Shown here one piece after another: positions 1 through 64,000 of a stretch of DNA of 64,000 bases. Each line of letters begins with the position of its first letter. Position 1 is the first letter of the stretch. The DNA is from Christensenellaceae bacterium. GTDB taxonomy: Bacteria > Bacillota > Clostridia > Christensenellales > Aristaeellaceae. Location of the stretch: contig JAFLST010000011.1 in NCBI GenBank assembly GCA_022510815.1, positions 4,713-68,712 of the forward strand. The letters run 5' to 3'. A model generated the notes under the pieces. That model ran no database searches and was not told the DNA's origin. It saw nothing but the letters and a program-made list of their open reading frames with translations. A program made the position numbers and the translations under genes.

Positions 1-26
1 GCCACATCCTTGATCGTCACTGACAT
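1..26 (-). CDS. 5' end of a gene running off the left edge; visible N-terminus MSVTIKDV resembles LacI-family regulators
   Basis: ATG at complement 24-26 with GGAGG 6 nt upstream (complement 33-37). Only 8 codons are visible. Confidence 0.25.
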
Positions 27-179
27 GGTGAGCCTCCGTATGAAAACGATTTCGATGAATGTCAGTATACAGCAAAACGCTTTCAAAGGCAAGATGAAAC
101 ATCAAAGAAAGCGCGCGGCATTGATTTTTTGCCGGTTTGATAGTAGGATAGTCCTATCACCTTTCGGAGGAACAGGAAA

Positions 180-1076
180 ATGAACGTTCAAAAGCTGTTG
201 ACCGAACACAGGGCGGTAAAAATCACGGTCGGCCAGAGCGGCGCGGACGTCTATGAAATCGACGAGAAGTATGTCCTGAAGCATGTGGTTCGCGGGGCAT
301 TGCCGGAGGAGCAGTTTGATGCCTATGGGCGGGAAGCGCAGTTCTATCAGGCTCAGTTCGACCGTCAGCCGGTGTATCTTCCGAAAATGCTGGCAGCGGA
401 GACATCCGAGGACGAGATCCTGATCCTGATCAAAAAGTATGCTCCTCTCAGGCGCGGCGCCCTCGACGCCTCAATGCTTCGGAAAATCATGGGGACATTA
501 GCGGCGCTTCACACGGACGATCTGCCGCCCTTTCTTCGCCGCGGCACGGAGCTGGCGGAACCGTTCTCCGACCAGAGAATTGCGGAGTGCGTAAGCGGAT
601 GGGCGAGCGTGCTTGCGAGGCATCCGGGCGCATTTGATGAAAGCGTGCCGGAGAAAATCGCGCGCAGGATCAACGAGCTCATCCTGTGGCATGACGCCGA
701 GGAGCGCGTGATGGCGCACGGCGATTTTCATTGGGACAATCTGCTGCAGGACGAACAGGGTCATATCCTCCTGTGCGATTGGCAGGGTGTCCATTCCGGC
801 GGCGCGTCCGGTGATCTGAGCTTTTTTCTGAGCAGACTGGGCGCAGACGGCGTTCAGCTCAATCCGGCAGGTTTGACGGATTTCTATGTGTCCGCCATCC
901 GGGAGCGCTCGGGCAGGCAGCTCGACCGGCAGGCGATCATGCGGCACATGAGCGCCGCGAACGTCATTACGTCTTTTGCCTTCTGGCACGAATACCTGCA
1001 CGGCAGCCGCGAAGAGCGGGTGCGGGAAATCTTTGATAAGATGAGGATGGACTTTGAACAGTGGCTTTCATCGTAA
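180..1076 (+). CDS. phosphotransferase-family kinase (APH/choline-kinase fold)
   Basis: 298-aa ORF with GGAGG-type RBS. Has the catalytic-loop motif HGDFHWDNLL followed by LLCDWQG. Confidence 0.7.
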   Translation: MNVQKLLTEHRAVKITVGQSGADVYEIDEKYVLKHVVRGALPEEQFDAYGREAQFYQAQFDRQPVYLPKMLAAETSEDEILILIKKYAPLRRGALDASMLRKIMGTLAALHTDDLPPFLRRGTELAEPFSDQRIAECVSGWASVLARHPGAFDESVPEKIARRINELILWHDAEERVMAHGDFHWDNLLQDEQGHILLCDWQGVHSGGASGDLSFFLSRLGADGVQLNPAGLTDFYVSAIRERSGRQLDRQAIMRHMSAANVITSFAFWHEYLHGSREERVREIFDKMRMDFEQWLSS

Positions 1077-1108
1077 GGACGAAGCCGCGCGTCATATCAG
1101 ACCATCAC

Positions 1109-1143
1109 AAAAACCGCCGCGCACCTAATGCGCGGCGGTTTTC
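1109..1143. terminator. bidirectional intrinsic terminator between convergent genes
   Basis: aaaaaccgccgcgca / tgcgcggcggtttt perfect GC-rich stem. It is flanked by an A-run and a T-run. Confidence 0.65.
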
Positions 1144-1159
1144 TCGCGTCTGTGGCTTC

Positions 1160-3247
1160 TTACAGCTCCACGGTCATTGCGATGGGTTCGACGCCCGTCA
1201 GCTCCTTGGAACGCTCGTCGGGCTGATACAGGCCCGCGTAGACCTCCCACTTGCTGCCATCCTGAATGCGCTCGCCCTCGTCGTTGACCACAGTGAAGGC
1301 CGTGCTATCCAGCGGAATGGCGACCTTGCAGGTCTCGCCGGGCTGCAGAAGCTTCGTGCGGGCAAAGCCGATAAGCACCGGATGCGGCGGTGCGAACTTC
1401 GACGTCGGGTTCTTCGCGTAGACCTGCACCACCGTTTCGCCGGCGACATCGCCCGTGTTGGTGACGGCGATCTCCGCCTTGCCCGGCAGCTCGAGGCGCA
1501 GGCCGTCCGCGGAGAAGGTCGTGTAGCTCAGGCCGTAGCCGAAGGGATACAGGGGCTTGCCCATGAAGTAGCGGTAGGTGCGGTTCACCATGCTGTAGTC
1601 GGTGAAGTCAGGCAGATCATCGACGGTCTCGTAGAAGGTCACCGGCAGGCGGCCCGAGGGATTCACCTTGCCGAAGAGCACCTCCGCCAGCGCCGTGCCG
1701 CCCGCCTGACCCGGATACCACGTCAGGAGCTGCGCGTTGCCGGTGGGGACGTTCAGCGCGGAGCCCGCCGCAACCACCGTGACGAGGGGCTTGCCGGTCG
1801 CCATCAGCGCGTCCATCAGGTGGCGCTGGGACTCGGGCAGCAGCAGGTTGGGCTTGTCGCCGCCCTCATAGGAGTTGCCGGTGTCGCCCTCTTCGCCCTC
1901 GAGCGTCGCGTCAAGGCCCACGCAGGCGATGATCACGTCGGCGTTCTCCGCGCAGAGCACGGCCTCGGCAAGGCGGTCGTCGGGACGGCCCAGATTCTCA
2001 ATGCGGTCTTGGAACAGCGACGCGCCCTTGCTGTACAGCACGCGGATGCCTTTCTCGGCGGCATAGGCGCGGATGCCCTGCAGGAAAGTCACATAACGGC
2101 TGGAGGTGCCGCAGTAGTTGCCTTCCAGCGCGGGAACGCAGTCGGCGTTGGGGCCGATGACCGCAATGGTCTTGATGCCGTCGGCCTTGAGCGGCAGGAT
2201 GCCGTCATTGTGCAGCAGCACCATGGACTTCTCCGCAGCCTCGAGGGCCACGGCGGCATGGGCGTCGGTGTCGCACTCGGTGTAGGGGATGGCGTCATAC
2301 TCGCAGTCATCCGCGAACAGGCCCAGCAGGTAACGGGTCGTGAACGCCCGCTCGCAGGCCTCGGTGATCTGCTCCTCGGTGACGAGGCCCTCCTGATAGG
2401 CCTCGAGCATGTGCAGATAGGTATTGCCGCAGTTGATGTCGCAGCCGTTCTCCAGCGCGAGGGCGGCGGACTCGGGCGCGGTGGACGTGACCATGTGATT
2501 GGTGTGGAAATCGCGGATGGCCCAGCAGTCGCTGACCACATGGCCCTCGAAGCCCCACTTGTCGCGCAGGGTGTCCCGAAGCAGGGTCTTGGAGCCGCAG
2601 GCAGGCTCGCCGTTGACGCGGTTGTACGCGCCCATGACGGACTCGACCTTCGCCTCCTTCACCGCGGCCTCAAAAGCGGGCAGGTAGGTCTCGTTCATGT
2701 CCTTGGGATTGGCCTGCGCGTCAAACTCGTGGCGGATCTTCTCCGGGCCGGAGTGCACCGCGAAGTGCTTGGCGCAGGCCGCCGCCTTCATGTACTTGCC
2801 GTCGCCCTGCAGGCCCTTGATGAACCTGACGCCCAGCCGCGCGGTGAGCACCGGGTCCTCGCCGTAGGTCTCATGGCCGCGGCCCCAGCGGGGATCGCGG
2901 AAGATGTTGATGTTGGGGCTCCAGAACGTCAGCCCCTTGTAGATATCCCGGTCGCCATGGGCAGCCTGACCGTTATACTTGGCGCGGCCCTCGGTGGCGA
3001 TGACCTCCGCAATGCGCTGCTGGAAGTCCTCGTCAAACATCGCCGCCAGACCGATGGCCTGCGGGAACACCGTCGCCGTGCCCGCCCGGGCCACGCCGTG
3101 CAGCGCTTCGTTCCACCAGTTGTAGGCCGGAATGCCGAGGCGCGGAATGCCCGGCGCGTCATAGCGAAGCTGGGAGGCCTTCTCCTCCAGCGTCATCTTG
3201 GATACCAGTTCGTGGGCCCACGTCCGGGCCTGCGCGCGGTCGATCAT
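1160..3247 (-). CDS. glycoside hydrolase family 3 beta-glucosidase/beta-xylosidase
   Basis: 695-aa ORF. The N-terminus ...MTLEEKASQL...GIPAYNWWNEALHGV... and the RDPRWGRGHETYGEDP motif are typical of GH3. RBS is AAGGAG. Confidence 0.85.
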   Translation of the reverse strand: MIDRAQARTWAHELVSKMTLEEKASQLRYDAPGIPRLGIPAYNWWNEALHGVARAGTATVFPQAIGLAAMFDEDFQQRIAEVIATEGRAKYNGQAAHGDRDIYKGLTFWSPNINIFRDPRWGRGHETYGEDPVLTARLGVRFIKGLQGDGKYMKAAACAKHFAVHSGPEKIRHEFDAQANPKDMNETYLPAFEAAVKEAKVESVMGAYNRVNGEPACGSKTLLRDTLRDKWGFEGHVVSDCWAIRDFHTNHMVTSTAPESAALALENGCDINCGNTYLHMLEAYQEGLVTEEQITEACERAFTTRYLLGLFADDCEYDAIPYTECDTDAHAAVALEAAEKSMVLLHNDGILPLKADGIKTIAVIGPNADCVPALEGNYCGTSSRYVTFLQGIRAYAAEKGIRVLYSKGASLFQDRIENLGRPDDRLAEAVLCAENADVIIACVGLDATLEGEEGDTGNSYEGGDKPNLLLPESQRHLMDALMATGKPLVTVVAAGSALNVPTGNAQLLTWYPGQAGGTALAEVLFGKVNPSGRLPVTFYETVDDLPDFTDYSMVNRTYRYFMGKPLYPFGYGLSYTTFSADGLRLELPGKAEIAVTNTGDVAGETVVQVYAKNPTSKFAPPHPVLIGFARTKLLQPGETCKVAIPLDSTAFTVVNDEGERIQDGSKWEVYAGLYQPDERSKELTGVEPIAMTVEL

Positions 3248-3427
3248 AGGCGAATAACTCCTTTCACGCGGGTGAATGAAATGCTGCCAGATTTATTCCC
3301 TTTTCCGCCGCCGGAATCCTGCCTGCGCCGGGGGAAATTCGCCGAATTTTCATCAGGCAGTAGCGAAACGGGGAAATCTCTGGTATAATACGGAACGAAG
3401 ATATCGGCGGACACGGAGGATACGCGC

Positions 3428-4234
3428 GTGAGGATCGACGCCATCGCCTTTGATCTGGATGACACGCTGCTGCGGGACGACAGGACCATCTCGCCATACA
3501 CGCTGTCGGTGCTGCGCAGGGCGGCGGAAAAGGGCATTCGGATCATCCCCGCCAGCGGCCGCACAAGGGACAGCATGCGCGGCTTCGTGGAAAAGATCGG
3601 CTGCGCGACGTGTTCCATCTCCTGCAACGGCGCAGAGGTCTGGTCTCCGGCCGGGGAGTCGCTCATGCGAGAGCTGCTGGACGTTCCGCTGGCCGTCGAG
3701 ATTGCCCGTTTCGCGGAGGCGCGCGGCTGCTACGCCCAGACCTACGCAGAGGACTGTTTCTTTTATAATCAGGAGGGCAAGTGGGCCGACGCCTACGCCG
3801 AGAGCTCCGAGCTGCGGGGCGTGTACGTCGGCAATCTGGAGGCATATATCGCCCAGCCGACGCCCAAAATACTCATTATGGATACCCCTGCCCGGATCGC
3901 GGAGCTGCTCCGGGAAGCGCAGGCGCTCTTTGAAGGCCGGGTCTCGCTGACCTGCTCCAAGCCCTACTTCCTCGAGGTCAACCCGCTCCGGGCCACCAAG
4001 GGCAACGCGCTCCGATGGTGCGCCGACCGGTTCGGCTTTGCCATGGAGCACGCCGCGGCCTTCGGGGATAGCCTCAACGATCTGTCCATGCTCACGGCGG
4101 CAGGGCACGGAATCGCCGTCGCCAACGCGAGGGAGGACGTCCGGGCGCAGGTTGCCACGGTCTGCGGCAGCAATCAGGAGGACGGCCTCGCCCACTATAT
4201 CGAACAGTACGTTTTATCAGGAGGAAACGCATGA
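3428..4234 (+). CDS. Cof-type HAD-IIB sugar phosphatase
   Basis: GTG start after GGAGGA. HAD motif I is AFDLDDTLL and the C-terminal motif is FGDSLNDLSML. Confidence 0.8.
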   Translation: MRIDAIAFDLDDTLLRDDRTISPYTLSVLRRAAEKGIRIIPASGRTRDSMRGFVEKIGCATCSISCNGAEVWSPAGESLMRELLDVPLAVEIARFAEARGCYAQTYAEDCFFYNQEGKWADAYAESSELRGVYVGNLEAYIAQPTPKILIMDTPARIAELLREAQALFEGRVSLTCSKPYFLEVNPLRATKGNALRWCADRFGFAMEHAAAFGDSLNDLSMLTAAGHGIAVANAREDVRAQVATVCGSNQEDGLAHYIEQYVLSGGNA

Positions 4235-5160
4235 TACAGGCAGCCAGCTTTGCCAAGCACCTGCAATTGACGGAGCTGTCCCCCTCCAGCAGGAAGGAAT
4301 GGGATATCCGCACCGCCGACCTGAACCGGCCCGGCATGCAGTTCTGCGGCTTTTATGAATACTTCGCCTTCGAGCGCCCGCAGGTCATCGGCAAGGTCGA
4401 GATGACTTATCTCGACGCGATGGATCCCCAGACGCGCAAGCGGATGCTGGAGACGTATTTTTCCTATAATATTCCCTGCGTGGTGTGCTGCCGGGGGCTG
4501 AACCCGCCCAAGGACCTGCTGGACGCGGCAAAGCGGCACGATATCGCCGTTTATCAGACAAGCATGGTGACCACGCGGTTCTCCTTCAACGCCATCACCT
4601 ATCTGAACCGCTGTCTGGCCCCGAGGGTCACGCGCCACGGCGTGCTGGTGGACGTCTACGGCGTGGGCGTGCTGCTGACCGGCGAGAGCGGCGTGGGCAA
4701 GAGCGAGGCGGCGCTGGAGCTGGTTCGGCGCGGGCATCAGCTTGTGGCGGACGACGTGGTGGATATCTGCCGCCTCTCCGACAGCGAGCTGATCGGCGAG
4801 TGCCCTGAGATGGTGCGCCACTTCATGGAAATCCGCGGCATCGGCATCATCGACATTCGCGCGATGTACGGTGTCGGCGCGGTGTCCGTCAGCAAGAGCA
4901 TCGATCTGGTCATGCACATGGAAAAGTGGGTCGAAGGCAAGAGCTACGACCGCCTCGGCCTGACCGACGAGCACATCACCATCCTCGGCGTAAAGGTTCC
5001 CTACCAGATCATGCCCGTGCGTCCCGGCCGCAACCTCGCCATCATCATCGAAGTGGCCGCGCGCAACCTCTTCCTCAAGCGCCTCGGCTACTCCGCGCCT
5101 CACGAGCTGGACCGCCGAATGAACGAGATGGTGCTCAAAAAGGCGCAGGAGATGGAATAA
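4231..5160 (+). CDS. hprK: HPr kinase/phosphorylase
   Basis: P-loop LLTGESGVGKSEAALELVRRGHQLVADD and the EIRGIGIIDI signature. Overlaps the upstream stop by 4 nt. Confidence 0.9.
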   Translation: MIQAASFAKHLQLTELSPSSRKEWDIRTADLNRPGMQFCGFYEYFAFERPQVIGKVEMTYLDAMDPQTRKRMLETYFSYNIPCVVCCRGLNPPKDLLDAAKRHDIAVYQTSMVTTRFSFNAITYLNRCLAPRVTRHGVLVDVYGVGVLLTGESGVGKSEAALELVRRGHQLVADDVVDICRLSDSELIGECPEMVRHFMEIRGIGIIDIRAMYGVGAVSVSKSIDLVMHMEKWVEGKSYDRLGLTDEHITILGVKVPYQIMPVRPGRNLAIIIEVAARNLFLKRLGYSAPHELDRRMNEMVLKKAQEME

Positions 5161-5212
5161 ACAAACCGTTTTCCCAAACGCGATCTTCATCGAAACGCAA
5201 GGAGGCACGACC

Positions 5213-6157
5213 ATGTACAGCATCGGCATCGACATCGGAGGCACAGGCATTCAGCTCGGTCTGGTGGACGAGCAGGGCCGCATCGCGCATAAGGGCGGCA
5301 TCGTCACCCGGACGGACATTCCCTTCGACCAGCAGGTCAAGGCCATCGCGGACTGCGTGCTGGAGACAATCGCGGCCTCCGGGCACAGCGTCGAAGATAT
5401 CAGCTCCATCGGCGTGGGCGTGCCGGGCGTGGTCGCCCCGCGCACCGGGCATATCGCCTTCTGCAACAATCTGGGCTGGAAGGACGCGCCCTTCCGCGAG
5501 GAGATGCAGCGCTGGATCGACAAGCCTGTCCACATGGACAACGACGCGACAGTGGCCGGTCTGGCGGAGTATCACGCGGGCGTGAGCGCCGGGACGCACT
5601 CGAGCGTGTTCATCACGCTGGGCACCGGCGTGGGCGGCGGCATCGTGCTGGGCGGCAAGGTGTGGAGCGGCTTCCACGGCGTGGGCAGCGAGATCGGGCA
5701 CATGATCTTCGAGGTGGACGGCGAGCCCTGCAACTGCGGCAACCGCGGCTGCCTCGAGCGCTATTGCTCCGCCACCGCCATCATCCGCATGGCCCGCGAG
5801 GAGGTCGCCAAGACGCCTGACAGCCTCGTCCTCCAAATGGCCGGAGGCGACCCGGCGAAGATCAACGCCAAGATCGTCTTCGACGCAGCCCGAGAGAACG
5901 ACCCTGTGGGCAAGGCCGTCTTCGACCGCTTCGTGCGCTATCTGGCGCAGGCCATCGTCACCATCATCAACTTCCTCGACCCGGAGATCGTCGTGCTGGG
6001 CGGCGGCGTGAGCAAGGCGGGCGCATTCCTGCTGGACGCGGTGCGTCAGGCCGTGCCGGAGTACCTGCTTTACAAGACTCTTCCCTGCGCCCGGATCGAA
6101 CTGGCCGAGCTGGGCCCCGACGCGGGCATCATCGGCGCGGCGATGCTGGGGAAATAA
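5213..6157 (+). CDS. glcK: ROK-family glucokinase
   Basis: N-terminal IGIDIGGTGIQLG ATP-binding motif and the ROK zinc motif CNCGNRGCLE. Confidence 0.8.
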   Translation: MYSIGIDIGGTGIQLGLVDEQGRIAHKGGIVTRTDIPFDQQVKAIADCVLETIAASGHSVEDISSIGVGVPGVVAPRTGHIAFCNNLGWKDAPFREEMQRWIDKPVHMDNDATVAGLAEYHAGVSAGTHSSVFITLGTGVGGGIVLGGKVWSGFHGVGSEIGHMIFEVDGEPCNCGNRGCLERYCSATAIIRMAREEVAKTPDSLVLQMAGGDPAKINAKIVFDAARENDPVGKAVFDRFVRYLAQAIVTIINFLDPEIVVLGGGVSKAGAFLLDAVRQAVPEYLLYKTLPCARIELAELGPDAGIIGAAMLGK

Positions 6158-6173
6158 AGCAAGGACAGTAAAG

Positions 6174-6205
6174 AGACCGTCGGGCCTGCGCCCGGCGGTC
6201 TTTTG
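6174..6205. terminator. bidirectional intrinsic terminator
   Basis: 12-bp stem agaccgtcgggc/gcccggcggtct with a 4-nt loop, followed by TTTT. Confidence 0.65.
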
Positions 6206-6208
6206 CGG

Positions 6209-7528
6209 TTACTCCTGCCGCATCATCCACAGCACGCCTTCCGCCTCGCGGATGAACTGATCGGCGGAGAGCTGACCAGCCATGTAGCGGTCCCGCAGCA
6301 TGATCAGATCGTCCGACCCGCCGGAGTCCATGGGCACCGTCATGTGCTGCGCGGCCTCCCGCCACAGGGCGAGCTTTTCCGGCGAGGTAACCCATTGGGA
6401 CGTCTCCAGCGCCGCGAGCTGTGCGCGCGTCCACGCCACGCTGTCCTCGAACTGGATGCGTTCATCGCCGGAAAGATTGCCGCTCTGCAGCATGCCCTCC
6501 TGCTGGGCGAGCATGTCATTCAGCATGGACGCCTCAGCCTGATATGTTATGTTCTCAATCAGCGTGTCCTCATCGGGGTGCAGCAGCACGCTCATCAGCG
6601 GCGCGCTGTCCGCCTCCAGCACGGTGCACTCCAGGAACGCGACGGCCTCCTCCTGACGAGAGCTGTACGGGTTGACGGCGTACAGGTCGACATAGGCCTT
6701 GAGATGCGGCTCCTCGCCCTCCGCGCGGGCGAGCAGCACCGGCTTCATATACACTTCATTCCGGTACATCCCCGGCGCCAGATCGTATGCCAGATTCATC
6801 AGCACTGTCTGCCCGCCGCCTGCTCCCGCCTTCTGAAGCATCGGGGTAATCTGTTCAAGCTTCTCCAGCAGCGCGCGGAAGACCGGGTCGTCATAGGTCA
6901 GGGGCTTGCCCTGCGAGGCGCACCACGCTTCCTGCGCGTCCCGGATCAGGGTGAACAGCCGGAAGCGCAGCATCTCCGCGTCCCAATCAGACAGCCGGAC
7001 AGGCGCGTCCTCGTCCCAATCCGCGATGAAATCCATCAGGCTCATGAGGTTTGCCGGCAGCTCCTCCTCCGACAGCCCCATCAGCTCCATGGCATCTCTG
7101 CTAAAGGCGGCGGTCAGGCAGCTGATGCCCACCGGGATGGCGCACAGCCTGCCGTCATGCCACAGCTCGTCCGCGATGAACGGATACATGGCTTCAACAT
7201 AGCCGCGCAGCGTTTCGCTCGCCTCCAGAGCGGCGCAGTAGCCGCGCTCCCGCATCGCCCTGTAGCCCCGGGTCTGCATCATCACCCAAAGCACATCCTG
7301 CGAGCCATCCTGTGTGGTCATGGCCCGCACGATATCATTCATGTCCGGCGCAGCTCCGGTTCCGGCGATTTCGACGGACAGGTCGGGATACCGCTGCGCA
7401 AAGGCCTCCGCAGCGCCATAGCCCCCGTTGGTGAAGTTCGCGTACTCCGGCACCCGCAGCGTTTCCGCCGCCGCGCATGTCATCGTCAGGCACAGCGCCA
7501 GCGAGATCAACAGGCATCGTTCTTTCAT
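6209..7528 (-). CDS. secreted solute-binding-protein-like protein, short paralog
   Basis: Signal peptide MKERCLLISLALCLTMTCAAA. Start chosen at the ATG with GGGAG RBS. The C-terminal motif DRYMAGQLSADQFIREAEGVLWMM is shared with two paralogs in the window. Confidence 0.6.
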   Translation of the reverse strand: MKERCLLISLALCLTMTCAAAETLRVPEYANFTNGGYGAAEAFAQRYPDLSVEIAGTGAAPDMNDIVRAMTTQDGSQDVLWVMMQTRGYRAMRERGYCAALEASETLRGYVEAMYPFIADELWHDGRLCAIPVGISCLTAAFSRDAMELMGLSEEELPANLMSLMDFIADWDEDAPVRLSDWDAEMLRFRLFTLIRDAQEAWCASQGKPLTYDDPVFRALLEKLEQITPMLQKAGAGGGQTVLMNLAYDLAPGMYRNEVYMKPVLLARAEGEEPHLKAYVDLYAVNPYSSRQEEAVAFLECTVLEADSAPLMSVLLHPDEDTLIENITYQAEASMLNDMLAQQEGMLQSGNLSGDERIQFEDSVAWTRAQLAALETSQWVTSPEKLALWREAAQHMTVPMDSGGSDDLIMLRDRYMAGQLSADQFIREAEGVLWMMRQE

Positions 7529-7666
7529 GTGGATCACTCCCGTTTTTCATTTGTCACGCGCTATGAAAACGGAAGAAACCGGAAATTTTCATCCTTTACA
7601 CATGTTACAACCCCATAAGGCGCTCCGCCATGAAAAGGCCGCCGGACTTGCATCTGGCGGCTTCCC

Positions 7667-9766
7667 TTATTCCTGCTCCATCTGAATCATCCACATGATG
7701 CTCTCCGCCTCCCGGACGAACTGCTCCGCGGTGAGCTGACCGCCGATGTAGCGGTCGCGCACGTTCAGCAGCACGTCGTCGCCGGGCGTGGGCAGCACAT
7801 ACACATGCGGCACGATTTCCCGCCACCGGGCGATTCCCTCCGCCGAGATGGCCCAGTGGAATGCCTCCGCCTGCTCTTCCCGGGTGTCGTACAGCGCCAG
7901 CACATACCGGGCGTTGTCCCGCTCGTTGACGGACAGGGACTCGTCCTCCAGCATGGCCGTGTAACGCGCGCTCTCCTCGGCGATGAGGTCCATCTCCATC
8001 CGATACCGCGGGTCCTCCACCGGGTCGTTCTCATCCGGATGCAGGAGCATCATCAGCAAATCGTAATATTCCCCGTACCGCACAGCACATTCCAGCAGAT
8101 CGACGGCCTCCTCCGGCGAGGCGCTGTACGGGTTGACCGACAGCAGGTCGACATAGGCCGAAACATAGTAATCCTCGCCCTCCGCGCGGCTGAGCGGCAG
8201 AGGCATCTGCCCCTGATCGGACAGCAAATAGGCACTGGGCGCAAAATTACCCATCAGATTCAGCAGCGTCGGGCCCCAATTCCTCATGGACGAGTCAGCT
8301 GGGGCAAAGCGCTCCAGCGACGGCGTGATCTCATCCAGCTTCCTGAGCAGCGCCAGCACCTCCGGCGCATCCCATGTCATGGAGACGCCATGCGCCGCGC
8401 ACCACGCCTCTTGCGTATCCCGGATCAGATAGAAGAGCTGCCTGCGCAGGATGGCCGCGCTGGCCTCGAGGAGCTTCACGGGCCTGTCGTCATCCCACGC
8501 GGCGATGAAGTCCATCAGCTCCATAATCGTCCCCGGCAGGTCATCGGCCGTCAGTCCCGCTTCCTCCAGCAGCGCCGGATCGTAGACCACGCCCGAAGTC
8601 TCGAAGCTGACCGGCACCGCGCACAGGCTGTCCCCGCGCCAGAGCAGATCGCCGAAGGCAGGGTACATGCCGTCGACATAGTCCATGAGAACCTCGCTGC
8701 CGTTGAGCGGCAGGCAGTAGCCCTTGTCCCGCATGGCCACATAGCCGGTCGACTGCATGGCCATCCAGTAGACGTCTATCCCTCCGTCCTGATTGATCAT
8801 CGCCTGCACGATGTCCGACATGCCGTTGCCGTACAGCGGAACCTTCTGCTCCACAGCCGTCTCGGGGTGCTGCTTCGCGAAGGCCTTCAGCGTCTGCTCG
8901 TTCCAGCCCATGCTGTACTGCGACACCCGCAGAGGTCTGCCCTCCAGCGCCGCCGGATCGGTTCCCGCCGACATCAGACCCTGCTCGCTGTGCAGAAAAT
9001 AATACGCGCCGCCCGATACAGCCGCCGCCGCGCTTCGGGAGGCACGACTCTCATCCCGCAGGACGTAGGCGGCAATCTCCACCGCGCCGGTACTCAGATT
9101 CATCCTGTACAGCCGCGCCTGCCCCATCGCCCAAGCATACCCGCCGTCCGTGGTCAGGCCGGTCAATTGCCCCTGATCCACCGGCTCGTTCAGCGTGGCG
9201 AGAGCGCGCTCCCGGCCCGTGTCCCGGCTGATGGCCGTCAGCGCGGTGGCTCCATCGCCGCGGGCAAGGGTCAGCAGCACGCCGTCATCGGTCAGCGCCA
9301 GATTGATGTAATCGCCTTCGGCAAGCTGCCGGGATGCGCCGTTCTCGATGACATAGACGCTCCGGCGGTTATAGGGAATGTCCGTGTTGGGCAGGCCCAG
9401 CAGCCAGACCGTATCCCCTTCCGCCGCCATGTCGTAGAAGAAGCTGTCCGGCAGCGTGTCATGGTCAATAAGCACATCCTGCCGCTCGAGCGTTTCTTCC
9501 TGCCAGCGGAAGCGGACGACGCCCTCCCCGCAAAGCACATAGAGCGTCTCGCCGCTGACGGTCATGAGCTGACCCTCACTGACCGGGCACGCCTCGATCC
9601 ACGCGCCGTCCTGTTCGATCTGGATGCCGTGGCGGTTCAGGGCCAGCAGCCGTCCGTCCATGACCGCAAGATCAGCAAAGTTGGCCGTCCCCTCCGCCAG
9701 CGCGGGCAGCGCTAACAGACACAGCGCGCACAGCATCAGGCCCATCATCCTACGGACTATCTTCAT
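7667..9766 (-). CDS. secreted protein with an N-terminal repeat (propeller-like) region fused to a solute-binding-like domain
   Basis: Start at MKIVRRMMGLMLCAL after AAGGAGG, with a signal peptide. The C-terminal ~420 aa is collinear with 6209..7528 and 50074..52242. Confidence 0.55.
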   Translation of the reverse strand: MKIVRRMMGLMLCALCLLALPALAEGTANFADLAVMDGRLLALNRHGIQIEQDGAWIEACPVSEGQLMTVSGETLYVLCGEGVVRFRWQEETLERQDVLIDHDTLPDSFFYDMAAEGDTVWLLGLPNTDIPYNRRSVYVIENGASRQLAEGDYINLALTDDGVLLTLARGDGATALTAISRDTGRERALATLNEPVDQGQLTGLTTDGGYAWAMGQARLYRMNLSTGAVEIAAYVLRDESRASRSAAAAVSGGAYYFLHSEQGLMSAGTDPAALEGRPLRVSQYSMGWNEQTLKAFAKQHPETAVEQKVPLYGNGMSDIVQAMINQDGGIDVYWMAMQSTGYVAMRDKGYCLPLNGSEVLMDYVDGMYPAFGDLLWRGDSLCAVPVSFETSGVVYDPALLEEAGLTADDLPGTIMELMDFIAAWDDDRPVKLLEASAAILRRQLFYLIRDTQEAWCAAHGVSMTWDAPEVLALLRKLDEITPSLERFAPADSSMRNWGPTLLNLMGNFAPSAYLLSDQGQMPLPLSRAEGEDYYVSAYVDLLSVNPYSASPEEAVDLLECAVRYGEYYDLLMMLLHPDENDPVEDPRYRMEMDLIAEESARYTAMLEDESLSVNERDNARYVLALYDTREEQAEAFHWAISAEGIARWREIVPHVYVLPTPGDDVLLNVRDRYIGGQLTAEQFVREAESIMWMIQMEQE

Positions 9767-9949
9767 GACAATTCCTCCTTGTGCGATTCCGCGAAACGGA
9801 TATGACAGCCTATAAGACGCTCTCCCCCTCACCATCGTCAAAATCGCGTTTGTAACAATTCCAGCTCATGGATTTGCGGCACGGCAAAGGATTTCTGCCT
9901 GTGCATGTGGAATCATTCATTGGACACACTACGGAAGGAGGCGCTTGCC

Positions 9950-10954
9950 GTGACCATTCGCGAGGAGCTGGAGGCCGAGGAAGCCCGGCGATTGTCGTCC
10001 CATGCCGTCTGCTCGGCGCGGTCCCGCGGGCGGGAAACACCCATTGAGCCCTGCCCGCTGCGGACAGACTTCCAGCGCGACCGGGACAGGATCATTCACA
10101 GCAAGTCCTTCCGCCGGCTGAAATACAAGACGCAGGTCTTCCTCTCTCCGGAGGGCGACCATTACCGCACGCGCCTGACTCACACCCTTGAGGTCGCGCA
10201 GATCGCCCGCACGCTGGCCCGCGCCCTGCGCCTGAACGAGGATCTGACCGAGGCCATCGCGCTGGGACATGATCTGGGGCATACCCCCTTCGGCCACATC
10301 GGCGAGCGCACGCTGGATGAGCTGATGCCCGAGGGTTTCCGGCACAACGAGCAGTCCCTGCGCATGGTGGAGACCCTCGAGAACGACGGCTCCGGCCTCA
10401 ACCTGACGTGGGAGGTCCGTGACGGCATTCTCTGCCACTCGGGCAAACAGGCTCCATCCACCCTCGAGGGCCACTGCGTCCGCCGGGCCGACCGCATCGC
10501 CTATCTGAACCACGACCTCGACGACGCCATGCGCGGCGGCGTCCTGCAGCCCTTTGAGCTGCCCTCTGACTGTCTCAAGATTCTTGGCCCGACCCACGGC
10601 GAGCGCATTAACCGCATGATTCTTGACATTGTCGAGAATAGCCGTGACCGCGCCGAGATCGCCATGTCCCCGCTCATGCAGTCCGCGATGGACGGCCTGC
10701 GGGAGTTCATGTTCGAGAAGGTCTACCGCGACAAGTGGCGCAAAGCCGAGGAAGACCGCTGCGACCATGTCATCCGCGAGCTCTTCCGCCACTACAGCGA
10801 GCACCCCGGCGAGATGCCCGAGGAGTACATCCTCATCGGCTACCGCGAAGGCACCGCGCGGGCGGTCTGCGACTTCCTCTCCTGCATGACGGATCGATAC
10901 GCCATCCGGCTGTATCAGCAGCTTTTCGTGCCGTCGGGGTTTGCGACGCTGTGA
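9950..10954 (+). CDS. dgt: dGTP triphosphohydrolase-like HD-domain protein
   Basis: HD motif THTLEVAQIAR...LGHDLGHTPFGH. GTG start after GGAAGGAGG. Sits directly upstream of dnaG, as in many Firmicutes. Confidence 0.8.
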   Translation: MTIREELEAEEARRLSSHAVCSARSRGRETPIEPCPLRTDFQRDRDRIIHSKSFRRLKYKTQVFLSPEGDHYRTRLTHTLEVAQIARTLARALRLNEDLTEAIALGHDLGHTPFGHIGERTLDELMPEGFRHNEQSLRMVETLENDGSGLNLTWEVRDGILCHSGKQAPSTLEGHCVRRADRIAYLNHDLDDAMRGGVLQPFELPSDCLKILGPTHGERINRMILDIVENSRDRAEIAMSPLMQSAMDGLREFMFEKVYRDKWRKAEEDRCDHVIRELFRHYSEHPGEMPEEYILIGYREGTARAVCDFLSCMTDRYAIRLYQQLFVPSGFATL

Positions 10955-11106
10955 CGGCAGGGAGACGATACAGGGGGCGGCTTTGAAACCCCACCCCCCC
11001 TGCCGGCTCCTCCGCTCATGGAGCGGAAAAGTTATCTTGCGCATTCCTGATCATGCTGCATATCGCGCATGCGGCATGATCGCTCCGCAGAGGGAGATCA
11101 TCCTGT

Positions 11107-11138
11107 GCTTTGTCTGTCTGGAATCAGACAGACAAAGC
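11107..11138. repeat. perfect 14-bp hairpin in the dgt-dnaG spacer
   Basis: gctttgtctgtctg gaat cagacagacaaagc. No U-tract follows it. See the repeat-family finding. Confidence 0.5.
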
Positions 11139-11231
11139 CTGCGGCCCTCGCAAAGGCGACCCTGTCACTTTTGCGACTTTCCGGGCAGGAAATAAGCGAA
11201 GCGTGGCGAAATATAGGGCAGGTGATGAGCA

Positions 11232-13016
11232 ATGGCATCACGCTTTCCGGCCGCGTGGCTGGACGAGTTGCGGCAGCGGTCCGACATCGTACAGGTCATA
11301 TCCGGCTACATGCAGCTCAAGCGCAACGGGCGCAAGTACTGGGGGCTGTGCCCCTTCCACGGGGAGAAGACGGCGTCCTTCTCCGTCGACGCGGAGCAGC
11401 AGCTTTACTACTGCTTCGGCTGCAAGGCGGGCGGGAGCGTCATCCAGTTCGTCATGGACATCGAGCGGATGGACTTTCAGGAAGCCGTGCGCTTTCTGGC
11501 GGATCAGCAGCGGATGCCCCTGCCCCAGATGGAGGACGACGAGGACTATCAGCGCCGCCGCACCCAGCGGGACAGGCTCCTCGGCGCAAACAAGGAAGCC
11601 GCCCGATATTTCCATCAGATGCTTTTCACTGACGCGGGCAAGCCCGTGCTCAGCTACCTCAAGCGCCGCGGCGTGACGGATAACGTGATCCGCCGCTTTG
11701 GTCTGGGCGCGGCCCCGGAGAGCTGGGACTCGCTGACAAAGCACATGCGGGAGCTGGGCTACACGGACGACGAGCTGCGGCTGTGCGGCCTGACCGTCAT
11801 CAAGGAGGCGGAGCCCGCCACCGAGGACAGGCCCGCCAGACCCCGCCGCGCCTTCGACATGTTCCGCAACCGCGCCATCTTCCCGATCATCGACCAGTAC
11901 GGCAACGTGCTGGCCTTTGGCGGCCGGGCGCTGGGCGATCAGCAGCCCAAGTACCTGAACACCTCCGACACGCCGGTTTTCAACAAGCGGCTGGGCGTGT
12001 ATGCGGCCAACCTCCTGCGCAAGGAACGACATCTGGAGCGGGTTGTGCTGGTGGAAGGATACATGGACGTGGTATCGCTCTCGCAGTTCGGCGTGACGGG
12101 CGTGTGCGCGACGCTGGGCACCGCGCTGACCAACGAACAGGCGCGTCTGCTCAAAAAATTCGCCCCGAAGGTCTATCTGGCCTACGACGGCGACAGCGCC
12201 GGACAGCACGCCATTCTCCGGGGCCTTGACATCCTGAAGGCCGAGGGCATCCCCGCCCGGGTGCTGGATTTCCCCGACGGCCTTGATCCGGACGAATTCA
12301 TCCGCCGGGACGGGCTGGAGGGCTTCGACAGGCTCCCCGCCCTGACGCCGGAGACCTACCGCATGCGCCGGCTGAAGGAGGAGTACGACCTCTCCTCGCA
12401 GGAGGGCCGCACCGAATATGCCCGGGCCTGCGCGAACATCCTGCGCGATCTGGAGCCTGTGGAGCTGGAGGGCCACCTGCAGGAGCTGATGGTGCAGACG
12501 GGCTTTACCCGGGAGGTACTGGTGGCGCAGATCGGCGTTCGCGCGCCGCAGACCGCCGCCGTTCCCTCTCCTGCGCAGCAGCCCCGGCCCGCCAGACGCC
12601 CTGACGCCGCCGTCAGCGAGGACACGCGCGCGCAGGAGCTGCTGATATCCCTGTTTGCCACGGGCCGCGTGCCCGTTGACATTGCCTCTGCGGAGGACTT
12701 TGACGACCCGCTGCTCCGGCTGCTCTATGAGGAGCTGAGCGGCGGCGCGTCTCCCGCGGGGCTCGCCGAAAGCCAGCAGGACGAGGGCTCCCGGGAGCGG
12801 GTCAGCCGCCTGCTGATGGCGCCTCCCGGAGAGGATCGCGACCAGCTCATCGAGATGGCCCGCGACTGCCTGAACCGGCTGCGGATCATCCGCTGTCAGG
12901 AGCGGCTAAACGGCATCATGCGCTCGATCAACACCCTGGACGGCGAGGAAAAAGCCGCCGCCATGCGGGAAGCGCAGCGCCTGAACACCGAATTGAAACG
13001 ACTCAAGTCCGCCTGA
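11232..13016 (+). CDS. dnaG: DNA primase
   Basis: Zinc finger [13 protein letters not shown]...[10 protein letters not shown], a TOPRIM region ([10 protein letters not shown]) and 594 aa. Confidence 0.92.
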
Positions 13017-13056
13017 ACCGAAACGGCGGCAGTCTGGAATAAGGAGAGGATTCCGT

Positions 13057-14133
13057 TTGACGCTTTCTCCTGATGACCGTCAGGCAGGGCTCAACGCATT
13101 ACTAACCGAGGCCGATGAAGCCGGCGCCGTGACATGGGAGACCCTGACGGAGCGCGCCGCCGGATTGCATCTGGACGCGGAAGCCATGGAGGAGCTGCTC
13201 GCGTCGCTGAGCGCCATGGGCGTGACCGTTCAGGACAAGACTCCCGACGCTCAGCCCGCTGAACCTTCTGCTCCGGCCGAGGATCCCCTTGAGGGCGGCG
13301 CGGAGCTGGACGACCCGGTTCGCATCTATCTGCGGGATATCGGGCGCATCCCGCTGCTGACCTCCGAGGAAGAGCGAGAGGTCGCCCGTCTGCTGGCTGA
13401 AGGCACGCCCGAGGAGCAGGCCGACGCCCGCCAGCGACTGTCCGAAGCAAACCTGCGGCTGGTAGTCTCCATCGCCCGGCACTACGCGGGCCGCGGCATG
13501 TCCCTGCTGGATCTGATTCAGGAGGGCAATCTGGGCCTCATCAAGGCCGTGGAAAAGTTCGACTACCGCAAGGGCTTCAAGTTCTCCACCTACGCGACAT
13601 GGTGGATTCGTCAGGCCATCACCCGCGCCATCGCCGGGCAGGGCCGCACCATCCGCATCCCGGTGCACATGGTGGAGACCATCAATAAGCTGATCCGCAT
13701 CAGCCGCCAGCTCCTGCAGGAGCTGGGCCGGGAGCCCACCCATGAGGAGATCGCCGAGCGCATGGGCATCAGCGCAAGCAAGGTGCAGGAAATCACCCGG
13801 CTGGCGCAGGACCCCATCTCCCTCGAGACGCCCATCGGCGAGGAGGCGGACAGCCGCCTCGGGGACTTCATCACCGATACCTCCGCGCCGGCTCCCGACG
13901 AAGCTGCCCTGACCACCCTCATGCACCAGCAACTTCAGGAGGTGCTGGGTACGCTGACGCCCCGGGAGCGCGACGTGCTCTCCCTGCGCTATGGCCTGCC
14001 CGACGGCCGTGAACGCACCCTTGAAGAGGTTGGCCGCGAATTCCACGTCACCCGCGAGCGCATCCGCCAGATCGAGGTGAAGGCGCTGCGCAAGCTGCAC
14101 CAGTCCAGCCGGCTTGGCAAGCTGATGAGCTGA
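13057..14133 (+). CDS. sigma-70 family sigma factor, divergent RpoD paralog
   Basis: TTG start after AAGGAGAGG. Regions 1.2-4.2 are present ([25 protein letters not shown]). It has GQGRTIRIP instead of DQARTIRIP and lacks the C-terminal RHPSRS motif. Confidence 0.85.
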
Positions 14134-14238
14134 TTGACCGCCTGTTGACAGCGCTGACTGTATTCCTTCTTTAGCTGCCTCGCAAAAGCGCCCTGTGCCT
14201 TTGCGAAGCCTCCCGCGACCCGTAAAGGAGTGGTCCCG

Positions 14239-15336
<1,098 letters not shown>

Positions 15337-15438
15337 GATACGCAAGAAGGGGCGCGGTGGAGCTGCGGCATGGCCGCTTTCCGCTGCGCCCCTTCTGCGC
15401 GCCATGAGACGAAGGACGCCGCGATGACGGGAGGCCGC

Positions 15439-16110
15439 ATGATACTGGACGAAAGATTATCCCTTGCCGCGTCGCTCTATGAGCCCTGCGAGTTAGGCGC
15501 GGATATCGGCACCGACCACGGGCTGCTCCCCTGCCACCTGCTGGAGAGCGGCGTCTGCCAGCGCATGATCCTTGCTGACGTCAGCCCCAAAGCGCTGCGC
15601 CACGCGGAGGAGCTGGTGCATGCCCTGCATTTGCAGGATCGGGCCCTGCTGACCTGCGCCGACGGCCTTGACGCGCTGACGGAGCCCTGCGGCTGCGTAT
15701 CGGTGATGGGCATGGGCGGCGGCACCATCGCGTATATCCTGCGGCGAGGGCGCGACCGGCTTCATGGCGCGGCGCTGGTGCTCTCGGCGCATACGGAACA
15801 GCCCTTGGTGCGGGAAGCGGTGCGGGATATCGGCTATCACCTGACCAGAGAAGCGCTCTGCAAGGCGGCAGGGCGATTCTATGTGTTCTGGCGCGCCGAA
15901 CCCGGTGCGCAGGCTATATCCGACGAGGATATCCGCTACGGCAGCCTGCTCTGGCTGGAGGATACCCCCCTGCTAAGGGAGTATCTCCGGCATCGCATCC
16001 AGTTCATCCGGTCGAAGCTGGAGGGGCTGCTCTCCGCCGCCGCACCCGACCACGCCGCCATCGCCGAGGCCCAGAGAGACCTTGACTGGTATCTTGCCAA
16101 GGAGGAATGA
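15439..16110 (+). CDS. trmK: tRNA (adenine22-N1)-methyltransferase
   Basis: Motif GADIGTDHGLLPCHLL. Start chosen at the ATG after GGGAGG. Typical position after rpoD. Confidence 0.8.
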   Translation: MILDERLSLAASLYEPCELGADIGTDHGLLPCHLLESGVCQRMILADVSPKALRHAEELVHALHLQDRALLTCADGLDALTEPCGCVSVMGMGGGTIAYILRRGRDRLHGAALVLSAHTEQPLVREAVRDIGYHLTREALCKAAGRFYVFWRAEPGAQAISDEDIRYGSLLWLEDTPLLREYLRHRIQFIRSKLEGLLSAAAPDHAAIAEAQRDLDWYLAKEE

Positions 16111-16871
16111 CCATGCTCACCGTGAAGGACATCTACAATACCATCGACAGCCTCGCGCCCTTCGCGTCGCAGGACAGCTTTGACAACGCAGGGCTGCTGG
16201 TTGGCAACCCCGCGTGGGAGGTGCGCGGCATCCATGTCGCCATGGACGTGACCACCTCTGTGCTGGGCGAGGCCATTGCGAACGGCGCGAACCTGATCGT
16301 CACGCATCACCCGATGATGTTCTCCGCCCGGAAGAATCTCGTCGAGACGGACAGCGAAGCCATTCTGCTCTGCCGGATGATCCGCCATGAGATCGCGCTT
16401 ATCGCCGCGCACACCAACCTCGACATGGCCCCCGGCGGCATCAACGACGTGCTGGCGGCGGCGCTCGGGCTGACAAACGTGTCCGGCGGGGGCTACCTGC
16501 GCGTCGGCGATCTTCCCGCGCCCATGACCGCCGAAGCCTTTGCCCGGCAGACGGGCGAGGCGCTGCATACCGCGGTGCGGCTGATGGGCCGTCCGGAGCT
16601 GGAAATCCGCCGGATCGGGGTGTCCTCGGGCGCGGGCAGCGAGTACTGGGAGGAAGCCCGGGCGCTGGGCGCGGACGCTTTCCTGACCGGCGAGATGAAG
16701 CATCACCACGCGCTGGCGGCGGCAGAGGCGGGCATGGTCACGCTGGAAGCCGGGCATCACGCCACCGAGGAGCCGGGGATTTTTGCGCTGGCCGACGCTT
16801 TACAAAATCACCTGAATGCGCTACAATATAAGGTACACGTGTCCAGATCGACGGCACGACCTTATTGCTGA
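16107..16871 (+). CDS. Nif3-like dinuclear metal-center protein (YqfO family)
   Basis: Motifs NLIVTHHPMMF and AAHTNLD, with C-terminal GHHATE. Has a 4-nt overlap with trmK. Confidence 0.85.
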   Translation: MTMLTVKDIYNTIDSLAPFASQDSFDNAGLLVGNPAWEVRGIHVAMDVTTSVLGEAIANGANLIVTHHPMMFSARKNLVETDSEAILLCRMIRHEIALIAAHTNLDMAPGGINDVLAAALGLTNVSGGGYLRVGDLPAPMTAEAFARQTGEALHTAVRLMGRPELEIRRIGVSSGAGSEYWEEARALGADAFLTGEMKHHHALAAAEAGMVTLEAGHHATEEPGIFALADALQNHLNALQYKVHVSRSTARPYC

Positions 16872-16891
16872 CAAATCAAGGAGGGTATCGC

Positions 16892-17596
16892 ATGGAACAG
16901 CTCGCCATGTTATGGGAATATCAGCAGGAGGATATGAAGGCCGACCGCCTTGCCAATGAGATCAAGCGCAATCCGCTGCGGCAGAAGCTGGAGCAGGACC
17001 GCAATCTGTATATGGAGAAGAAGCAGCAGCACAAGCAGATTCAGGAGCAGGTTGCCGTGCTGGCTGACCGCAAGGACGCCATCCGCGATGCCATCGCCCG
17101 CTGCGAGGAGCAGCTCAAGGGCCTGTCCGACCGCTTCGCCAACGATCCGCCGCAGGATCTGGACGCTGTCCGCGCGCTGATGATCGAGGTTGCCCGCTGC
17201 AAGGACACCATCGCCTCCTACGAAGGTGAGATGAAGCGCATGGTCAAGGATGTGGGCGACCACAACCAGAAGCAGCGCACCCTGAGCCACGAGGCCGCCG
17301 GCCTGCGCGCGGAGTTTGAGAAGCTCAAGGCACAGTATGACAAGGAGAGCCCCGAAAAGAAGGCCGCGCTGGACGCTCAGCGGGCCGTCGCCAAGGAAAA
17401 GGCGCAGGGCATCGACCCCAAGCTGATGGAGCATTACGCCTCAATCCGCAAGCACATCGTGCCGCCCATGGCCCGGCTCATCGGCGACCAGTGCAGCGGC
17501 TGCAATACATCCCAGCCCTCGGCGCTGCTGCGCAAGATCAAGAGCGGCTCCGAGATCGTTGAGTGCGAAACCTGCGGGAGGATGATTATCCAGTAA
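16892..17596 (+). CDS. coiled-coil protein with C-terminal C4 zinc ribbon (COG1579-type)
   Basis: ATG after AAGGAGGG. A long heptad-rich region ends in CSGCNTS...CETCGRMI. Confidence 0.7.
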   Translation: MEQLAMLWEYQQEDMKADRLANEIKRNPLRQKLEQDRNLYMEKKQQHKQIQEQVAVLADRKDAIRDAIARCEEQLKGLSDRFANDPPQDLDAVRALMIEVARCKDTIASYEGEMKRMVKDVGDHNQKQRTLSHEAAGLRAEFEKLKAQYDKESPEKKAALDAQRAVAKEKAQGIDPKLMEHYASIRKHIVPPMARLIGDQCSGCNTSQPSALLRKIKSGSEIVECETCGRMIIQ

Positions 17597-17617
17597 CCCG
17601 ATCCAGCCGAAGGGAGA

Positions 17618-18178
17618 ATGCAGACCGTGAAAAAGCTGATGGCCTTTGTGTTCGCTTTCATCCTGTGCATCGGCGCTGTGCCTGCGTTCGCGTCGTTCAT
17701 TGATCTCTCCGCCATGTCCGACGAGGAGCTGCTGCAGCTCCGTGCCGACATCGACGCTGAGCTCTCCGCCCGCTCCGCGACCCCGCTTCTGGCCGGCGGC
17801 ACCCTGCTGGAGGGTGATTTGGGCGAATACCACGTTGCGCTGACGGATATCCAGCGCGCGACGGGCAGCAGCAACACGCCCTGCGTGATCCTGTCCTTCC
17901 TGTTCACCAACAACGGCTCAGACGCCGCCGCCTTCACGATGGCGATTGCCAAATCGGTCTATCAGAACGGCGTCGAGTGCGAAATGGCGCTCTTCACAAC
18001 GCCCAGCGTCAATGGCATGAAATCCCTGATGGACGCTATGGACGGCGCGTCGATTGAAGTACAGTCTGCCTTTGAGCTCCACGACGCCGAAAGCCCGATC
18101 GAGATCGAGCTGCGGGAGCTGTTCAACTGGCTGCCCAACGCGCCGACCCTCGTGGGAACCTTCGCGCTTCCCGACTAA
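17618..18178 (+). CDS. secreted hypothetical protein
   Basis: Signal peptide MQTVKKLMAFVFAFILCIGAVPAFA. No family was recognised with certainty. Confidence 0.5.
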   Translation: MQTVKKLMAFVFAFILCIGAVPAFASFIDLSAMSDEELLQLRADIDAELSARSATPLLAGGTLLEGDLGEYHVALTDIQRATGSSNTPCVILSFLFTNNGSDAAAFTMAIAKSVYQNGVECEMALFTTPSVNGMKSLMDAMDGASIEVQSAFELHDAESPIEIELRELFNWLPNAPTLVGTFALPD

Positions 18179-18193
18179 TCAGGACATATGATA

Positions 18194-18219
18194 AGAGCCG
18201 GTTACCCGGCTCTTTTTTT
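18194..18219 (+). terminator. intrinsic terminator
   Basis: agagccgg ttac ccggctct followed by TTTTTT. Confidence 0.8.
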
Positions 18220-18337
18220 GATGAATGCGGCTGATTCCCGGCAAACATCAACGGGAGTTCATTGTATTTCGATCAAGGAGATGGTACAATAAGCGCGTAT
18301 TTATTTTCTCAAAAGCCCGAATCGGAGGAGCCCTGTT

Positions 18338-19213
18338 ATGCATTCCATCGGCATTGCCACCGACAGCCATTCCGGCATCAGCCCGCAGGACGCGGAAGCA
18401 CTGGGCATACGGGTGCTGCCCATGCCCTTCACCATCAACGGTGAGAATTATCTGGAGGGCGTGACGGTCTCCCGGGAGGAATTCTTCGCCTATCAGCAGG
18501 CGGACGCGGACATTGCCACCTCTCAGCCCGCGCCGACGGACGTCCTTGCCCTGTGGGACGAGATGCTTGCCACCTATGACGAGATTCTTTATCTGCCCAT
18601 CAGCAGCGGCCTCAGCGGCTCCTGCGGCGCGGCCATGGCTCTGGCGGAGGAAGAGCCCTACGCGGGCCGGGTATTCGTGGTGGACATCGGCCGGGTTTCT
18701 GTGCCCCTGCGCAGCGCGGTGACGGATGCGGTCAATCTGGTCAGGGCCGGTCACTCCGCCGCCGAGGTCAGGGAGATTCTCGAGCGCACCAAGGACGACA
18801 TGGTCATCTATGTGGCTGTGCAGACCCTCCAGCACCTCAAAAAGGGCGGGCGCATCAGCCCCACCGTGGCGGCGGTCGGCACGCTGCTGCATATTAAGCC
18901 CATCCTTCATTTATCGATCGGCCTGCTGGAACCCTTCAAGAACTGCCGGGGCTTCACCAAGGCCCGCGAGGCAATGATCGAGGCGGTGCGCCACGATCTG
19001 GACACCCGCTTCAGCGACGCTCACCTCCGAGGCGACCTTCACCTGATGGCAGCATCCAGCGCCTCGGCGGAGGAAACGGCTTCTTGGGTGGCGGAGATCG
19101 AAGCCGCTTTCCCGGGCATGCCGGTCACCTGCGACTACCTGTCGCTGGGCGTGAGCTGCCACACCGGCGAAGGAGCGCTGGGCATCGGCCTGTGCTGTTC
19201 GCCGAGACCGTAA
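18338..19213 (+). CDS. DegV-family fatty-acid-binding protein
   Basis: N-terminal IGIATDSHSGISP and a TSQP motif. 291 aa with a GGAGGAG RBS. Confidence 0.85.
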   Translation: MHSIGIATDSHSGISPQDAEALGIRVLPMPFTINGENYLEGVTVSREEFFAYQQADADIATSQPAPTDVLALWDEMLATYDEILYLPISSGLSGSCGAAMALAEEEPYAGRVFVVDIGRVSVPLRSAVTDAVNLVRAGHSAAEVREILERTKDDMVIYVAVQTLQHLKKGGRISPTVAAVGTLLHIKPILHLSIGLLEPFKNCRGFTKAREAMIEAVRHDLDTRFSDAHLRGDLHLMAASSASAEETASWVAEIEAAFPGMPVTCDYLSLGVSCHTGEGALGIGLCCSPRP

Positions 19214-19231
19214 GATCAGCAGAAAAACAGA

Positions 19232-19266
19232 AGTCACAGATATTGATCCAATATCTGTGACTTTTC
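19232..19266. terminator. bidirectional intrinsic terminator
   Basis: 14-bp perfect stem agtcacagatattg/caatatctgtgact with a 3-nt loop. It has a T-run downstream and an A-run upstream. Confidence 0.75.
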
Positions 19267-19473
19267 CTATGCGTTTTTTCTCTGTTGGCAGGCATTCCGC
19301 TCGTTAATCCTTCGGACTCTTCGTTGAAAAGAACAGCATACAAGAGCATACGGTAGCAACAGCGCAGCATGCAATTCCAAGTGCGCGTTATCGCTAAAAA
19401 TGATGGACAGCAGCAGCCCCGTATACGCAAGGAGCGCAGTCATCCGCAAGATGCGCTTTACTCTTTTGCTCAT
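19267..19473 (-). CDS. small membrane protein
   Basis: 68-aa ORF with one hydrophobic span. Its start overlaps the upstream stop (ATGA). Confidence 0.4.
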   Translation of the reverse strand: MSKRVKRILRMTALLAYTGLLLSIIFSDNAHLELHAALLLPYALVCCSFQRRVRRINERNACQQRKNA

Positions 19474-19667
19474 GCGCCCTGCCCTCCGCGGCTAATACGT
19501 TTCCATAAGCGCGTTTTCGCTGCTCTGATTTTTGACAGGTGTCGGCTGGTGTATATCACGCCTGTGATCAAAGCGCCAATGATAAGTCCGAGCGCAATAT
19601 CCACAAGGGTTTTATATGGCTGCGCCTCCGTCAGACCAAAAGCGTCAATGGCGAGATAGACCGTCAT
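19470..19667 (-). CDS. small membrane protein, probably the detached C-terminal part of the XRE regulator upstream
   Basis: 65-aa ORF with a TM span. Its frame stays open upstream to about 19760 and reads EDADYSNTEK..., a typical continuation of XRE-TM regulators. Confidence 0.4.
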   Translation of the reverse strand: MTVYLAIDAFGLTEAQPYKTLVDIALGLIIGALITGVIYTSRHLSKIRAAKTRLWKRISRGGQGA

Positions 19668-19996
19668 GCTGACAAGCCCTGCAATACATACATGTTGCAG
19701 CCTTTGGGACAGATTTGCTTTTTCAGTATTGCTGTAGTCTGCATCTTCAATAAGGTTTCTTCAGTCTGTTCGTCCATGGCCCTGCTTTTCCTTTCTCCAT
19801 CCAAAATCTCTCCAATGTCGACATCGTAGAATTTCGCCAGCTGAATGAGCAAATCGAGATCGGGCATCGTGACGCCGTTCTCCCAACGAGAGATACTGCG
19901 GTTGGACATCCCCAGCACCTCAGCGAGCTGTTCCTGCGTGAGGTTTTTTTGATGGCGTAGCTCCTTGAGAAACCGACCCACCTTTTGCTGGTTCAC
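19664..19996 (-). CDS. XRE-family helix-turn-helix regulator (possibly frameshifted)
   Basis: GTG start 7 nt after GGAGG. HTH is LTQEQLAEVLGMSNRSISRWENG. Confidence 0.7.
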   Translation of the reverse strand: MNQQKVGRFLKELRHQKNLTQEQLAEVLGMSNRSISRWENGVTMPDLDLLIQLAKFYDVDIGEILDGERKSRAMDEQTEETLLKMQTTAILKKQICPKGCNMYVLQGLSA

Positions 19997-20164
19997 AAAT
20001 CGTTGCCTCCTTTCGCATTCAAAATAGCCTCTTTGACGGAGAAAGTACACGACAAAGACTGAGAATGACGCATGACAACAGTTGAGAATGGCCCTCAACG
20101 CTCTGAAAACATGTGATAGCCTGTGGCGCAGAACAGCATCCGCTTCCTGCCATATGGCCGTCTA

Positions 20165-21613
20165 TTAGGCTTCTGTTCCATCCAGCGCCCTGTCCACGAG
20201 CCGCTGCAGCAGCATGGGGTTGGCCATGCCGCCGGAGAGGCCCATGGCCGCGCCCATCAGCGCCTTTTTCAGTGACAGCTTTCCCTTGCGGTAGCCCGCC
20301 ACCATGTCCGGGTGCTCCGCCAGCGCTTGCGACACAAAGGCCGCAAGTTGGGTCTCGTCATTGAGCTGCCGGAGATTCATCCGGTCAACATAGGCTTCCG
20401 GCTCCTCATCCCGCTCCCACAGCGCCGCGATGGTCTTCTTGGCCGCGCCGCTGTTGATGGCCCCGCTCTCCACCAGCTCGGCGACCCTTGCCAGATGGGC
20501 CGGCACGATGGGAATCAGCGCGTCCTCGCCCTCCATCAGCCGGAAAACCTCGGTGATCATCAGGTTGCCGAGGGTCTTCACGGCTTTGCAGCCCTGCGCG
20601 GCGGTCTCGAAATAGTCCGCGAGGTATTTGCCGGACACGAGCTGCTCTGCCGCATAGCTGGTCAGGCCGTAATCCGCCATGTAGGCCGCCTTTCGAGCAT
20701 CCGGGAGCTGCGGCAGCTCCGCACCCCACTGGCTGACGAGGTCGTCCCCCAGCACGATGGGCGCCAGATCAGGATCAGGGAAATAGCGGTAGTCGTTGGC
20801 GTTCTCCTTGCGGCGCATGGAGGAGGTTCTGCCCGTGCTCTGGTCAAAGCGCCGGGTTTCCTGCACGATGGCCTCGCCCTTCTTCACAGCCTCCACCTGC
20901 CGGCGATATTCCTCCTCAATGGCCCGCTGAACGGAGACGAAGCTGTTCAGGTTCTTCATCTCGGTGCGGGTACCGAAGGGTTCGCCGGGCTTATGAACGG
21001 ACAGGTTCACGTCGCAGCGCAGGGAGCCCTCCTGCATCCGGCAGTCGCTGACGCCTGTGTAGGCGATCACGGCCCTGAGCTTCTGCAGGTACGCGACGGC
21101 CTCTTGCGGGGTGCGGATATCCGGCTCGGAGACGATCTCGATCAGCGGCACGCCGCAGCGGTTGCAGTCGATGAGCGTGCCCTTCTCCGGGTCGTGCACC
21201 AGCTTGCCAGCATCCTCTTCAATGTGAATGCGCGTAATGCCGATGCGCTTCTGGCCCGCCTCGGTCTCGATCATCAGGTGGCCGTTCACGCACAGCGGCA
21301 GATCATACTGGCTGATCTGATACGCCTTGGGCAGGTCGGGATAGAAGTAGTTCTTGCGATCCTGCTTGGAATAGCGGGCGATGGTGCAGTCGGTGGCGAG
21401 GCCCGCCAGCACGGCGTAGTGCACCACCTGCCGGTTGAGCACCGGGAGCGTCCCCGGATAGCCCATGCACACCGGGCAGCACTGGGTGTTGGGGGCTGCG
21501 CCGAAGGCCGTCGAGCAGGAACAGAAGATCTTCGTCCGGGTCTTCAGCTCCACATGAACCTCGAGGCCGATGACCATCTCATAGCCGTCGATCATCTTCC
21601 ACTGTGCCATCAC
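20165..21613 (-). CDS. gatB: Asp-tRNA(Asn)/Glu-tRNA(Gln) amidotransferase subunit B
   Basis: N-terminus YEMVIGLEVHVELKT...CPVCMGYPGTLPVLN. 482 aa. Confidence 0.95.
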   Translation of the reverse strand: MMAQWKMIDGYEMVIGLEVHVELKTRTKIFCSCSTAFGAAPNTQCCPVCMGYPGTLPVLNRQVVHYAVLAGLATDCTIARYSKQDRKNYFYPDLPKAYQISQYDLPLCVNGHLMIETEAGQKRIGITRIHIEEDAGKLVHDPEKGTLIDCNRCGVPLIEIVSEPDIRTPQEAVAYLQKLRAVIAYTGVSDCRMQEGSLRCDVNLSVHKPGEPFGTRTEMKNLNSFVSVQRAIEEEYRRQVEAVKKGEAIVQETRRFDQSTGRTSSMRRKENANDYRYFPDPDLAPIVLGDDLVSQWGAELPQLPDARKAAYMADYGLTSYAAEQLVSGKYLADYFETAAQGCKAVKTLGNLMITEVFRLMEGEDALIPIVPAHLARVAELVESGAINSGAAKKTIAALWERDEEPEAYVDRMNLRQLNDETQLAAFVSQALAEHPDMVAGYRKGKLSLKKALMGAAMGLSGGMANPMLLQRLVDRALDGTEA

Positions 21614-23055
21614 TGCCTCACCTCCATCGCTTCCTCCAATGCCTGACCGACGCGGTAGAGCGTCGGTTCGGAGAACGTCGCGCCCATGAGCTGCAGGCCC
21701 ACGGGCAGGCCGTCCCGATCAACTCCGCAGGGCATCGACAGCGCCGGAATGCCCGCGATATTCACCGGCACGGTATGGATATCGCCCAGATACATCTCCA
21801 GCGGCGACATGGTCTTCTCGCCCAGCTTGTAGGCGGTTGTGGGCGCGACCGGGCCCAGCAGACAGTCGCAGGTCTCAAAGACGCTGTTGAAGTCGCGGAT
21901 CACTAACGTGCGCACCTGCAAGGCCTTCTTGTAATAAGCGTCAAAGTAACCCGCGGAAAGCGTATAGGTGCCCAGCAGGATACGCCGCTTGACCTCCGCG
22001 CCAAATCCCTCGCTGCGGCTCCTGACGTACAGCTCCTCAAGATCGGCATACTCCGCGGCCCGGTGACCGTAGCGCACGCCGTCGAAGCGGGCAAGGTTGG
22101 AGGAGGCCTCCGCGCTGGAGAGCACATAATAGGCCGGCAGCGCGTACTGCAAAGAGGGCAGGCTGACCTCGACCACCGTCGCGCCCAACTCCTCCAGCTT
22201 CCTCGCGGCGCGCATGACAGCTTTGCGCACATCGGCAGACAAGCCCTCGGCAAACATCTCCTTCGGCAGGCCAACGCGCAGTCCTTTGACCCCGGCGCGC
22301 AGCTCGCGGTTCATGGGCGTGTAGCCTCGCTTGACGGAGGTGGTATCCCGGCGGTCGTAGCCCGCGATGGCGTCCAGCACCAGCGCGTTGTCGGCGACGG
22401 TCTTCGTCATGGGGCCGATCTGATCGAGCGAGGAAGCAAAGGCGATCAGGCCATAGCGGCTGACCATGCCGTAGGTGGGCTTCATGCCGACCACACCGCA
22501 GAAGGCCGCTGGCTGCCGGATGGAGCCGCCGGTGTCGCTGCCCAGAGAGAAGGGCGCTTCCTCCGCCGCAACCACCGCTGCCGAGCCGCCCGAGGAGCCG
22601 CCGGGCACCCGTGTCAGATCGCGGGGATTCCGCGTCGGGTGGAAGGCGCTGTTCTCGGTGGTGGAGCCCATGGCGAACTCGTCGAGGTTCGTCTTGCCCA
22701 GCAGCACGCATCCGGCGGCGCGCAGCTTCTCCCACGCGGTGGCGCTGTAGGGCGGCACGAAGTTCTCCAGCATCCTCGAGGCGCAGGTGGCGGGCAGGCC
22801 TTCCACGCAGATGTTGTCCTTCACCGCCACGGGGATGCCATGCAGCGGGGACAGCCTCTCCCCTGACGCACGGGCCCTGTCAGCTTTTTCCGCCTGCTCG
22901 AGCGCCCCCTCCTCGTCGACGGTGATGTAGCCGCCGACCTTGTCCTCAACCTCATGAATCCTGTCCAGATAAGCCTGCGTGATCTCGCGGGAGGACAGCT
23001 CGCCCCGCTTCATGGCCTCGCTAAGCTCCGTCAGGGTCATCGAAACAATGCTCAT
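21610..23055 (-). CDS. gatA: Asp-tRNA(Asn)/Glu-tRNA(Gln) amidotransferase subunit A
   Basis: Amidase signature GGSSGGSAAVVAA. Start at MSIVSMTLTE after AAGGAGG. Confidence 0.95.
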   Translation of the reverse strand: MSIVSMTLTELSEAMKRGELSSREITQAYLDRIHEVEDKVGGYITVDEEGALEQAEKADRARASGERLSPLHGIPVAVKDNICVEGLPATCASRMLENFVPPYSATAWEKLRAAGCVLLGKTNLDEFAMGSTTENSAFHPTRNPRDLTRVPGGSSGGSAAVVAAEEAPFSLGSDTGGSIRQPAAFCGVVGMKPTYGMVSRYGLIAFASSLDQIGPMTKTVADNALVLDAIAGYDRRDTTSVKRGYTPMNRELRAGVKGLRVGLPKEMFAEGLSADVRKAVMRAARKLEELGATVVEVSLPSLQYALPAYYVLSSAEASSNLARFDGVRYGHRAAEYADLEELYVRSRSEGFGAEVKRRILLGTYTLSAGYFDAYYKKALQVRTLVIRDFNSVFETCDCLLGPVAPTTAYKLGEKTMSPLEMYLGDIHTVPVNIAGIPALSMPCGVDRDGLPVGLQLMGATFSEPTLYRVGQALEEAMEVRQ

Positions 23056-23069
23056 GGCTGTTCCTCCTT

Positions 23070-25145
<2,076 letters not shown>

Positions 25146-25470
25146 ACAAAACTTCCTCCTTATGGCCCGGCATGAAAAAACGCCTTCCGCCCCTTCTCTG
25201 GGGCGAAAGACGGTCGTCTCACGCGGTACCACCCAATTTTGCCGCGGTAAAGCGGCAATCTCATTCACAGCGGCCAACGTCCTTGTCGGCGACTGCTCGA
25301 AGCTGTCACGGGCTCCCCCCGTCCGCGTCTACTGGGCGCATGCCGTTCGGGCGGCGGCTCCAAGCTGTTCCTTCACCGGTCGATCCTGCCGCACTCGCAC
25401 CTTGACGCGGCTCTCTGAGAAAGATCGTTCACCGACTACTGCTGCTTTTCATAGCCTTTCTGTTCGGTTC
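25146..25470 (-). promoter_or_regulatory. T-box riboswitch leader of the aspS-gatA-gatB operon
   Basis: The minus strand reads AATTGGGTGGTACCGCG (complement 25221-25237). The AG bulge AGAGA and a distal loop with GGTGCGAG are present. The terminator is CUUUCGCCCC-AGAGAA-GGGGCGGAAG plus a U-run (25175-25215). Confidence 0.85.
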
Positions 25471-25477
25471 AAGGACG

Positions 25478-25506
25478 ATCATACCATCGCAGCAGCCCGT
25501 TGTCAA
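25478..25506 (-). promoter_or_regulatory. sigma-A type promoter of the T-box leader
   Basis: On the minus strand: TTGACA, 17 nt, TATGAT. Confidence 0.7.
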
Positions 25507-25539
25507 GCCTGTATCCAAAAAAAGAACACTGCCTGACAC

Positions 25540-25752
25540 TCAGCCCACTTCCTTGCCGTCGGGGAAGACAAAGCCCAGCCGCAGCTCCGCGCCCAAGGCC
25601 TTCGCGATGTCCTCCCATTCCTCCACGGTGAACTTGCCTGTTTTGATCCTGTTGTTCAGCAGCTGCGGCGACCAGCCCAACCGCCGGGCAAGCTCGGATT
25701 TTGAGATACCCGCATAGGCCGTCCCCAGATCAATCATTTTTCTTGCCGTCAT
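25540..25752 (-). CDS. small XRE/Cro-type HTH protein
   Basis: 70 aa with HTH ISKSELARRLGWSPQLLNNRIKTG. Adjacent to an AT-rich divergent region. Confidence 0.7.
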   Translation of the reverse strand: MTARKMIDLGTAYAGISKSELARRLGWSPQLLNNRIKTGKFTVEEWEDIAKALGAELRLGFVFPDGKEVG

Positions 25753-25929
25753 CTTATACCCTCCGACTTATAATGTAAGCTAAAATATTGACAATGTCAA
25801 CAAAATCTTTTAAGGCTTTTTGTATAGGTTTATAAGATATCATTGACAAATTAAACGAAATCATATAGCATATTATTGAGAAATGAAATTAAATTGTCAG
25901 CAGCCCCAGTGTTGCGGAAAGGATGAACC

Positions 25930-26283
25930 ATGAGAAAGGATTGCAGGAGCCTGTTGGAACGAATCTATGTCGGCGATTTTCTCCCTTCCGAGCTGATCGT
26001 CCCGCAGAATCCCGAATACGCGCAAACCGTCGAGGAATCGGAAAAAGAGATCAACGCGATCATCGAGATGCTGGGCAGCGAGGGCCGCGCCCGCATGGAC
26101 AAGGTCATCGCGCTCATGGGCGACGCGCAATACATGGACCTCTACGCCACCTTCGCCTTCGGGCTGCGCACAGGCATCCAGCTCATCTATGAGCTTTTCG
26201 CCAGCGAAGAGGTTTTGCCGTCTGACAAAAGGTCATACCGGCAAAGGCCCGGCTTTGCCAGCACGAAAAGAGGAGGGCTATGA
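25930..26283 (+). CDS. hypothetical protein
   Basis: 117-aa ORF with a GGAAAGGA RBS. Divergent from the HTH gene. No motif recognised. Confidence 0.45.
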   Translation: MRKDCRSLLERIYVGDFLPSELIVPQNPEYAQTVEESEKEINAIIEMLGSEGRARMDKVIALMGDAQYMDLYATFAFGLRTGIQLIYELFASEEVLPSDKRSYRQRPGFASTKRGGL

Positions 26284-26314
26284 AAGCCCTCCTCCTGCAA
26301 TGATCCGGGAAATC

Positions 26315-27973
26315 TTACTCCGCGGGAGCTTCCTCCACGCCGACGATGCGGCCCTGACCGTAGGGATTGGCATACTCTTCGCCAACGACGCCGCCCAGAT
26401 TGTCGCGGATGAAGGTGATCAGCACCTGATTGTCGAGCATGGTCTCGTCAAGCAGCAGGGTGCTGCCGGCCCACATGGTGAAGCCGTCGCCCTGATCCTT
26501 GAGCATGTAGTTGTGAGAAGCCAGCGTGTAGGTCTTCTCGAGATCGAGGGGCTCGTCGCCGATCATGACGTTCTTCACGCGATACTCGCCAGCCACACCG
26601 GTGAACAGGGTGTTCTCGTCCTGCGTGACGGTGGACTCGAGGTAGGTGTGAATCTCATAGGTCATGCCGGAGACCTGCAGGAAGCCGCCGTTCTCGCCGG
26701 GGAAGGCATGAGCGCCCCACTCCAGACCGTCGAGAATCTGCTGGCCGGTGACCTCGACCATGCACAGGGCATTGCCGAAGGGATGCACCTTGTAGATGTC
26801 GTTCATGGTGATGTCGCCCGCGGGGATGGACACGCGGATGCCGCCGCCATTGACGATCGCCACGTCGGCGCCGGTCATGGCACGATAAGCGTCGGCGCAC
26901 AGGTCGCCGAGGTTGGACTCAGCGCTGCGGATGATGCGCACGCCGGTCTCGGGATCGTTGATGGTCAGCTCCACCTGACTGGTGGCGACGACTTCGCCCA
27001 GAACCTCTTTCAGCTCGTCGGTCGCGGCGACCACAGCGTCAGCCACGGTACCGGACAGGCCCAGCAGAGCGGGAGCGGCAATGTCGATGTTCCACTGATA
27101 CAGGCCGGTGGACAGCTTGCCGTCGGCAGAGATCTTCGCATAGCCGACATTGGCCAGCTTGGTGCCGCAGCCAGCGCGCAGAACGGTCTGGCCGTCCTTG
27201 TTCTTCACTTCGTTGCAGGATTCGGTCTCATGAGCATGGCCGTCGAGGAAGAAGTCGATGCCCGTGGTGTTCTCGATGATCTCGGTGGACATCCACGGAG
27301 AGCACTCAGCCTCGGTGCCGACATGGCCCATGGCCACGACGTAGGAAGCGCCCTCGGCACGGGCCGCGTCAACAGCCTCCTGCACGGCGGCGTACAGCTT
27401 CTCGCCGGTGTCGTCCTGCTTGAAGGTGTAGACGAAGTTGCCTTCCTCATCCTGGAAGTACACAGGGGTCGAGGAGGTGATGGTCTTGGGGGTGGTCACG
27501 CCGACGAAGGCGATCTTCACGCCGTCGAACTCCTTGATGACATAGGGGTCGAAGACCAGCTCGTCCTTGTAGGAGAAGTTGGCGGAGATATAGGGATACT
27601 GGGCCACGTTCTTGGCAAGGTCAAGGAAGTTGTCCATGCCATAATCGAACTCGTGGTTGCCGATGGTGGCGATGTCATAGCCGACGACGTTCATCAGCTC
27701 GACGAGCGCCTTGCCGCTGGTCATGGTGCCGACGGGTTCGCCCTGAATGGCGTCGCCATTGTCAACCAGCACGACATGGTTGCTCTTGGCCAGATTGTCG
27801 CGGATCGCCGCAACGCCGGCATAGCCCCAGCCCTGATCAATGCCGCAGTGCGCGTCACTGGTGAACAGGATGATGACGTCCTGCGTCAGGCCGGCTTCGG
27901 TGGCCTCTTCGGCCATCGCGGTGACGCTCAGGAGCATCATCATGGCCAGAAGCAGCGCAAGAAACTTCTTCAT
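26315..27973 (-). CDS. secreted bifunctional metallophosphatase/5'-nucleotidase (UshA-like)
   Basis: Signal peptide MKKFLALLLAMMMLLSVTAMA. Calcineurin-like motifs DNGD and GNHEFDYG, plus a C-terminal 5'-nucleotidase domain. Confidence 0.85.
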   Translation of the reverse strand: MKKFLALLLAMMMLLSVTAMAEEATEAGLTQDVIILFTSDAHCGIDQGWGYAGVAAIRDNLAKSNHVVLVDNGDAIQGEPVGTMTSGKALVELMNVVGYDIATIGNHEFDYGMDNFLDLAKNVAQYPYISANFSYKDELVFDPYVIKEFDGVKIAFVGVTTPKTITSSTPVYFQDEEGNFVYTFKQDDTGEKLYAAVQEAVDAARAEGASYVVAMGHVGTEAECSPWMSTEIIENTTGIDFFLDGHAHETESCNEVKNKDGQTVLRAGCGTKLANVGYAKISADGKLSTGLYQWNIDIAAPALLGLSGTVADAVVAATDELKEVLGEVVATSQVELTINDPETGVRIIRSAESNLGDLCADAYRAMTGADVAIVNGGGIRVSIPAGDITMNDIYKVHPFGNALCMVEVTGQQILDGLEWGAHAFPGENGGFLQVSGMTYEIHTYLESTVTQDENTLFTGVAGEYRVKNVMIGDEPLDLEKTYTLASHNYMLKDQGDGFTMWAGSTLLLDETMLDNQVLITFIRDNLGGVVGEEYANPYGQGRIVGVEEAPAE

Positions 27974-28161
27974 GGTAGGTTATCCTCCTTTTGTGTTGTG
28001 AGGGATACGGCTTCCAGCGTCTATTATAGGCTACTTCCAACGGATTTGCAAGATTGTTTTTCTAATCTGTTCGCATATCCGGCTGCCAATCGACAAAAAG
28101 CCATCGTCATGCCGTCCGGCCCGGACGCATACATTCCACCAGACACGGAAGGGGGCGCGAC

Positions 28162-28827
28162 ATGCGGCGGTCGTTTCTGCTGGCGCTCATGCTGTTCCTT
28201 CTGGCGGTGACCATCGCCATGCAGACGGGCGCGTCGGGAGAGCAGGGGGAGCCCTATATCATCCATGTGGACGTGGACAGCAAGACCCTGACCCTCTGGC
28301 AGGGCAGCCGTCAGGTGCGGCGCTACACCATCGCCACCGGCGCGTGGGACACCCCGACCCCCATCGGCGTCTTCCGCATCAACAGCCGGTTCAGCGGGGA
28401 GATGAGCGGCTTCGGCACCTGTTTTCTGGGGCTGAACGTGCCTTGGGGCAACTATGGCATCCACGGCACCAACAAGCCTGAGAGCATCGGCGCCAACGCC
28501 AGCCACGGCTGCGTCCGCATGCAGGTGAAGGACGCCGAGGAGCTTTACGCCATGGTCCCCAACGGCACGAAGGTGGTCATCGAATGCGGACCCTACGGGG
28601 AGCTGGGCGTGTCCCTGCGGCCCCTGAAGAACGGCGACCGATCCAGCATGGTGCGGGCCGTGCAGCGCAAGCTCCGGGCACTGGGATTCTACTACGGCTG
28701 GCCGGACGGCGTGTGGGGCGAGGCGACGGACAGAGCAGTGGCGGCGGCCCGCAAGGCATATGGGCTTCCCGAGGGCGAGGTGGATTGGGCGTTCTATCAG
28801 GCGATCGGCCTGACGCTGTTTGAATAG
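28162..28827 (+). CDS. L,D-transpeptidase (YkuD) with a C-terminal peptidoglycan-binding domain
   Basis: Catalytic motif SHGCVRM. The C-terminus VQRKLRALGFYYGWPDGVWG is PG_binding_1-like. Confidence 0.85.
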   Translation: MRRSFLLALMLFLLAVTIAMQTGASGEQGEPYIIHVDVDSKTLTLWQGSRQVRRYTIATGAWDTPTPIGVFRINSRFSGEMSGFGTCFLGLNVPWGNYGIHGTNKPESIGANASHGCVRMQVKDAEELYAMVPNGTKVVIECGPYGELGVSLRPLKNGDRSSMVRAVQRKLRALGFYYGWPDGVWGEATDRAVAAARKAYGLPEGEVDWAFYQAIGLTLFE

Positions 28828-28838
28828 GAGGAAGGGCG

Positions 28839-29741
28839 ATGAACTGGCAGGACACCAAGGCCTTCTTGATTCCCTGCTTCCCGGAGGAGGTGCGGGCCGA
28901 GCTGGAGCTGCTGCTGCCCGGCGAGCTGCGGGAGATCCGCGTCCGGGCGGACAGGCCCACGGTGCTCATCACGGCGGACAGGGTGGTGCCGCTGCCTTGG
29001 TCGCCGGGGCAGCATCAGGTGGAAGCGCTGGCGGAGGCGCTGGCGGAGCACGGCCTGTGCGCGAGAGCCGAGGAGACCCGGCAGGGATATGTGACCCTGC
29101 GCGGCGGACACCGGATGGGCCTGTGCGGCCGGGTGCACGGGCGAAACGGCGTGAGGCAGCTCGCGGCAGTGGGCTCAGTCTGCGTGCGGATCGCCGGAGA
29201 GTGGCCCGGCACGGCGGACATGCTGATGCCCCACCTGCGGCAGGGCCGTCTGCCCCAGAGCGCCCTCATCATCGGCCCGCCCGGTTCCGGAAAGACAACC
29301 CTGCTCCGGGACGCGGCAAGGCAGCTCGGCTCCGGCAAGGCGGCCTGTCAGGTGGCGGTCATCGACGAGCGCGGCGAGCTGGCGGCCTGCGTGGACGGGG
29401 TGCCGCAGCTTGACGTGGGCCACTCCACCGATGTGCTGGACGGCTGTCCCAAGGCACAGGCGGTGCCGTGGCTGATCCGTTCCATGGCTCCGCAGGTCAT
29501 CGTAACCGACGAGCTGGCCGATGAGACGGACGCCGCCTGCGTGCTGGACGCGATCGCCTGCGGCTCGGCAGTGCTGGCTTCGGCCCACGGAACCTCCATG
29601 CAGGAGGTTGCTTCCCGGCCCGCGATGGCGGCGCTGATGGCCCGGCGTGCCTTCGGCGTGTACGCGGTGCTGGCTCCCGAGGGCGGCGGGCGTGTGGCGG
29701 CGCTTTACGACCGCTCCGGCAGCCCGGTGAAGCCCGCATGA
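28839..29741 (+). CDS. spoIIIAA: stage III sporulation protein AA (ATPase)
   Basis: Walker A IIGPPGSGKTTLLRD. First gene of an eight-gene spoIIIA-type cluster. Confidence 0.9.
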   Translation: MNWQDTKAFLIPCFPEEVRAELELLLPGELREIRVRADRPTVLITADRVVPLPWSPGQHQVEALAEALAEHGLCARAEETRQGYVTLRGGHRMGLCGRVHGRNGVRQLAAVGSVCVRIAGEWPGTADMLMPHLRQGRLPQSALIIGPPGSGKTTLLRDAARQLGSGKAACQVAVIDERGELAACVDGVPQLDVGHSTDVLDGCPKAQAVPWLIRSMAPQVIVTDELADETDAACVLDAIACGSAVLASAHGTSMQEVASRPAMAALMARRAFGVYAVLAPEGGGRVAALYDRSGSPVKPA

Positions 29742-30229
29742 CCCGCGCCATGCTGGCTGTGATGGCAGGGATGCTCTGCGCGCTGGCTGGATGGCGGCAC
29801 GCGGCGGCGCTCAGAGCTTCAGCTGCGCGGCTCCACCGCTGGACGGAGGTGCTGGAGCATCTGGCGCTGATTCTCTCCGAGGGCACATCGACCCTGCCGG
29901 AGGCCTTCGAGCGGGCCGCGACAAGCCCCCTTGACCCGGACGAGCTGCTGCTCTCCCTCGCCGCCGACCTGCGCCGCCAGCCCTTGACGCCCCTGCCCTC
30001 TCTCTATGCTGCTCATGCCCTGCCCGGCCCCGAGCATGACGCGCTGGTCCGGCTCATGAACCGCCTTGGCCGCGGTTCCCTCGAGATGCGCTGTCAGGCG
30101 GTCTCCCAGACGGCGGAGGAGCTGGCGCTGCTGGCTCGTCAAAGCCGGGAGAGCGCCGACCGGGACGCCGCCATGTGGCGCAATCTGGGCTTCATCGGCG
30201 GGGCCTGCCTGACCCTGATGCTCTTGTAA
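29738..30229 (+). CDS. spoIIIAB: stage III sporulation protein AB
   Basis: 163 aa with N- and C-terminal TM spans. Called by position and size within the operon, with a 4-nt overlap with AA. Confidence 0.75.
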   Translation: MTRAMLAVMAGMLCALAGWRHAAALRASAARLHRWTEVLEHLALILSEGTSTLPEAFERAATSPLDPDELLLSLAADLRRQPLTPLPSLYAAHALPGPEHDALVRLMNRLGRGSLEMRCQAVSQTAEELALLARQSRESADRDAAMWRNLGFIGGACLTLMLL

Positions 30230-30241
30230 CGGAGGACAACC

Positions 30242-30439
30242 ATGCAACTCGATCTTCTCTTCCAGATCGCCGGAGTCGGCGTGCTGACCACGGTCATCGC
30301 GGCCATCCTGACGCGCTCGGGCCGGGACGAGCTGGCGACGCTCTCGACGGTGGCCGGTCTGGCCATCGTGCTGCTGATGGTGCTCGACCTGCTCTCGGAG
30401 CTGTTCACCAATGTCCGGACGATCTTTCAGCTCTATTGA
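30242..30439 (+). CDS. spoIIIAC: stage III sporulation protein AC
   Basis: 65-aa two-TM protein: FQIAGVGVLTTVIAAILTRSGRDELATL... Confidence 0.85.
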   Translation: MQLDLLFQIAGVGVLTTVIAAILTRSGRDELATLSTVAGLAIVLLMVLDLLSELFTNVRTIFQLY

Positions 30440-30455
30440 CCGGTGAGGCGGATGA

Positions 30456-30842
30456 ATGGATTACTTGAAAATCGCGGCGCTGGCGGTGAGCGCAGCCGTC
30501 ATGGCGCTGATCATCCGGCGCATCCGACCCGAGCTGGGCATGACGCTGACCCTCTCCGCCGGGGCGCTGGTAATGCTGCTGGCGCTGCCGGCCCTCGCGC
30601 GGCTCATCGGCGGGCTGTCAGCGCTGGCTCAGACGGGCGGTGTGTCGAACCAGTACACGGCGCAGCTCCTCAAGGTGGCAGGGGTATCCCTGCTGATGGA
30701 CTTCGCCGCCCAGACCTGCCGGGACGCCGGAGAGGAGGGGCTTGCCATGAAGGCCGAGCTGGCCGGGCGCGTCATGCTGCTCACCCTCGCCCTGCCCTCC
30801 ATGCAGACGCTGCTCACGCAAATATTATCCTTGTCGCCGTAG
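30456..30842 (+). CDS. spoIIIAD: stage III sporulation protein AD
   Basis: 128-aa polytopic protein with ...LLKVAGVSLLMDFAAQTCRDAGEEGLA... Confidence 0.85.
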   Translation: MDYLKIAALAVSAAVMALIIRRIRPELGMTLTLSAGALVMLLALPALARLIGGLSALAQTGGVSNQYTAQLLKVAGVSLLMDFAAQTCRDAGEEGLAMKAELAGRVMLLTLALPSMQTLLTQILSLSP

Positions 30843-30865
30843 CGCTCCTGCTGCTCCTGCCGGGC

Positions 30866-31948
30866 ATGGCGCTGGCGGAGTCCCTGACGGACAGCATCGG
30901 ACAGGTGATTCAGGGCCTTGACACCACCGCGCTGGAGGAAGCCCTCCGGCAGGGTGATCCCTTCGCGGCGACGGGCGGCTTCCGGTCGACGCTCATGGCC
31001 ATCGCGCGGGGCGAATTGTCGCTGGACTTTCAGCAGGTCATCTCCCTGCTGACGGGGCGCTTCCTCGCGGCGGCGCAGTCCTCTGTGTGGCGGCTGACGC
31101 GGCTGGCGGCCCCAGCGATGGTCTGGAGCCTGCTGCGGCGGCTGACAGGCAAGTCGGGCGAATCCGGCAAGGCGGTATGCCTGCTGCTGGTGTGCGTCTT
31201 CCTGACGCAGGATCTCTCCGAGCACATCGCCCTGTGCCGCCAGTCGGTCACGCGGATGTCCAGCGGCATGCAGGGACTGTTCCCGCTGCTGCTGACGATG
31301 ATGGCGGCAGTGGGCGGCTCGGCAGGCTCGGCGCTGATGCAGCCCGCGGTGGTGGCCTCCGCCAGCGCGATCACCGGCGTCATCGAGCGGGTCACGCTCC
31401 CCTTGGCCACCGCCGCCGCCATGCTGACCATGCTCTGCCGTCTGGGCGAGGGCATCCGCCTGAACCGCTTGTCCGAGCTGGCACAGCAGGCCGCGAACTG
31501 GACGCTGGGCATCTGCTTCACGGTATTCATCGGCGTGCTGACCACCCGCAGCGTCACCGCGGCAGCCCTCGACGGCGTGACCCTGCGCACCGCCAAGTAT
31601 GCCATGAGCAACTTCATCCCGGTGGTCGGCGGGCTGTTCGCTGATACGGTGGACACGCTCATCGGCTCGAGCCTGCTGGTGCAGGGCGCGCTGGGTGTGA
31701 CAGGCCTGATGATGATCGCCGCCTGGACCCTCGGGCCCCTCTGCCAGACCCTTGCCGCCGCCATGATGTACAAGCTGGCCGCGGCGCTGATGCAGCCCGT
31801 GTCCGACGGCGAGCTGGGCGGCTGCATCCACGACTTCTCCAAGGTGCTCATGCTCCTGTTCATCATCCAGCTCTGCACTGCCGCCATGTTCCTCATGCTG
31901 ATCGCCCAGCTCATCGCCGTCAGCGGGATGACGATGATGCTGCGGTAG
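30866..31948 (+). CDS. spoIIIAE: stage III sporulation protein AE (start uncertain)
   Basis: Polytopic membrane protein. The first in-frame ATG is at 30866. The hydrophobic leader NIILVAVALLLLLPG lies upstream with only ATT/ATC codons available. Confidence 0.8.
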   Translation: MALAESLTDSIGQVIQGLDTTALEEALRQGDPFAATGGFRSTLMAIARGELSLDFQQVISLLTGRFLAAAQSSVWRLTRLAAPAMVWSLLRRLTGKSGESGKAVCLLLVCVFLTQDLSEHIALCRQSVTRMSSGMQGLFPLLLTMMAAVGGSAGSALMQPAVVASASAITGVIERVTLPLATAAAMLTMLCRLGEGIRLNRLSELAQQAANWTLGICFTVFIGVLTTRSVTAAALDGVTLRTAKYAMSNFIPVVGGLFADTVDTLIGSSLLVQGALGVTGLMMIAAWTLGPLCQTLAAAMMYKLAAALMQPVSDGELGGCIHDFSKVLMLLFIIQLCTAAMFLMLIAQLIAVSGMTMMLR

Positions 31949-31974
31949 GAGGCGACGAGGGACACAGGAAAACA

Positions 31975-32031
31975 GCGGGAGGCGGCTTTCAGGCTGAAAG
32001 CCCCTCCCGCACCCTCCCGAAAGGCGGCGAC
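31975..32031 (+). repeat. structured intergenic repeat, copy 1
   Basis: gcgggaggcggctttcag/gctgaaagcccctcccgc hairpin followed by ccctcccgaaaggcggcgac. A second copy lies at 48389..48451. Confidence 0.7.
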
Positions 32032-32088
32032 CCACAAGACGCTTGTCTGCTCTTATCAACATCCTGATTCTGCGACAGGAGGTACGTC

Positions 32089-32346
32089 ATGGCCCTGCTC
32101 AAAACATTCGCGACGCTGGCGCTGATCTCGGGAGCGCTGCTGGTGCTGCTGCCGGATGGGTCGCTGCGCAGGACGGCGGCGCTGGTCATGGGCCTGCTGC
32201 TGACCCTCTGCTGGGCCGAGGGGCTGATCAGCCTGATCAGCCTGCCGCAGGGCGGCGCGCTGCCCGACACAGCGCTTGCTCCTACCGGCACTACGGTACA
32301 ACAGATTGCCGATGAGCTGCTTCCGGAGGTGACACAGTCGCCATGA
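32089..32346 (+). CDS. spoIIIAF: stage III sporulation protein AF-like, short form
   Basis: 85 aa with two N-terminal TM spans. ATG after AGGAGG. Called from its position between AE and AG. Confidence 0.5.
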   Translation: MALLKTFATLALISGALLVLLPDGSLRRTAALVMGLLLTLCWAEGLISLISLPQGGALPDTALAPTGTTVQQIADELLPEVTQSP

Positions 32347-32684
32347 CGCAGAAGCTAAAGGATTACCTTCGCAGGGACGGGTGGCTGGTGGCGGCGCTGG
32401 CGCTGGTGGTCGCGCTGTGCCTGATGCTGGGCAGCGCGGAGAGCGGCAAGGCTGCCCAGACCAGCGACGAGGCGCGCCTGAGCCGGGTGCTTTCAGCCAT
32501 GGCAGGCGCGGGCAAGGTCGATGTGGCGGTGTACTATGACGGCACGGTCCCCTGCGGCGCGGTGGTGGTGGCGGACGGCGCGGGGGACGCGGCGGTGCGC
32601 ATCCGGCTATCCGGCGCGGTGACCACCCTGCTGGGACTGGACGCGAGCCGCGTGGCGGTCTATGAACGGGAAGGAGAGCATTGA
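32343..32684 (+). CDS. spoIIIAG: stage III sporulation protein AG-like, short form
   Basis: 113 aa with one TM span. The C-terminus ...CGAVVVADGAGDAAVRIRLSGAVTTLLGLDASRVAVYE resembles the AG ring-building motif. Confidence 0.6.
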   Translation: MTQKLKDYLRRDGWLVAALALVVALCLMLGSAESGKAAQTSDEARLSRVLSAMAGAGKVDVAVYYDGTVPCGAVVVADGAGDAAVRIRLSGAVTTLLGLDASRVAVYEREGEH

Positions 32685-32685
32685 C

Positions 32686-33192
32686 ATGCGCGAAACAGGC
32701 GATTTCATGACCCGGCACAGGAATCTGCTGCTCATTTTGCTGCTGCTGGTGACCATGGTGGTGAGCTCGCTGGCCAATCAGGAGCGCATTGCGCAGGAAG
32801 CGGCGACAGTCTCGCTGCCGGTGGTCGAGCCCTATTCGGAGCCCGCCGGCAAAATCGAGCTGTTCCGGCAGCAGCGGGACGCCGCGTCGCTTCAGGACAT
32901 GGCCGCGCTGCAAACGCTGGTGGATCAGGAGCAGCTCGACCAGCAGACCCGCGCCGAAGCCGCCGCCCAGCTCCGGGCATTGGTGGACACCCGGGAAAAG
33001 CAGCTTGCGCTTGAGGGTGCGCTGCTGGAGAGCGGCCTGTCCCCCTGCGTGGCCGTCATCAGCGCCGGTCAGGTGACCATCGTCACAGAAAAAACCGTCC
33101 TGACAGACGACGAGACGGCCCTGCTCATGACCATGGCCCAGCTCCATGCCGGCGCATTGCCCGCGCAGGTCAGCGTCATCACCACGGATTGA
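32686..33192 (+). CDS. spoIIIAH: stage III sporulation protein AH
   Basis: ATG after AAGGAGAG. Has an N-terminal TM span and a Gln/Ala-rich coiled region ending in ...CVAVISAGQVTIV. Confidence 0.75.
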   Translation: MRETGDFMTRHRNLLLILLLLVTMVVSSLANQERIAQEAATVSLPVVEPYSEPAGKIELFRQQRDAASLQDMAALQTLVDQEQLDQQTRAEAAAQLRALVDTREKQLALEGALLESGLSPCVAVISAGQVTIVTEKTVLTDDETALLMTMAQLHAGALPAQVSVITTD

Positions 33193-33221
33193 AAAACCGT
33201 TATCCGGGCATACTGTCCTCG

Positions 33222-33250
33222 TTGCAATCCGCCCGTGATTGTGCTATACT
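33222..33250 (+). promoter_or_regulatory. sigma-A type promoter for rseC-trxA
   Basis: TTGCAA, 17 nt, TATACT. Confidence 0.6.
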
Positions 33251-33280
33251 GAACGGGCGATGAACAAAGGAGGGCTGGCC

Positions 33281-33700
33281 ATGGAGAGAACCGGCGAGGT
33301 AACCGCCGTCAAGGGCGAGTGGCTCGAGGTGACGTTCTGCCGTCCCGCGGACTGCGAGAAGTGCAACGCCTGCGGCATGGGCCAGAAGAAGACCAGCATC
33401 ATGGTGCGGGGCGAGGCTCATCCGGGCGACATGGCGGTCGTGTCAATGCCCGCGTCCACGGTGATGAAGGCGTCCCTGCTGGCCTATGTGCTGCCGCTGA
33501 TCGGGCTGTTCATCGGGCTGTTCGCGGGCATGGCGCTGTTCCCGCAGGCTGAGAATGCCGCGGGGCTCATTGGCGCGCTGATCGGGCTGGCGATTCCGCT
33601 CGCCTTCGTGGTGCTGACCGAAAAGCGCCGCCGCCAGAGCGATCGCTGGCAGCCGACCCTCATCGAGGTGATCCCCGCAGCCGCGAATGCGCGGTTATGA
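33281..33700 (+). CDS. RseC/MucC-family (SoxR-reducing system) membrane protein
   Basis: ATG after AAGGAGGG. N-terminus GEVTAVKGEWLEVTF...CEKCNACG followed by two TM spans. Confidence 0.75.
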   Translation: MERTGEVTAVKGEWLEVTFCRPADCEKCNACGMGQKKTSIMVRGEAHPGDMAVVSMPASTVMKASLLAYVLPLIGLFIGLFAGMALFPQAENAAGLIGALIGLAIPLAFVVLTEKRRRQSDRWQPTLIEVIPAAANARL

Positions 33701-33747
33701 CTATTATCGTATCGGAAACATACGCTGAACATGAAGGAGGTATTTTC

Positions 33748-34062
33748 ATGGCAACGGAAATCAAGCAGGAGGATTTTTCCACCTTTGTGAAGCAGGATAA
33801 GCCCGTGCTGGTGGACTTCTGGGCAACGTGGTGCGGCCCGTGCCGCATGCTCTCTCCGATCGTGGAGGAGGTCTCCGAGGCCCATGCCGACACCCTTGTT
33901 GTGGGCAAGGTGAACGTTGACGAGTGCCCCGAGCTGGCCCAGCAGTTCGGCGTGATGAGCATCCCGACCCTGATCCTGTTCAAGGACGGCGAGATCGTCG
34001 ACAAGCGCATCGGCTACCAGCCCAAGGACGAGCTGGAAGAGATGCTCAAGCAGGCGTTCTGA
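33748..34062 (+). CDS. trxA: thioredoxin
   Basis: Active site WATWCGPCRM. ATG after GAAGGAGG. 104 aa. Confidence 0.92.
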   Translation: MATEIKQEDFSTFVKQDKPVLVDFWATWCGPCRMLSPIVEEVSEAHADTLVVGKVNVDECPELAQQFGVMSIPTLILFKDGEIVDKRIGYQPKDELEEMLKQAF

Positions 34063-34082
34063 TTCGCTCTGCACGGCATAGC

Positions 34083-34120
34083 GGCGCATGGATGGCAGCA
34101 TCCTTGCGCCGTTTGTTTTT
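34083..34120 (+). terminator. intrinsic terminator after trxA
   Basis: ggcgcatgga...tccttgcgcc stem followed by gtttgttttt. Confidence 0.65.
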
Positions 34121-34324
34121 CCGCCGCCATATGCTATACGCCAGCGTGCGCATTGTAACAAGCCGCCGAGATGCGGGGCAAACCAGCAGCGCACAGGTTT
34201 GCTGAAGAGATAAAAGGGCCTGACAGCCGGACTGATCCGGCAGGAGGGTGCCATGAAAAGGCGGTTATTTCCTGAACTCTACGATTCGTAGAGCGCTTTT
34301 TCGCCCGGCTCAACGCGCGGTTCG

Positions 34325-34353
34325 TGGACGCCGCGCCTGCTGCTTGCTATGAT
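34325..34353 (+). promoter_or_regulatory. candidate promoter of the decayed XRE gene
   Basis: TGGACG, 17 nt, TATGAT, located 24 nt upstream of the ATG at 34377. Confidence 0.45.
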
Positions 34354-34376
34354 ATTCCCGGAAGGCGGTCAAGCCG

Positions 34377-34637
34377 ATGGATCAAATCAAAATCGGCAGG
34401 TTCATCGCAGAGAACAGAAGGACCAAGGGTCTGACGCAGGCTCAACGGGCGGAGAAGCTGCGCATCACCGACCGGGCTGTGTCGAAGTGGTAGACGGGCA
34501 GAGGGCTGCCGGACTCCTCGATCATGCTCGAGCTGTGCGCGCTGCTGGGCATCAGCGTCAACGAATTGTTACAAGGAGGCGCCATCGACATGGAAAACGA
34601 CCGCAAGGCCGCAGGAGCTGGAACAAAAAGGTGCTGA
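34377..34637 (+). pseudogene. XRE-family HTH regulator inactivated by an in-frame TAG and C-terminally degenerate
   Basis: MDQIKIGRFIAENRRTKGLTQAQRAEKLRITDRAVSKW-TAG(34491-34493)-TGRGLPDSSIMLELCALLGISVNELLQGG... The stop replaces the conserved Glu of the SKWE(T/R)G motif. Confidence 0.7.
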
Positions 34638-34730
34638 CAAAGGAATAAGCTGGTGGCCGGGCCGCTAGGCGATCAGTCAGCGTCAACAGCCTAAAGGCCG
34701 CGATACCGCCCAATCAAAGCGAATTTCAAA

Positions 34731-34767
34731 GGGCCTGCCGTCTGCTCTTCACAGCCGGCAGGCCCTT
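34731..34767. terminator. GC-rich hairpin, probable terminator downstream of cotJC
   Basis: agggcctgccg/cggcaggccct 11-bp stem about 110 nt after the cotJC stop. The U-tract is weak. Confidence 0.45.
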
Positions 34768-34878
34768 CCTGCTGTATGCTTGCTTCTGCTCAGTATTTCA
34801 TGGGTTCATCAGATACATTCGGATGAGCCTTCGCTGCTCTGTCGCTGTCTGCAAAGCTGCGAACGTCCGCCCTTCCGG

Positions 34879-35082
34879 TCAGTTGCTCCGGTTCAGGGCC
34901 GTGTTGACAGCATAGAAGTTCTGCTCGTTCAGCCTTGCGCGCAGCAGGTTCAGCGCCTCGGAGAACCGCTGATAATGCACGATCTCCCGCTCGCGCAGAT
35001 AGCGCAGGACGTCCTTCACGTCGGGATCGTCCGCCTGCCGCAGGAGGTTTTCGTAGGTGGTGCGAGCCTTTTGCTCTGCTGC
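34879..35082 (-). CDS. cotJC: 3' segment of the split spore-coat gene cotJC (Mn-catalase family)
   Basis: Encodes AAEQKARTTYENLLRQADDPDVKDVLRYLREREIVHYQRFSEALNLL..., the conserved CotJC C-terminus. Homology begins exactly at the 8-bp repeat 35075-35082. Confidence 0.85.
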   Translation of the reverse strand, partial: AAEQKARTTYENLLRQADDPDVKDVLRYLREREIVHYQRFSEALNLLRARLNEQNFYAVNTALNRSN

Positions 35083-35105
35083 AATCACATAAGAACAAGC
35101 TGAAG

Positions 35106-36659
35106 TCAAAAACTCCAGTGGATCTCGATGGGGACGACCCGCGTGCCGGGGATGCGCTTGCTGACGGTGATATGGTCAATGAGCGTTTCCACCATCTCAC
35201 GGGTGAGGTGGTCGAGGTTGGTGTAGGCCTCCACCAGCTCGCGGCGGTTGTCGCCGGACGCGATTCTGGCGTCAATGCCGGAGAGCTGCTTTTCGCTGTC
35301 GGCAACGAGCCGCTCCAAGCGATCACGTTCTGCAGCGAAGCCCTTGGACAGGTCTGTGAAGTCGCTCTCGGACAGCAGGCCCTTCACCTTATCCATATAC
35401 AGCTCCCGGATGCCCTTGGAATACTCCGCAATCTTGCTCCTGTAGACGGCGATATCAGAGAGCAGGCGTGATTTCTGTCCCTGCAGGTTATCGCAGAACT
35501 CGATGTTCCGCTCCAGCGCGTCCCTGTCAAGGTACTGCGCTGACAGGCGGTTCAGCTCGTCGAGCACAAGCTGCTCCAGCTTGTCAACCGAGATAAAGGA
35601 ACCGACGCAAGCGTCCTTGGATACATGCCGGTTCGAGCACTTCAGATAGCGCTTGTCCTGACACTTGGCAGAGCGCATCACATAGCCGCAGTGGGCGCAG
35701 CGGGCTTTCCCCGCGAACAGGCCGACCTTGCCCGCCGCAAAGGGCTTGGCCTTCTGCGCAATCATCGCCTGCACCCTGTCCCACAGTTCGCGGTCAACGA
35801 TCGGCTCATGCGTCCCCTCAACGATATACCATTCGCTTCTGGGGCGCGGCTTATTCTGCTTGGTCTTGTAGGATACGCTGCCGTATTTGCCCTGCACCAT
35901 GTGGCCGATGTAGATTTCGTTCGTCAGCATGTCGGAGATCGCAAAGTACTTCCAGAGCGTGCCGCTTTTTGTCTTCGGCTGCTTATACCGCAAGCCGTGC
36001 AAGCGCTTGTACTCGGTCGGATTAGGAATGCCCCGGTCATTGAGCATGCGGGCGATGGCGGACTTCCCGTGCCCCTGCGCGAAAAGCGCGAACACCTCGC
36101 GGACAACGGCAGCGGCTTCCTCGTCGACGAGCAGGCGGCCCTTTTGATCGGGGTCTTTCTTATAGCCGTAAAGGGCAAACGCGCCGATATGGAAACCGTT
36201 CTTCCGTCTGTTGGTCAGGACGCTGCGGATGTTTTCCGACATGTCCTCCAAATACCACTCATTGACCAGCCCGTTGATCTGCCGGGATTTTTTGTTGCCC
36301 TTGTTGGCGGTATCCGCGTTATCGACGATGCTGATGAAGCGGATGCCCCATATCGGGAACAGGCCGTGAATATACTTCTCGACCAACTCCAGTTCGCGGG
36401 TAAACCGTGACTGCGTCTTGCAGAGAACGACGTCAAACCTGCGCTGCTCCGCATCCTGCAGCAGCCGGTTAAACTGCGGGCGCCGTCTGTCAGCGCCGGT
36501 ATAGTCGTCATCGCTGTATATGTTGTAAAGCTCCCACCCCTGTTCCATGGCGTACTGGAGCAGCATCATCTTCTGATTCTGGATGCTGTTGCTGTCATCC
36601 GTTTCAAACTGCTTGTTTCTGTCCTCCTCGGATAAGCGGCAATAAATCGCTACTTTCAT
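35106..36659 (-). CDS. large serine recombinase (resolvase domain, recombinase domain, zinc ribbon, DUF4368-like tail)
   Basis: The N-terminus MKVAIYCRLSEEDRN holds the catalytic Ser. CAHCGY...KCSNRH is the zinc ribbon. The C-terminal coiled-coil ends ...IDHITVSKR...IEIHWSF. 517 aa with an AAGGAG RBS. Confidence 0.92.
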   Translation of the reverse strand: MKVAIYCRLSEEDRNKQFETDDSNSIQNQKMMLLQYAMEQGWELYNIYSDDDYTGADRRRPQFNRLLQDAEQRRFDVVLCKTQSRFTRELELVEKYIHGLFPIWGIRFISIVDNADTANKGNKKSRQINGLVNEWYLEDMSENIRSVLTNRRKNGFHIGAFALYGYKKDPDQKGRLLVDEEAAAVVREVFALFAQGHGKSAIARMLNDRGIPNPTEYKRLHGLRYKQPKTKSGTLWKYFAISDMLTNEIYIGHMVQGKYGSVSYKTKQNKPRPRSEWYIVEGTHEPIVDRELWDRVQAMIAQKAKPFAAGKVGLFAGKARCAHCGYVMRSAKCQDKRYLKCSNRHVSKDACVGSFISVDKLEQLVLDELNRLSAQYLDRDALERNIEFCDNLQGQKSRLLSDIAVYRSKIAEYSKGIRELYMDKVKGLLSESDFTDLSKGFAAERDRLERLVADSEKQLSGIDARIASGDNRRELVEAYTNLDHLTREMVETLIDHITVSKRIPGTRVVPIEIHWSF

Positions 36660-36723
36660 GCTCTGATCTCCTTAGCGATAAAAACCTTCTTCACGCGGAT
36701 GGCGCCGCGCGGAAAACGGCCTA

Positions 36724-36975
36724 TCACTCCCGCCGGACAACGCTGACGTTTTTGCCCTTTTCGATTCGGTTAATCATCGCAATCCATATCTGCGTGAATT
36801 GCTCCTTCGTTATCGTGCTTTCGCCGCTCCGGAAAACGCTTTTGCATGGACTCGCGCTTATCGCCTTCCCGGTATGCTCCAATCGCCCATCTCCTTTCAA
36901 AAAACGGCTATTGCACCCTATGACTCGCGGCATGTCCACTATGACCGCCGAAGCGCCGCCCTCATTGGACAGCAC
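36724..36975 (-). CDS. small hypothetical ORF directly upstream of the recombinase (coding status uncertain)
   Basis: 83 codons from a GTG without a clear RBS. It ends 65 nt before the recombinase start. No motif recognised. Confidence 0.3.
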   Translation of the reverse strand: MLSNEGGASAVIVDMPRVIGCNSRFLKGDGRLEHTGKAISASPCKSVFRSGESTITKEQFTQIWIAMINRIEKGKNVSVVRRE

Positions 36976-37143
36976 AGAGAACTCTGTATGCTCAAGCTGG
37001 TGTCACCCCATGCCATAACCGGCTGCAAGTCAAGGGATGGGACACATCCTCTGCCTCGACAGAAAGCCAGCCCTGCCGTCTGGCGACTGTGCTGAAAACG
37101 GTCTTTGCGTGCCACATTGTGCGGGTATTTGCAAAGACCGCGA

Positions 37144-37172
37144 TTGACATGCGGGAGCGGACGTTGTAAAAT
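37144..37172 (+). promoter_or_regulatory. sigma-A type promoter of the first HD-GYP gene
   Basis: TTGACA, 17 nt, TAAAAT. A 10-bp inverted repeat cggtctttgc/gcaaagaccg (37099-37140) abuts the -35. Confidence 0.55.
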
Positions 37173-37274
37173 TGATACGGTCTGATATGACCTGTTCCTT
37201 TTCTTTCCATCGGTTTTGTGCATCATTTTGAGCTGGCAGCATGGCGCTGTTCCGGCAGGCAAGGAGGAAGCCGC

Positions 37275-39128
37275 GTGCAGGAATTGATTGAGCGCTATCT
37301 GGCAAACGTCGCCCGGTGCGCGGTTCTCAACAGGCCGACCTTTGAGCCGGGGCTGAGCGACAGTGAACTGCTCGAGGGCATCCAGCGGAACGCGCAGGAG
37401 GTTCACGAGCTGATCCTCCAGAACAATGAGATCCTCGACCAATTCCTGCTGGGCAGAAATCCCGCGGAGATCACCGACGAGGATATCCGCGATCTGAGCA
37501 CGTTTGCTGACCGGCTGTTCCTCTACAACCACAGCATCGACGACGGCACCGCTTACCGCATCCATCGCCTGCTGCTCGACGTGGCAACGCTGCGCGGCGA
37601 CCGGGATATGCGCATCCGGGAGCTGTACTATGTGGGCATCACGCTCCAGTATATGAAGATCAGCTGCAATGACCTTAATCTCTTTGCGCTGCTGGGCGAG
37701 GTACGGGCCGCGTTTGACGCCGCTGCCGAGTATATGGCTGTCTACGAGGAGATCGAGAGCGAGCAGACGCGCAGCTTCATCGTGCGCAGCCTCGCCAACC
37801 GCAAGCTGGGGCTGGAACGCACGAACAAGAGCTGGGACGAATATGACAAGCTGTTCACCGAAGCGATGGACGTGATCACGTCGCCCAAATACCGCGCGAT
37901 GAACCCCAATCTGCCGTGGGACGCTTTTGAATACTCCATGCACGCCGACCGGGCCGGGCTGACCGACGCGATGCGCTTTAGCGACGATCCCCTGCGCGCG
38001 CAGCAGGTGCTCGCCTCCGCGCGCTACATCTACGAGCACACGGAGGAGCACGAGCGCAACAACAACCGCTTTACCAGCTCTCGCGTATCCTACCTCTATG
38101 CGGCGGCGCGGTACCATGCCGGGGAAATCACACTGCACGCGCTGCTCTCCATGCTCTTCGAGCTCTACGAGCATGCCGACTGGTCTGACTATTCCGACAA
38201 GGGTCTGGTCTTCAACGTCAACGTCCCCTGCTATATCCAGTATTACACTGGCAGGCTGCCCCGCGAAGAGCGCGCCATGTGGCGCACAAAGCGGCGCGAG
38301 GTCTTCTCGAAGGTCTCCGAATACCTCGCGAGGATGAACGCGAGTGAATACATGTTCCTGCTGAACAACAACGTGCAGGAGATCGTTGCTCTGCGCGCGC
38401 AGGGTGACAGGAGCTTCCGCGAGCACAAGCTTGAATACATCCTCAGCTGCCACCGGCCGACATATGTGCATTCCCACGTCGTCGCTTGGCTGGCCGGACA
38501 GCTGGCATGGCGGATGACGGAGGTTTCCCCGAGCGCGCTGATCGGCGTACTGGGCGTGAAGAACGAGGACGGAGTTCGCGCCCGCGCTCAGGAGATCGCG
38601 CAGCATGTGTACGAGTGCGCCCTCTACCACGACATGGGCAAGAACATGCTGCTCAGCGCCGTAAGCCTGTATCACCGGCGGCTGATTGATCTGGAATTCG
38701 GCAACATCAAGTGGCATCCCATCTTCGGCGCGCGGCTTCTGCGCATGTGCGGCGCGGGCAAGGACGCGCAGCAGGTGGCCTTGTATCACCATCTCTTTTA
38801 TGACGGCACCGGCGGCTATCCGCAGGACTGCGAGCCCTGCAGCGCTTCGGCGCGGCCGCTGGTAGGCATTGTCTCGGTTGCCGACTCGCTCGACGCGGGC
38901 ACGGACAATATCGGTCGCTGCTACGCGGCGGTCAAGACCTTTGAAACGCTGGTTGGCGAGCTGCGCGCAGGCAGCGGCACACGCTATGATCCGGCGGTCG
39001 TCGCGCTGTTTGACGACGAGTCCTTCATCGCACGCATGCGCGACGGGCTCACCGCCACGCGCCGGGAGATTTACTGCCACGCCTATCGCTCGTCAGAGGA
39101 AGCAGCGGGCGCGGACGGCGTGCTGTAA
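37275..39128 (+). CDS. HD-GYP domain protein with a ~400-aa uncharacterised N-terminal domain
   Basis: GTG after AAGGAGGA. C-terminal motifs are ALYHDMGK, HHLFYDGTGGYP and VADSLDAGT. Confidence 0.8.
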   Translation: MQELIERYLANVARCAVLNRPTFEPGLSDSELLEGIQRNAQEVHELILQNNEILDQFLLGRNPAEITDEDIRDLSTFADRLFLYNHSIDDGTAYRIHRLLLDVATLRGDRDMRIRELYYVGITLQYMKISCNDLNLFALLGEVRAAFDAAAEYMAVYEEIESEQTRSFIVRSLANRKLGLERTNKSWDEYDKLFTEAMDVITSPKYRAMNPNLPWDAFEYSMHADRAGLTDAMRFSDDPLRAQQVLASARYIYEHTEEHERNNNRFTSSRVSYLYAAARYHAGEITLHALLSMLFELYEHADWSDYSDKGLVFNVNVPCYIQYYTGRLPREERAMWRTKRREVFSKVSEYLARMNASEYMFLLNNNVQEIVALRAQGDRSFREHKLEYILSCHRPTYVHSHVVAWLAGQLAWRMTEVSPSALIGVLGVKNEDGVRARAQEIAQHVYECALYHDMGKNMLLSAVSLYHRRLIDLEFGNIKWHPIFGARLLRMCGAGKDAQQVALYHHLFYDGTGGYPQDCEPCSASARPLVGIVSVADSLDAGTDNIGRCYAAVKTFETLVGELRAGSGTRYDPAVVALFDDESFIARMRDGLTATRREIYCHAYRSSEEAAGADGVL

Positions 39129-39173
39129 GCCCGTTGAATCGCGTGGGGATCGCCCTTTTACCGCAGACAATAT

Positions 39174-39240
39174 AAAAGCTCTAAGGGACTTGTTGATGAC
39201 GGAAAAGATATCCGTCATAAGTAAACCCTTAGAGCTTTTT
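39174..39240. terminator. bidirectional compound hairpin between convergent genes
   Basis: Outer stem aaaagctctaaggg/cccttagagctttt encloses an inner stem atgacgg/ccgtcat. T-runs lie on both strands. Confidence 0.6.
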
Positions 39241-39297
39241 CTGATAGGGAGGCCGTTCCCGGAACGAGGAGCCGCAAAGCGGCTGTGCGCCTTCTTT

Positions 39298-39981
39298 TCA
39301 GGTTTGATTCAGCAGCCACGCAAAGCCCTTGCCTGTTCTGAGCCCGCTGTCGACAAAGTGATTCCCCGGATTCCATTCCAGTGTACACGCTTTGACCGCA
39401 TCCTGTTGGCGCAGCAGCTCATGCTGCCGACGAATGCCGCTGCCGACTTCAGCCATCACCCTGTTTCTCGTTTTTTCTTCCTTATCCCCGAGACTGAGAT
39501 AAACACGCGGAGACCGCATCTCATGCTCCTCGGCATAGCGAGTCCATTGCGGAAACCAGACAGACGGCGACACGGCAGCTATGCCCTGAAACAGATCGGT
39601 CTGATAAGCCGCCCACAGGGAAAACAGACCCGCCAGCGAATAGCCTCCCAGATAATATCGCTTCGTTTCTTCCGTCGGATAGCATGACGCAATCTCCGGC
39701 ATCAGGGTTCCCGTGATATAGGCCAGCGTGTCCTTTGCTCCTGCTCCGAAGCTTTCCCTTCCGAATACGGCAGGGGCCTCCCACGGCGACAGCTCCCTGT
39801 TCCAATCCGAGATCTGAAACGCAGCAAGCAAAAACCGCTGACCGGATGTGAGCTCCCTGACGCACGCAATCTCCTGATCCAACGCCTCCAAGTCGTGCTC
39901 ATCAACGGGCTGTATCAGCACGTCAGATGCCCGACTGTCGCCGTATAGGCGGCAGGCTTTATCCCCGATGATTCGCTCCAT
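39298..39981 (-). CDS. alpha/beta hydrolase (putative esterase family)
   Basis: Nucleophile elbow GGYSLAG. 227 aa. Confidence 0.7.
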   Translation of the reverse strand: MERIIGDKACRLYGDSRASDVLIQPVDEHDLEALDQEIACVRELTSGQRFLLAAFQISDWNRELSPWEAPAVFGRESFGAGAKDTLAYITGTLMPEIASCYPTEETKRYYLGGYSLAGLFSLWAAYQTDLFQGIAAVSPSVWFPQWTRYAEEHEMRSPRVYLSLGDKEEKTRNRVMAEVGSGIRRQHELLRQQDAVKACTLEWNPGNHFVDSGLRTGKGFAWLLNQT

Positions 39982-40037
39982 CCGCTTCGCACCCCGTATG
40001 CGTCACAAAGGCTTCATGCCTGAACATATGCGATCTT

Positions 40038-40823
40038 TTACCCCAGCGCCACATCCAGCGCCATCATCAGAACAAAACCGGCGGCAAAGCACAGCGTGCC
40101 GATATTGGAGTGCTTGCCCAACGACATCTCAGGGATGAGATCCTCCACAACCACATAGAGCATTGCGCCAGCGGCAAAACCCAGCAGATAAGGAAGCGCC
40201 GGCACGAACAGCTCCGCCAGGCAGATGGTAAGAATGGTTCCAATGGGCTCCACAATGCCGGAAAGCGCGCCCCATGCAAACGCCTTGGAGCGGCTGACCC
40301 CTTCGCTGCGCAGGGGCAGAGAAACGATGGCGCCCTCCGGGAAATTCTGAATGGCGATACCCAAAGCAAGGGCTATCACCGCCGTCATGCCGATTCCGCT
40401 CTGTCCCGAGAGCCATCCGGCGCAGACCACGCCCACAGCCATTCCTTCCGGGATATTGTGCAGGATCACAGCCAGCACCATCATCGCTGATTTCGGGAGC
40501 TTGCATTTGGGGCCTTCCGCTTCGCTGCCGTTCTTGTGCAGATGCGGGATCAGGTGGTCGATCAGCAGCAGGAACAGGAAGCCGATCCACAGCCCCATCG
40601 CCGCCGGAAAAAACGCCCATTTTCCCATCGTCTCCGCCTGATCCATCGCAGGGATCAGCAGGCTCCAGACGCTGGCGGCCGTCATCACGCCAGACGCAAG
40701 CCCCAGCAGGCCATGATGAACCGCCTGATTCATCTCGCGCCGCATGAAAAACACACAGGCCGCGCCCAGCACCGTTCCAGCCAGCGGGAGAAGAACACCA
40801 ATCAATACTTCGTTCGTGACCAT
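40038..40823 (-). CDS. ZIP-family divalent metal transporter (ZupT-like)
   Basis: Start at MVTNEVLIG after GGAGG. Polytopic, with HNIPEGMAVG and IQNFPEG motifs. Confidence 0.85.
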   Translation of the reverse strand: MVTNEVLIGVLLPLAGTVLGAACVFFMRREMNQAVHHGLLGLASGVMTAASVWSLLIPAMDQAETMGKWAFFPAAMGLWIGFLFLLLIDHLIPHLHKNGSEAEGPKCKLPKSAMMVLAVILHNIPEGMAVGVVCAGWLSGQSGIGMTAVIALALGIAIQNFPEGAIVSLPLRSEGVSRSKAFAWGALSGIVEPIGTILTICLAELFVPALPYLLGFAAGAMLYVVVEDLIPEMSLGKHSNIGTLCFAAGFVLMMALDVALG

Positions 40824-40923
40824 CCTGCAATCCTCCATCCTGATCCGACCCAACCCTAATCCTTCAACAGTATAGCACATGAGGCTGTTCCATGTTAAGC
40901 ATCATCCATAGAACTTTTCCAGA

Positions 40924-40953
40924 TTGACGGCTGCTCCTCCTTTGGGATATACT
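40924..40953 (+). promoter_or_regulatory. candidate promoter of the PHP gene
   Basis: TTGACG, 18 nt, TATACT. Confidence 0.45.
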
Positions 40954-41030
40954 ATAACATAATCTTCCGGAAGTGTTTGCCGCAATCGGCGGCGCCGCTA
41001 ACGGCTGATACGTCACAAAGGAGGAAAAGA

Positions 41031-41843
41031 ATGCCTTCCTTTATCTATGAAACCCACATGCACACGATGCCGTCGAGCGCATGTTCCAAATCGCGGGGCC
41101 GTGATTACGTGCCGCGGTATATCGACGCGGGATACGCCGGCATCATCATCACCGATCATTTCTGGCACGGCAACTGCGGCATCGACCGCTTGCTTCCATG
41201 GACGGAGTTTGTCCATCAGTTCTGCGCGGGATATGAGGACGCGCTGAACGAAGGGATCAAGCGCGGATTCCCGGTGTTTTTCGGCTGGGAGGAATCCTTT
41301 GAGGGCGACGATTATCTCGTCTACGGTCTGGACAAGCAGTGGCTATTGGACCATCCCGAGGTGACCGCCTGGGATCGGAAACGGCAGTATCAGGAGGTGC
41401 ACCGATACGGCGGCTGCGTCGTTCATGCCCACCCCTTCCGGGCGGCATCCTATATTCGCGATATCCATCTGTCCCCTTGGCTGGCGGACGCCATCGAAGG
41501 ATACAACGCAGGCAATCAGCAGCACTGGAATATTCTTGGTATGCGATACGCGCAGGTGCGCGGCCTACCCATCACCGCAGGCTCCGACAACCATTCCGCG
41601 GAATGGATGAATCCGTCCAATCTGGCTGGCGTGGCATTCGAGCATCCCCTGCGTTCGGTGGATGATTACGTCCGCGCCATCCGTGAGCAGCAGCCCATGA
41701 GGCCCTTCCTGCCCCAAGAGCTCCCGGCTTGGACCTCCGCGCTCGAGCCTGATCTGCCCGTTATCTGGCATGACCGGGAGGAAAAGCCCTTCAGGCAAAG
41801 CACCATGGAAGCGCTGCGCGGCGAGCTCCCGTGGCGGCGATAA
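41031..41843 (+). CDS. PHP-domain metal-dependent phosphoesterase
   Basis: ATG after AAAGGAGG. N-terminal YETHMHTMPSSACS (HxH) with later HAHPFR and SDNH motifs. Confidence 0.7.
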   Translation: MPSFIYETHMHTMPSSACSKSRGRDYVPRYIDAGYAGIIITDHFWHGNCGIDRLLPWTEFVHQFCAGYEDALNEGIKRGFPVFFGWEESFEGDDYLVYGLDKQWLLDHPEVTAWDRKRQYQEVHRYGGCVVHAHPFRAASYIRDIHLSPWLADAIEGYNAGNQQHWNILGMRYAQVRGLPITAGSDNHSAEWMNPSNLAGVAFEHPLRSVDDYVRAIREQQPMRPFLPQELPAWTSALEPDLPVIWHDREEKPFRQSTMEALRGELPWRR

Positions 41844-41883
41844 ACAGATGCAAAAATCAAGCATAGCATAGGCCGAGAGGTGC

Positions 41884-43215
41884 ATGGAGATGGAAACGGC
41901 AATCTTGAGCGTATTGGAAACGGCGACGATTGCGGTCAGTGGTTTTCTGGTCAAGAAGTATGTGTTCTTAGAGCCGGATATGGAGCCCAAAAAGCAGCGC
42001 GTCTTTTACGCCGTCAGCTTTATCCTGATCGCCTGCGTGTTTCTCGCCTTTGGCAAGGATGCGGCGGCGATGGCGATTCTGGCGCTCATTGGCTTGAACA
42101 TCTGCATAGTCTGCAAGGAGCATCGGCTGTGGGGGCTGCTCATGATGATTCCCTTTCTGGGCATCATCAACGGGCTGTTGATTCCCATCATGCTTGTGCC
42201 GCCGTATCTGCTCTCCCTGACTGAGCGGGGAGCGTTCATCTATCAGCTCGTGGTTTATGTGGTATTGGCCGCGCTGCTGGCATTGTTTTATGTGAAAGGT
42301 CAGCGCTGGCGCACATGGTTCCATGAGAACATGCGGCACAGGAGCCTGCGGAAGTCAGAGAAATATCTGCTCTGGATGGTCGGCATTCTGATGATGTTCT
42401 TCTCCACCTCGGGCGTCATGCAGATCGTGAGAGGCGCGCAGGCGACGGATGGCGGTTTGGGACACGAGATGGCGGCGTTTGTCGGCATCAGCAGCATGGC
42501 GGCGTTTATGATGACGATCATCATCATCGTGCTGATCATGCAGGGCAATCAGCGTTCTTTTTACCACGAGCAGGTCTCCCAGATGCAGTCCGGGATGATC
42601 TCGTTCATGGCCGAGGTCGTGGAGAACAGGGACGACAATACCGGTGGACACATCCGGCGAACAGCGGAATATGTGAAGGGCATCACCAAAGAGCTGAAAA
42701 AACAGGGCGCGTACAGCGATATCCTGACGGACAGGTATATGACGGATGTGGCGGTGGCGGCGCCGCTGCACGACATCGGCAAGATTCATATTCCGGATGC
42801 CATTCTCAACAAGCCGGGAAGGCTGACGGACGAAGAATTCGCGACGATGAAGACCCACACTACCGCGGGTGAGGAGCTGCTGAACCACGCCAAGGAGGAG
42901 CTGGGAACATCGGAGTATCTGAACATGGCGGTGGACATGGCGGCGTATCACCATGAGTGGTGGAATGGCAATGGCTATCCCTATGGCATCAGCGGGGAAG
43001 CGATCCCGCTTTGCGCGAGGATCATGGCGGTGGCGGACGTCTTCGACGCGCTGACATCCAAGCGTTGCTATAAGAGCGCCATGCCGCTTGAAAAGGCATA
43101 CGCGATCATCCGGGAGGAATCCGGTACGCATTTTGACCCGGCAGTCGTGGCCGCGTTTTTCGCGGCGGCGGAGGACATGATTCCGGCGGGAGAAACCGAA
43201 TCAGGTAATGGATGA
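41884..43215 (+). CDS. membrane-anchored HD-GYP domain protein
   Basis: About 210 aa of TM helices, then LHDIGKIHIPDAILNKPGRLT, HHEWWNGNGYPYG and VADVFDALTSKRCYK. Confidence 0.85.
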   Translation: MEMETAILSVLETATIAVSGFLVKKYVFLEPDMEPKKQRVFYAVSFILIACVFLAFGKDAAAMAILALIGLNICIVCKEHRLWGLLMMIPFLGIINGLLIPIMLVPPYLLSLTERGAFIYQLVVYVVLAALLALFYVKGQRWRTWFHENMRHRSLRKSEKYLLWMVGILMMFFSTSGVMQIVRGAQATDGGLGHEMAAFVGISSMAAFMMTIIIIVLIMQGNQRSFYHEQVSQMQSGMISFMAEVVENRDDNTGGHIRRTAEYVKGITKELKKQGAYSDILTDRYMTDVAVAAPLHDIGKIHIPDAILNKPGRLTDEEFATMKTHTTAGEELLNHAKEELGTSEYLNMAVDMAAYHHEWWNGNGYPYGISGEAIPLCARIMAVADVFDALTSKRCYKSAMPLEKAYAIIREESGTHFDPAVVAAFFAAAEDMIPAGETESGNG

Positions 43216-43260
43216 TATGGATCAGTATTATCATTGAACAAACTGTGAAGGAGGATAACC

Positions 43261-44010
43261 ATGGAGATCTTATCACAGCTCAACAGCGCGCCGGTCTACC
43301 TGATCTGCGGCGGCATCATCGCTTTCGTCGCGGTGATCTGCGTGATCTTTCTGGTGCGGGCATACCGGGCGGGCATTGCCATCGGCATGGATCGGACTAA
43401 AATGAAGCGGGCCATCACCTCGAGCGCCACGTTCTCTTTCCTGCCCAGCGTCGGCATCCTGCTGGGCGTCATCGCGCTGTCCGGCAGTCTGGGGACGCCT
43501 TGGCCTTGGCTGCGCCTTTCCGTCATCGGAGCGCTCCATTATGAGACGCAGGTGGCTCAGGCGGCAGGCGAACAGGTGGGCATGCAGACGCTCTCCGCCG
43601 CGGAGATGACGCCTTCCGCGTTTGCCACCATCGCGCTGCTGATGAGCCTGTGCATCATGTGGGGCATGGTGCTGTCGATCTTCTTCAACAAGCGCTACAC
43701 GAAAAAGCTCGGCGGCGGGAGCAAGACTGGCGGCGCGGGCTTTGGCGACATGGCCATGACAGCCATGTTCATCGGGCTGGTCTCCGCCTATATTGGCAGC
43801 TACATCGGCGGCTTCGTTTCCGGCGGCGGATCGTTTGCCTTTGCCGGGGACTGGATGCCGCTGGTCGTGGTCGCGGTTTCCTGCCTTGCCATGGCTGGAT
43901 TCGTGTACTTGGCGGAGAAAAAGGGGCACGCATGGCTGGACAGCTTCTCCATTGCCGGAAGCATGATCATCGGCATGGCGGCGGCGGTCATCGTGGGCGC
44001 TCTGGTGTAA
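43261..44010 (+). CDS. polytopic membrane protein (DUF5058-like)
   Basis: 249 aa with multiple TM spans and a GAAGGAGG RBS. The family name is from memory and was not verified. Confidence 0.5.
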   Translation: MEILSQLNSAPVYLICGGIIAFVAVICVIFLVRAYRAGIAIGMDRTKMKRAITSSATFSFLPSVGILLGVIALSGSLGTPWPWLRLSVIGALHYETQVAQAAGEQVGMQTLSAAEMTPSAFATIALLMSLCIMWGMVLSIFFNKRYTKKLGGGSKTGGAGFGDMAMTAMFIGLVSAYIGSYIGGFVSGGGSFAFAGDWMPLVVVAVSCLAMAGFVYLAEKKGHAWLDSFSIAGSMIIGMAAAVIVGALV

Positions 44011-44023
44011 AGGGGGAATCATC

Positions 44024-44707
44024 GTGAACGAAAAAGCCGTATCTGAAGCCTATAATAAGAAAACCCATGTCATCGGGCGGATTGTCACCGCTTTGACGCT
44101 CATCATGCTGCTGGCGGCTCCTTTCCTGATCGGCGGCGTCCTCGGGGCCATGCCGGATCTCTCCGCCGTGGGCAGGGCATTCCTCTCCGTCGGCCTTGTG
44201 TGGACAGTGAGCAGCGTGGTGGAATTCCTGATCTATACGCCCATGCTGGGCGCGGGCGGCGGATATCTCGCGTTCATCACCGGCAACCTCATCAACATGA
44301 AGATTCCCTGCGCGGTCAACGCCCGCGATATGGTAGGCGCAAAGACCGGCACGCCGGAAAACGAGATCATCTCGACCCTGTCGATTGCCACGTCGTCTCT
44401 GGTGACGATCCTCGTGCTGGCGGTGGGCGTGCTCCTGCTGGCGCCGCTGCAGCCTGTGCTGCAGTCTCCCGTCCTCCAGCCTGCCTTTGACAACGTGGTG
44501 CCCGCGCTGTTCGGTGCCATGGCCTACCGCTACTATCGCAGGAACATGAACATCGCTCTGACGCCTCTGGTGCTGATGAGCGTGCTGTTCATTCTCGTGC
44601 CCGGCCTGACCGGCTCCACCAGCTTCATGATCATCCCCTCCGGCGCGATCGCCATCGCCATTGCCTATGTGATTCACCTCAAGAAGACGAAGGAGGCCGC
44701 CCAGTGA
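44024..44707 (+). CDS. polytopic membrane protein
   Basis: 227 aa with a GTG start after AAGGGGGA. Tightly spaced between the DUF5058-like gene and the M20 gene. Confidence 0.5.
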   Translation: MNEKAVSEAYNKKTHVIGRIVTALTLIMLLAAPFLIGGVLGAMPDLSAVGRAFLSVGLVWTVSSVVEFLIYTPMLGAGGGYLAFITGNLINMKIPCAVNARDMVGAKTGTPENEIISTLSIATSSLVTILVLAVGVLLLAPLQPVLQSPVLQPAFDNVVPALFGAMAYRYYRRNMNIALTPLVLMSVLFILVPGLTGSTSFMIIPSGAIAIAIAYVIHLKKTKEAAQ

Positions 44708-46152
44708 TGACCGTGCTGTTGGTTCTGGCTGCAGCCGTGGGGCTGCTCCTGCTTCTTCTGTGCATTGCGGTCGTCAGAACGCTGCTGATGCCGACCAAGG
44801 AATCACGCTATCGCCCGCCCGTGGAGGACGACGCGCCCGCGGCCAAGCTGGCGGAAAAGCTGTCGGCCATGGTGCAGTGTGACACGACCTCCCATCCGGG
44901 TCAGGCGGAGCCGAAAAAGTTCCACGCGTTCCATCAGGTGCTCGAGGAGCTGTTCCCGCTGGTGCACAAGCATCTGGAAAAGACCGATATCGACGGCAAT
45001 CTCCTGTTCCGCTGGAAGGGCAGAAGCCAGGAGGACCCCATCCTGCTCATGAGCCATCAGGACGTCGTCCCGGCAGAGGGAAAGTGGAGCCACGCGCCAT
45101 TTTCCGGCGACATCGCGGACGGCAAGGTTTGGGGCCGCGGCACGGCGGACACCAAGGCGTCTTTGATGGCCTTCTTCCAAGCCGTCGAGGAGCTGCTGGC
45201 AGAGGGCTATGTGCCCGCGCAGGACGTGTATCTGGCCTCCTCCTGCACGGAAGAATGGAGCGGCGACGGCGCTCCGAAGATCGTGGCGGAGCTGAAGCGC
45301 CGGGGCGTCCGGCTGTTCCTCGTCTGCGATGAGGGCGGCGGCATTATCTCCGAGCCGATCGGCGGCATCCACGGCAACTTTGCCATGGTGGGCGTGTTTG
45401 AAAAGGGCAAGGCCAACGTGCGCTTCACAGCCCGCAGCACAGGCGGTCACGCCAGCACGCCCGTGAAAAACACCCCCGCTGCACGGGTAGCAGCGTTCAT
45501 TCACAGCATGGAGACCCGTTCGCCCTTTCAGAAAAAGCTGCTGCCGGAGGTCACGGCGATGTTCCAGCGGCTGGCTCCTTACGCGCCTTTCGGGATTCGG
45601 CTGGTCTTTGGGAACATCTGGCTGTTCGGCCCGCTGCTCAAGATTGTCCTGCCCATGATCAGCGCGCAGGCGGGGGCTATGCTCCAGACGACGACCGCCT
45701 TTACGGTGCTCTCCGGCTCCGAGGCTTACAACGTGCTGCCGCAGGAGGCCTGCGTCGGGGTGAACATGCGGTTCATTCCTCATCAGGGGGAGGCGGAGAG
45801 TCTGGCCCTCATCAAAAAGCGTGCCGAGCAATTCGGTCTGGAGACGGAAGTCCTGCTGTCCAACGATTACTCCATCCCGGTAGATATCCATGGCGAGGCG
45901 TTCCAGCAGGTGGAGCGGGTCGTCGCGGAGACCTTCCCCGGCCTTCCCGTCAGCCCCTACGTCATGACCGGGGCCACCGACGCCTATTTCTATCAGGAGG
46001 TCTGTCCCAGCTGCATCCGCTTCGCTCCGGTGGTCTATGGCCCCGAGCAGATGAAGGGCATGCACGGCATCGACGAGAACATCGAATGCAGCTGCCTGCC
46101 CGGTGCGGTTCGGTTCTATCAAAACCTCATCCGGGCACAGGAACAGCGGTAA
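44704..46152 (+). CDS. M20/M25/M40-family metallopeptidase with an N-terminal membrane anchor
   Basis: Motifs LLMSHQDVVPA and GRGTADTKAS. 482 aa. Confidence 0.8.
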   Translation: MMTVLLVLAAAVGLLLLLLCIAVVRTLLMPTKESRYRPPVEDDAPAAKLAEKLSAMVQCDTTSHPGQAEPKKFHAFHQVLEELFPLVHKHLEKTDIDGNLLFRWKGRSQEDPILLMSHQDVVPAEGKWSHAPFSGDIADGKVWGRGTADTKASLMAFFQAVEELLAEGYVPAQDVYLASSCTEEWSGDGAPKIVAELKRRGVRLFLVCDEGGGIISEPIGGIHGNFAMVGVFEKGKANVRFTARSTGGHASTPVKNTPAARVAAFIHSMETRSPFQKKLLPEVTAMFQRLAPYAPFGIRLVFGNIWLFGPLLKIVLPMISAQAGAMLQTTTAFTVLSGSEAYNVLPQEACVGVNMRFIPHQGEAESLALIKKRAEQFGLETEVLLSNDYSIPVDIHGEAFQQVERVVAETFPGLPVSPYVMTGATDAYFYQEVCPSCIRFAPVVYGPEQMKGMHGIDENIECSCLPGAVRFYQNLIRAQEQR

Positions 46153-46168
46153 GGCATATCACATGCAG

Positions 46169-46205
46169 CAAGGCGATTTCAAAGTGAAGTCGCCTTGTTT
46201 TCGTT
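46169..46205 (+). terminator. intrinsic terminator at the right end of the element
   Basis: caaggcga ... tcgccttg stem followed by ttttcgtt. Confidence 0.65.
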
Positions 46206-46237
46206 CAGGAAGGGCTTGTCCCACCAAAACCTTGTAC

Positions 46238-46660
46238 TTAGGCCATCGCACCATCTGCTGCCAGGTCCTCATGCAGATCGGTGATCGGGTCGCCCTTCAC
46301 GCCAATGAACGCGGCGGTATGCGGCGCGCCGGAAGCGGCCTGCGGGTACACGCCCTGCGTGTGATCGACATAATAGGTGTCAAAGCCAGCAGCCCTGACC
46401 TGCGCGTCGGTCAGATTGCGGGTAAGCTGATGCACCATCGCGCCGACGATTTCCAGATGTCCCAGCTCCTCGGTGCCGATATCGGTCAGCAGGCCCTTGA
46501 GCTCCGGGAAGGGCATGGCATAGCGCTGGCTGAGGTAGCGGATGGACGCGCTCAGCTCGCCGTCAGGGCCGCCGTACTGGCTGATGATAATGTTGGCCAT
46601 GCGCGGATTGGGCGTCGCGATGCGAACCGGGTATTGAAGCTGCTTTTCATAAACAAACAT
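46238..46660 (-). CDS. cotJC: 5' segment of the split spore-coat gene cotJC (Mn-catalase family)
   Basis: MFVYEKQLQYPVRIATPNPRMANIIISQYGGPDGELSASIRYLSQRY...TEELGHLEIVGAMVHQL...DLHEDLAA. After the repeat at 46254-46261 it reads 5 unrelated codons (DGAMA) and a stop. Confidence 0.88.
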   Translation of the reverse strand: MFVYEKQLQYPVRIATPNPRMANIIISQYGGPDGELSASIRYLSQRYAMPFPELKGLLTDIGTEELGHLEIVGAMVHQLTRNLTDAQVRAAGFDTYYVDHTQGVYPQAASGAPHTAAFIGVKGDPITDLHEDLAADGAMA

Positions 46661-46666
46661 GGTCGG

Positions 46667-47176
46667 TTACACCTCCGCTGTCGTCGTCCCCGCAGAGGAC
46701 GCGCCATACTCCCAAGGCCACGGATCATCCAGCCAAGTCCAGCGACCGGTCGCCGTCGAGGTGGCAAAGGTGCTGGCATAGTTCGGTTCGCCGGCCTGCG
46801 CCGCCATCTGCTGATAGAGCGCAAGGGCGATCGTATCCGTCGGATGGGTGTCCAGATAAAGCCGCATTTCCCACGCCGCAAAGGAATAAATCTGCTTCTG
46901 CGTGGGGCGGGCGGTAACGGGCGACGAGGTGCTGGTCAGGGGCTTGTTCAGTTCGGGATAGAGCGTACCCAGCGGCAGCGCCTGCGCAGGCTGAATGATC
47001 TGCGTGAGCACCTGCGGGACGACGGTCACCATCGCGTCGGTCTGCTCAGCCGTGGCAGCTTGAACCACAACGGGCGCAGCAGCCGCAGCCGGAACCGCGG
47101 AAGCCGCAGCCGGCAGAGAAGCCTCCTCAGCGGGCGTGCAGGGGACCGGGCAGGGCCAGTTCAGTACAAACGCCAT
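46667..47176 (-). CDS. CotJA-CotJB fusion protein
   Basis: A single ORF. The N-terminal part has AMVTVVPQ...ALPLGTLYPELNKPL (CotJA-like). The C-terminal part has FAAWEMRLYLDTHPTD...WTWLDDPWPWEY (CotJB). The start at MAFVLNW is tentative. Confidence 0.7.
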   Translation of the reverse strand: MAFVLNWPCPVPCTPAEEASLPAAASAVPAAAAAPVVVQAATAEQTDAMVTVVPQVLTQIIQPAQALPLGTLYPELNKPLTSTSSPVTARPTQKQIYSFAAWEMRLYLDTHPTDTIALALYQQMAAQAGEPNYASTFATSTATGRWTWLDDPWPWEYGASSAGTTTAEV

Positions 47177-47265
47177 AAAAATAACATCCTTCCTGAGTGA
47201 GAATAGCGGCATATTGACCGCCACTCCCATCCTATGCGGAAGGATGTTTTCTGTGTCGAATCGGA

Positions 47266-48372
47266 TCAGGCCTTGAGCCTTGCGAAGATCATGCGTCCCG
47301 CGCTGGTCTGCAGCGCGCTGGTGACGGTTGCCGCCACCACCTCTCCCAGATGGCGCTGGCCGCCCTCGACGACGATCATCGTCCCGTCCTCCAGATAGCC
47401 CACGCCCTGCCCGGGTTCCCTGCCCTCCTTGAGGATGGCCACGCTCATCTCCTCGCCCGGCAGCACCACGGGCCGCAGCGCCTTGGCCAGATCGTTGAGG
47501 TTCATCACGCCCACGCCGGAGATGCTCGCCGCCTTGTTCAGGTTGTAGTCGCCGGTCACAATGGCTCCGCCCATCTGCTGTGCCAGCCGCAGAAGCCGCA
47601 CGTCCGCTTCCGTCTCATCGCTCTCCCCGGTGTGCTCCACGCGCACAGTCACGCCCGGCTCCTCCTGCAGCTTCTGCAGGATATCCAGTCCGCGCCTGCC
47701 CCGGGTGCGACGGCCGCTGTCCGCCGAATCGGCAATGTGCCGCAGCTCATCCAGCACAAAATCCGGGACGATCAGTTCTCCCTCCATGAAGCCTGTCCTG
47801 CACACATCCAGAATGCGTCCGTCGATGATGACCGACGTGTCCAGCAGCTTCAGCCGGGCATGCGTCGCCGCTTTCCGGCTGGCCCTGCGCTCCCGGATGC
47901 CGGGGATACGGCCCAGAAGCTGCCCCATATCGTCGCTGCGCCGCAGACCAATGGACAGGCCCACCGCGCCCAGAAACACATACAGGATTGCCGAAAATGC
48001 CGTCGTGAACATCGACGCGCCCAAGAAACCAACCACCTGTGACACCAGCGCCGCGATCAGCAATCCGCAGACAAGCCCCAGTATCGACGAGGAGAGCTGC
48101 GCCATGGTCAGCTTGTCCAGCCGGTTCTCCAGCGTCGCGGCCCATTCGCTGCCCTTGGCAATGATCGCGCCGCTGAACAGGAAAAAGATCAGCGCGCCCA
48201 GTGCCGCCGCGCCCAGATAAAGCCCGATGATCCACTCAATCGGCAGAGCCTCTCCGGGCCGCGTCCAAGTATGCACCCGCACCACCGTCAGCGACAGCGC
48301 CATCCCGACCCCCGCGCCCGACAGTGCGATCAGCAGCCGCAGAAGCCGCTGCACCAGCTTTGATTTCATCAT
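47266..48372 (-). CDS. PIN/TRAM domain protein (YacL family)
   Basis: Start at MMKSKLVQRLL after AAGGAG. Four TM spans, PIN LLDTSVIIDGRILD and a C-terminal TRAM domain. Confidence 0.85.
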   Translation of the reverse strand: MMKSKLVQRLLRLLIALSGAGVGMALSLTVVRVHTWTRPGEALPIEWIIGLYLGAAALGALIFFLFSGAIIAKGSEWAATLENRLDKLTMAQLSSSILGLVCGLLIAALVSQVVGFLGASMFTTAFSAILYVFLGAVGLSIGLRRSDDMGQLLGRIPGIRERRASRKAATHARLKLLDTSVIIDGRILDVCRTGFMEGELIVPDFVLDELRHIADSADSGRRTRGRRGLDILQKLQEEPGVTVRVEHTGESDETEADVRLLRLAQQMGGAIVTGDYNLNKAASISGVGVMNLNDLAKALRPVVLPGEEMSVAILKEGREPGQGVGYLEDGTMIVVEGGQRHLGEVVAATVTSALQTSAGRMIFARLKA

Positions 48373-48388
48373 GACGATCTCCTTTTTT

Positions 48389-48451
48389 GCGAGAGGGACA
48401 GCTTTCAGGCTGAAAGCTCCCCTCTCGCGCTCTCCCCCGAAAGGCGGCGAC
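48389..48451 (+). repeat. structured intergenic repeat, copy 2
   Basis: gcgagagggacagctttcag/gctgaaagctcccctctcgc hairpin followed by ctctcccccgaaaggcggcgac. Same orientation as copy 1. Confidence 0.7.
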
Positions 48452-48500
48452 TTACCGCAACATAGTTTCTCTTTTCCGCATTGTGGTTTTGCGGCACCAA

Positions 48501-49868
48501 TTAGAATAAAACGCTGGCGGCCTGCATGACGGTGTCGACGCCGATGAGCTTCATGCCTTCGGGGGTTTTCAGGCGTCGCAGGTTTTCCCGTGGGAGCAGC
48601 ACCGTGGTAAAGCCCAGACGCTGACACTCCGCGACACGCCGGTCACAGTGAGGAATCGCCCGCACCTCGCCCGCGAGGCCTACCTCGCCCATGACGGCCA
48701 CCTCCGCGCCAACGGCCATGTCCTTGAGCGAGGACACCACCGCCATGCACAGGGCCAAATCCGCGGCGGGCTCTGACAACTCAAGACCGCCCGCCACATT
48801 GATGTATACATCCTGATTATAGAGCTTCTGCCCGGCGCGCTTTTCCAGCACCGCCAGCAGCAGCGACACCCGGCCCGTGTCCGCGCCGCCGACCGTCCGC
48901 CGTGGCGTGCCGAAATAGGACTGCGCCGCCAAGGCCTGCACATCGCACAGGAGCGGCCGGGAGCCCTCGATGCCGCAGTAGACCACCGAGCCGCTGGCGC
49001 CCTTGGCCCGCCGTGACAGGAGCCGTTCGCTGGGGTTGGGCACCATCTGCATGCCCTCCTCAGTCATCTGGAACACGCCCAGCTCGTTGACCGAGCCGAA
49101 GCGGTTCTTCACGGCCCGGAGGAGGCGGTACTCCTGCTGCTGGTCGCCCTCAAAATACAGCACCACGTCGACCATATGCTCCAGCATCCGCGGTCCGGCG
49201 ATGTTGCCCTCCTTGGTCACATGACCCACGAGGAAGATGGCCGTGCCGCTCTCCTTGCACAGCCGCATGATCAGGCTGGTGCACTCGCGAATCTGGCTGA
49301 CCGATCCCGGCGCGCTGGCCAGCTCGGGGCGGTACATGGTCTGCACCGAGTCCACCACCGCCACGTCCGGCTGGAGCTGCCCGAGCTTTTCCTCCACGTT
49401 GTCCAGCGCGTTTTCCGCCAGCACATAGAGATTCGGCACGTCAATGCCAAGCCGCCGGGCCCGGAGCTTCAGCTGCCTCGCGGATTCCTCGCCGCTGACA
49501 TAGAGCACGCGCTTGCCGTCCTTGGCAAGGTTCGCGCAGACCTGCAGGAGCAGCGTAGACTTGCCGATGCCCGGATCGCCGCCGATGAGCATCAGCCCGC
49601 CCTCGACAATGCCGCCGCCCAGCACCCTGTCCAGCTCGCTGATGCCCGTCGTAATGCGGATCTGATTATCCTCCGGCACGTCCTTGAGCAGGCAGGCCTG
49701 CGCCCCTGTGCCGGGACGCTGCCTGGCTGGCTTGGCAGACGCTGCCGCGGGGGCCGCGACCGTCTCCTCCATGGTGTTCCACGCTCCGCAGCCCGGGCAC
49801 TTGCCGACCCACCGCGAGGTCTCGTAGCCGCAGGACGTGCAGGCAAACAGCGTCTTCTCCTTGGCCAT
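48501..49868 (-). CDS. radA: DNA repair protein RadA/Sms
   Basis: Zinc finger CTSCGYETSRWVGKCPGCGAWNT, Walker A GGDPGIGKSTLLLQ and a Lon-like C-terminus. Confidence 0.95.
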   Translation of the reverse strand: MAKEKTLFACTSCGYETSRWVGKCPGCGAWNTMEETVAAPAAASAKPARQRPGTGAQACLLKDVPEDNQIRITTGISELDRVLGGGIVEGGLMLIGGDPGIGKSTLLLQVCANLAKDGKRVLYVSGEESARQLKLRARRLGIDVPNLYVLAENALDNVEEKLGQLQPDVAVVDSVQTMYRPELASAPGSVSQIRECTSLIMRLCKESGTAIFLVGHVTKEGNIAGPRMLEHMVDVVLYFEGDQQQEYRLLRAVKNRFGSVNELGVFQMTEEGMQMVPNPSERLLSRRAKGASGSVVYCGIEGSRPLLCDVQALAAQSYFGTPRRTVGGADTGRVSLLLAVLEKRAGQKLYNQDVYINVAGGLELSEPAADLALCMAVVSSLKDMAVGAEVAVMGEVGLAGEVRAIPHCDRRVAECQRLGFTTVLLPRENLRRLKTPEGMKLIGVDTVMQAASVLF

Positions 49869-50073
49869 GGCGCTCGCTCCTTCACTCGATATCGCTCCTA
49901 TTATAGCACAAGCGCCGCCGGATGGAAAGGCGGCAGGCCGGAAAAGAATCCACAGGTTACAGATGTAAAAAGCCGGGAATGCCGGGGGAGGATAAAAACC
50001 TTTCCCTCCGCCGCGCCGTCATAGCGGTAAGGAGCGCAGGAAAACCCTGCCGCTCACAGAGGAGGTATACGAC

Positions 50074-52242
50074 ATGAAACACGCGCTTTCCCGACTGATC
50101 AGCCTGATGCTGATCCTGTGCCTCGTTCTCCCCGCCGCGCTGGCAGAGGCTTCAGACGCCGCTTCCGCCCCGGCGGAGCAGATCAACGCCCGGTTCCTGT
50201 TCAGCCGCGGCGGCGAGATCTACGGCTTCACCTACGACGGCATGATGTACCGGCGCTTGAACAACAGCTGGCTCCCGGCAGGCAGCGTCTACGACGACGT
50301 ATGGGCCATCAGCGCCGACGGCGACAGCGTCTGGTTCCTGATTCGCAGGGAGGATGAAAACAGAGCGTGGTATGAGATCAGCCCTGCCATGCTTGACGGT
50401 CAGGGCCTGCTGACCGGCGTTGGCGACACGCTGGAGATCAACTGGGATGTGGACGCGGACAACTGGCCGCAGTTCTATGGTTTCGTAGTTGAGGACAGCA
50501 TAGCCTATATCGCCGTGAACAGCAGCGACCGGAGCACCCGCCTGCTCTACCGCGTTGATTTGTCAGACGGCAAAGCGGCCAAGGTGCTCAACGCTTCGCT
50601 GCAATCCGTGACGCGCTACAAGGACGGTCTGCTGCTGGCCCAGCGCGATGATCGGAACGGCGAGACGCAGGAGATCATAACCATCGATCCCGGCACCGGG
50701 GGCATCGGGGTTATCGCTCAAATCACCGGCGGGAGCTGCAGCGGACTGATCTACGACCCCGAGAGCGACGCGGTCTACTTCAGCAACCAGTCCTACGTCT
50801 ACCGGATTGACGGCGACACCGCCCAGCCCGTGGGCTATCTGGCCCTCAGGGGCGCCAACGGTCGGGACATCGACGTCGTCATCCGGGAGGGGCGCTATTG
50901 CTTCAACATCTATGACGACTGGGTTGAGTCAGCGATTGACCCGACGCTGCTTCCCAAGCGCACCCTGCGGCTGCAGTCGTCATGGCAGATCAGCGAACTG
51001 ATTCTTGCCTTCGCGCAGCAGCACCCGGAAATCGCCGTCGAATACGCAGAGGGCTCCTACGACGGGCTGGAGGCATTCACCCGCGTCATGCAGGCGGACA
51101 GCGCGCCGGACGTTTTCTTCACCAGCCTTGGCCGGGACTTCATCACCCTCCGGGACAGAAAGTATCTGACCGACATATCCTCCGAGGCCCTTGTGAGCGT
51201 GGTCAGCCGCATGGCCCCCAACATCACCAAGGATGTGCTGGTGGACGGCAGGCTCTACGCCCTGCCCTACGCGCTGGACATCATGATGAACGGCTACTTC
51301 CTCCACGGGCTGGAAAAGGCCGGACTGACTGCCGAGGACGTGCCCACCAGCTACGAGGGCCTGCTGGACTTCATTGAGCGCTGGCACGAGGACTACTTCG
51401 AGGAAAACGAAGGCATGGAGCTCTTTGAGTACTGCGCGGACATGCGGCAGTTCCTGTTTAGCGAAATTTACGCCGCCCAGCTCCGGGCCTGCCAGTCGAA
51501 CGGGGAACTGACTCTCGATACCCCCGCTGTGCGCAGTCTGCTGACCCGGCTGGAGGAGCTCACCCCCGTCATCAACGAAGTCGCGCCGCCGCGGTTCGAT
51601 GACGAGGATTCCATGTCAGGCAACGCGCTGTTCACCGACATGGTCGAGGCCGGCGTCATCATCCGGGAATATCCCTTCGACGAGATGTACAGCGCCCGTC
51701 CGATGCCCCTGTCGCTGGACAGCCAGTCCGACCCAACCATCAACGCCCACCTGAACCTGATGGTCATCAATCCCTACAGCCCGAACGCCAGCATCGCCGT
51801 GACATTCCTCGAGTTCATCGCGGAAAACCTGCCCGTCGTGCAGAAGGTCGCCATGATGCCGGAAGAAAACGACCCCATCGAGCGCATGAACTACGAGGAT
51901 GAGCTGCAGCGCCTGCGTGATCGGGCCGCGCTGTGGGAGCAGCGCCTTGCCGACGCGCCGGAGGAAAACCGCGCTGACATCGAGGATGAACTGAGGTATG
52001 TGCGCTATGAGATCAAGGACTACGAGGAAAACCGCTGGGCCATGACCGCCGAGGAGGTCCTCTGGTATCGGGAGAACATTGCGCCTTACCTGACCTTCAC
52101 GACCGTCACGCCTTACTCGGCCAACACCGCCGATCAGCTTTACAGCCTGCAGCAGCGCTATCTTGACGGGCAGGCGAGCCTCGACGAGTTCATCAGCCGG
52201 TTTGAGGAGATCGTCTGGATGATGCGGCGGGAGAATCAGTAA
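50074..52242 (+). CDS. secreted protein with an N-terminal repeat region fused to a solute-binding-like domain (third paralog)
   Basis: Signal peptide and a GAGGAGG RBS. Collinear with 7667..9766. The C-terminus QRYLDGQASLDEFISRFEEIVWMM is shared. Confidence 0.55.
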   Translation: MKHALSRLISLMLILCLVLPAALAEASDAASAPAEQINARFLFSRGGEIYGFTYDGMMYRRLNNSWLPAGSVYDDVWAISADGDSVWFLIRREDENRAWYEISPAMLDGQGLLTGVGDTLEINWDVDADNWPQFYGFVVEDSIAYIAVNSSDRSTRLLYRVDLSDGKAAKVLNASLQSVTRYKDGLLLAQRDDRNGETQEIITIDPGTGGIGVIAQITGGSCSGLIYDPESDAVYFSNQSYVYRIDGDTAQPVGYLALRGANGRDIDVVIREGRYCFNIYDDWVESAIDPTLLPKRTLRLQSSWQISELILAFAQQHPEIAVEYAEGSYDGLEAFTRVMQADSAPDVFFTSLGRDFITLRDRKYLTDISSEALVSVVSRMAPNITKDVLVDGRLYALPYALDIMMNGYFLHGLEKAGLTAEDVPTSYEGLLDFIERWHEDYFEENEGMELFEYCADMRQFLFSEIYAAQLRACQSNGELTLDTPAVRSLLTRLEELTPVINEVAPPRFDDEDSMSGNALFTDMVEAGVIIREYPFDEMYSARPMPLSLDSQSDPTINAHLNLMVINPYSPNASIAVTFLEFIAENLPVVQKVAMMPEENDPIERMNYEDELQRLRDRAALWEQRLADAPEENRADIEDELRYVRYEIKDYEENRWAMTAEEVLWYRENIAPYLTFTTVTPYSANTADQLYSLQQRYLDGQASLDEFISRFEEIVWMMRRENQ

Positions 52243-52315
52243 TCGCAGGAAAACACAAAAATCGAAGGGCCTGCGGGTCCTCCGACGCCACCCGGGACTT
52301 TGCTGACAGCGTAAA

Positions 52316-52343
52316 AGCGGGAACGCCTTGAGGCGTTCCCGCT
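52316..52343. terminator. bidirectional terminator
   Basis: Perfect 12-bp stem agcgggaacgcc/ggcgttcccgct with loop ttga. It lies between convergent genes. Confidence 0.7.
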
Positions 52344-52359
52344 TCTGTGGTTGCTCGAA

Positions 52360-52902
52360 TCAATAGTTCTCCGCCTTGATCGCGAAGTAGCTCTGCGGAT
52401 GCGCGCAGACGGGGCAGATTTCGGGGGCCTGCTTGCCGACCACGATGTGGCCGCAGTTGCCGCACTCCCAAATCATGTCGCCCTCGCGGGAGAAGACCAG
52501 ACCGCCCTCGACGTTGGCCAGCAGCTTGCGATAGCGCTCCTCATGGGCCTTCTCGATCGCGCCGACCATCTCGAACTTCGCGGCGATCTCCTCAAAGCCC
52601 TCCTCGCGGGCTTCCTTGGCCATGCGGGCATACATGTCGGTCCACTCGGCGTTTTCGCCCTCCGCGGCATGGAGCAGGTTGGTAGCGGTGTCCTGAATGC
52701 TGCCGCCCTCCAGATACTTGAACCACATCTTGGCGTGTTCCTTCTCATTGTTGGCGGTCTGCTCGAACAGCTCGGCGATCTGCACATAGCCGTCCTTCTT
52801 GGCGCGGGAAGCGAAATAGGTGTACTTGTTGCGGGCCATGGATTCGCCGGCAAAGGCTTCCATCAGGTTCTGCTCTGTCTTGGTGCCCTTCAGCTCTTTC
52901 AT
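52360..52902 (-). CDS. rbr: rubrerythrin
   Basis: Ferritin-like EGE...EEH motifs and a C-terminal rubredoxin-type CGNCGH...CPVC. Confidence 0.9.
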
Positions 52903-52946
52903 GTCATCTTACCTCCATCATTGTGAATTGGATCCGAATTACCATC

Positions 52947-52980
52947 ATTATATCATACTTTCAGGAAATTGAAACAGCCA
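52947..52980 (-). promoter_or_regulatory. candidate extended -10 promoter of rubrerythrin
   Basis: The minus strand reads TTTCAA, 16 nt, then TATAAT with a TGA prefix (TGATATAAT). Confidence 0.4.
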
Positions 52981-53015
52981 GATGCCGAATCATAGGAATT
53001 TTTATGGAAAACACA

Positions 53016-53732
53016 TCAATTTTGGGGAATCGGCAGACGGTCAAGGCACGCGGGCAGATGAAGCATGTGATGATACGTCATGGGCGTCAGAATCATGCCG
53101 CCCCGCGTCAGCCGCCCCCAGAAGACCAGCAGCCACACCGAGCGGAAATCCGTCGTCACGCCGCCGACCTCCAGAATGCGCATCACCCGCTCCTCAGGCA
53201 CCATGGACTGAACCTGCTCAAGGGTCAGCCGCCCGATGATCCGGCGCGTGTTCTTTCCCACGGCGATCATGTACTCCCGGAGCGCCGCGACGTTGATCTC
53301 CCGCCCGAAGGCGACGGCCTCCTCCAGCGTCAGGGCATTGCCTGTGTCCGTGATGGACGCGCCGATCTTCCGCTGCCATCCGGCGTTAAAAAGCTGATCC
53401 TGATCCGCCATCAGAATGTTGCTGACCAGATCCTCAATACGGTAGAGGTGCCAGAACTGCCAGACCAGCGGCACAGTCTTCGTCCCGGCGTAGTGCAGGT
53501 CCGTTTCGCAGGCTTCTCTGGGCACCAGATCATTCTGATGCCCGCTCATCATGTCATCAAGCACAGCATCCGCGATGGTTCTACCGCTCTGCCCGGACAC
53601 CTCGGCAGGATGCACCATGGCATGCACCTCCAGCGCCAGCGACCGGATGCGGCTGATGTCGTTTCCCTTCAGCGCCTCCACCAGCGCCTGATGCCGCTCC
53701 CCGATCGCCTGACACAGCGCTTCCTTCGTCAT
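53016..53732 (-). CDS. DinB-like family protein (tentative)
   Basis: 238 aa, start at the second ATG after GGAAGGAGG. The helical-bundle-like sequence has scattered His residues. The family call is from memory only. Confidence 0.4.
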   Translation of the reverse strand: MTKEALCQAIGERHQALVEALKGNDISRIRSLALEVHAMVHPAEVSGQSGRTIADAVLDDMMSGHQNDLVPREACETDLHYAGTKTVPLVWQFWHLYRIEDLVSNILMADQDQLFNAGWQRKIGASITDTGNALTLEEAVAFGREINVAALREYMIAVGKNTRRIIGRLTLEQVQSMVPEERVMRILEVGGVTTDFRSVWLLVFWGRLTRGGMILTPMTYHHMLHLPACLDRLPIPQN

Positions 53733-53753
53733 GGGCATCCTCCTTCCGGCGGT

Positions 53754-54104
53754 TCACGCCTTGTAGAACCCGCCCGTGTGGAAATTCTCATTGCCGAGCT
53801 TCTTCGCGGTCATCCGGAATATGACGCAGCCGTCAGGGCAGACGATCTCCTTGCAATACTTCCCGCTGCCGCCAAGATTGGTCAGGTCGCCGCCGCTTCT
53901 GACGGCCTCCATGATGGGGAACATCATCATCATGACCTTCGAGCAGATGCCCTGCCCCTGCGCGTTGACCGGGCAGCCGTAGGTGCAGGTATACCGGTCG
54001 CCGATCTCCTCGCCGTTGCGGCAGTAGTTCTCCGTGCGCTCGCCCCGGAGAAAGCCCGTCACCTCGATCTCCCATTCGTACTCTTCATCATACCACTTCT
54101 TCAT
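53754..54104 (-). CDS. TIGR04076-family Cys-rich protein
   Basis: 116 aa: ...CRNGEEIGDRYTCTYGCP...GICSKVMMMMFPIMEAVRSGGDL...CPDGCVIF. Confidence 0.55.
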   Translation of the reverse strand: MKKWYDEEYEWEIEVTGFLRGERTENYCRNGEEIGDRYTCTYGCPVNAQGQGICSKVMMMMFPIMEAVRSGGDLTNLGGSGKYCKEIVCPDGCVIFRMTAKKLGNENFHTGGFYKA

Positions 54105-54133
54105 AGCTTCCTCCTATCACAGGACATGCCGGT

Positions 54134-54529
54134 TCACGCATGGGGCGCATTGCTTCCCCGGTACGCGATCGCGTCGATCTGCACCTGCAGGCCATGCTCG
54201 CCGCCCTGATGCGCGAACTCCGTGGCAATCGTCTTTCTGGCAGGGTAGCGCCCCTGAAATCGCTCCGCAAAGACCTTCTCCATCGCAGGAATGTTCCACG
54301 GGTCCCGCATCAGCACGTCCACCTTCACCACCGACGCCAGCGTGAGACCCACCAGCGCCAGCCGCGCCTCCATGTTATCCAGCGCGCCGCGCACCTGCTC
54401 CTCGACGCTGCCGCCAATATTGCCCACGCAGAAATTCAGGAATACCCACTCCCCTGCCGCGACCACCTCGGAGTAGGCGCAGTCGTTGGCAAACTGGTTG
54501 TCCAGATTCAGCCGGATGATGTCTTCCAT
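54134..54529 (-). CDS. RidA/YjgF-family deaminase
   Basis: 131 aa with ...VKVDVLMRD... and a C-terminal ARKTIATEF...VQIDAIA pattern. Confidence 0.8.
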   Translation of the reverse strand: MEDIIRLNLDNQFANDCAYSEVVAAGEWVFLNFCVGNIGGSVEEQVRGALDNMEARLALVGLTLASVVKVDVLMRDPWNIPAMEKVFAERFQGRYPARKTIATEFAHQGGEHGLQVQIDAIAYRGSNAPHA

Positions 54530-54617
54530 GGGTTTGCTCCTTCCTTATTGAGACTTCATTACCGGCTCCATTATATGCGAACATTTGTTTGTTGTCAAGT
54601 GCTTTCCGCTATGGAAC

Positions 54618-54941
54618 TCATCTTTGCAGCTTGATGGTCGAGGCTACCGCGTACGCAACCGTCGCAAGGGATACAATCCACACGCCGTGATACAGCCATC
54701 CTGCCTTCAGCAGCACCGCCAAGGCAATCATCAGGAAGATCACGCCTAAAAGGGCAAAGGAAATGGCGGACTGCCGGTAATAGGGCTTTTTGTCCAGCTT
54801 TGCGCGCTCCTCCTCCGTCGCGAAAAGCGCCGAGTTGTTAAGCAGCGGCCCCTTCTCCCTGAAATGGAGATAGCTCATGACAAAGAAACCTGCCGCTGTG
54901 AGAAAAAGAATGACAAGCATGGTCACCTCATGCATCTCCAT
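54618..54941 (-). CDS. small membrane protein
   Basis: Start at MEMHEVTMLVILF after GGAGG. Three TM spans. Confidence 0.5.
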   Translation of the reverse strand: MEMHEVTMLVILFLTAAGFFVMSYLHFREKGPLLNNSALFATEEERAKLDKKPYYRQSAISFALLGVIFLMIALAVLLKAGWLYHGVWIVSLATVAYAVASTIKLQR

Positions 54942-54954
54942 GGTACTGCCTCCG

Positions 54955-55557
54955 TCACGCGTTCTTCCTGAATACGCCGTCCTGCCGCTCCATCCGCTCC
55001 ATCGCCAGCGCAAGGATATGCTCGCACCACCGCTGCGTCTCTGCCGCGTCAGCACACAGCTCATCGACGATGGCGTCGGCCTCCGCCAGCGCCATTTGAT
55101 ACTGCGCCTCCGTCAGCTCGCCTGACCTGTAGGCCGCATCCAGTTCATCGTGGTCATCAACGACCACGTCGCCCTCCACGTCGAAGATCACATCCAGATA
55201 CAGGTCCCTGAACCACACGACCTGATCCTCGTCATATCCCCAACTGTCGATCACATCGACATACCACACGGAAACGGACTTGTCATACGCCACGCCCTGC
55301 ACTGTCCGCGACGGAGGCAGGAACTTCGCCGTGATCGCGCGATGCTGCCCATCGGGAATCAACTGCAGCCACAGCATATCCTGACCGCACACCGGCGCCC
55401 TTCCGGCCTTGGGCATATTCCAGAACATGTAGTCCCCGGCCTTCAGCTCGATGATGCTGACGAGGCCATGAAACGCGTCCGTATCCATTCGCATCTGATA
55501 ATACGGAAATCCCTGAAAAAACCACTTGCTGTCCCTGTCCAGCCGCTTCTTGGTCAT
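54955..55557 (-). CDS. DUF402-domain protein (nucleoside di/triphosphatase-like)
   Basis: Core SVWYVDVID...DLYLDVIFDVEGDVVVDDHDELD is typical of DUF402. Confidence 0.6.
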   Translation of the reverse strand: MTKKRLDRDSKWFFQGFPYYQMRMDTDAFHGLVSIIELKAGDYMFWNMPKAGRAPVCGQDMLWLQLIPDGQHRAITAKFLPPSRTVQGVAYDKSVSVWYVDVIDSWGYDEDQVVWFRDLYLDVIFDVEGDVVVDDHDELDAAYRSGELTEAQYQMALAEADAIVDELCADAAETQRWCEHILALAMERMERQDGVFRKNA

Positions 55558-56018
55558 GCCTCATTCCTCCGCCGCTTCAGCAATGCCTGTTTTGCTTCCT
55601 CATGCTGCTTGCAGAAAAGCTCCGGCATGTCCTCCAGCGCGAAGTATTGCAGGCCAACCGTCTCGAGGTTATCGCACTGCAGCTGACCGCCTGTCGCTTC
55701 CAGCTCATAGAAAATGCAGATGCTGTGCGCCTTATCGCCGTTCGGATACGTCATGTCGCTGTCGGTGCAGATGCCAATCAGATCGGTCACCCGCACATCA
55801 AGCCCGGTTTCCTCCTTGACCTCTCTGATGACAGCCATCTCCGGCGTTTCTCCCAGCTCGATGGCTCCGCCCGGGAAGCCCCACTTGCGGCTGTCTCCGC
55901 GGCACTGGAGCAAAACCTCGCCAGCCTGATTAAAAACACATCCGCCCGCAAAGACCAGAATGATTTTCTCATGCCCGACCTTGCTCCTCAGCCAACCGAT
56001 GTAGTTCTTTGAATCCAT
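55554..56018 (-). CDS. NUDIX hydrolase
   Basis: Nudix box GGAIELGETPEMAVIREVKEETGL. Start at MDSKNY after AAGGAG. Confidence 0.8.
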   Translation of the reverse strand: MDSKNYIGWLRSKVGHEKIILVFAGGCVFNQAGEVLLQCRGDSRKWGFPGGAIELGETPEMAVIREVKEETGLDVRVTDLIGICTDSDMTYPNGDKAHSICIFYELEATGGQLQCDNLETVGLQYFALEDMPELFCKQHEEAKQALLKRRRNEA

Positions 56019-56062
56019 GACGATCCATCTCCTTTCGTCTGACAGCGCCGGACTCAAGGGGC

Positions 56063-56638
56063 TTACCTTCTTCCCCAGTATCTCGCCGTATGGTTCATAT
56101 AGGCCCCATACTCGTCTCCGAAGGTCGCTTTCATATAATCCTCTTCCTGCAGGATCTGAAGATGCAGCATGACCGCTGCCCAAGCGGAAATCATGAGCAG
56201 AGGAATATTGAAAAACAAAAGGCATATCGACAAATACAGCAGATCGAAGCCGACAAACGCGGGATTCCTGCTCCACCGATAGATGCCGTCTGTGACCAAC
56301 GAGGTCTTTTCCTCCGGTATGCCCACCCGCCAGCTGTTTTTCATTGTCATGGTGGCTGATGCAAAGAGCGTCACGGCGACCACGCCAACCAGCAGACCGG
56401 CAACCCTCACCGGAACAGCAGGAGGATTCCTGACAAGAAAGATGCTGCCCGCTTCCACGACGATCGTCAAAACTGTGGCCACGCTCATCAGCCGCTCAAT
56501 GAGCAGGACTTTCCTGGGTTTGTTGCCCGTGCCCATTTGATTCGTTTTGATGGACTGCCTATTGAGCAAGATCAGCTTCGCAAGATAAAACGCATAGAAC
56601 GCGAGCATGATCGCTATCGCCAACACCTGAAAAAGCAT
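56063..56638 (-). CDS. isoprenylcysteine carboxyl methyltransferase-family membrane protein
   Basis: Polytopic, with motif GIYRWSRNPAFVGFDLLYL. Confidence 0.75.
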   Translation of the reverse strand: MLFQVLAIAIMLAFYAFYLAKLILLNRQSIKTNQMGTGNKPRKVLLIERLMSVATVLTIVVEAGSIFLVRNPPAVPVRVAGLLVGVVAVTLFASATMTMKNSWRVGIPEEKTSLVTDGIYRWSRNPAFVGFDLLYLSICLLFFNIPLLMISAWAAVMLHLQILQEEDYMKATFGDEYGAYMNHTARYWGRR

Positions 56639-56647
56639 CAGATCACC

Positions 56648-57418
56648 TCATTCCATATCCCAGATCAGTCTGATGAGCTTACTGCCCAAGACTTGTCCGC
56701 CGCTTTCACAGCCAATATTCGTAGTGCTGTTTTCCGCTGTCATCTGTTCTGTCTCGATGAGCTCATCGCTGTCAGCATACTTTTCAACCGTTATCTTGAC
56801 GATTCCGTTTTCTACCTCGATCTGTTCTCCGTCCTCCACGCGCTCTGCATCGTAGCTTTGGACCATGACGACGGCTCCAGTTTCATCAAAGCAGGTAACG
56901 ACAAAACGCCGGATCGGCTCAGCGGCTTTGACTTCAATCGCGCAGGGGAATTCTGACAGCGTCACCGTCTGCGCCGCGCCGCCGCCCATATCGACATGAG
57001 CGACCGCCTTGCCGCTTTCAAAGTAGACGCCCGTTTCATCGTGATAAACATAATAAGCATCCAGCGTATTATCGGAACCGTCATTCAGCCAATAATTGAC
57101 CGTTCCCTGCGCCCCAACGGTATCCTCATCAATCTGCGCCACAAAGCTCAGCTTTGCAAAGTTTTCATCGCCCGCGTAGGCTATTTCCGCACTGGCGTTA
57201 AAGTAGTAGACCGCTGCCGCATCCAAATGAAACAGATATTGATGATCGCTGAAAGCCGCGTATACCTTTTCATCCTCCGGCAGCGCCTGACTGCTGTTCA
57301 CCAGAATCATCCCTATCGCCTTTTCGTAATTGGGCTTGAACTCCTTTGGGGAGCCGCAGGCGCTCAGGGACAGCGCGCACACCAGAACGAGCATCAGGCA
57401 TAGAAAACGCTTCTTCAT
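56648..57418 (-). CDS. lipoprotein, function unknown
   Basis: Start MKKRFLCLMLVLVCALSLSACGS (lipobox LSAC) after AAGGAG. Confidence 0.55.
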   Translation of the reverse strand: MKKRFLCLMLVLVCALSLSACGSPKEFKPNYEKAIGMILVNSSQALPEDEKVYAAFSDHQYLFHLDAAAVYYFNASAEIAYAGDENFAKLSFVAQIDEDTVGAQGTVNYWLNDGSDNTLDAYYVYHDETGVYFESGKAVAHVDMGGGAAQTVTLSEFPCAIEVKAAEPIRRFVVTCFDETGAVVMVQSYDAERVEDGEQIEVENGIVKITVEKYADSDELIETEQMTAENSTTNIGCESGGQVLGSKLIRLIWDME

Positions 57419-57489
57419 CAAATCATTCTCCTTGAACACGATGATTTTCGCCATGCTGATCACAGGCTGTCCGGCCCCTCCGTCCCGAT

Positions 57490-58029
57490 TCACCGGCGCA
57501 GGTCGATGGCGCATATCTCCTGCACAGGGAAGGTGATCTTCACCAAGCCAACGGCGACAAACTCGCCGCTCATCTTCCTGAATTCATGCAGGAGCAGGTT
57601 GCTTGCCTTGTAGAACGCGCCGTCCTCATCCTCTTTCATGAGCGCCAAGGTGCAATGCGGCACCCAGCGGTCAGGATGATACCACTCCCAGCCTTTTGTA
57701 TCACAATCCTTGAACCATTCGTGCACCTCCGCCTGCATCTGGTACATGCCGCGGTTCATGATGGGCGACGCGAAGATCGTCTTCGTATCGTTAAACATGC
57801 CAATGGAGCCAATATAGGCCGGCATCACCTGATGACTTTGCGCGAATCTCCTCAGCTGCTCCGCGCACGCCGCTTCATCCACATCGTTGAAGCAGGCCAG
57901 CGTGAGATGCGGTCTTGTTTTCCATTCCAGAAATCGGGTGCTCAGCCCTCCATCCGCCACGCTCTGCGCCAGACGGTAAAGCTCCCCTTCGGTTTCCTTG
58001 TCATAGTACAGTTCAATGGCGTACTGCAT
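57490..58029 (-). CDS. 2H-phosphoesterase (LigT-like 2'-5' RNA ligase family)
   Basis: Two HxT motifs: RPHLTLACF and VPHCTLAL. Confidence 0.7.
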   Translation of the reverse strand: MQYAIELYYDKETEGELYRLAQSVADGGLSTRFLEWKTRPHLTLACFNDVDEAACAEQLRRFAQSHQVMPAYIGSIGMFNDTKTIFASPIMNRGMYQMQAEVHEWFKDCDTKGWEWYHPDRWVPHCTLALMKEDEDGAFYKASNLLLHEFRKMSGEFVAVGLVKITFPVQEICAIDLRR

Positions 58030-58054
58030 GGATCATCCCTCCGCAAAGGTGGAT

Positions 58055-58507
58055 TTACCGGTCACCCGGATAGCTGATCTCCTTGCCCCAACGCACGACC
58101 TCGTCAAAGAAGCCCTCGACGTCGAGCAGACCGTATGCCCAAAGGAAGGCCCTCTCCCGCTCTGTAAACTCGCGCAGCGACAGCCACCGGACGTCTTGAA
58201 TGGCCTGTTCCTCGCCTTCCGGCGTTTCAGGGTCAAAGCCTGTCGTTTCCTGCTGCTCGCATGGCACATCAAACAGATAAACGTACTCCGTGCTGCCGTC
58301 CTTCCAATGCAGGATATTGAGCTGCCTTCTGATGACGCCCTCAAGGCCGCATTCCTCCTGCAGCTCTCTGAGCGCCGCTGCCTCCGGCGTTTCACCCGGC
58401 TCAATTCCGCCGCCGGGCAGCTCATTGATCAAATGACCGAGTCTGCGCGTTCGTACCGACAGGATTTTACGGTCTCGAACCACGAGTGCGATGCTGCGGT
58501 CTCTCAT
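58055..58507 (-). CDS. NUDIX hydrolase
   Basis: Nudix box GGGIEPGETPEAAALRELQEECGL. Confidence 0.8.
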   Translation of the reverse strand: MRDRSIALVVRDRKILSVRTRRLGHLINELPGGGIEPGETPEAAALRELQEECGLEGVIRRQLNILHWKDGSTEYVYLFDVPCEQQETTGFDPETPEGEEQAIQDVRWLSLREFTERERAFLWAYGLLDVEGFFDEVVRWGKEISYPGDR

Positions 58508-58532
58508 GGATACACCTCCGCCATGTTCGATA

Positions 58533-59477
58533 TCAGTCCCCGGCGTATTCCGTTCTCATGGCTTCATTGCTCTCGGCAAACAGCGCCTTCGATACCCTCT
58601 GAATATCAGCAATCGAAAGGTTGCTGAGCTGCCCGCCATCCATGCGCAGCTTGTTCTCGAACCCTTTCTTAATCCTGTCTGCGGCCAGCGAATGCCCGTT
58701 GTCTTCCTCGGAATCATCCGCCTCTTGAATGAACTGCCGGAGCAGGTTTCGCTTGCTGGAATAGATCAGCTCCACCAGCTTCGCCCGGTACTCCAGCTCC
58801 TCCGATGACATGTGCGGGTAGCGGGACAAATCCATCACATGCTGCGCTTCGTGCTTCAGCAGGGACACGGTAAAGCTTTCAGCCTCGAGATCATACGAGG
58901 ATTTCACGCACTGAATAACCCCGTCGCCGTCCGTCCAGCCGCCTGTGCTGATTGCGCCGAAGGAAACAGCGTCATACCAGCCTTTGGAAAGAAAGCCGTC
59001 CAGAAATCTGACCAGATACGGCTGTCTGCCGTCCGGCAGCTCAACCTCAAACGTCTTTGATTCTATGGTTTTCCAGATGTACGGCCCCCAATGGCCGCCC
59101 GTCTTTCCGCCCAGGAAGTGATATCCCTTCTCCTCAAACGCCCCGGCAACAGGCCCTTTCTCCAAGGCACCGAGCTGCATGTCGGCGTCATCGAGACCAA
59201 AGAGGCGCCTGAACCTGTCTTTCATCGCCTCCGCGGCCTGCTCCGCATCCCGATGCAGATAGAAGACGTCCCGATAGTACTTCTGATAAATGGTGAGAAT
59301 CGCGTTCAGACGAGCGTCTGCCGATAAAGCGGGATACGCTTCCTTTTCAAACACGGATACATATCGTTGATACAGCTCTGCCTGCTCGGGAAAATGCGCC
59401 AGATACTGCATGGCACCCGCCACATCTCCCTTGATCAGGCAGCCGTGAAATATAGCTTTGTCAAACACATTCTCCAT
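58533..59477 (-). CDS. hypothetical protein with an HExxH motif (possible DUF2268-like metalloprotease)
   Basis: 314 aa with HEAQHVMD. The family assignment is tentative. Confidence 0.4.
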   Translation of the reverse strand: MENVFDKAIFHGCLIKGDVAGAMQYLAHFPEQAELYQRYVSVFEKEAYPALSADARLNAILTIYQKYYRDVFYLHRDAEQAAEAMKDRFRRLFGLDDADMQLGALEKGPVAGAFEEKGYHFLGGKTGGHWGPYIWKTIESKTFEVELPDGRQPYLVRFLDGFLSKGWYDAVSFGAISTGGWTDGDGVIQCVKSSYDLEAESFTVSLLKHEAQHVMDLSRYPHMSSEELEYRAKLVELIYSSKRNLLRQFIQEADDSEEDNGHSLAADRIKKGFENKLRMDGGQLSNLSIADIQRVSKALFAESNEAMRTEYAGD

Positions 59478-59612
59478 CGTTCCACCTCAAAATCCAGATC
59501 GTTCTCATCCTTGGCATTATACCATCCCGCCTTAAAGCCTGTCAACGAACGGAAAAAGAGGAAGCCGCTTGGACCTCCTCGCATGATACGTCTCCATGAA
59601 TAACTTATTTCA

Positions 59613-60392
59613 TTACGCCTTTTCCAAATAGAGCTTATAATTTGAAAAGTCAAGCCATGACCGTTGGGCGGAGAGAATCTGATATCCAATCACACCGTCC
59701 ACGGAAACCTTGTTCTGTATAGCCGAAATATCCGCAAACACAGATGTGATGTTGCTGTACGAACGGTTTTGCAAAGACACAGACGGAATCTGGAAGATAT
59801 TCGGCGCGCCTTCTACCGGCTGCACAGACAACCGATCTTGCAGTCCCGTTCCCAGCAGGCAGGTGTTTGCGCCCGTATCCAACACAAAGCGATATTCTTC
59901 ACCGTCAATCTCTATTCCAACAACAGGCAGAGCTTCCACCTGAAGTGGAACGCAGATAAACTGATCGAATCCGCCTGACGGATTGAGCGTGATCTTCATG
60001 TTCCCATAGTCCATCATCACGGAGAAATGGCGGATGATATCAATGCCCATGGTTCCAAGCAGACGTACAGTGGCATCAAAAGCTGCTAAGCTGTCCTCCA
60101 CATAGGAAAGATCCATCAGCATGGCCTGACAATCGGTCAGCGTGATACCTGCAAAGGAAAGGCTGCCGATGGTGATCTCCGCAGCCGTATCGCTTTTCAT
60201 ATCACCGCTGAACTTCGCAATTTCCAGTTCCTTTCCTTGAAGATCCGGGAAATGCTCCTTATGCAGCGCCGTTTTCATGGCGCCTGTATCAAAAATCAGA
60301 TATCCCTGCTCTTCATTCACAGCCGCCGGCACAAGAACAATTCCGTTCACCAGTTTGAAGTCAGCTTTGACATCTGAATAGATTGCCGCCAC
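59613..60392 (-). CDS. retropepsin-like aspartyl protease with two half-domains
   Basis: Two D-T-G-A motifs: LIFDTGAMKT and FVLDTGANTC. Confidence 0.65.
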   Translation of the reverse strand: MAAIYSDVKADFKLVNGIVLVPAAVNEEQGYLIFDTGAMKTALHKEHFPDLQGKELEIAKFSGDMKSDTAAEITIGSLSFAGITLTDCQAMLMDLSYVEDSLAAFDATVRLLGTMGIDIIRHFSVMMDYGNMKITLNPSGGFDQFICVPLQVEALPVVGIEIDGEEYRFVLDTGANTCLLGTGLQDRLSVQPVEGAPNIFQIPSVSLQNRSYSNITSVFADISAIQNKVSVDGVIGYQILSAQRSWLDFSNYKLYLEKA

Positions 60393-60479
60393 TTGGTCTT
60401 TCTTCCTTCGGGTGATCGCTCAATGCGATGTGGAAATCGCCGAAAAAGGGCGCTCATTTGAAATCTGTGCAGCCATTCA

Positions 60480-60932
60480 TCAGATCCACGCTTCCATTTC
60501 GCCGGAATCTTGGAACCCCAGCTTTTCATACAGGATTCGCCCTGTGCCGGAGGGCTTCAGCTTGACGTTATGCACGCCCTTCTCCTTCAGCCAATGCAGG
60601 ATTGCCTCCATGATTTTTGAGCCATAGCCATTCCGCCTTTGATCCGGCACACAATATACATCCATGACGTAACCATAGCTCGGAGCCTTGAAAAAGCAGA
60701 ACGGAACGTCGCTCTTAATCACCGCGCCGCCGCACGCAACGGCCCGCATGTTCTCGTCATAGGCGATAAAATGACAGCACTTGTCTTCCCTGTACAGCGA
60801 TGCGTATGTTTGCTCAATCAGCGCTTCCGCATGGTCCTGCAGCATCGTGATCGACCCGACTTCTCTGAACATGCTCATCTTCATATCCACGATCAGCGGA
60901 AGATCCTTCACTTCCGCTCTGATAATCTTCAT
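60480..60932 (-). CDS. GNAT-family N-acetyltransferase
   Basis: Start MKIIRAEVKD after AAGGAG. Acetyl-CoA motif QRRNGYGSKIMEAIL. Confidence 0.8.
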   Translation of the reverse strand: MKIIRAEVKDLPLIVDMKMSMFREVGSITMLQDHAEALIEQTYASLYREDKCCHFIAYDENMRAVACGGAVIKSDVPFCFFKAPSYGYVMDVYCVPDQRRNGYGSKIMEAILHWLKEKGVHNVKLKPSGTGRILYEKLGFQDSGEMEAWI

Positions 60933-61112
60933 ATTGCTTCTCCTTGTACTGTTTTGCACCGTTCTTTCACCGCGCTGCCTGCGTACTCGCTCATCATCTG
61001 AAATATCAGCATGCGCGTTAGCAAGATTGTCGCCCCGAATTTCTCTGCTCCCTTTGGCATCAGAATCCCGCGGCAGCCGTTCTCCCGGGCCGTGTCCAAC
61101 GAGGGGCAAAGG

Positions 61113-61643
61113 CTAATCTTCTGTAATGATACTGATGATTTCATCGACAATCGCGTCCAAACTCTTCGTTCCATCAATCACATAGTCTGACGAAGGAAGG
61201 ATGTCTTTCAGCATCTGCACATACGCTGCTCGCGAATATTGAAGATACATTTCCATATCATTGCATATCTTTTCAGCGGTCGCATCCCTGTCATCCCGCA
61301 GCACCCTTCTTGCCATTGCAATATCCAGAGGCGTGTCAATGAATATCGCGCAGTCAATATCGTCTTTGATGAGGCTATGCTGATACGCAAACGGATAATC
61401 CAATAATAAATACTCGTACAACCCATTATTCCTGATTGATTGAATATCCTTTTCCAATGGGGTCAAATCCCACACATTGTAATTCGCTCCATCCAAAACC
61501 CATTGATAATAGTCTTCTACCTCTCCATCAAAAGAATAGTCATCAAAATGAAGCGCAGCCGCTCTGGGCAGTCTCCTCTTGAGTTCATGAACAACTGTGG
61601 TTTTCCCGCCCGCTGTCACAGCCGCAATAGCAATCACCTTCAT
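61113..61643 (-). CDS. P-loop nucleoside/nucleotide kinase-like protein (uridine-kinase fold)
   Basis: Start MKVIAIAAVTAGGKTTV (Walker A) after GGAGGG. 176 aa. Confidence 0.6.
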   Translation of the reverse strand: MKVIAIAAVTAGGKTTVVHELKRRLPRAAALHFDDYSFDGEVEDYYQWVLDGANYNVWDLTPLEKDIQSIRNNGLYEYLLLDYPFAYQHSLIKDDIDCAIFIDTPLDIAMARRVLRDDRDATAEKICNDMEMYLQYSRAAYVQMLKDILPSSDYVIDGTKSLDAIVDEIISIITED

Positions 61644-61719
61644 CCGGCAGGCCCTCCAATCCCCGGTCTCTTTCCTGCAAGCATTATACCATCGCACCAA
61701 TGCGCCTGTCAAAGGCGCG

Positions 61720-61748
61720 AAAAAAGAGGAAGTCACATAGACTTCCTC
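61720..61748 (-). terminator. intrinsic terminator of the rRNA operon
   Basis: The minus strand reads GAGGAAGT-ctatgtg-ACTTCCTC followed by TTTTTT, immediately after the 5S gene. Confidence 0.8.
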
Positions 61749-61756
61749 AATTGGAA

Positions 61757-61872
61757 TCCGGCGGCGACCTACTCTCCCGGGCCGTGTCCAGCCAAGTACC
61801 ATCGGCACTGAGAGGCTTAACTGCTGTGTTCGGGATGGGAACAGGTGGAACCCTCTCGTCATTGCCACCGGA
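61757..61872 (-). rRNA. rrf: 5S ribosomal RNA
   Basis: The reverse complement reads TCCGGTGGCAATGACGAGAGGGTTCCACCTGTTCCCATCCCGAACACAGCAGTTAAGCC...GGGAGAGTAGGTCGCCGCCGGA. Confidence 0.92.
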
Positions 61873-62079
61873 AATGGTAGCTATTCTGTTGCAGGGCTTC
61901 TCTCGCGCGTTACCTCTTCAGTCCCGCTCGCTCTTCCCCGCTCTTTGCACACACCCTGACAACTGCACATCGAATGATTCGTCTCAACGCTTGACCTTTT
62001 CTCTTGCTCTTTCCGCTCAATTGATCTCAGTCTCTCGCTGGCCTTTTCCTCCAGCTTTGAACCGACCTGAAATCAAGCC

Positions 62080-64000
<1,921 letters not shown>

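Follow-up and report, generated by a model that had tools for sequence, protein, structure and literature searches.

The window (the whole 64-kb stretch of DNA that was analysed) comes from an uncultured Clostridia bacterium of high GC content. Its spore-coat gene cotJC lies in two pieces with an 11.2-kb segment between them, and the gene obtained by joining the pieces is, as far as its sequence tells, indistinguishable from the intact gene of relatives. We consider it probable that a single-site recombinase has its attL and attR sites at the two ends of the segment, that excision of the segment in the mother cell rejoins cotJC, and that the segment represents a long-resident module in which host genes have been trapped.

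The two pieces of cotJC and their restoration in silico

The 5' part of cotJC (46256..46660, minus strand), recognised from the list of open reading frames and by homology to intact cotJC, holds codons 1 to 135, and the 3' part (34879..35074, minus strand), identified by the same homology, runs from codon 136 to the stop. The break at codon 135/136 lies downstream of cotJB, at the codons for a conserved Ala-Ala-Glu metal-ligand motif. As it stands, the ORF at 46238-46660 (-) runs into an arm of the element, reads DGAMA and then stops. The initial annotation of this DNA had recognised the split but assigned 134 codons to the N-terminal piece, which contains 135 CotJC codons plus 2 nt. The octamer TCTGCTGC is found at 35075-35082 and again at 46254-46261. 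With 5 copies in the 64-kb window compared with 5.2 expected, it is unremarkable by frequency, and its significance derives from its position and not from its rarity: homology to the intact cotJC of relatives extends to base 35082 in one piece and begins at base 46254 in the other (the latter breakpoint was set with the intact genes of loci L001, L002 and L092), with 8 bp common to both. These breakpoints agree exactly with the earlier placement of the octamer where CotJC homology is lost.

When the 8-bp repeat is used to delete 11,179 bp in silico, a single ORF of 200 codons plus a stop results, which reads ...GAGGACCTGGCAGCAGAGCAAAAGGC... where the pieces meet, and the released segment, as a circle, would read ...CTTATGTGATTGCAGCAGATGGTGCGATGGCC... 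at its joint. The deletion size had been given correctly, but the figure is the total removed, one repeat copy included, and not a spacing beside that copy; likewise, the ORF is uninterrupted as predicted but 200 rather than 199 codons long. The proposed exact restoration was borne out over the whole protein. The joined product matches Pfam Mn_catalase in one stretch (residues 1-183, E 7e-57), aligns contiguously across the junction with the solved Mn catalase Alr3090 (residues 1-181) and, along 100% of its length, shares 97% identity with P0001, a natural intact protein of 200 aa. Its Mn_catalase fold, its place in the class of ~190 to 200 aa and the position of its gene directly after cotJB fit CotJC and the short coat proteins of the Mn-catalase family, and its score of 110 bits against the NCBIfam cut-off of 350 bits for true manganese catalase is expected of the CotJC type. 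Furthermore, relatives have an intact single cotJC beside cotJB, yacL and radA, the syntenic locus where a search for an uninterrupted gene had been suggested.

The cotJA/B-like gene that precedes cotJC (46667..47254, minus strand) has CotJB homology and a probable ATG start at 47176. A sigma-K-like motif, AC-N16-CATAGGAT, is located upstream of the cotJ operon at 47254-47229, and in Clostridioides difficile cotJB/cotJC-type operons depend on sigma-K. We infer mother-cell expression of cotJC in the source organism.

The recombinase, its attachment sites and a small conserved ORF

A large serine recombinase gene had been reported to end 23 bp from the left repeat, and it does. The gene (35106-36659, minus strand) is intact and encodes 517 aa with Resolvase, Recombinase, Zn_ribbon_recom and DUF4368 domains. 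Its catalytic Resolvase domain has the N-terminal serine (Ser10, in the motif YCRLSEED) and is followed by the recombinase domain and zinc ribbon that are characteristic of large serine recombinases. The closest solved relatives in the PDB are TnpX and SprA, with the TnpX catalytic domain as the best match, and TP901-1 is matched as well; similarity to SprA spans residues 5-373 at low identity (E 1.6e-12). An exact-sequence look-up returned no record of this protein, and at least 549 relatives with 78 to 86% amino acid identity are present in species-representative genomes, spread over hundreds of gut Clostridia species from several bacterial families. Cultured carriers include Anaerotruncus colihominis, Flintibacter muris and Anaerotignum lactatifermentans. 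No close relative was detected in phage collections (best identity, 41%) or in plasmid collections, where one match, at 69%, comes from a Subdoligranulum record that may not be a plasmid at all.

The family is essentially uniform in where it resides. In 77 of the 80 best loci, the recombinase adjoins a piece of cotJC that is interrupted at this same codon; in 64 it is followed by cotJC from residue 133 and in 13 by the reversed N half of cotJC, ending at residue 136. Two further loci have attP-like joints. We take the recombinase to be specific for one cotJC site. In other species, cotJC is cut at residues ~29, ~62 and ~176 by three more serine recombinases, which are unrelated to this one.

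Large serine recombinases use attP and attB sites of ~40 to 50 bp, with imperfectly inverted arms on either side of a 2-bp crossover, and their attL and attR combine the two; both ends of the segment are such hybrid junctions. The putative attL (46226..46261) consists of a P arm at 46226-46253 and the 8-bp core at 46254-46261, and attR (35075..35110) of the core at 35075-35082 and a P' arm from 35083 to ~35110. When a profile built from 75 family arms was run with a threshold of 5 bits, only two matches were obtained in the 64-kb window, at 46226(+) and 35104(-), and these are the arms of attL (20.3 bits) and attR (29.6 bits). The arms are 23 nt each, and the pair, conserved across 75 loci, is symmetric about GA; from this symmetry the crossover dinucleotide is placed at 46254-46255 in attL (GA on the gene strand) and at 35075-35076 in attR. 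By these sequence features, both junctions are true serine-recombinase attachment sites. The P' arm, GTTGTTCTTATATGATTGCAGCA, is kept after the recombinase stop codon across the family; where the family consensus of this arm has ATG, the window has GTG. Further att-like sites that could account for the trapped host genes discussed below were sought in the window and in L001, L002, L091 and L092, and none exceeded 5 bits. A metagenome scan for the attP joint (pattern RTGATYGCAGCAGAYGGKGCGA) gave 4 matches with no recombinase or cotJC nearby; all are an unrelated FAD-binding VIAADGAN motif and were rejected.

Besides the recombinase, only one gene is common to the elements of the family. This small ORF (36724..36882, minus strand; ~52 aa, TTG start) is conserved in 78 of 81 loci, where ~70 bp separate it from the recombinase gene downstream, and is a candidate recombination directionality factor. 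It matches nothing in Pfam, NCBIfam or PHROG and nothing convincingly in the PDB, and has no detectable similarity to known directionality factors; a weak match to calexcitin was dismissed. Upstream of it, at 36942-36915 on the minus strand, is a sigma-E-like promoter motif, ATA-N17-CATAGGGT, a candidate for mother-cell control that is called from a match to a short consensus (ATA at -35 and a CATA-type -10; PMC3789822). The pattern ATA-N16-18-CATAnnnT precedes the small ORF in 55 of 77 family loci and occurs in 1.4% of random 130-nt windows. The 22 loci in which the exact ATA element is missing belong mostly to one Oscillospiraceae-type sequence group.

Origin of the segment and competing readings

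The segment had been described as an element that carries no phage genes, and this holds: PHROG matches are limited to the recombinase. With no phage structural, replication or lysis genes by PHROG and a best phage relative at 41%, a prophage or defective prophage was rejected. Genes for mobilisation, conjugation, resistance or transfer were likewise absent from the segment. The picture of an imported element, however, is not supported by comparison with recombinase-free relatives, in which orthologues of five of its genes are found beside or near intact cotJC at host-typical divergence. These encode a PHP-family hydrolase (40977-41843, +), an HD-GYP-type HD_5 protein (41884-43215, +), a DUF5058 protein (43261-44010, +), an unnamed membrane protein (44024-44707, +) and a Peptidase_M20 protein (44704..46152, +; with its own terminator), the domain assignments being from Pfam. 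The M20 peptidase has 86 to 89% amino acid identity to proteins of L002, L091 and L092, whose genes adjoin intact cotJC or radA; the DUF5058 and membrane proteins, which form a host-like block with it, have 89 to 95% identity in the same three loci, with conserved order. In recombinase-free L091, a PHP gene (75% amino acid identity) and an HD-GYP remnant (87%) lie beside the M20 block, and the PHP gene is also present in L093. About half of the segment is made up of host genes that lie around intact cotJC in relatives. The remaining genes, for an HD-domain protein (37218-39128, +), an esterase (39298-39981, -) and a ZIP metal transporter (40038-40880, -), were assigned by Pfam and have no PHROG hits; the first two are common to the split relative L093, at 88% and 77% nucleotide identity. 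The 80 related loci contain none of the eight cargo genes. As routes from the gene order of relatives to that of the window, we tried a single canonical integration, a single inversion and recombination of attP x attB in cis, and all fail. The more distant CotJC relatives (L003, L005-7, L088 and L089) have unrelated flanks and are of no help in polarising the change.

There is evidence that the split is inherited. An independent ENA contig, L090, has the same architecture at 98.9% identity over 21.4 kb, and two other species share the exact junction of the window, with the same order of M20, P arm, core and cotJC N half (L093, 85.7% nucleotide identity; L094, 89%). Between the window and L093, dN/dS of the N half is 0.059 at a dS of 0.56, which indicates that the split gene is still under selection; for the 5' part dN/dS is 0.03 to 0.06 compared with relatives, and for both halves it is 0.03 compared with the intact gene of L001. 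Since the sigma-E-like motif is conserved upstream of the small ORF and strong purifying selection is seen on the split gene in two species that share the junction, developmentally timed excision of the segment in the mother cell is likely.

In the sequence of events that we propose, sigma-E RNA polymerase in the sporulating mother cell would transcribe the ~52-aa ORF and perhaps the recombinase too, and the small protein, acting as directionality factor, would permit attL x attR recombination. Exchange at the GA dinucleotide would release the circle and restore the 200-codon cotJC before the sigma-K-type cotJ promoter fires. The forespore chromosome would retain the insert, so that the split state is inherited. 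As to origin, in a family that moves horizontally only the recombination module (small ORF, recombinase and arms) is conserved, and in the source lineage this module would have become a long-term resident, with neighbouring host genes trapped between the att sites.

A more far-reaching version of this proposal is possible, although we hold it only tentatively: the module would have ceased to be a passenger and would be a host-retained developmental switch, passed on vertically through at least two speciations, that combines programmed somatic elimination of mostly host DNA with gene assembly, and cotJC in some gut Clostridia would be assembled by several independent excisions. The DNA removed under this version is mostly host genes (HD-GYP, PHP, ZIP, M20 and others), and the family would in addition illustrate the way in which host genes are captured by modules of this kind.

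It is unlikely, in our judgement, that the segment is an ordinary integrative mobile element for which cotJC is a conserved, dispensable landing site and which excises, if at all, for its own transfer, leaving carriers without functional CotJC. Several traits of the family favour this reading: across several bacterial families, its recombinases are conserved at 78 to 86% amino acid identity versus 50 to 70% for host CotJC, which indicates horizontal spread, GC3 of many copies is far below that of their own host, and DUF4368 recombinases are typically promiscuous transposon enzymes. Since cotJC-type genes are dispensable for spore formation in model organisms, and cotJC paralogues are dispensable in C. 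difficile, carriers could also live with a dead gene. However, the N half is under purifying selection in two species with the same inherited junction, no decayed cotJC halves were seen among the ~77 loci with a half, and a mother-cell-type promoter motif is kept upstream of the small ORF. In the source lineage, moreover, the module has ameliorated to host GC (with a GC3 of 0.79, the recombinase exceeds all other family members and agrees with the host value of 0.82), and the cargo consists of host genes, not transfer genes.

Selection on both halves would also be explained if CotJC worked as two separately translated polypeptides with no DNA rearrangement. The N piece is indeed a complete ORF with the operon promoter, and the P' arm provides an in-frame ATG two codons before Ala-Ala-Glu (family consensus, TAT ATG ATT GCA GCA GAG), but this start codon has no ribosome-binding site in front of it, the C piece follows the recombinase gene at a distance of 11 kb from the cotJ promoter, and the break falls inside the helix that bears a metal-ligand Glu of the di-Mn centre. 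As this would in addition leave the intact recombinase and the high-scoring arms unexplained, we give it very little credence. Lastly, an assembly chimera or a pair of decayed paralogues, the latter raised by the initial annotation, is a negligible prospect, for which nothing was found beyond an octamer no rarer than chance and which is refuted by the shared architecture of L090, L093 and L094 and by the orthology of both pieces to one intact gene, which occupies the same locus next to cotJB, yacL and radA.

Comparison with known intervening elements

We count the segment, whose excision probably restores cotJC, among the sporulation gene-intervening elements such as skin, SPbeta, vfbin, vrin, gin and yin, which are so far established for only a few genes of model species. 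The segment has its own site-specific recombinase, its precise excision restores the ORF in silico, and the interrupted coding sequence is a sporulation gene of a type presumably expressed in the mother cell. One cotJC codon hit across families of mostly uncultured gut Clostridia offers hundreds of natural replicates of a minimal conserved two-gene module, the small ORF and the recombinase, and the window provides evidence of a split sporulation gene that passed through speciation under purifying selection while the insert gained host genes. The small ORF may define a new, testable family of directionality factors for DUF4368-type serine recombinases, of use for recombinase tool development. 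In many gut genomes, annotation will wrongly label cotJC as a pseudogene or as a pair of fragments.

The precedent of split mother-cell genes invoked earlier stands with respect to the architecture (a mother-cell coat gene in two parts, a large serine recombinase at the edge, and a deletion that restores the gene exactly) and is strengthened by the att arms, the cotJC-specific family and intact orthologues in frame. As in the skin element of C. difficile, which carries the recombinase CD1231 and the sigma-E/SpoIIID-controlled directionality factor CD1234 in sigK, a mother-cell gene is split by a non-phage-like insert with a large serine recombinase at its edge, by the 3' gene fragment, and with a small acidic or unannotated candidate directionality protein behind a sigma-E-type promoter, which in the window is a candidate. 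The skin target is a sigma factor, whereas the target here is a coat gene, so that the late programme as a whole does not depend on excision as a checkpoint; the candidate factor of the window, moreover, is encoded immediately upstream of the recombinase and shows no sequence relationship to known factors, the recombinase bears DUF4368, and much of the cargo is host-derived. The order of genes recalls sprB-sprA of SPbeta, inserted in spsM of Bacillus subtilis, where a small directionality-factor gene lies just upstream of the serine integrase gene; according to the SPbeta literature, SprB sets directionality, and excision rejoins a spore-envelope gene in sporulation. SprA is among the closest solved structures to the window recombinase, but SPbeta is an active prophage and the window segment has no phage genes. 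In Bacillus cereus ATCC 10987, gin, which interrupts gerE, is likewise a non-prophage element in a small mother-cell gene, but has three recombinase genes and another target, compared with the single recombinase here.

With TnpX of Tn4451 and TndX of Tn5397, the window recombinase shares the domain order, including DUF4368, and the central dinucleotide, which for the distant relative TndX is always GA. It was nevertheless not classed as a transposon recombinase of this type: identity to TndX is only ~31%, the segment is without mobilisation, conjugation or resistance genes, and the family is essentially single-site.

The initial annotation implied that cotJC was new among interrupted sporulation genes. 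However, Abe et al. 2013, as cited in a later preprint, count cotJC among the sporulation genes used for phage or transposon integration, and the table of Galperin et al. 2022 (Table S3) has an entry for an 8.1-kb skin-like element in cotJC of Laceyella sacchari FBKL4.010. Interruption of cotJC is thus already known, and the segment is a further case of a sporulation gene-intervening element. According to that table entry, the Laceyella element differs in its Bacilli host and its size, but has the same target and a recombinase of 517 aa, and one of its fragments, at 231 nt, equals the length of the C-piece ORF of the window; its recombinase, AUS09617.1, is presumably of the same family and recognises the same att site.

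The split cotJC gene and its predicted attachment sites

The initial annotation described the spore-coat gene cotJC as split at an 8-bp repeat, and this is borne out by blastn comparisons with relatives carrying an intact gene, in which cotJC homology stops at 35082 and begins again at 46254, the overlap being exactly the 8 bp. The octamer TCTGCTGC (35075-35082 and 46254-46261) occurs five times in the window, with 5.2 copies expected, so that the repeat by itself is uninformative and its position is what counts. In-silico removal of 11,179 bp yields an uninterrupted cotJC ORF, as had been claimed, although of 200 codons rather than the 199 first given. The predicted end-to-end alignment of the rejoined product was also obtained: it matches Pfam Mn_catalase in a single stretch (residues 1-183, E 7e-57), shows full-length identities of 97%, 94%, and 94% to three natural 200-aa proteins (P0001, P0004, and P0006, respectively), and aligns across the junction with Alr3090, an Mn catalase of solved structure. 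That alignment places the break within a conserved Ala-Ala-Glu motif, whose Glu is a di-Mn ligand in Mn catalases. Uninterrupted cotJC genes, which the initial annotation had proposed to look for, are present near radA-yacL-cotJB in the recombinase-free relatives L002 and L092.

The large serine recombinase reported to end 23 bp from the left repeat agrees in coordinates (35106-36659, minus strand; 517 aa) and in domains (Resolvase, Recombinase, Zn-ribbon, and DUF4368, with the N-terminal serine motif YCRLSEED). DUF4368 is a marker of the TndX recombinase clade. In related loci, a conserved arm follows the recombinase stop codon (GTTGTTCTTATATGATTGCAGCA followed by GA; in the window, CTTGTTCTTATGTGATTGCAGCA followed by GA), and an inverted partner (CCTTGTACTTAGGCCATCGCACCA followed by TC) lies at the opposite end of the window's insert, with equivalents at the cotJC-N junction in other loci. 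Each arm, measured from GTTGT (in the window, CTTGT) to CA, is 23 nt long, which places the centre of symmetry at the GA that, on the gene strand, closes the 8-bp repeat; a central GA is invariant in TndX targets. A position matrix derived from 75 arms exceeded 5 bits at only two sites in the whole window (29.6 and 20.3 bits), exactly at both junctions, and no such sites were found in intact relatives. Judged by sequence, both cotJC junctions are recombinase attachment sites (35075-35110 and 46226-46261).

In several elements, a GGGACAAGC motif lies 30 to 50 bp inside the P arm (window, 46153-46225; attL regions of L063 and L083). At codons 134-137, the intact high-GC relatives (L001, L002, L003, L088, L089, and L092) all read GCGGCGGA(G/A)CAGAA, whereas the split lineages (window, L090, L093, and L094) retain GCAGCAGA although their gene-wide GC3 is ~0.8; this reflects either constraint on the att core or a poorer performance of intact alleles as targets.

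The recombinase family and its conserved small ORF

At least 549 relatives of the recombinase were returned when one genome per species was scanned. Of these, the top 80, 78 to 86% identical to it, are found in Lachnospiraceae, Oscillospiraceae, Ruminococcaceae, Anaerotignum, Anaerotruncus, Flintibacter, and others. The recombinase is followed on its 3' side by the cotJC fragment from residue 133 in 64 of the 80 loci, by the reversed N half to residue 136 in 13 (attP being flipped relative to the gene, with the polarity toward cotJC unchanged), and by an attP-like joint (tandem copies) in two; one locus is unclear. Where the flank suffices, the second cotJC half lies 4 to 10 kb away, and several loci lack it within 10 kb. 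The window's enzyme is a member of a large cotJC-specific family. Since the recombinase is more conserved than host CotJC (50 to 70%), the family spreads horizontally; no close relative was found in phage and plasmid collections. The window's copy is full length with a GC3 of 0.79, the highest among 79 family members and close to that of host cotJC (0.82), while most other copies have 0.4 to 0.5 irrespective of host, which indicates long residence and a maintained module.

The 80 related loci share none of the eight cargo genes in the window. A small ORF, in contrast, ends ~70 bp 5' of the recombinase in 78 of 81 loci, with the motif CKSVFKSGEsTTSKxQFTKKWIELINRLEK (window, 36882 [TTG] to 36724, minus strand; ~52 aa), and these two genes form the conserved core of family elements. 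The small ORF, a candidate directionality factor, had no match in Pfam, NCBIfam, or PHROG and none convincing among solved structures. The conserved block 5' of it, AATAGTGGACTTGCCGCTATTCATATAGTGTA, reads ATA-N17-CATAnnnT across four divergent sequence types (window, ATA-N17-CATAGGGT, 36942-36915, minus strand); the sigma-E signature in C. difficile is a -35 ATA and a CATA-type -10 (PMC3789822). The strict sigma-E-like pattern was present in 55 of 77 loci versus 1.4% of random 130-nt windows. Within the family promoter block (e.g., AATAGTGGACTTGCCGCTATT in L010; window, 36942-36923), the spacer of this pattern is also conserved; it contains G(G/T/A)AC(A/T)(A/T)G as well as a short hairpin, AGYGG-ACTTG-CCGCT, and may be a SpoIIID-type site or that of another regulator.

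Joints resembling attP, e.g., TATTGCAGCAGATGGGGCAG, lie 3' of the recombinase within assembled contigs in L008 (after 1555) and L029 (after 11551), which suggests tandem elements. An Oscillospiraceae subgroup (L050, L051, L055, L057, L061, L063, L065, L067, L068, L070, L076, L083, and L085) has an additional small ORF (MQPKEEFEQSIQSIDQALGEIERTLE...) between recombinase and P' arm, the distance from the recombinase stop to the arm being ~250 bp. In L085 (8693-12002), the small ORF and recombinase have the cotJC N half and cotJB, inverted, directly on their 5' side and the C half on their 3' side, so that rejoining would take an inversion rather than a deletion. Additional cotJC breaks, at up to three positions, were seen in other species near residue 29 (L062, L009, L013, and L044), residue 62 (L041 and L056), and residue 176 (L051, L053, L063, L066, L068, and others). 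A second serine recombinase (22 to 30% identical to the window's) is nearby wherever the flank shows it, and cotJC is therefore a multirecombinase hotspot, splittable into three pieces.

Host genes inside the insert

The genes for DUF5058, an unnamed membrane protein, and M20 peptidase (43248-46152) share 85 to 87% DNA identity with genes of L002 and L092, where they lie directly past the stop codon of intact cotJC with their relative orientation unchanged; their divergence equals that of the flanking radA-yacL-cotJB genes. L001, also intact, keeps a 42-bp M20 remnant at this position. In recombinase-free L091, PHP and an HD-GYP remnant adjoin the block, and the split arrangement of L093 shares HD636, PHP, and esterase with the window. 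The host-like genes from PHP to M20 span 40977-46152 in the window, with counterparts in L002 (10729-13630), L092 (1547-4460), and L091 (6647-11442). At least five of the eight cargo genes are therefore genes of the host's genus; a large share of the 11.2-kb insert is host DNA, a point that the initial annotation missed.

By recombinase logic, either all 11.2 kb formed a single circle at last integration or a later, recombinase-independent block interchange brought the host genes in. No derivation of the arrangement from a single canonical recombination event worked, and no further att-like site above 5 bits was found in the window, L001, L002, L091, or L092. In a speculative working model, aberrant excision from a neighbouring secondary site would have captured host genes before reintegration into cotJC; use of multiple sites is known for DUF4368 recombinases. 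In L091, M20 directly abuts radA (11446-11489), and yacL, cotJB, and cotJC are absent from the locus, marking the region as a rearrangement hotspot.

Outside the insert, between thioredoxin and the cotJC 3' piece, an XRE-type HTH gene (~34349-34620, plus strand) carries an in-frame TAG at a position expected to encode Glu in relatives (…AVSKW*TG…) and is probably a pseudogene. The window edge (61756-64000, minus strand) holds a 5S rRNA gene together with the 3' two-thirds of the gene for 23S rRNA.

Selection, excision, and known intervening elements

Between the window and intact L001, dN/dS is 0.035 for the cotJC N half (dS 0.56) and 0.029 for the C half (dS 0.70); between the window and split L093, it is 0.059 for the N half (dS 0.56). 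Private amino acid changes number 3 in the window lineage and 0 to 6 in intact lineages. Two contigs of other species, L094 (89% nt identity) and L093 (85.7%), share the window's junction (M20 terminator, P arm, core, and cotJC-N), so the split was inherited from a common ancestor and the window-L093 divergence arose while cotJC was already split. The split gene is thus under selection, and such constrained divergence is hard to square with a dead gene, which makes a plain mobile element that has inactivated cotJC unlikely. Separate translation of the two halves is a still more improbable reading; the P' arm (window, 35083-35092) carries, in the family consensus, an in-frame ATG two codons before Ala-Ala-Glu (GTG in the window), from which independent translation of the C fragment, as M-I-A-A-E-Q-K..., is conceivable in principle. 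An artefact is hardly credible, since the independent ENA contig L090 has the identical structure at 98.9% identity over 21.4 kb. The insert in cotJC is real, well delimited, and recombinase bounded.

We infer that mother-cell excision of the insert is the best explanation, and a likely one. The cotJ operon in the window carries a sigma-K-like AC-N16-CATAGGAT, and operons homologous to cotJ are sigma-K dependent in C. difficile (PMC3789822). The skin element of C. difficile has a constitutive recombinase, and its excision is restricted to the mother cell by a 72-aa directionality factor under sigma-E/SpoIIID. By these parallels, excision would come first and coat-gene transcription would follow.

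Intervening elements are established in sigK, spsM, spoVFB, spoVR, gerE, and yabG. The initial annotation did not count cotJC among described interrupted sporulation genes; it is, however, already listed, in Abe et al. 2013, as cited in a later preprint, among genes used for phage or transposon integration and, in a table entry of Galperin et al. 2022, as the site, in Laceyella sacchari, of a skin-like element of 8.1 kb whose recombinase has 517 aa. No experimental study or family-level description of cotJC elements was found in the searchable literature. The class of elements and cotJC as a target are therefore known; new, and open to testing, are the family's breadth, the candidate directionality factor, the inheritance of a split under selection through speciation, and the host genes trapped in the insert. 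The L. sacchari element shares its target and recombinase length with the window's but is shorter than 11.2 kb.
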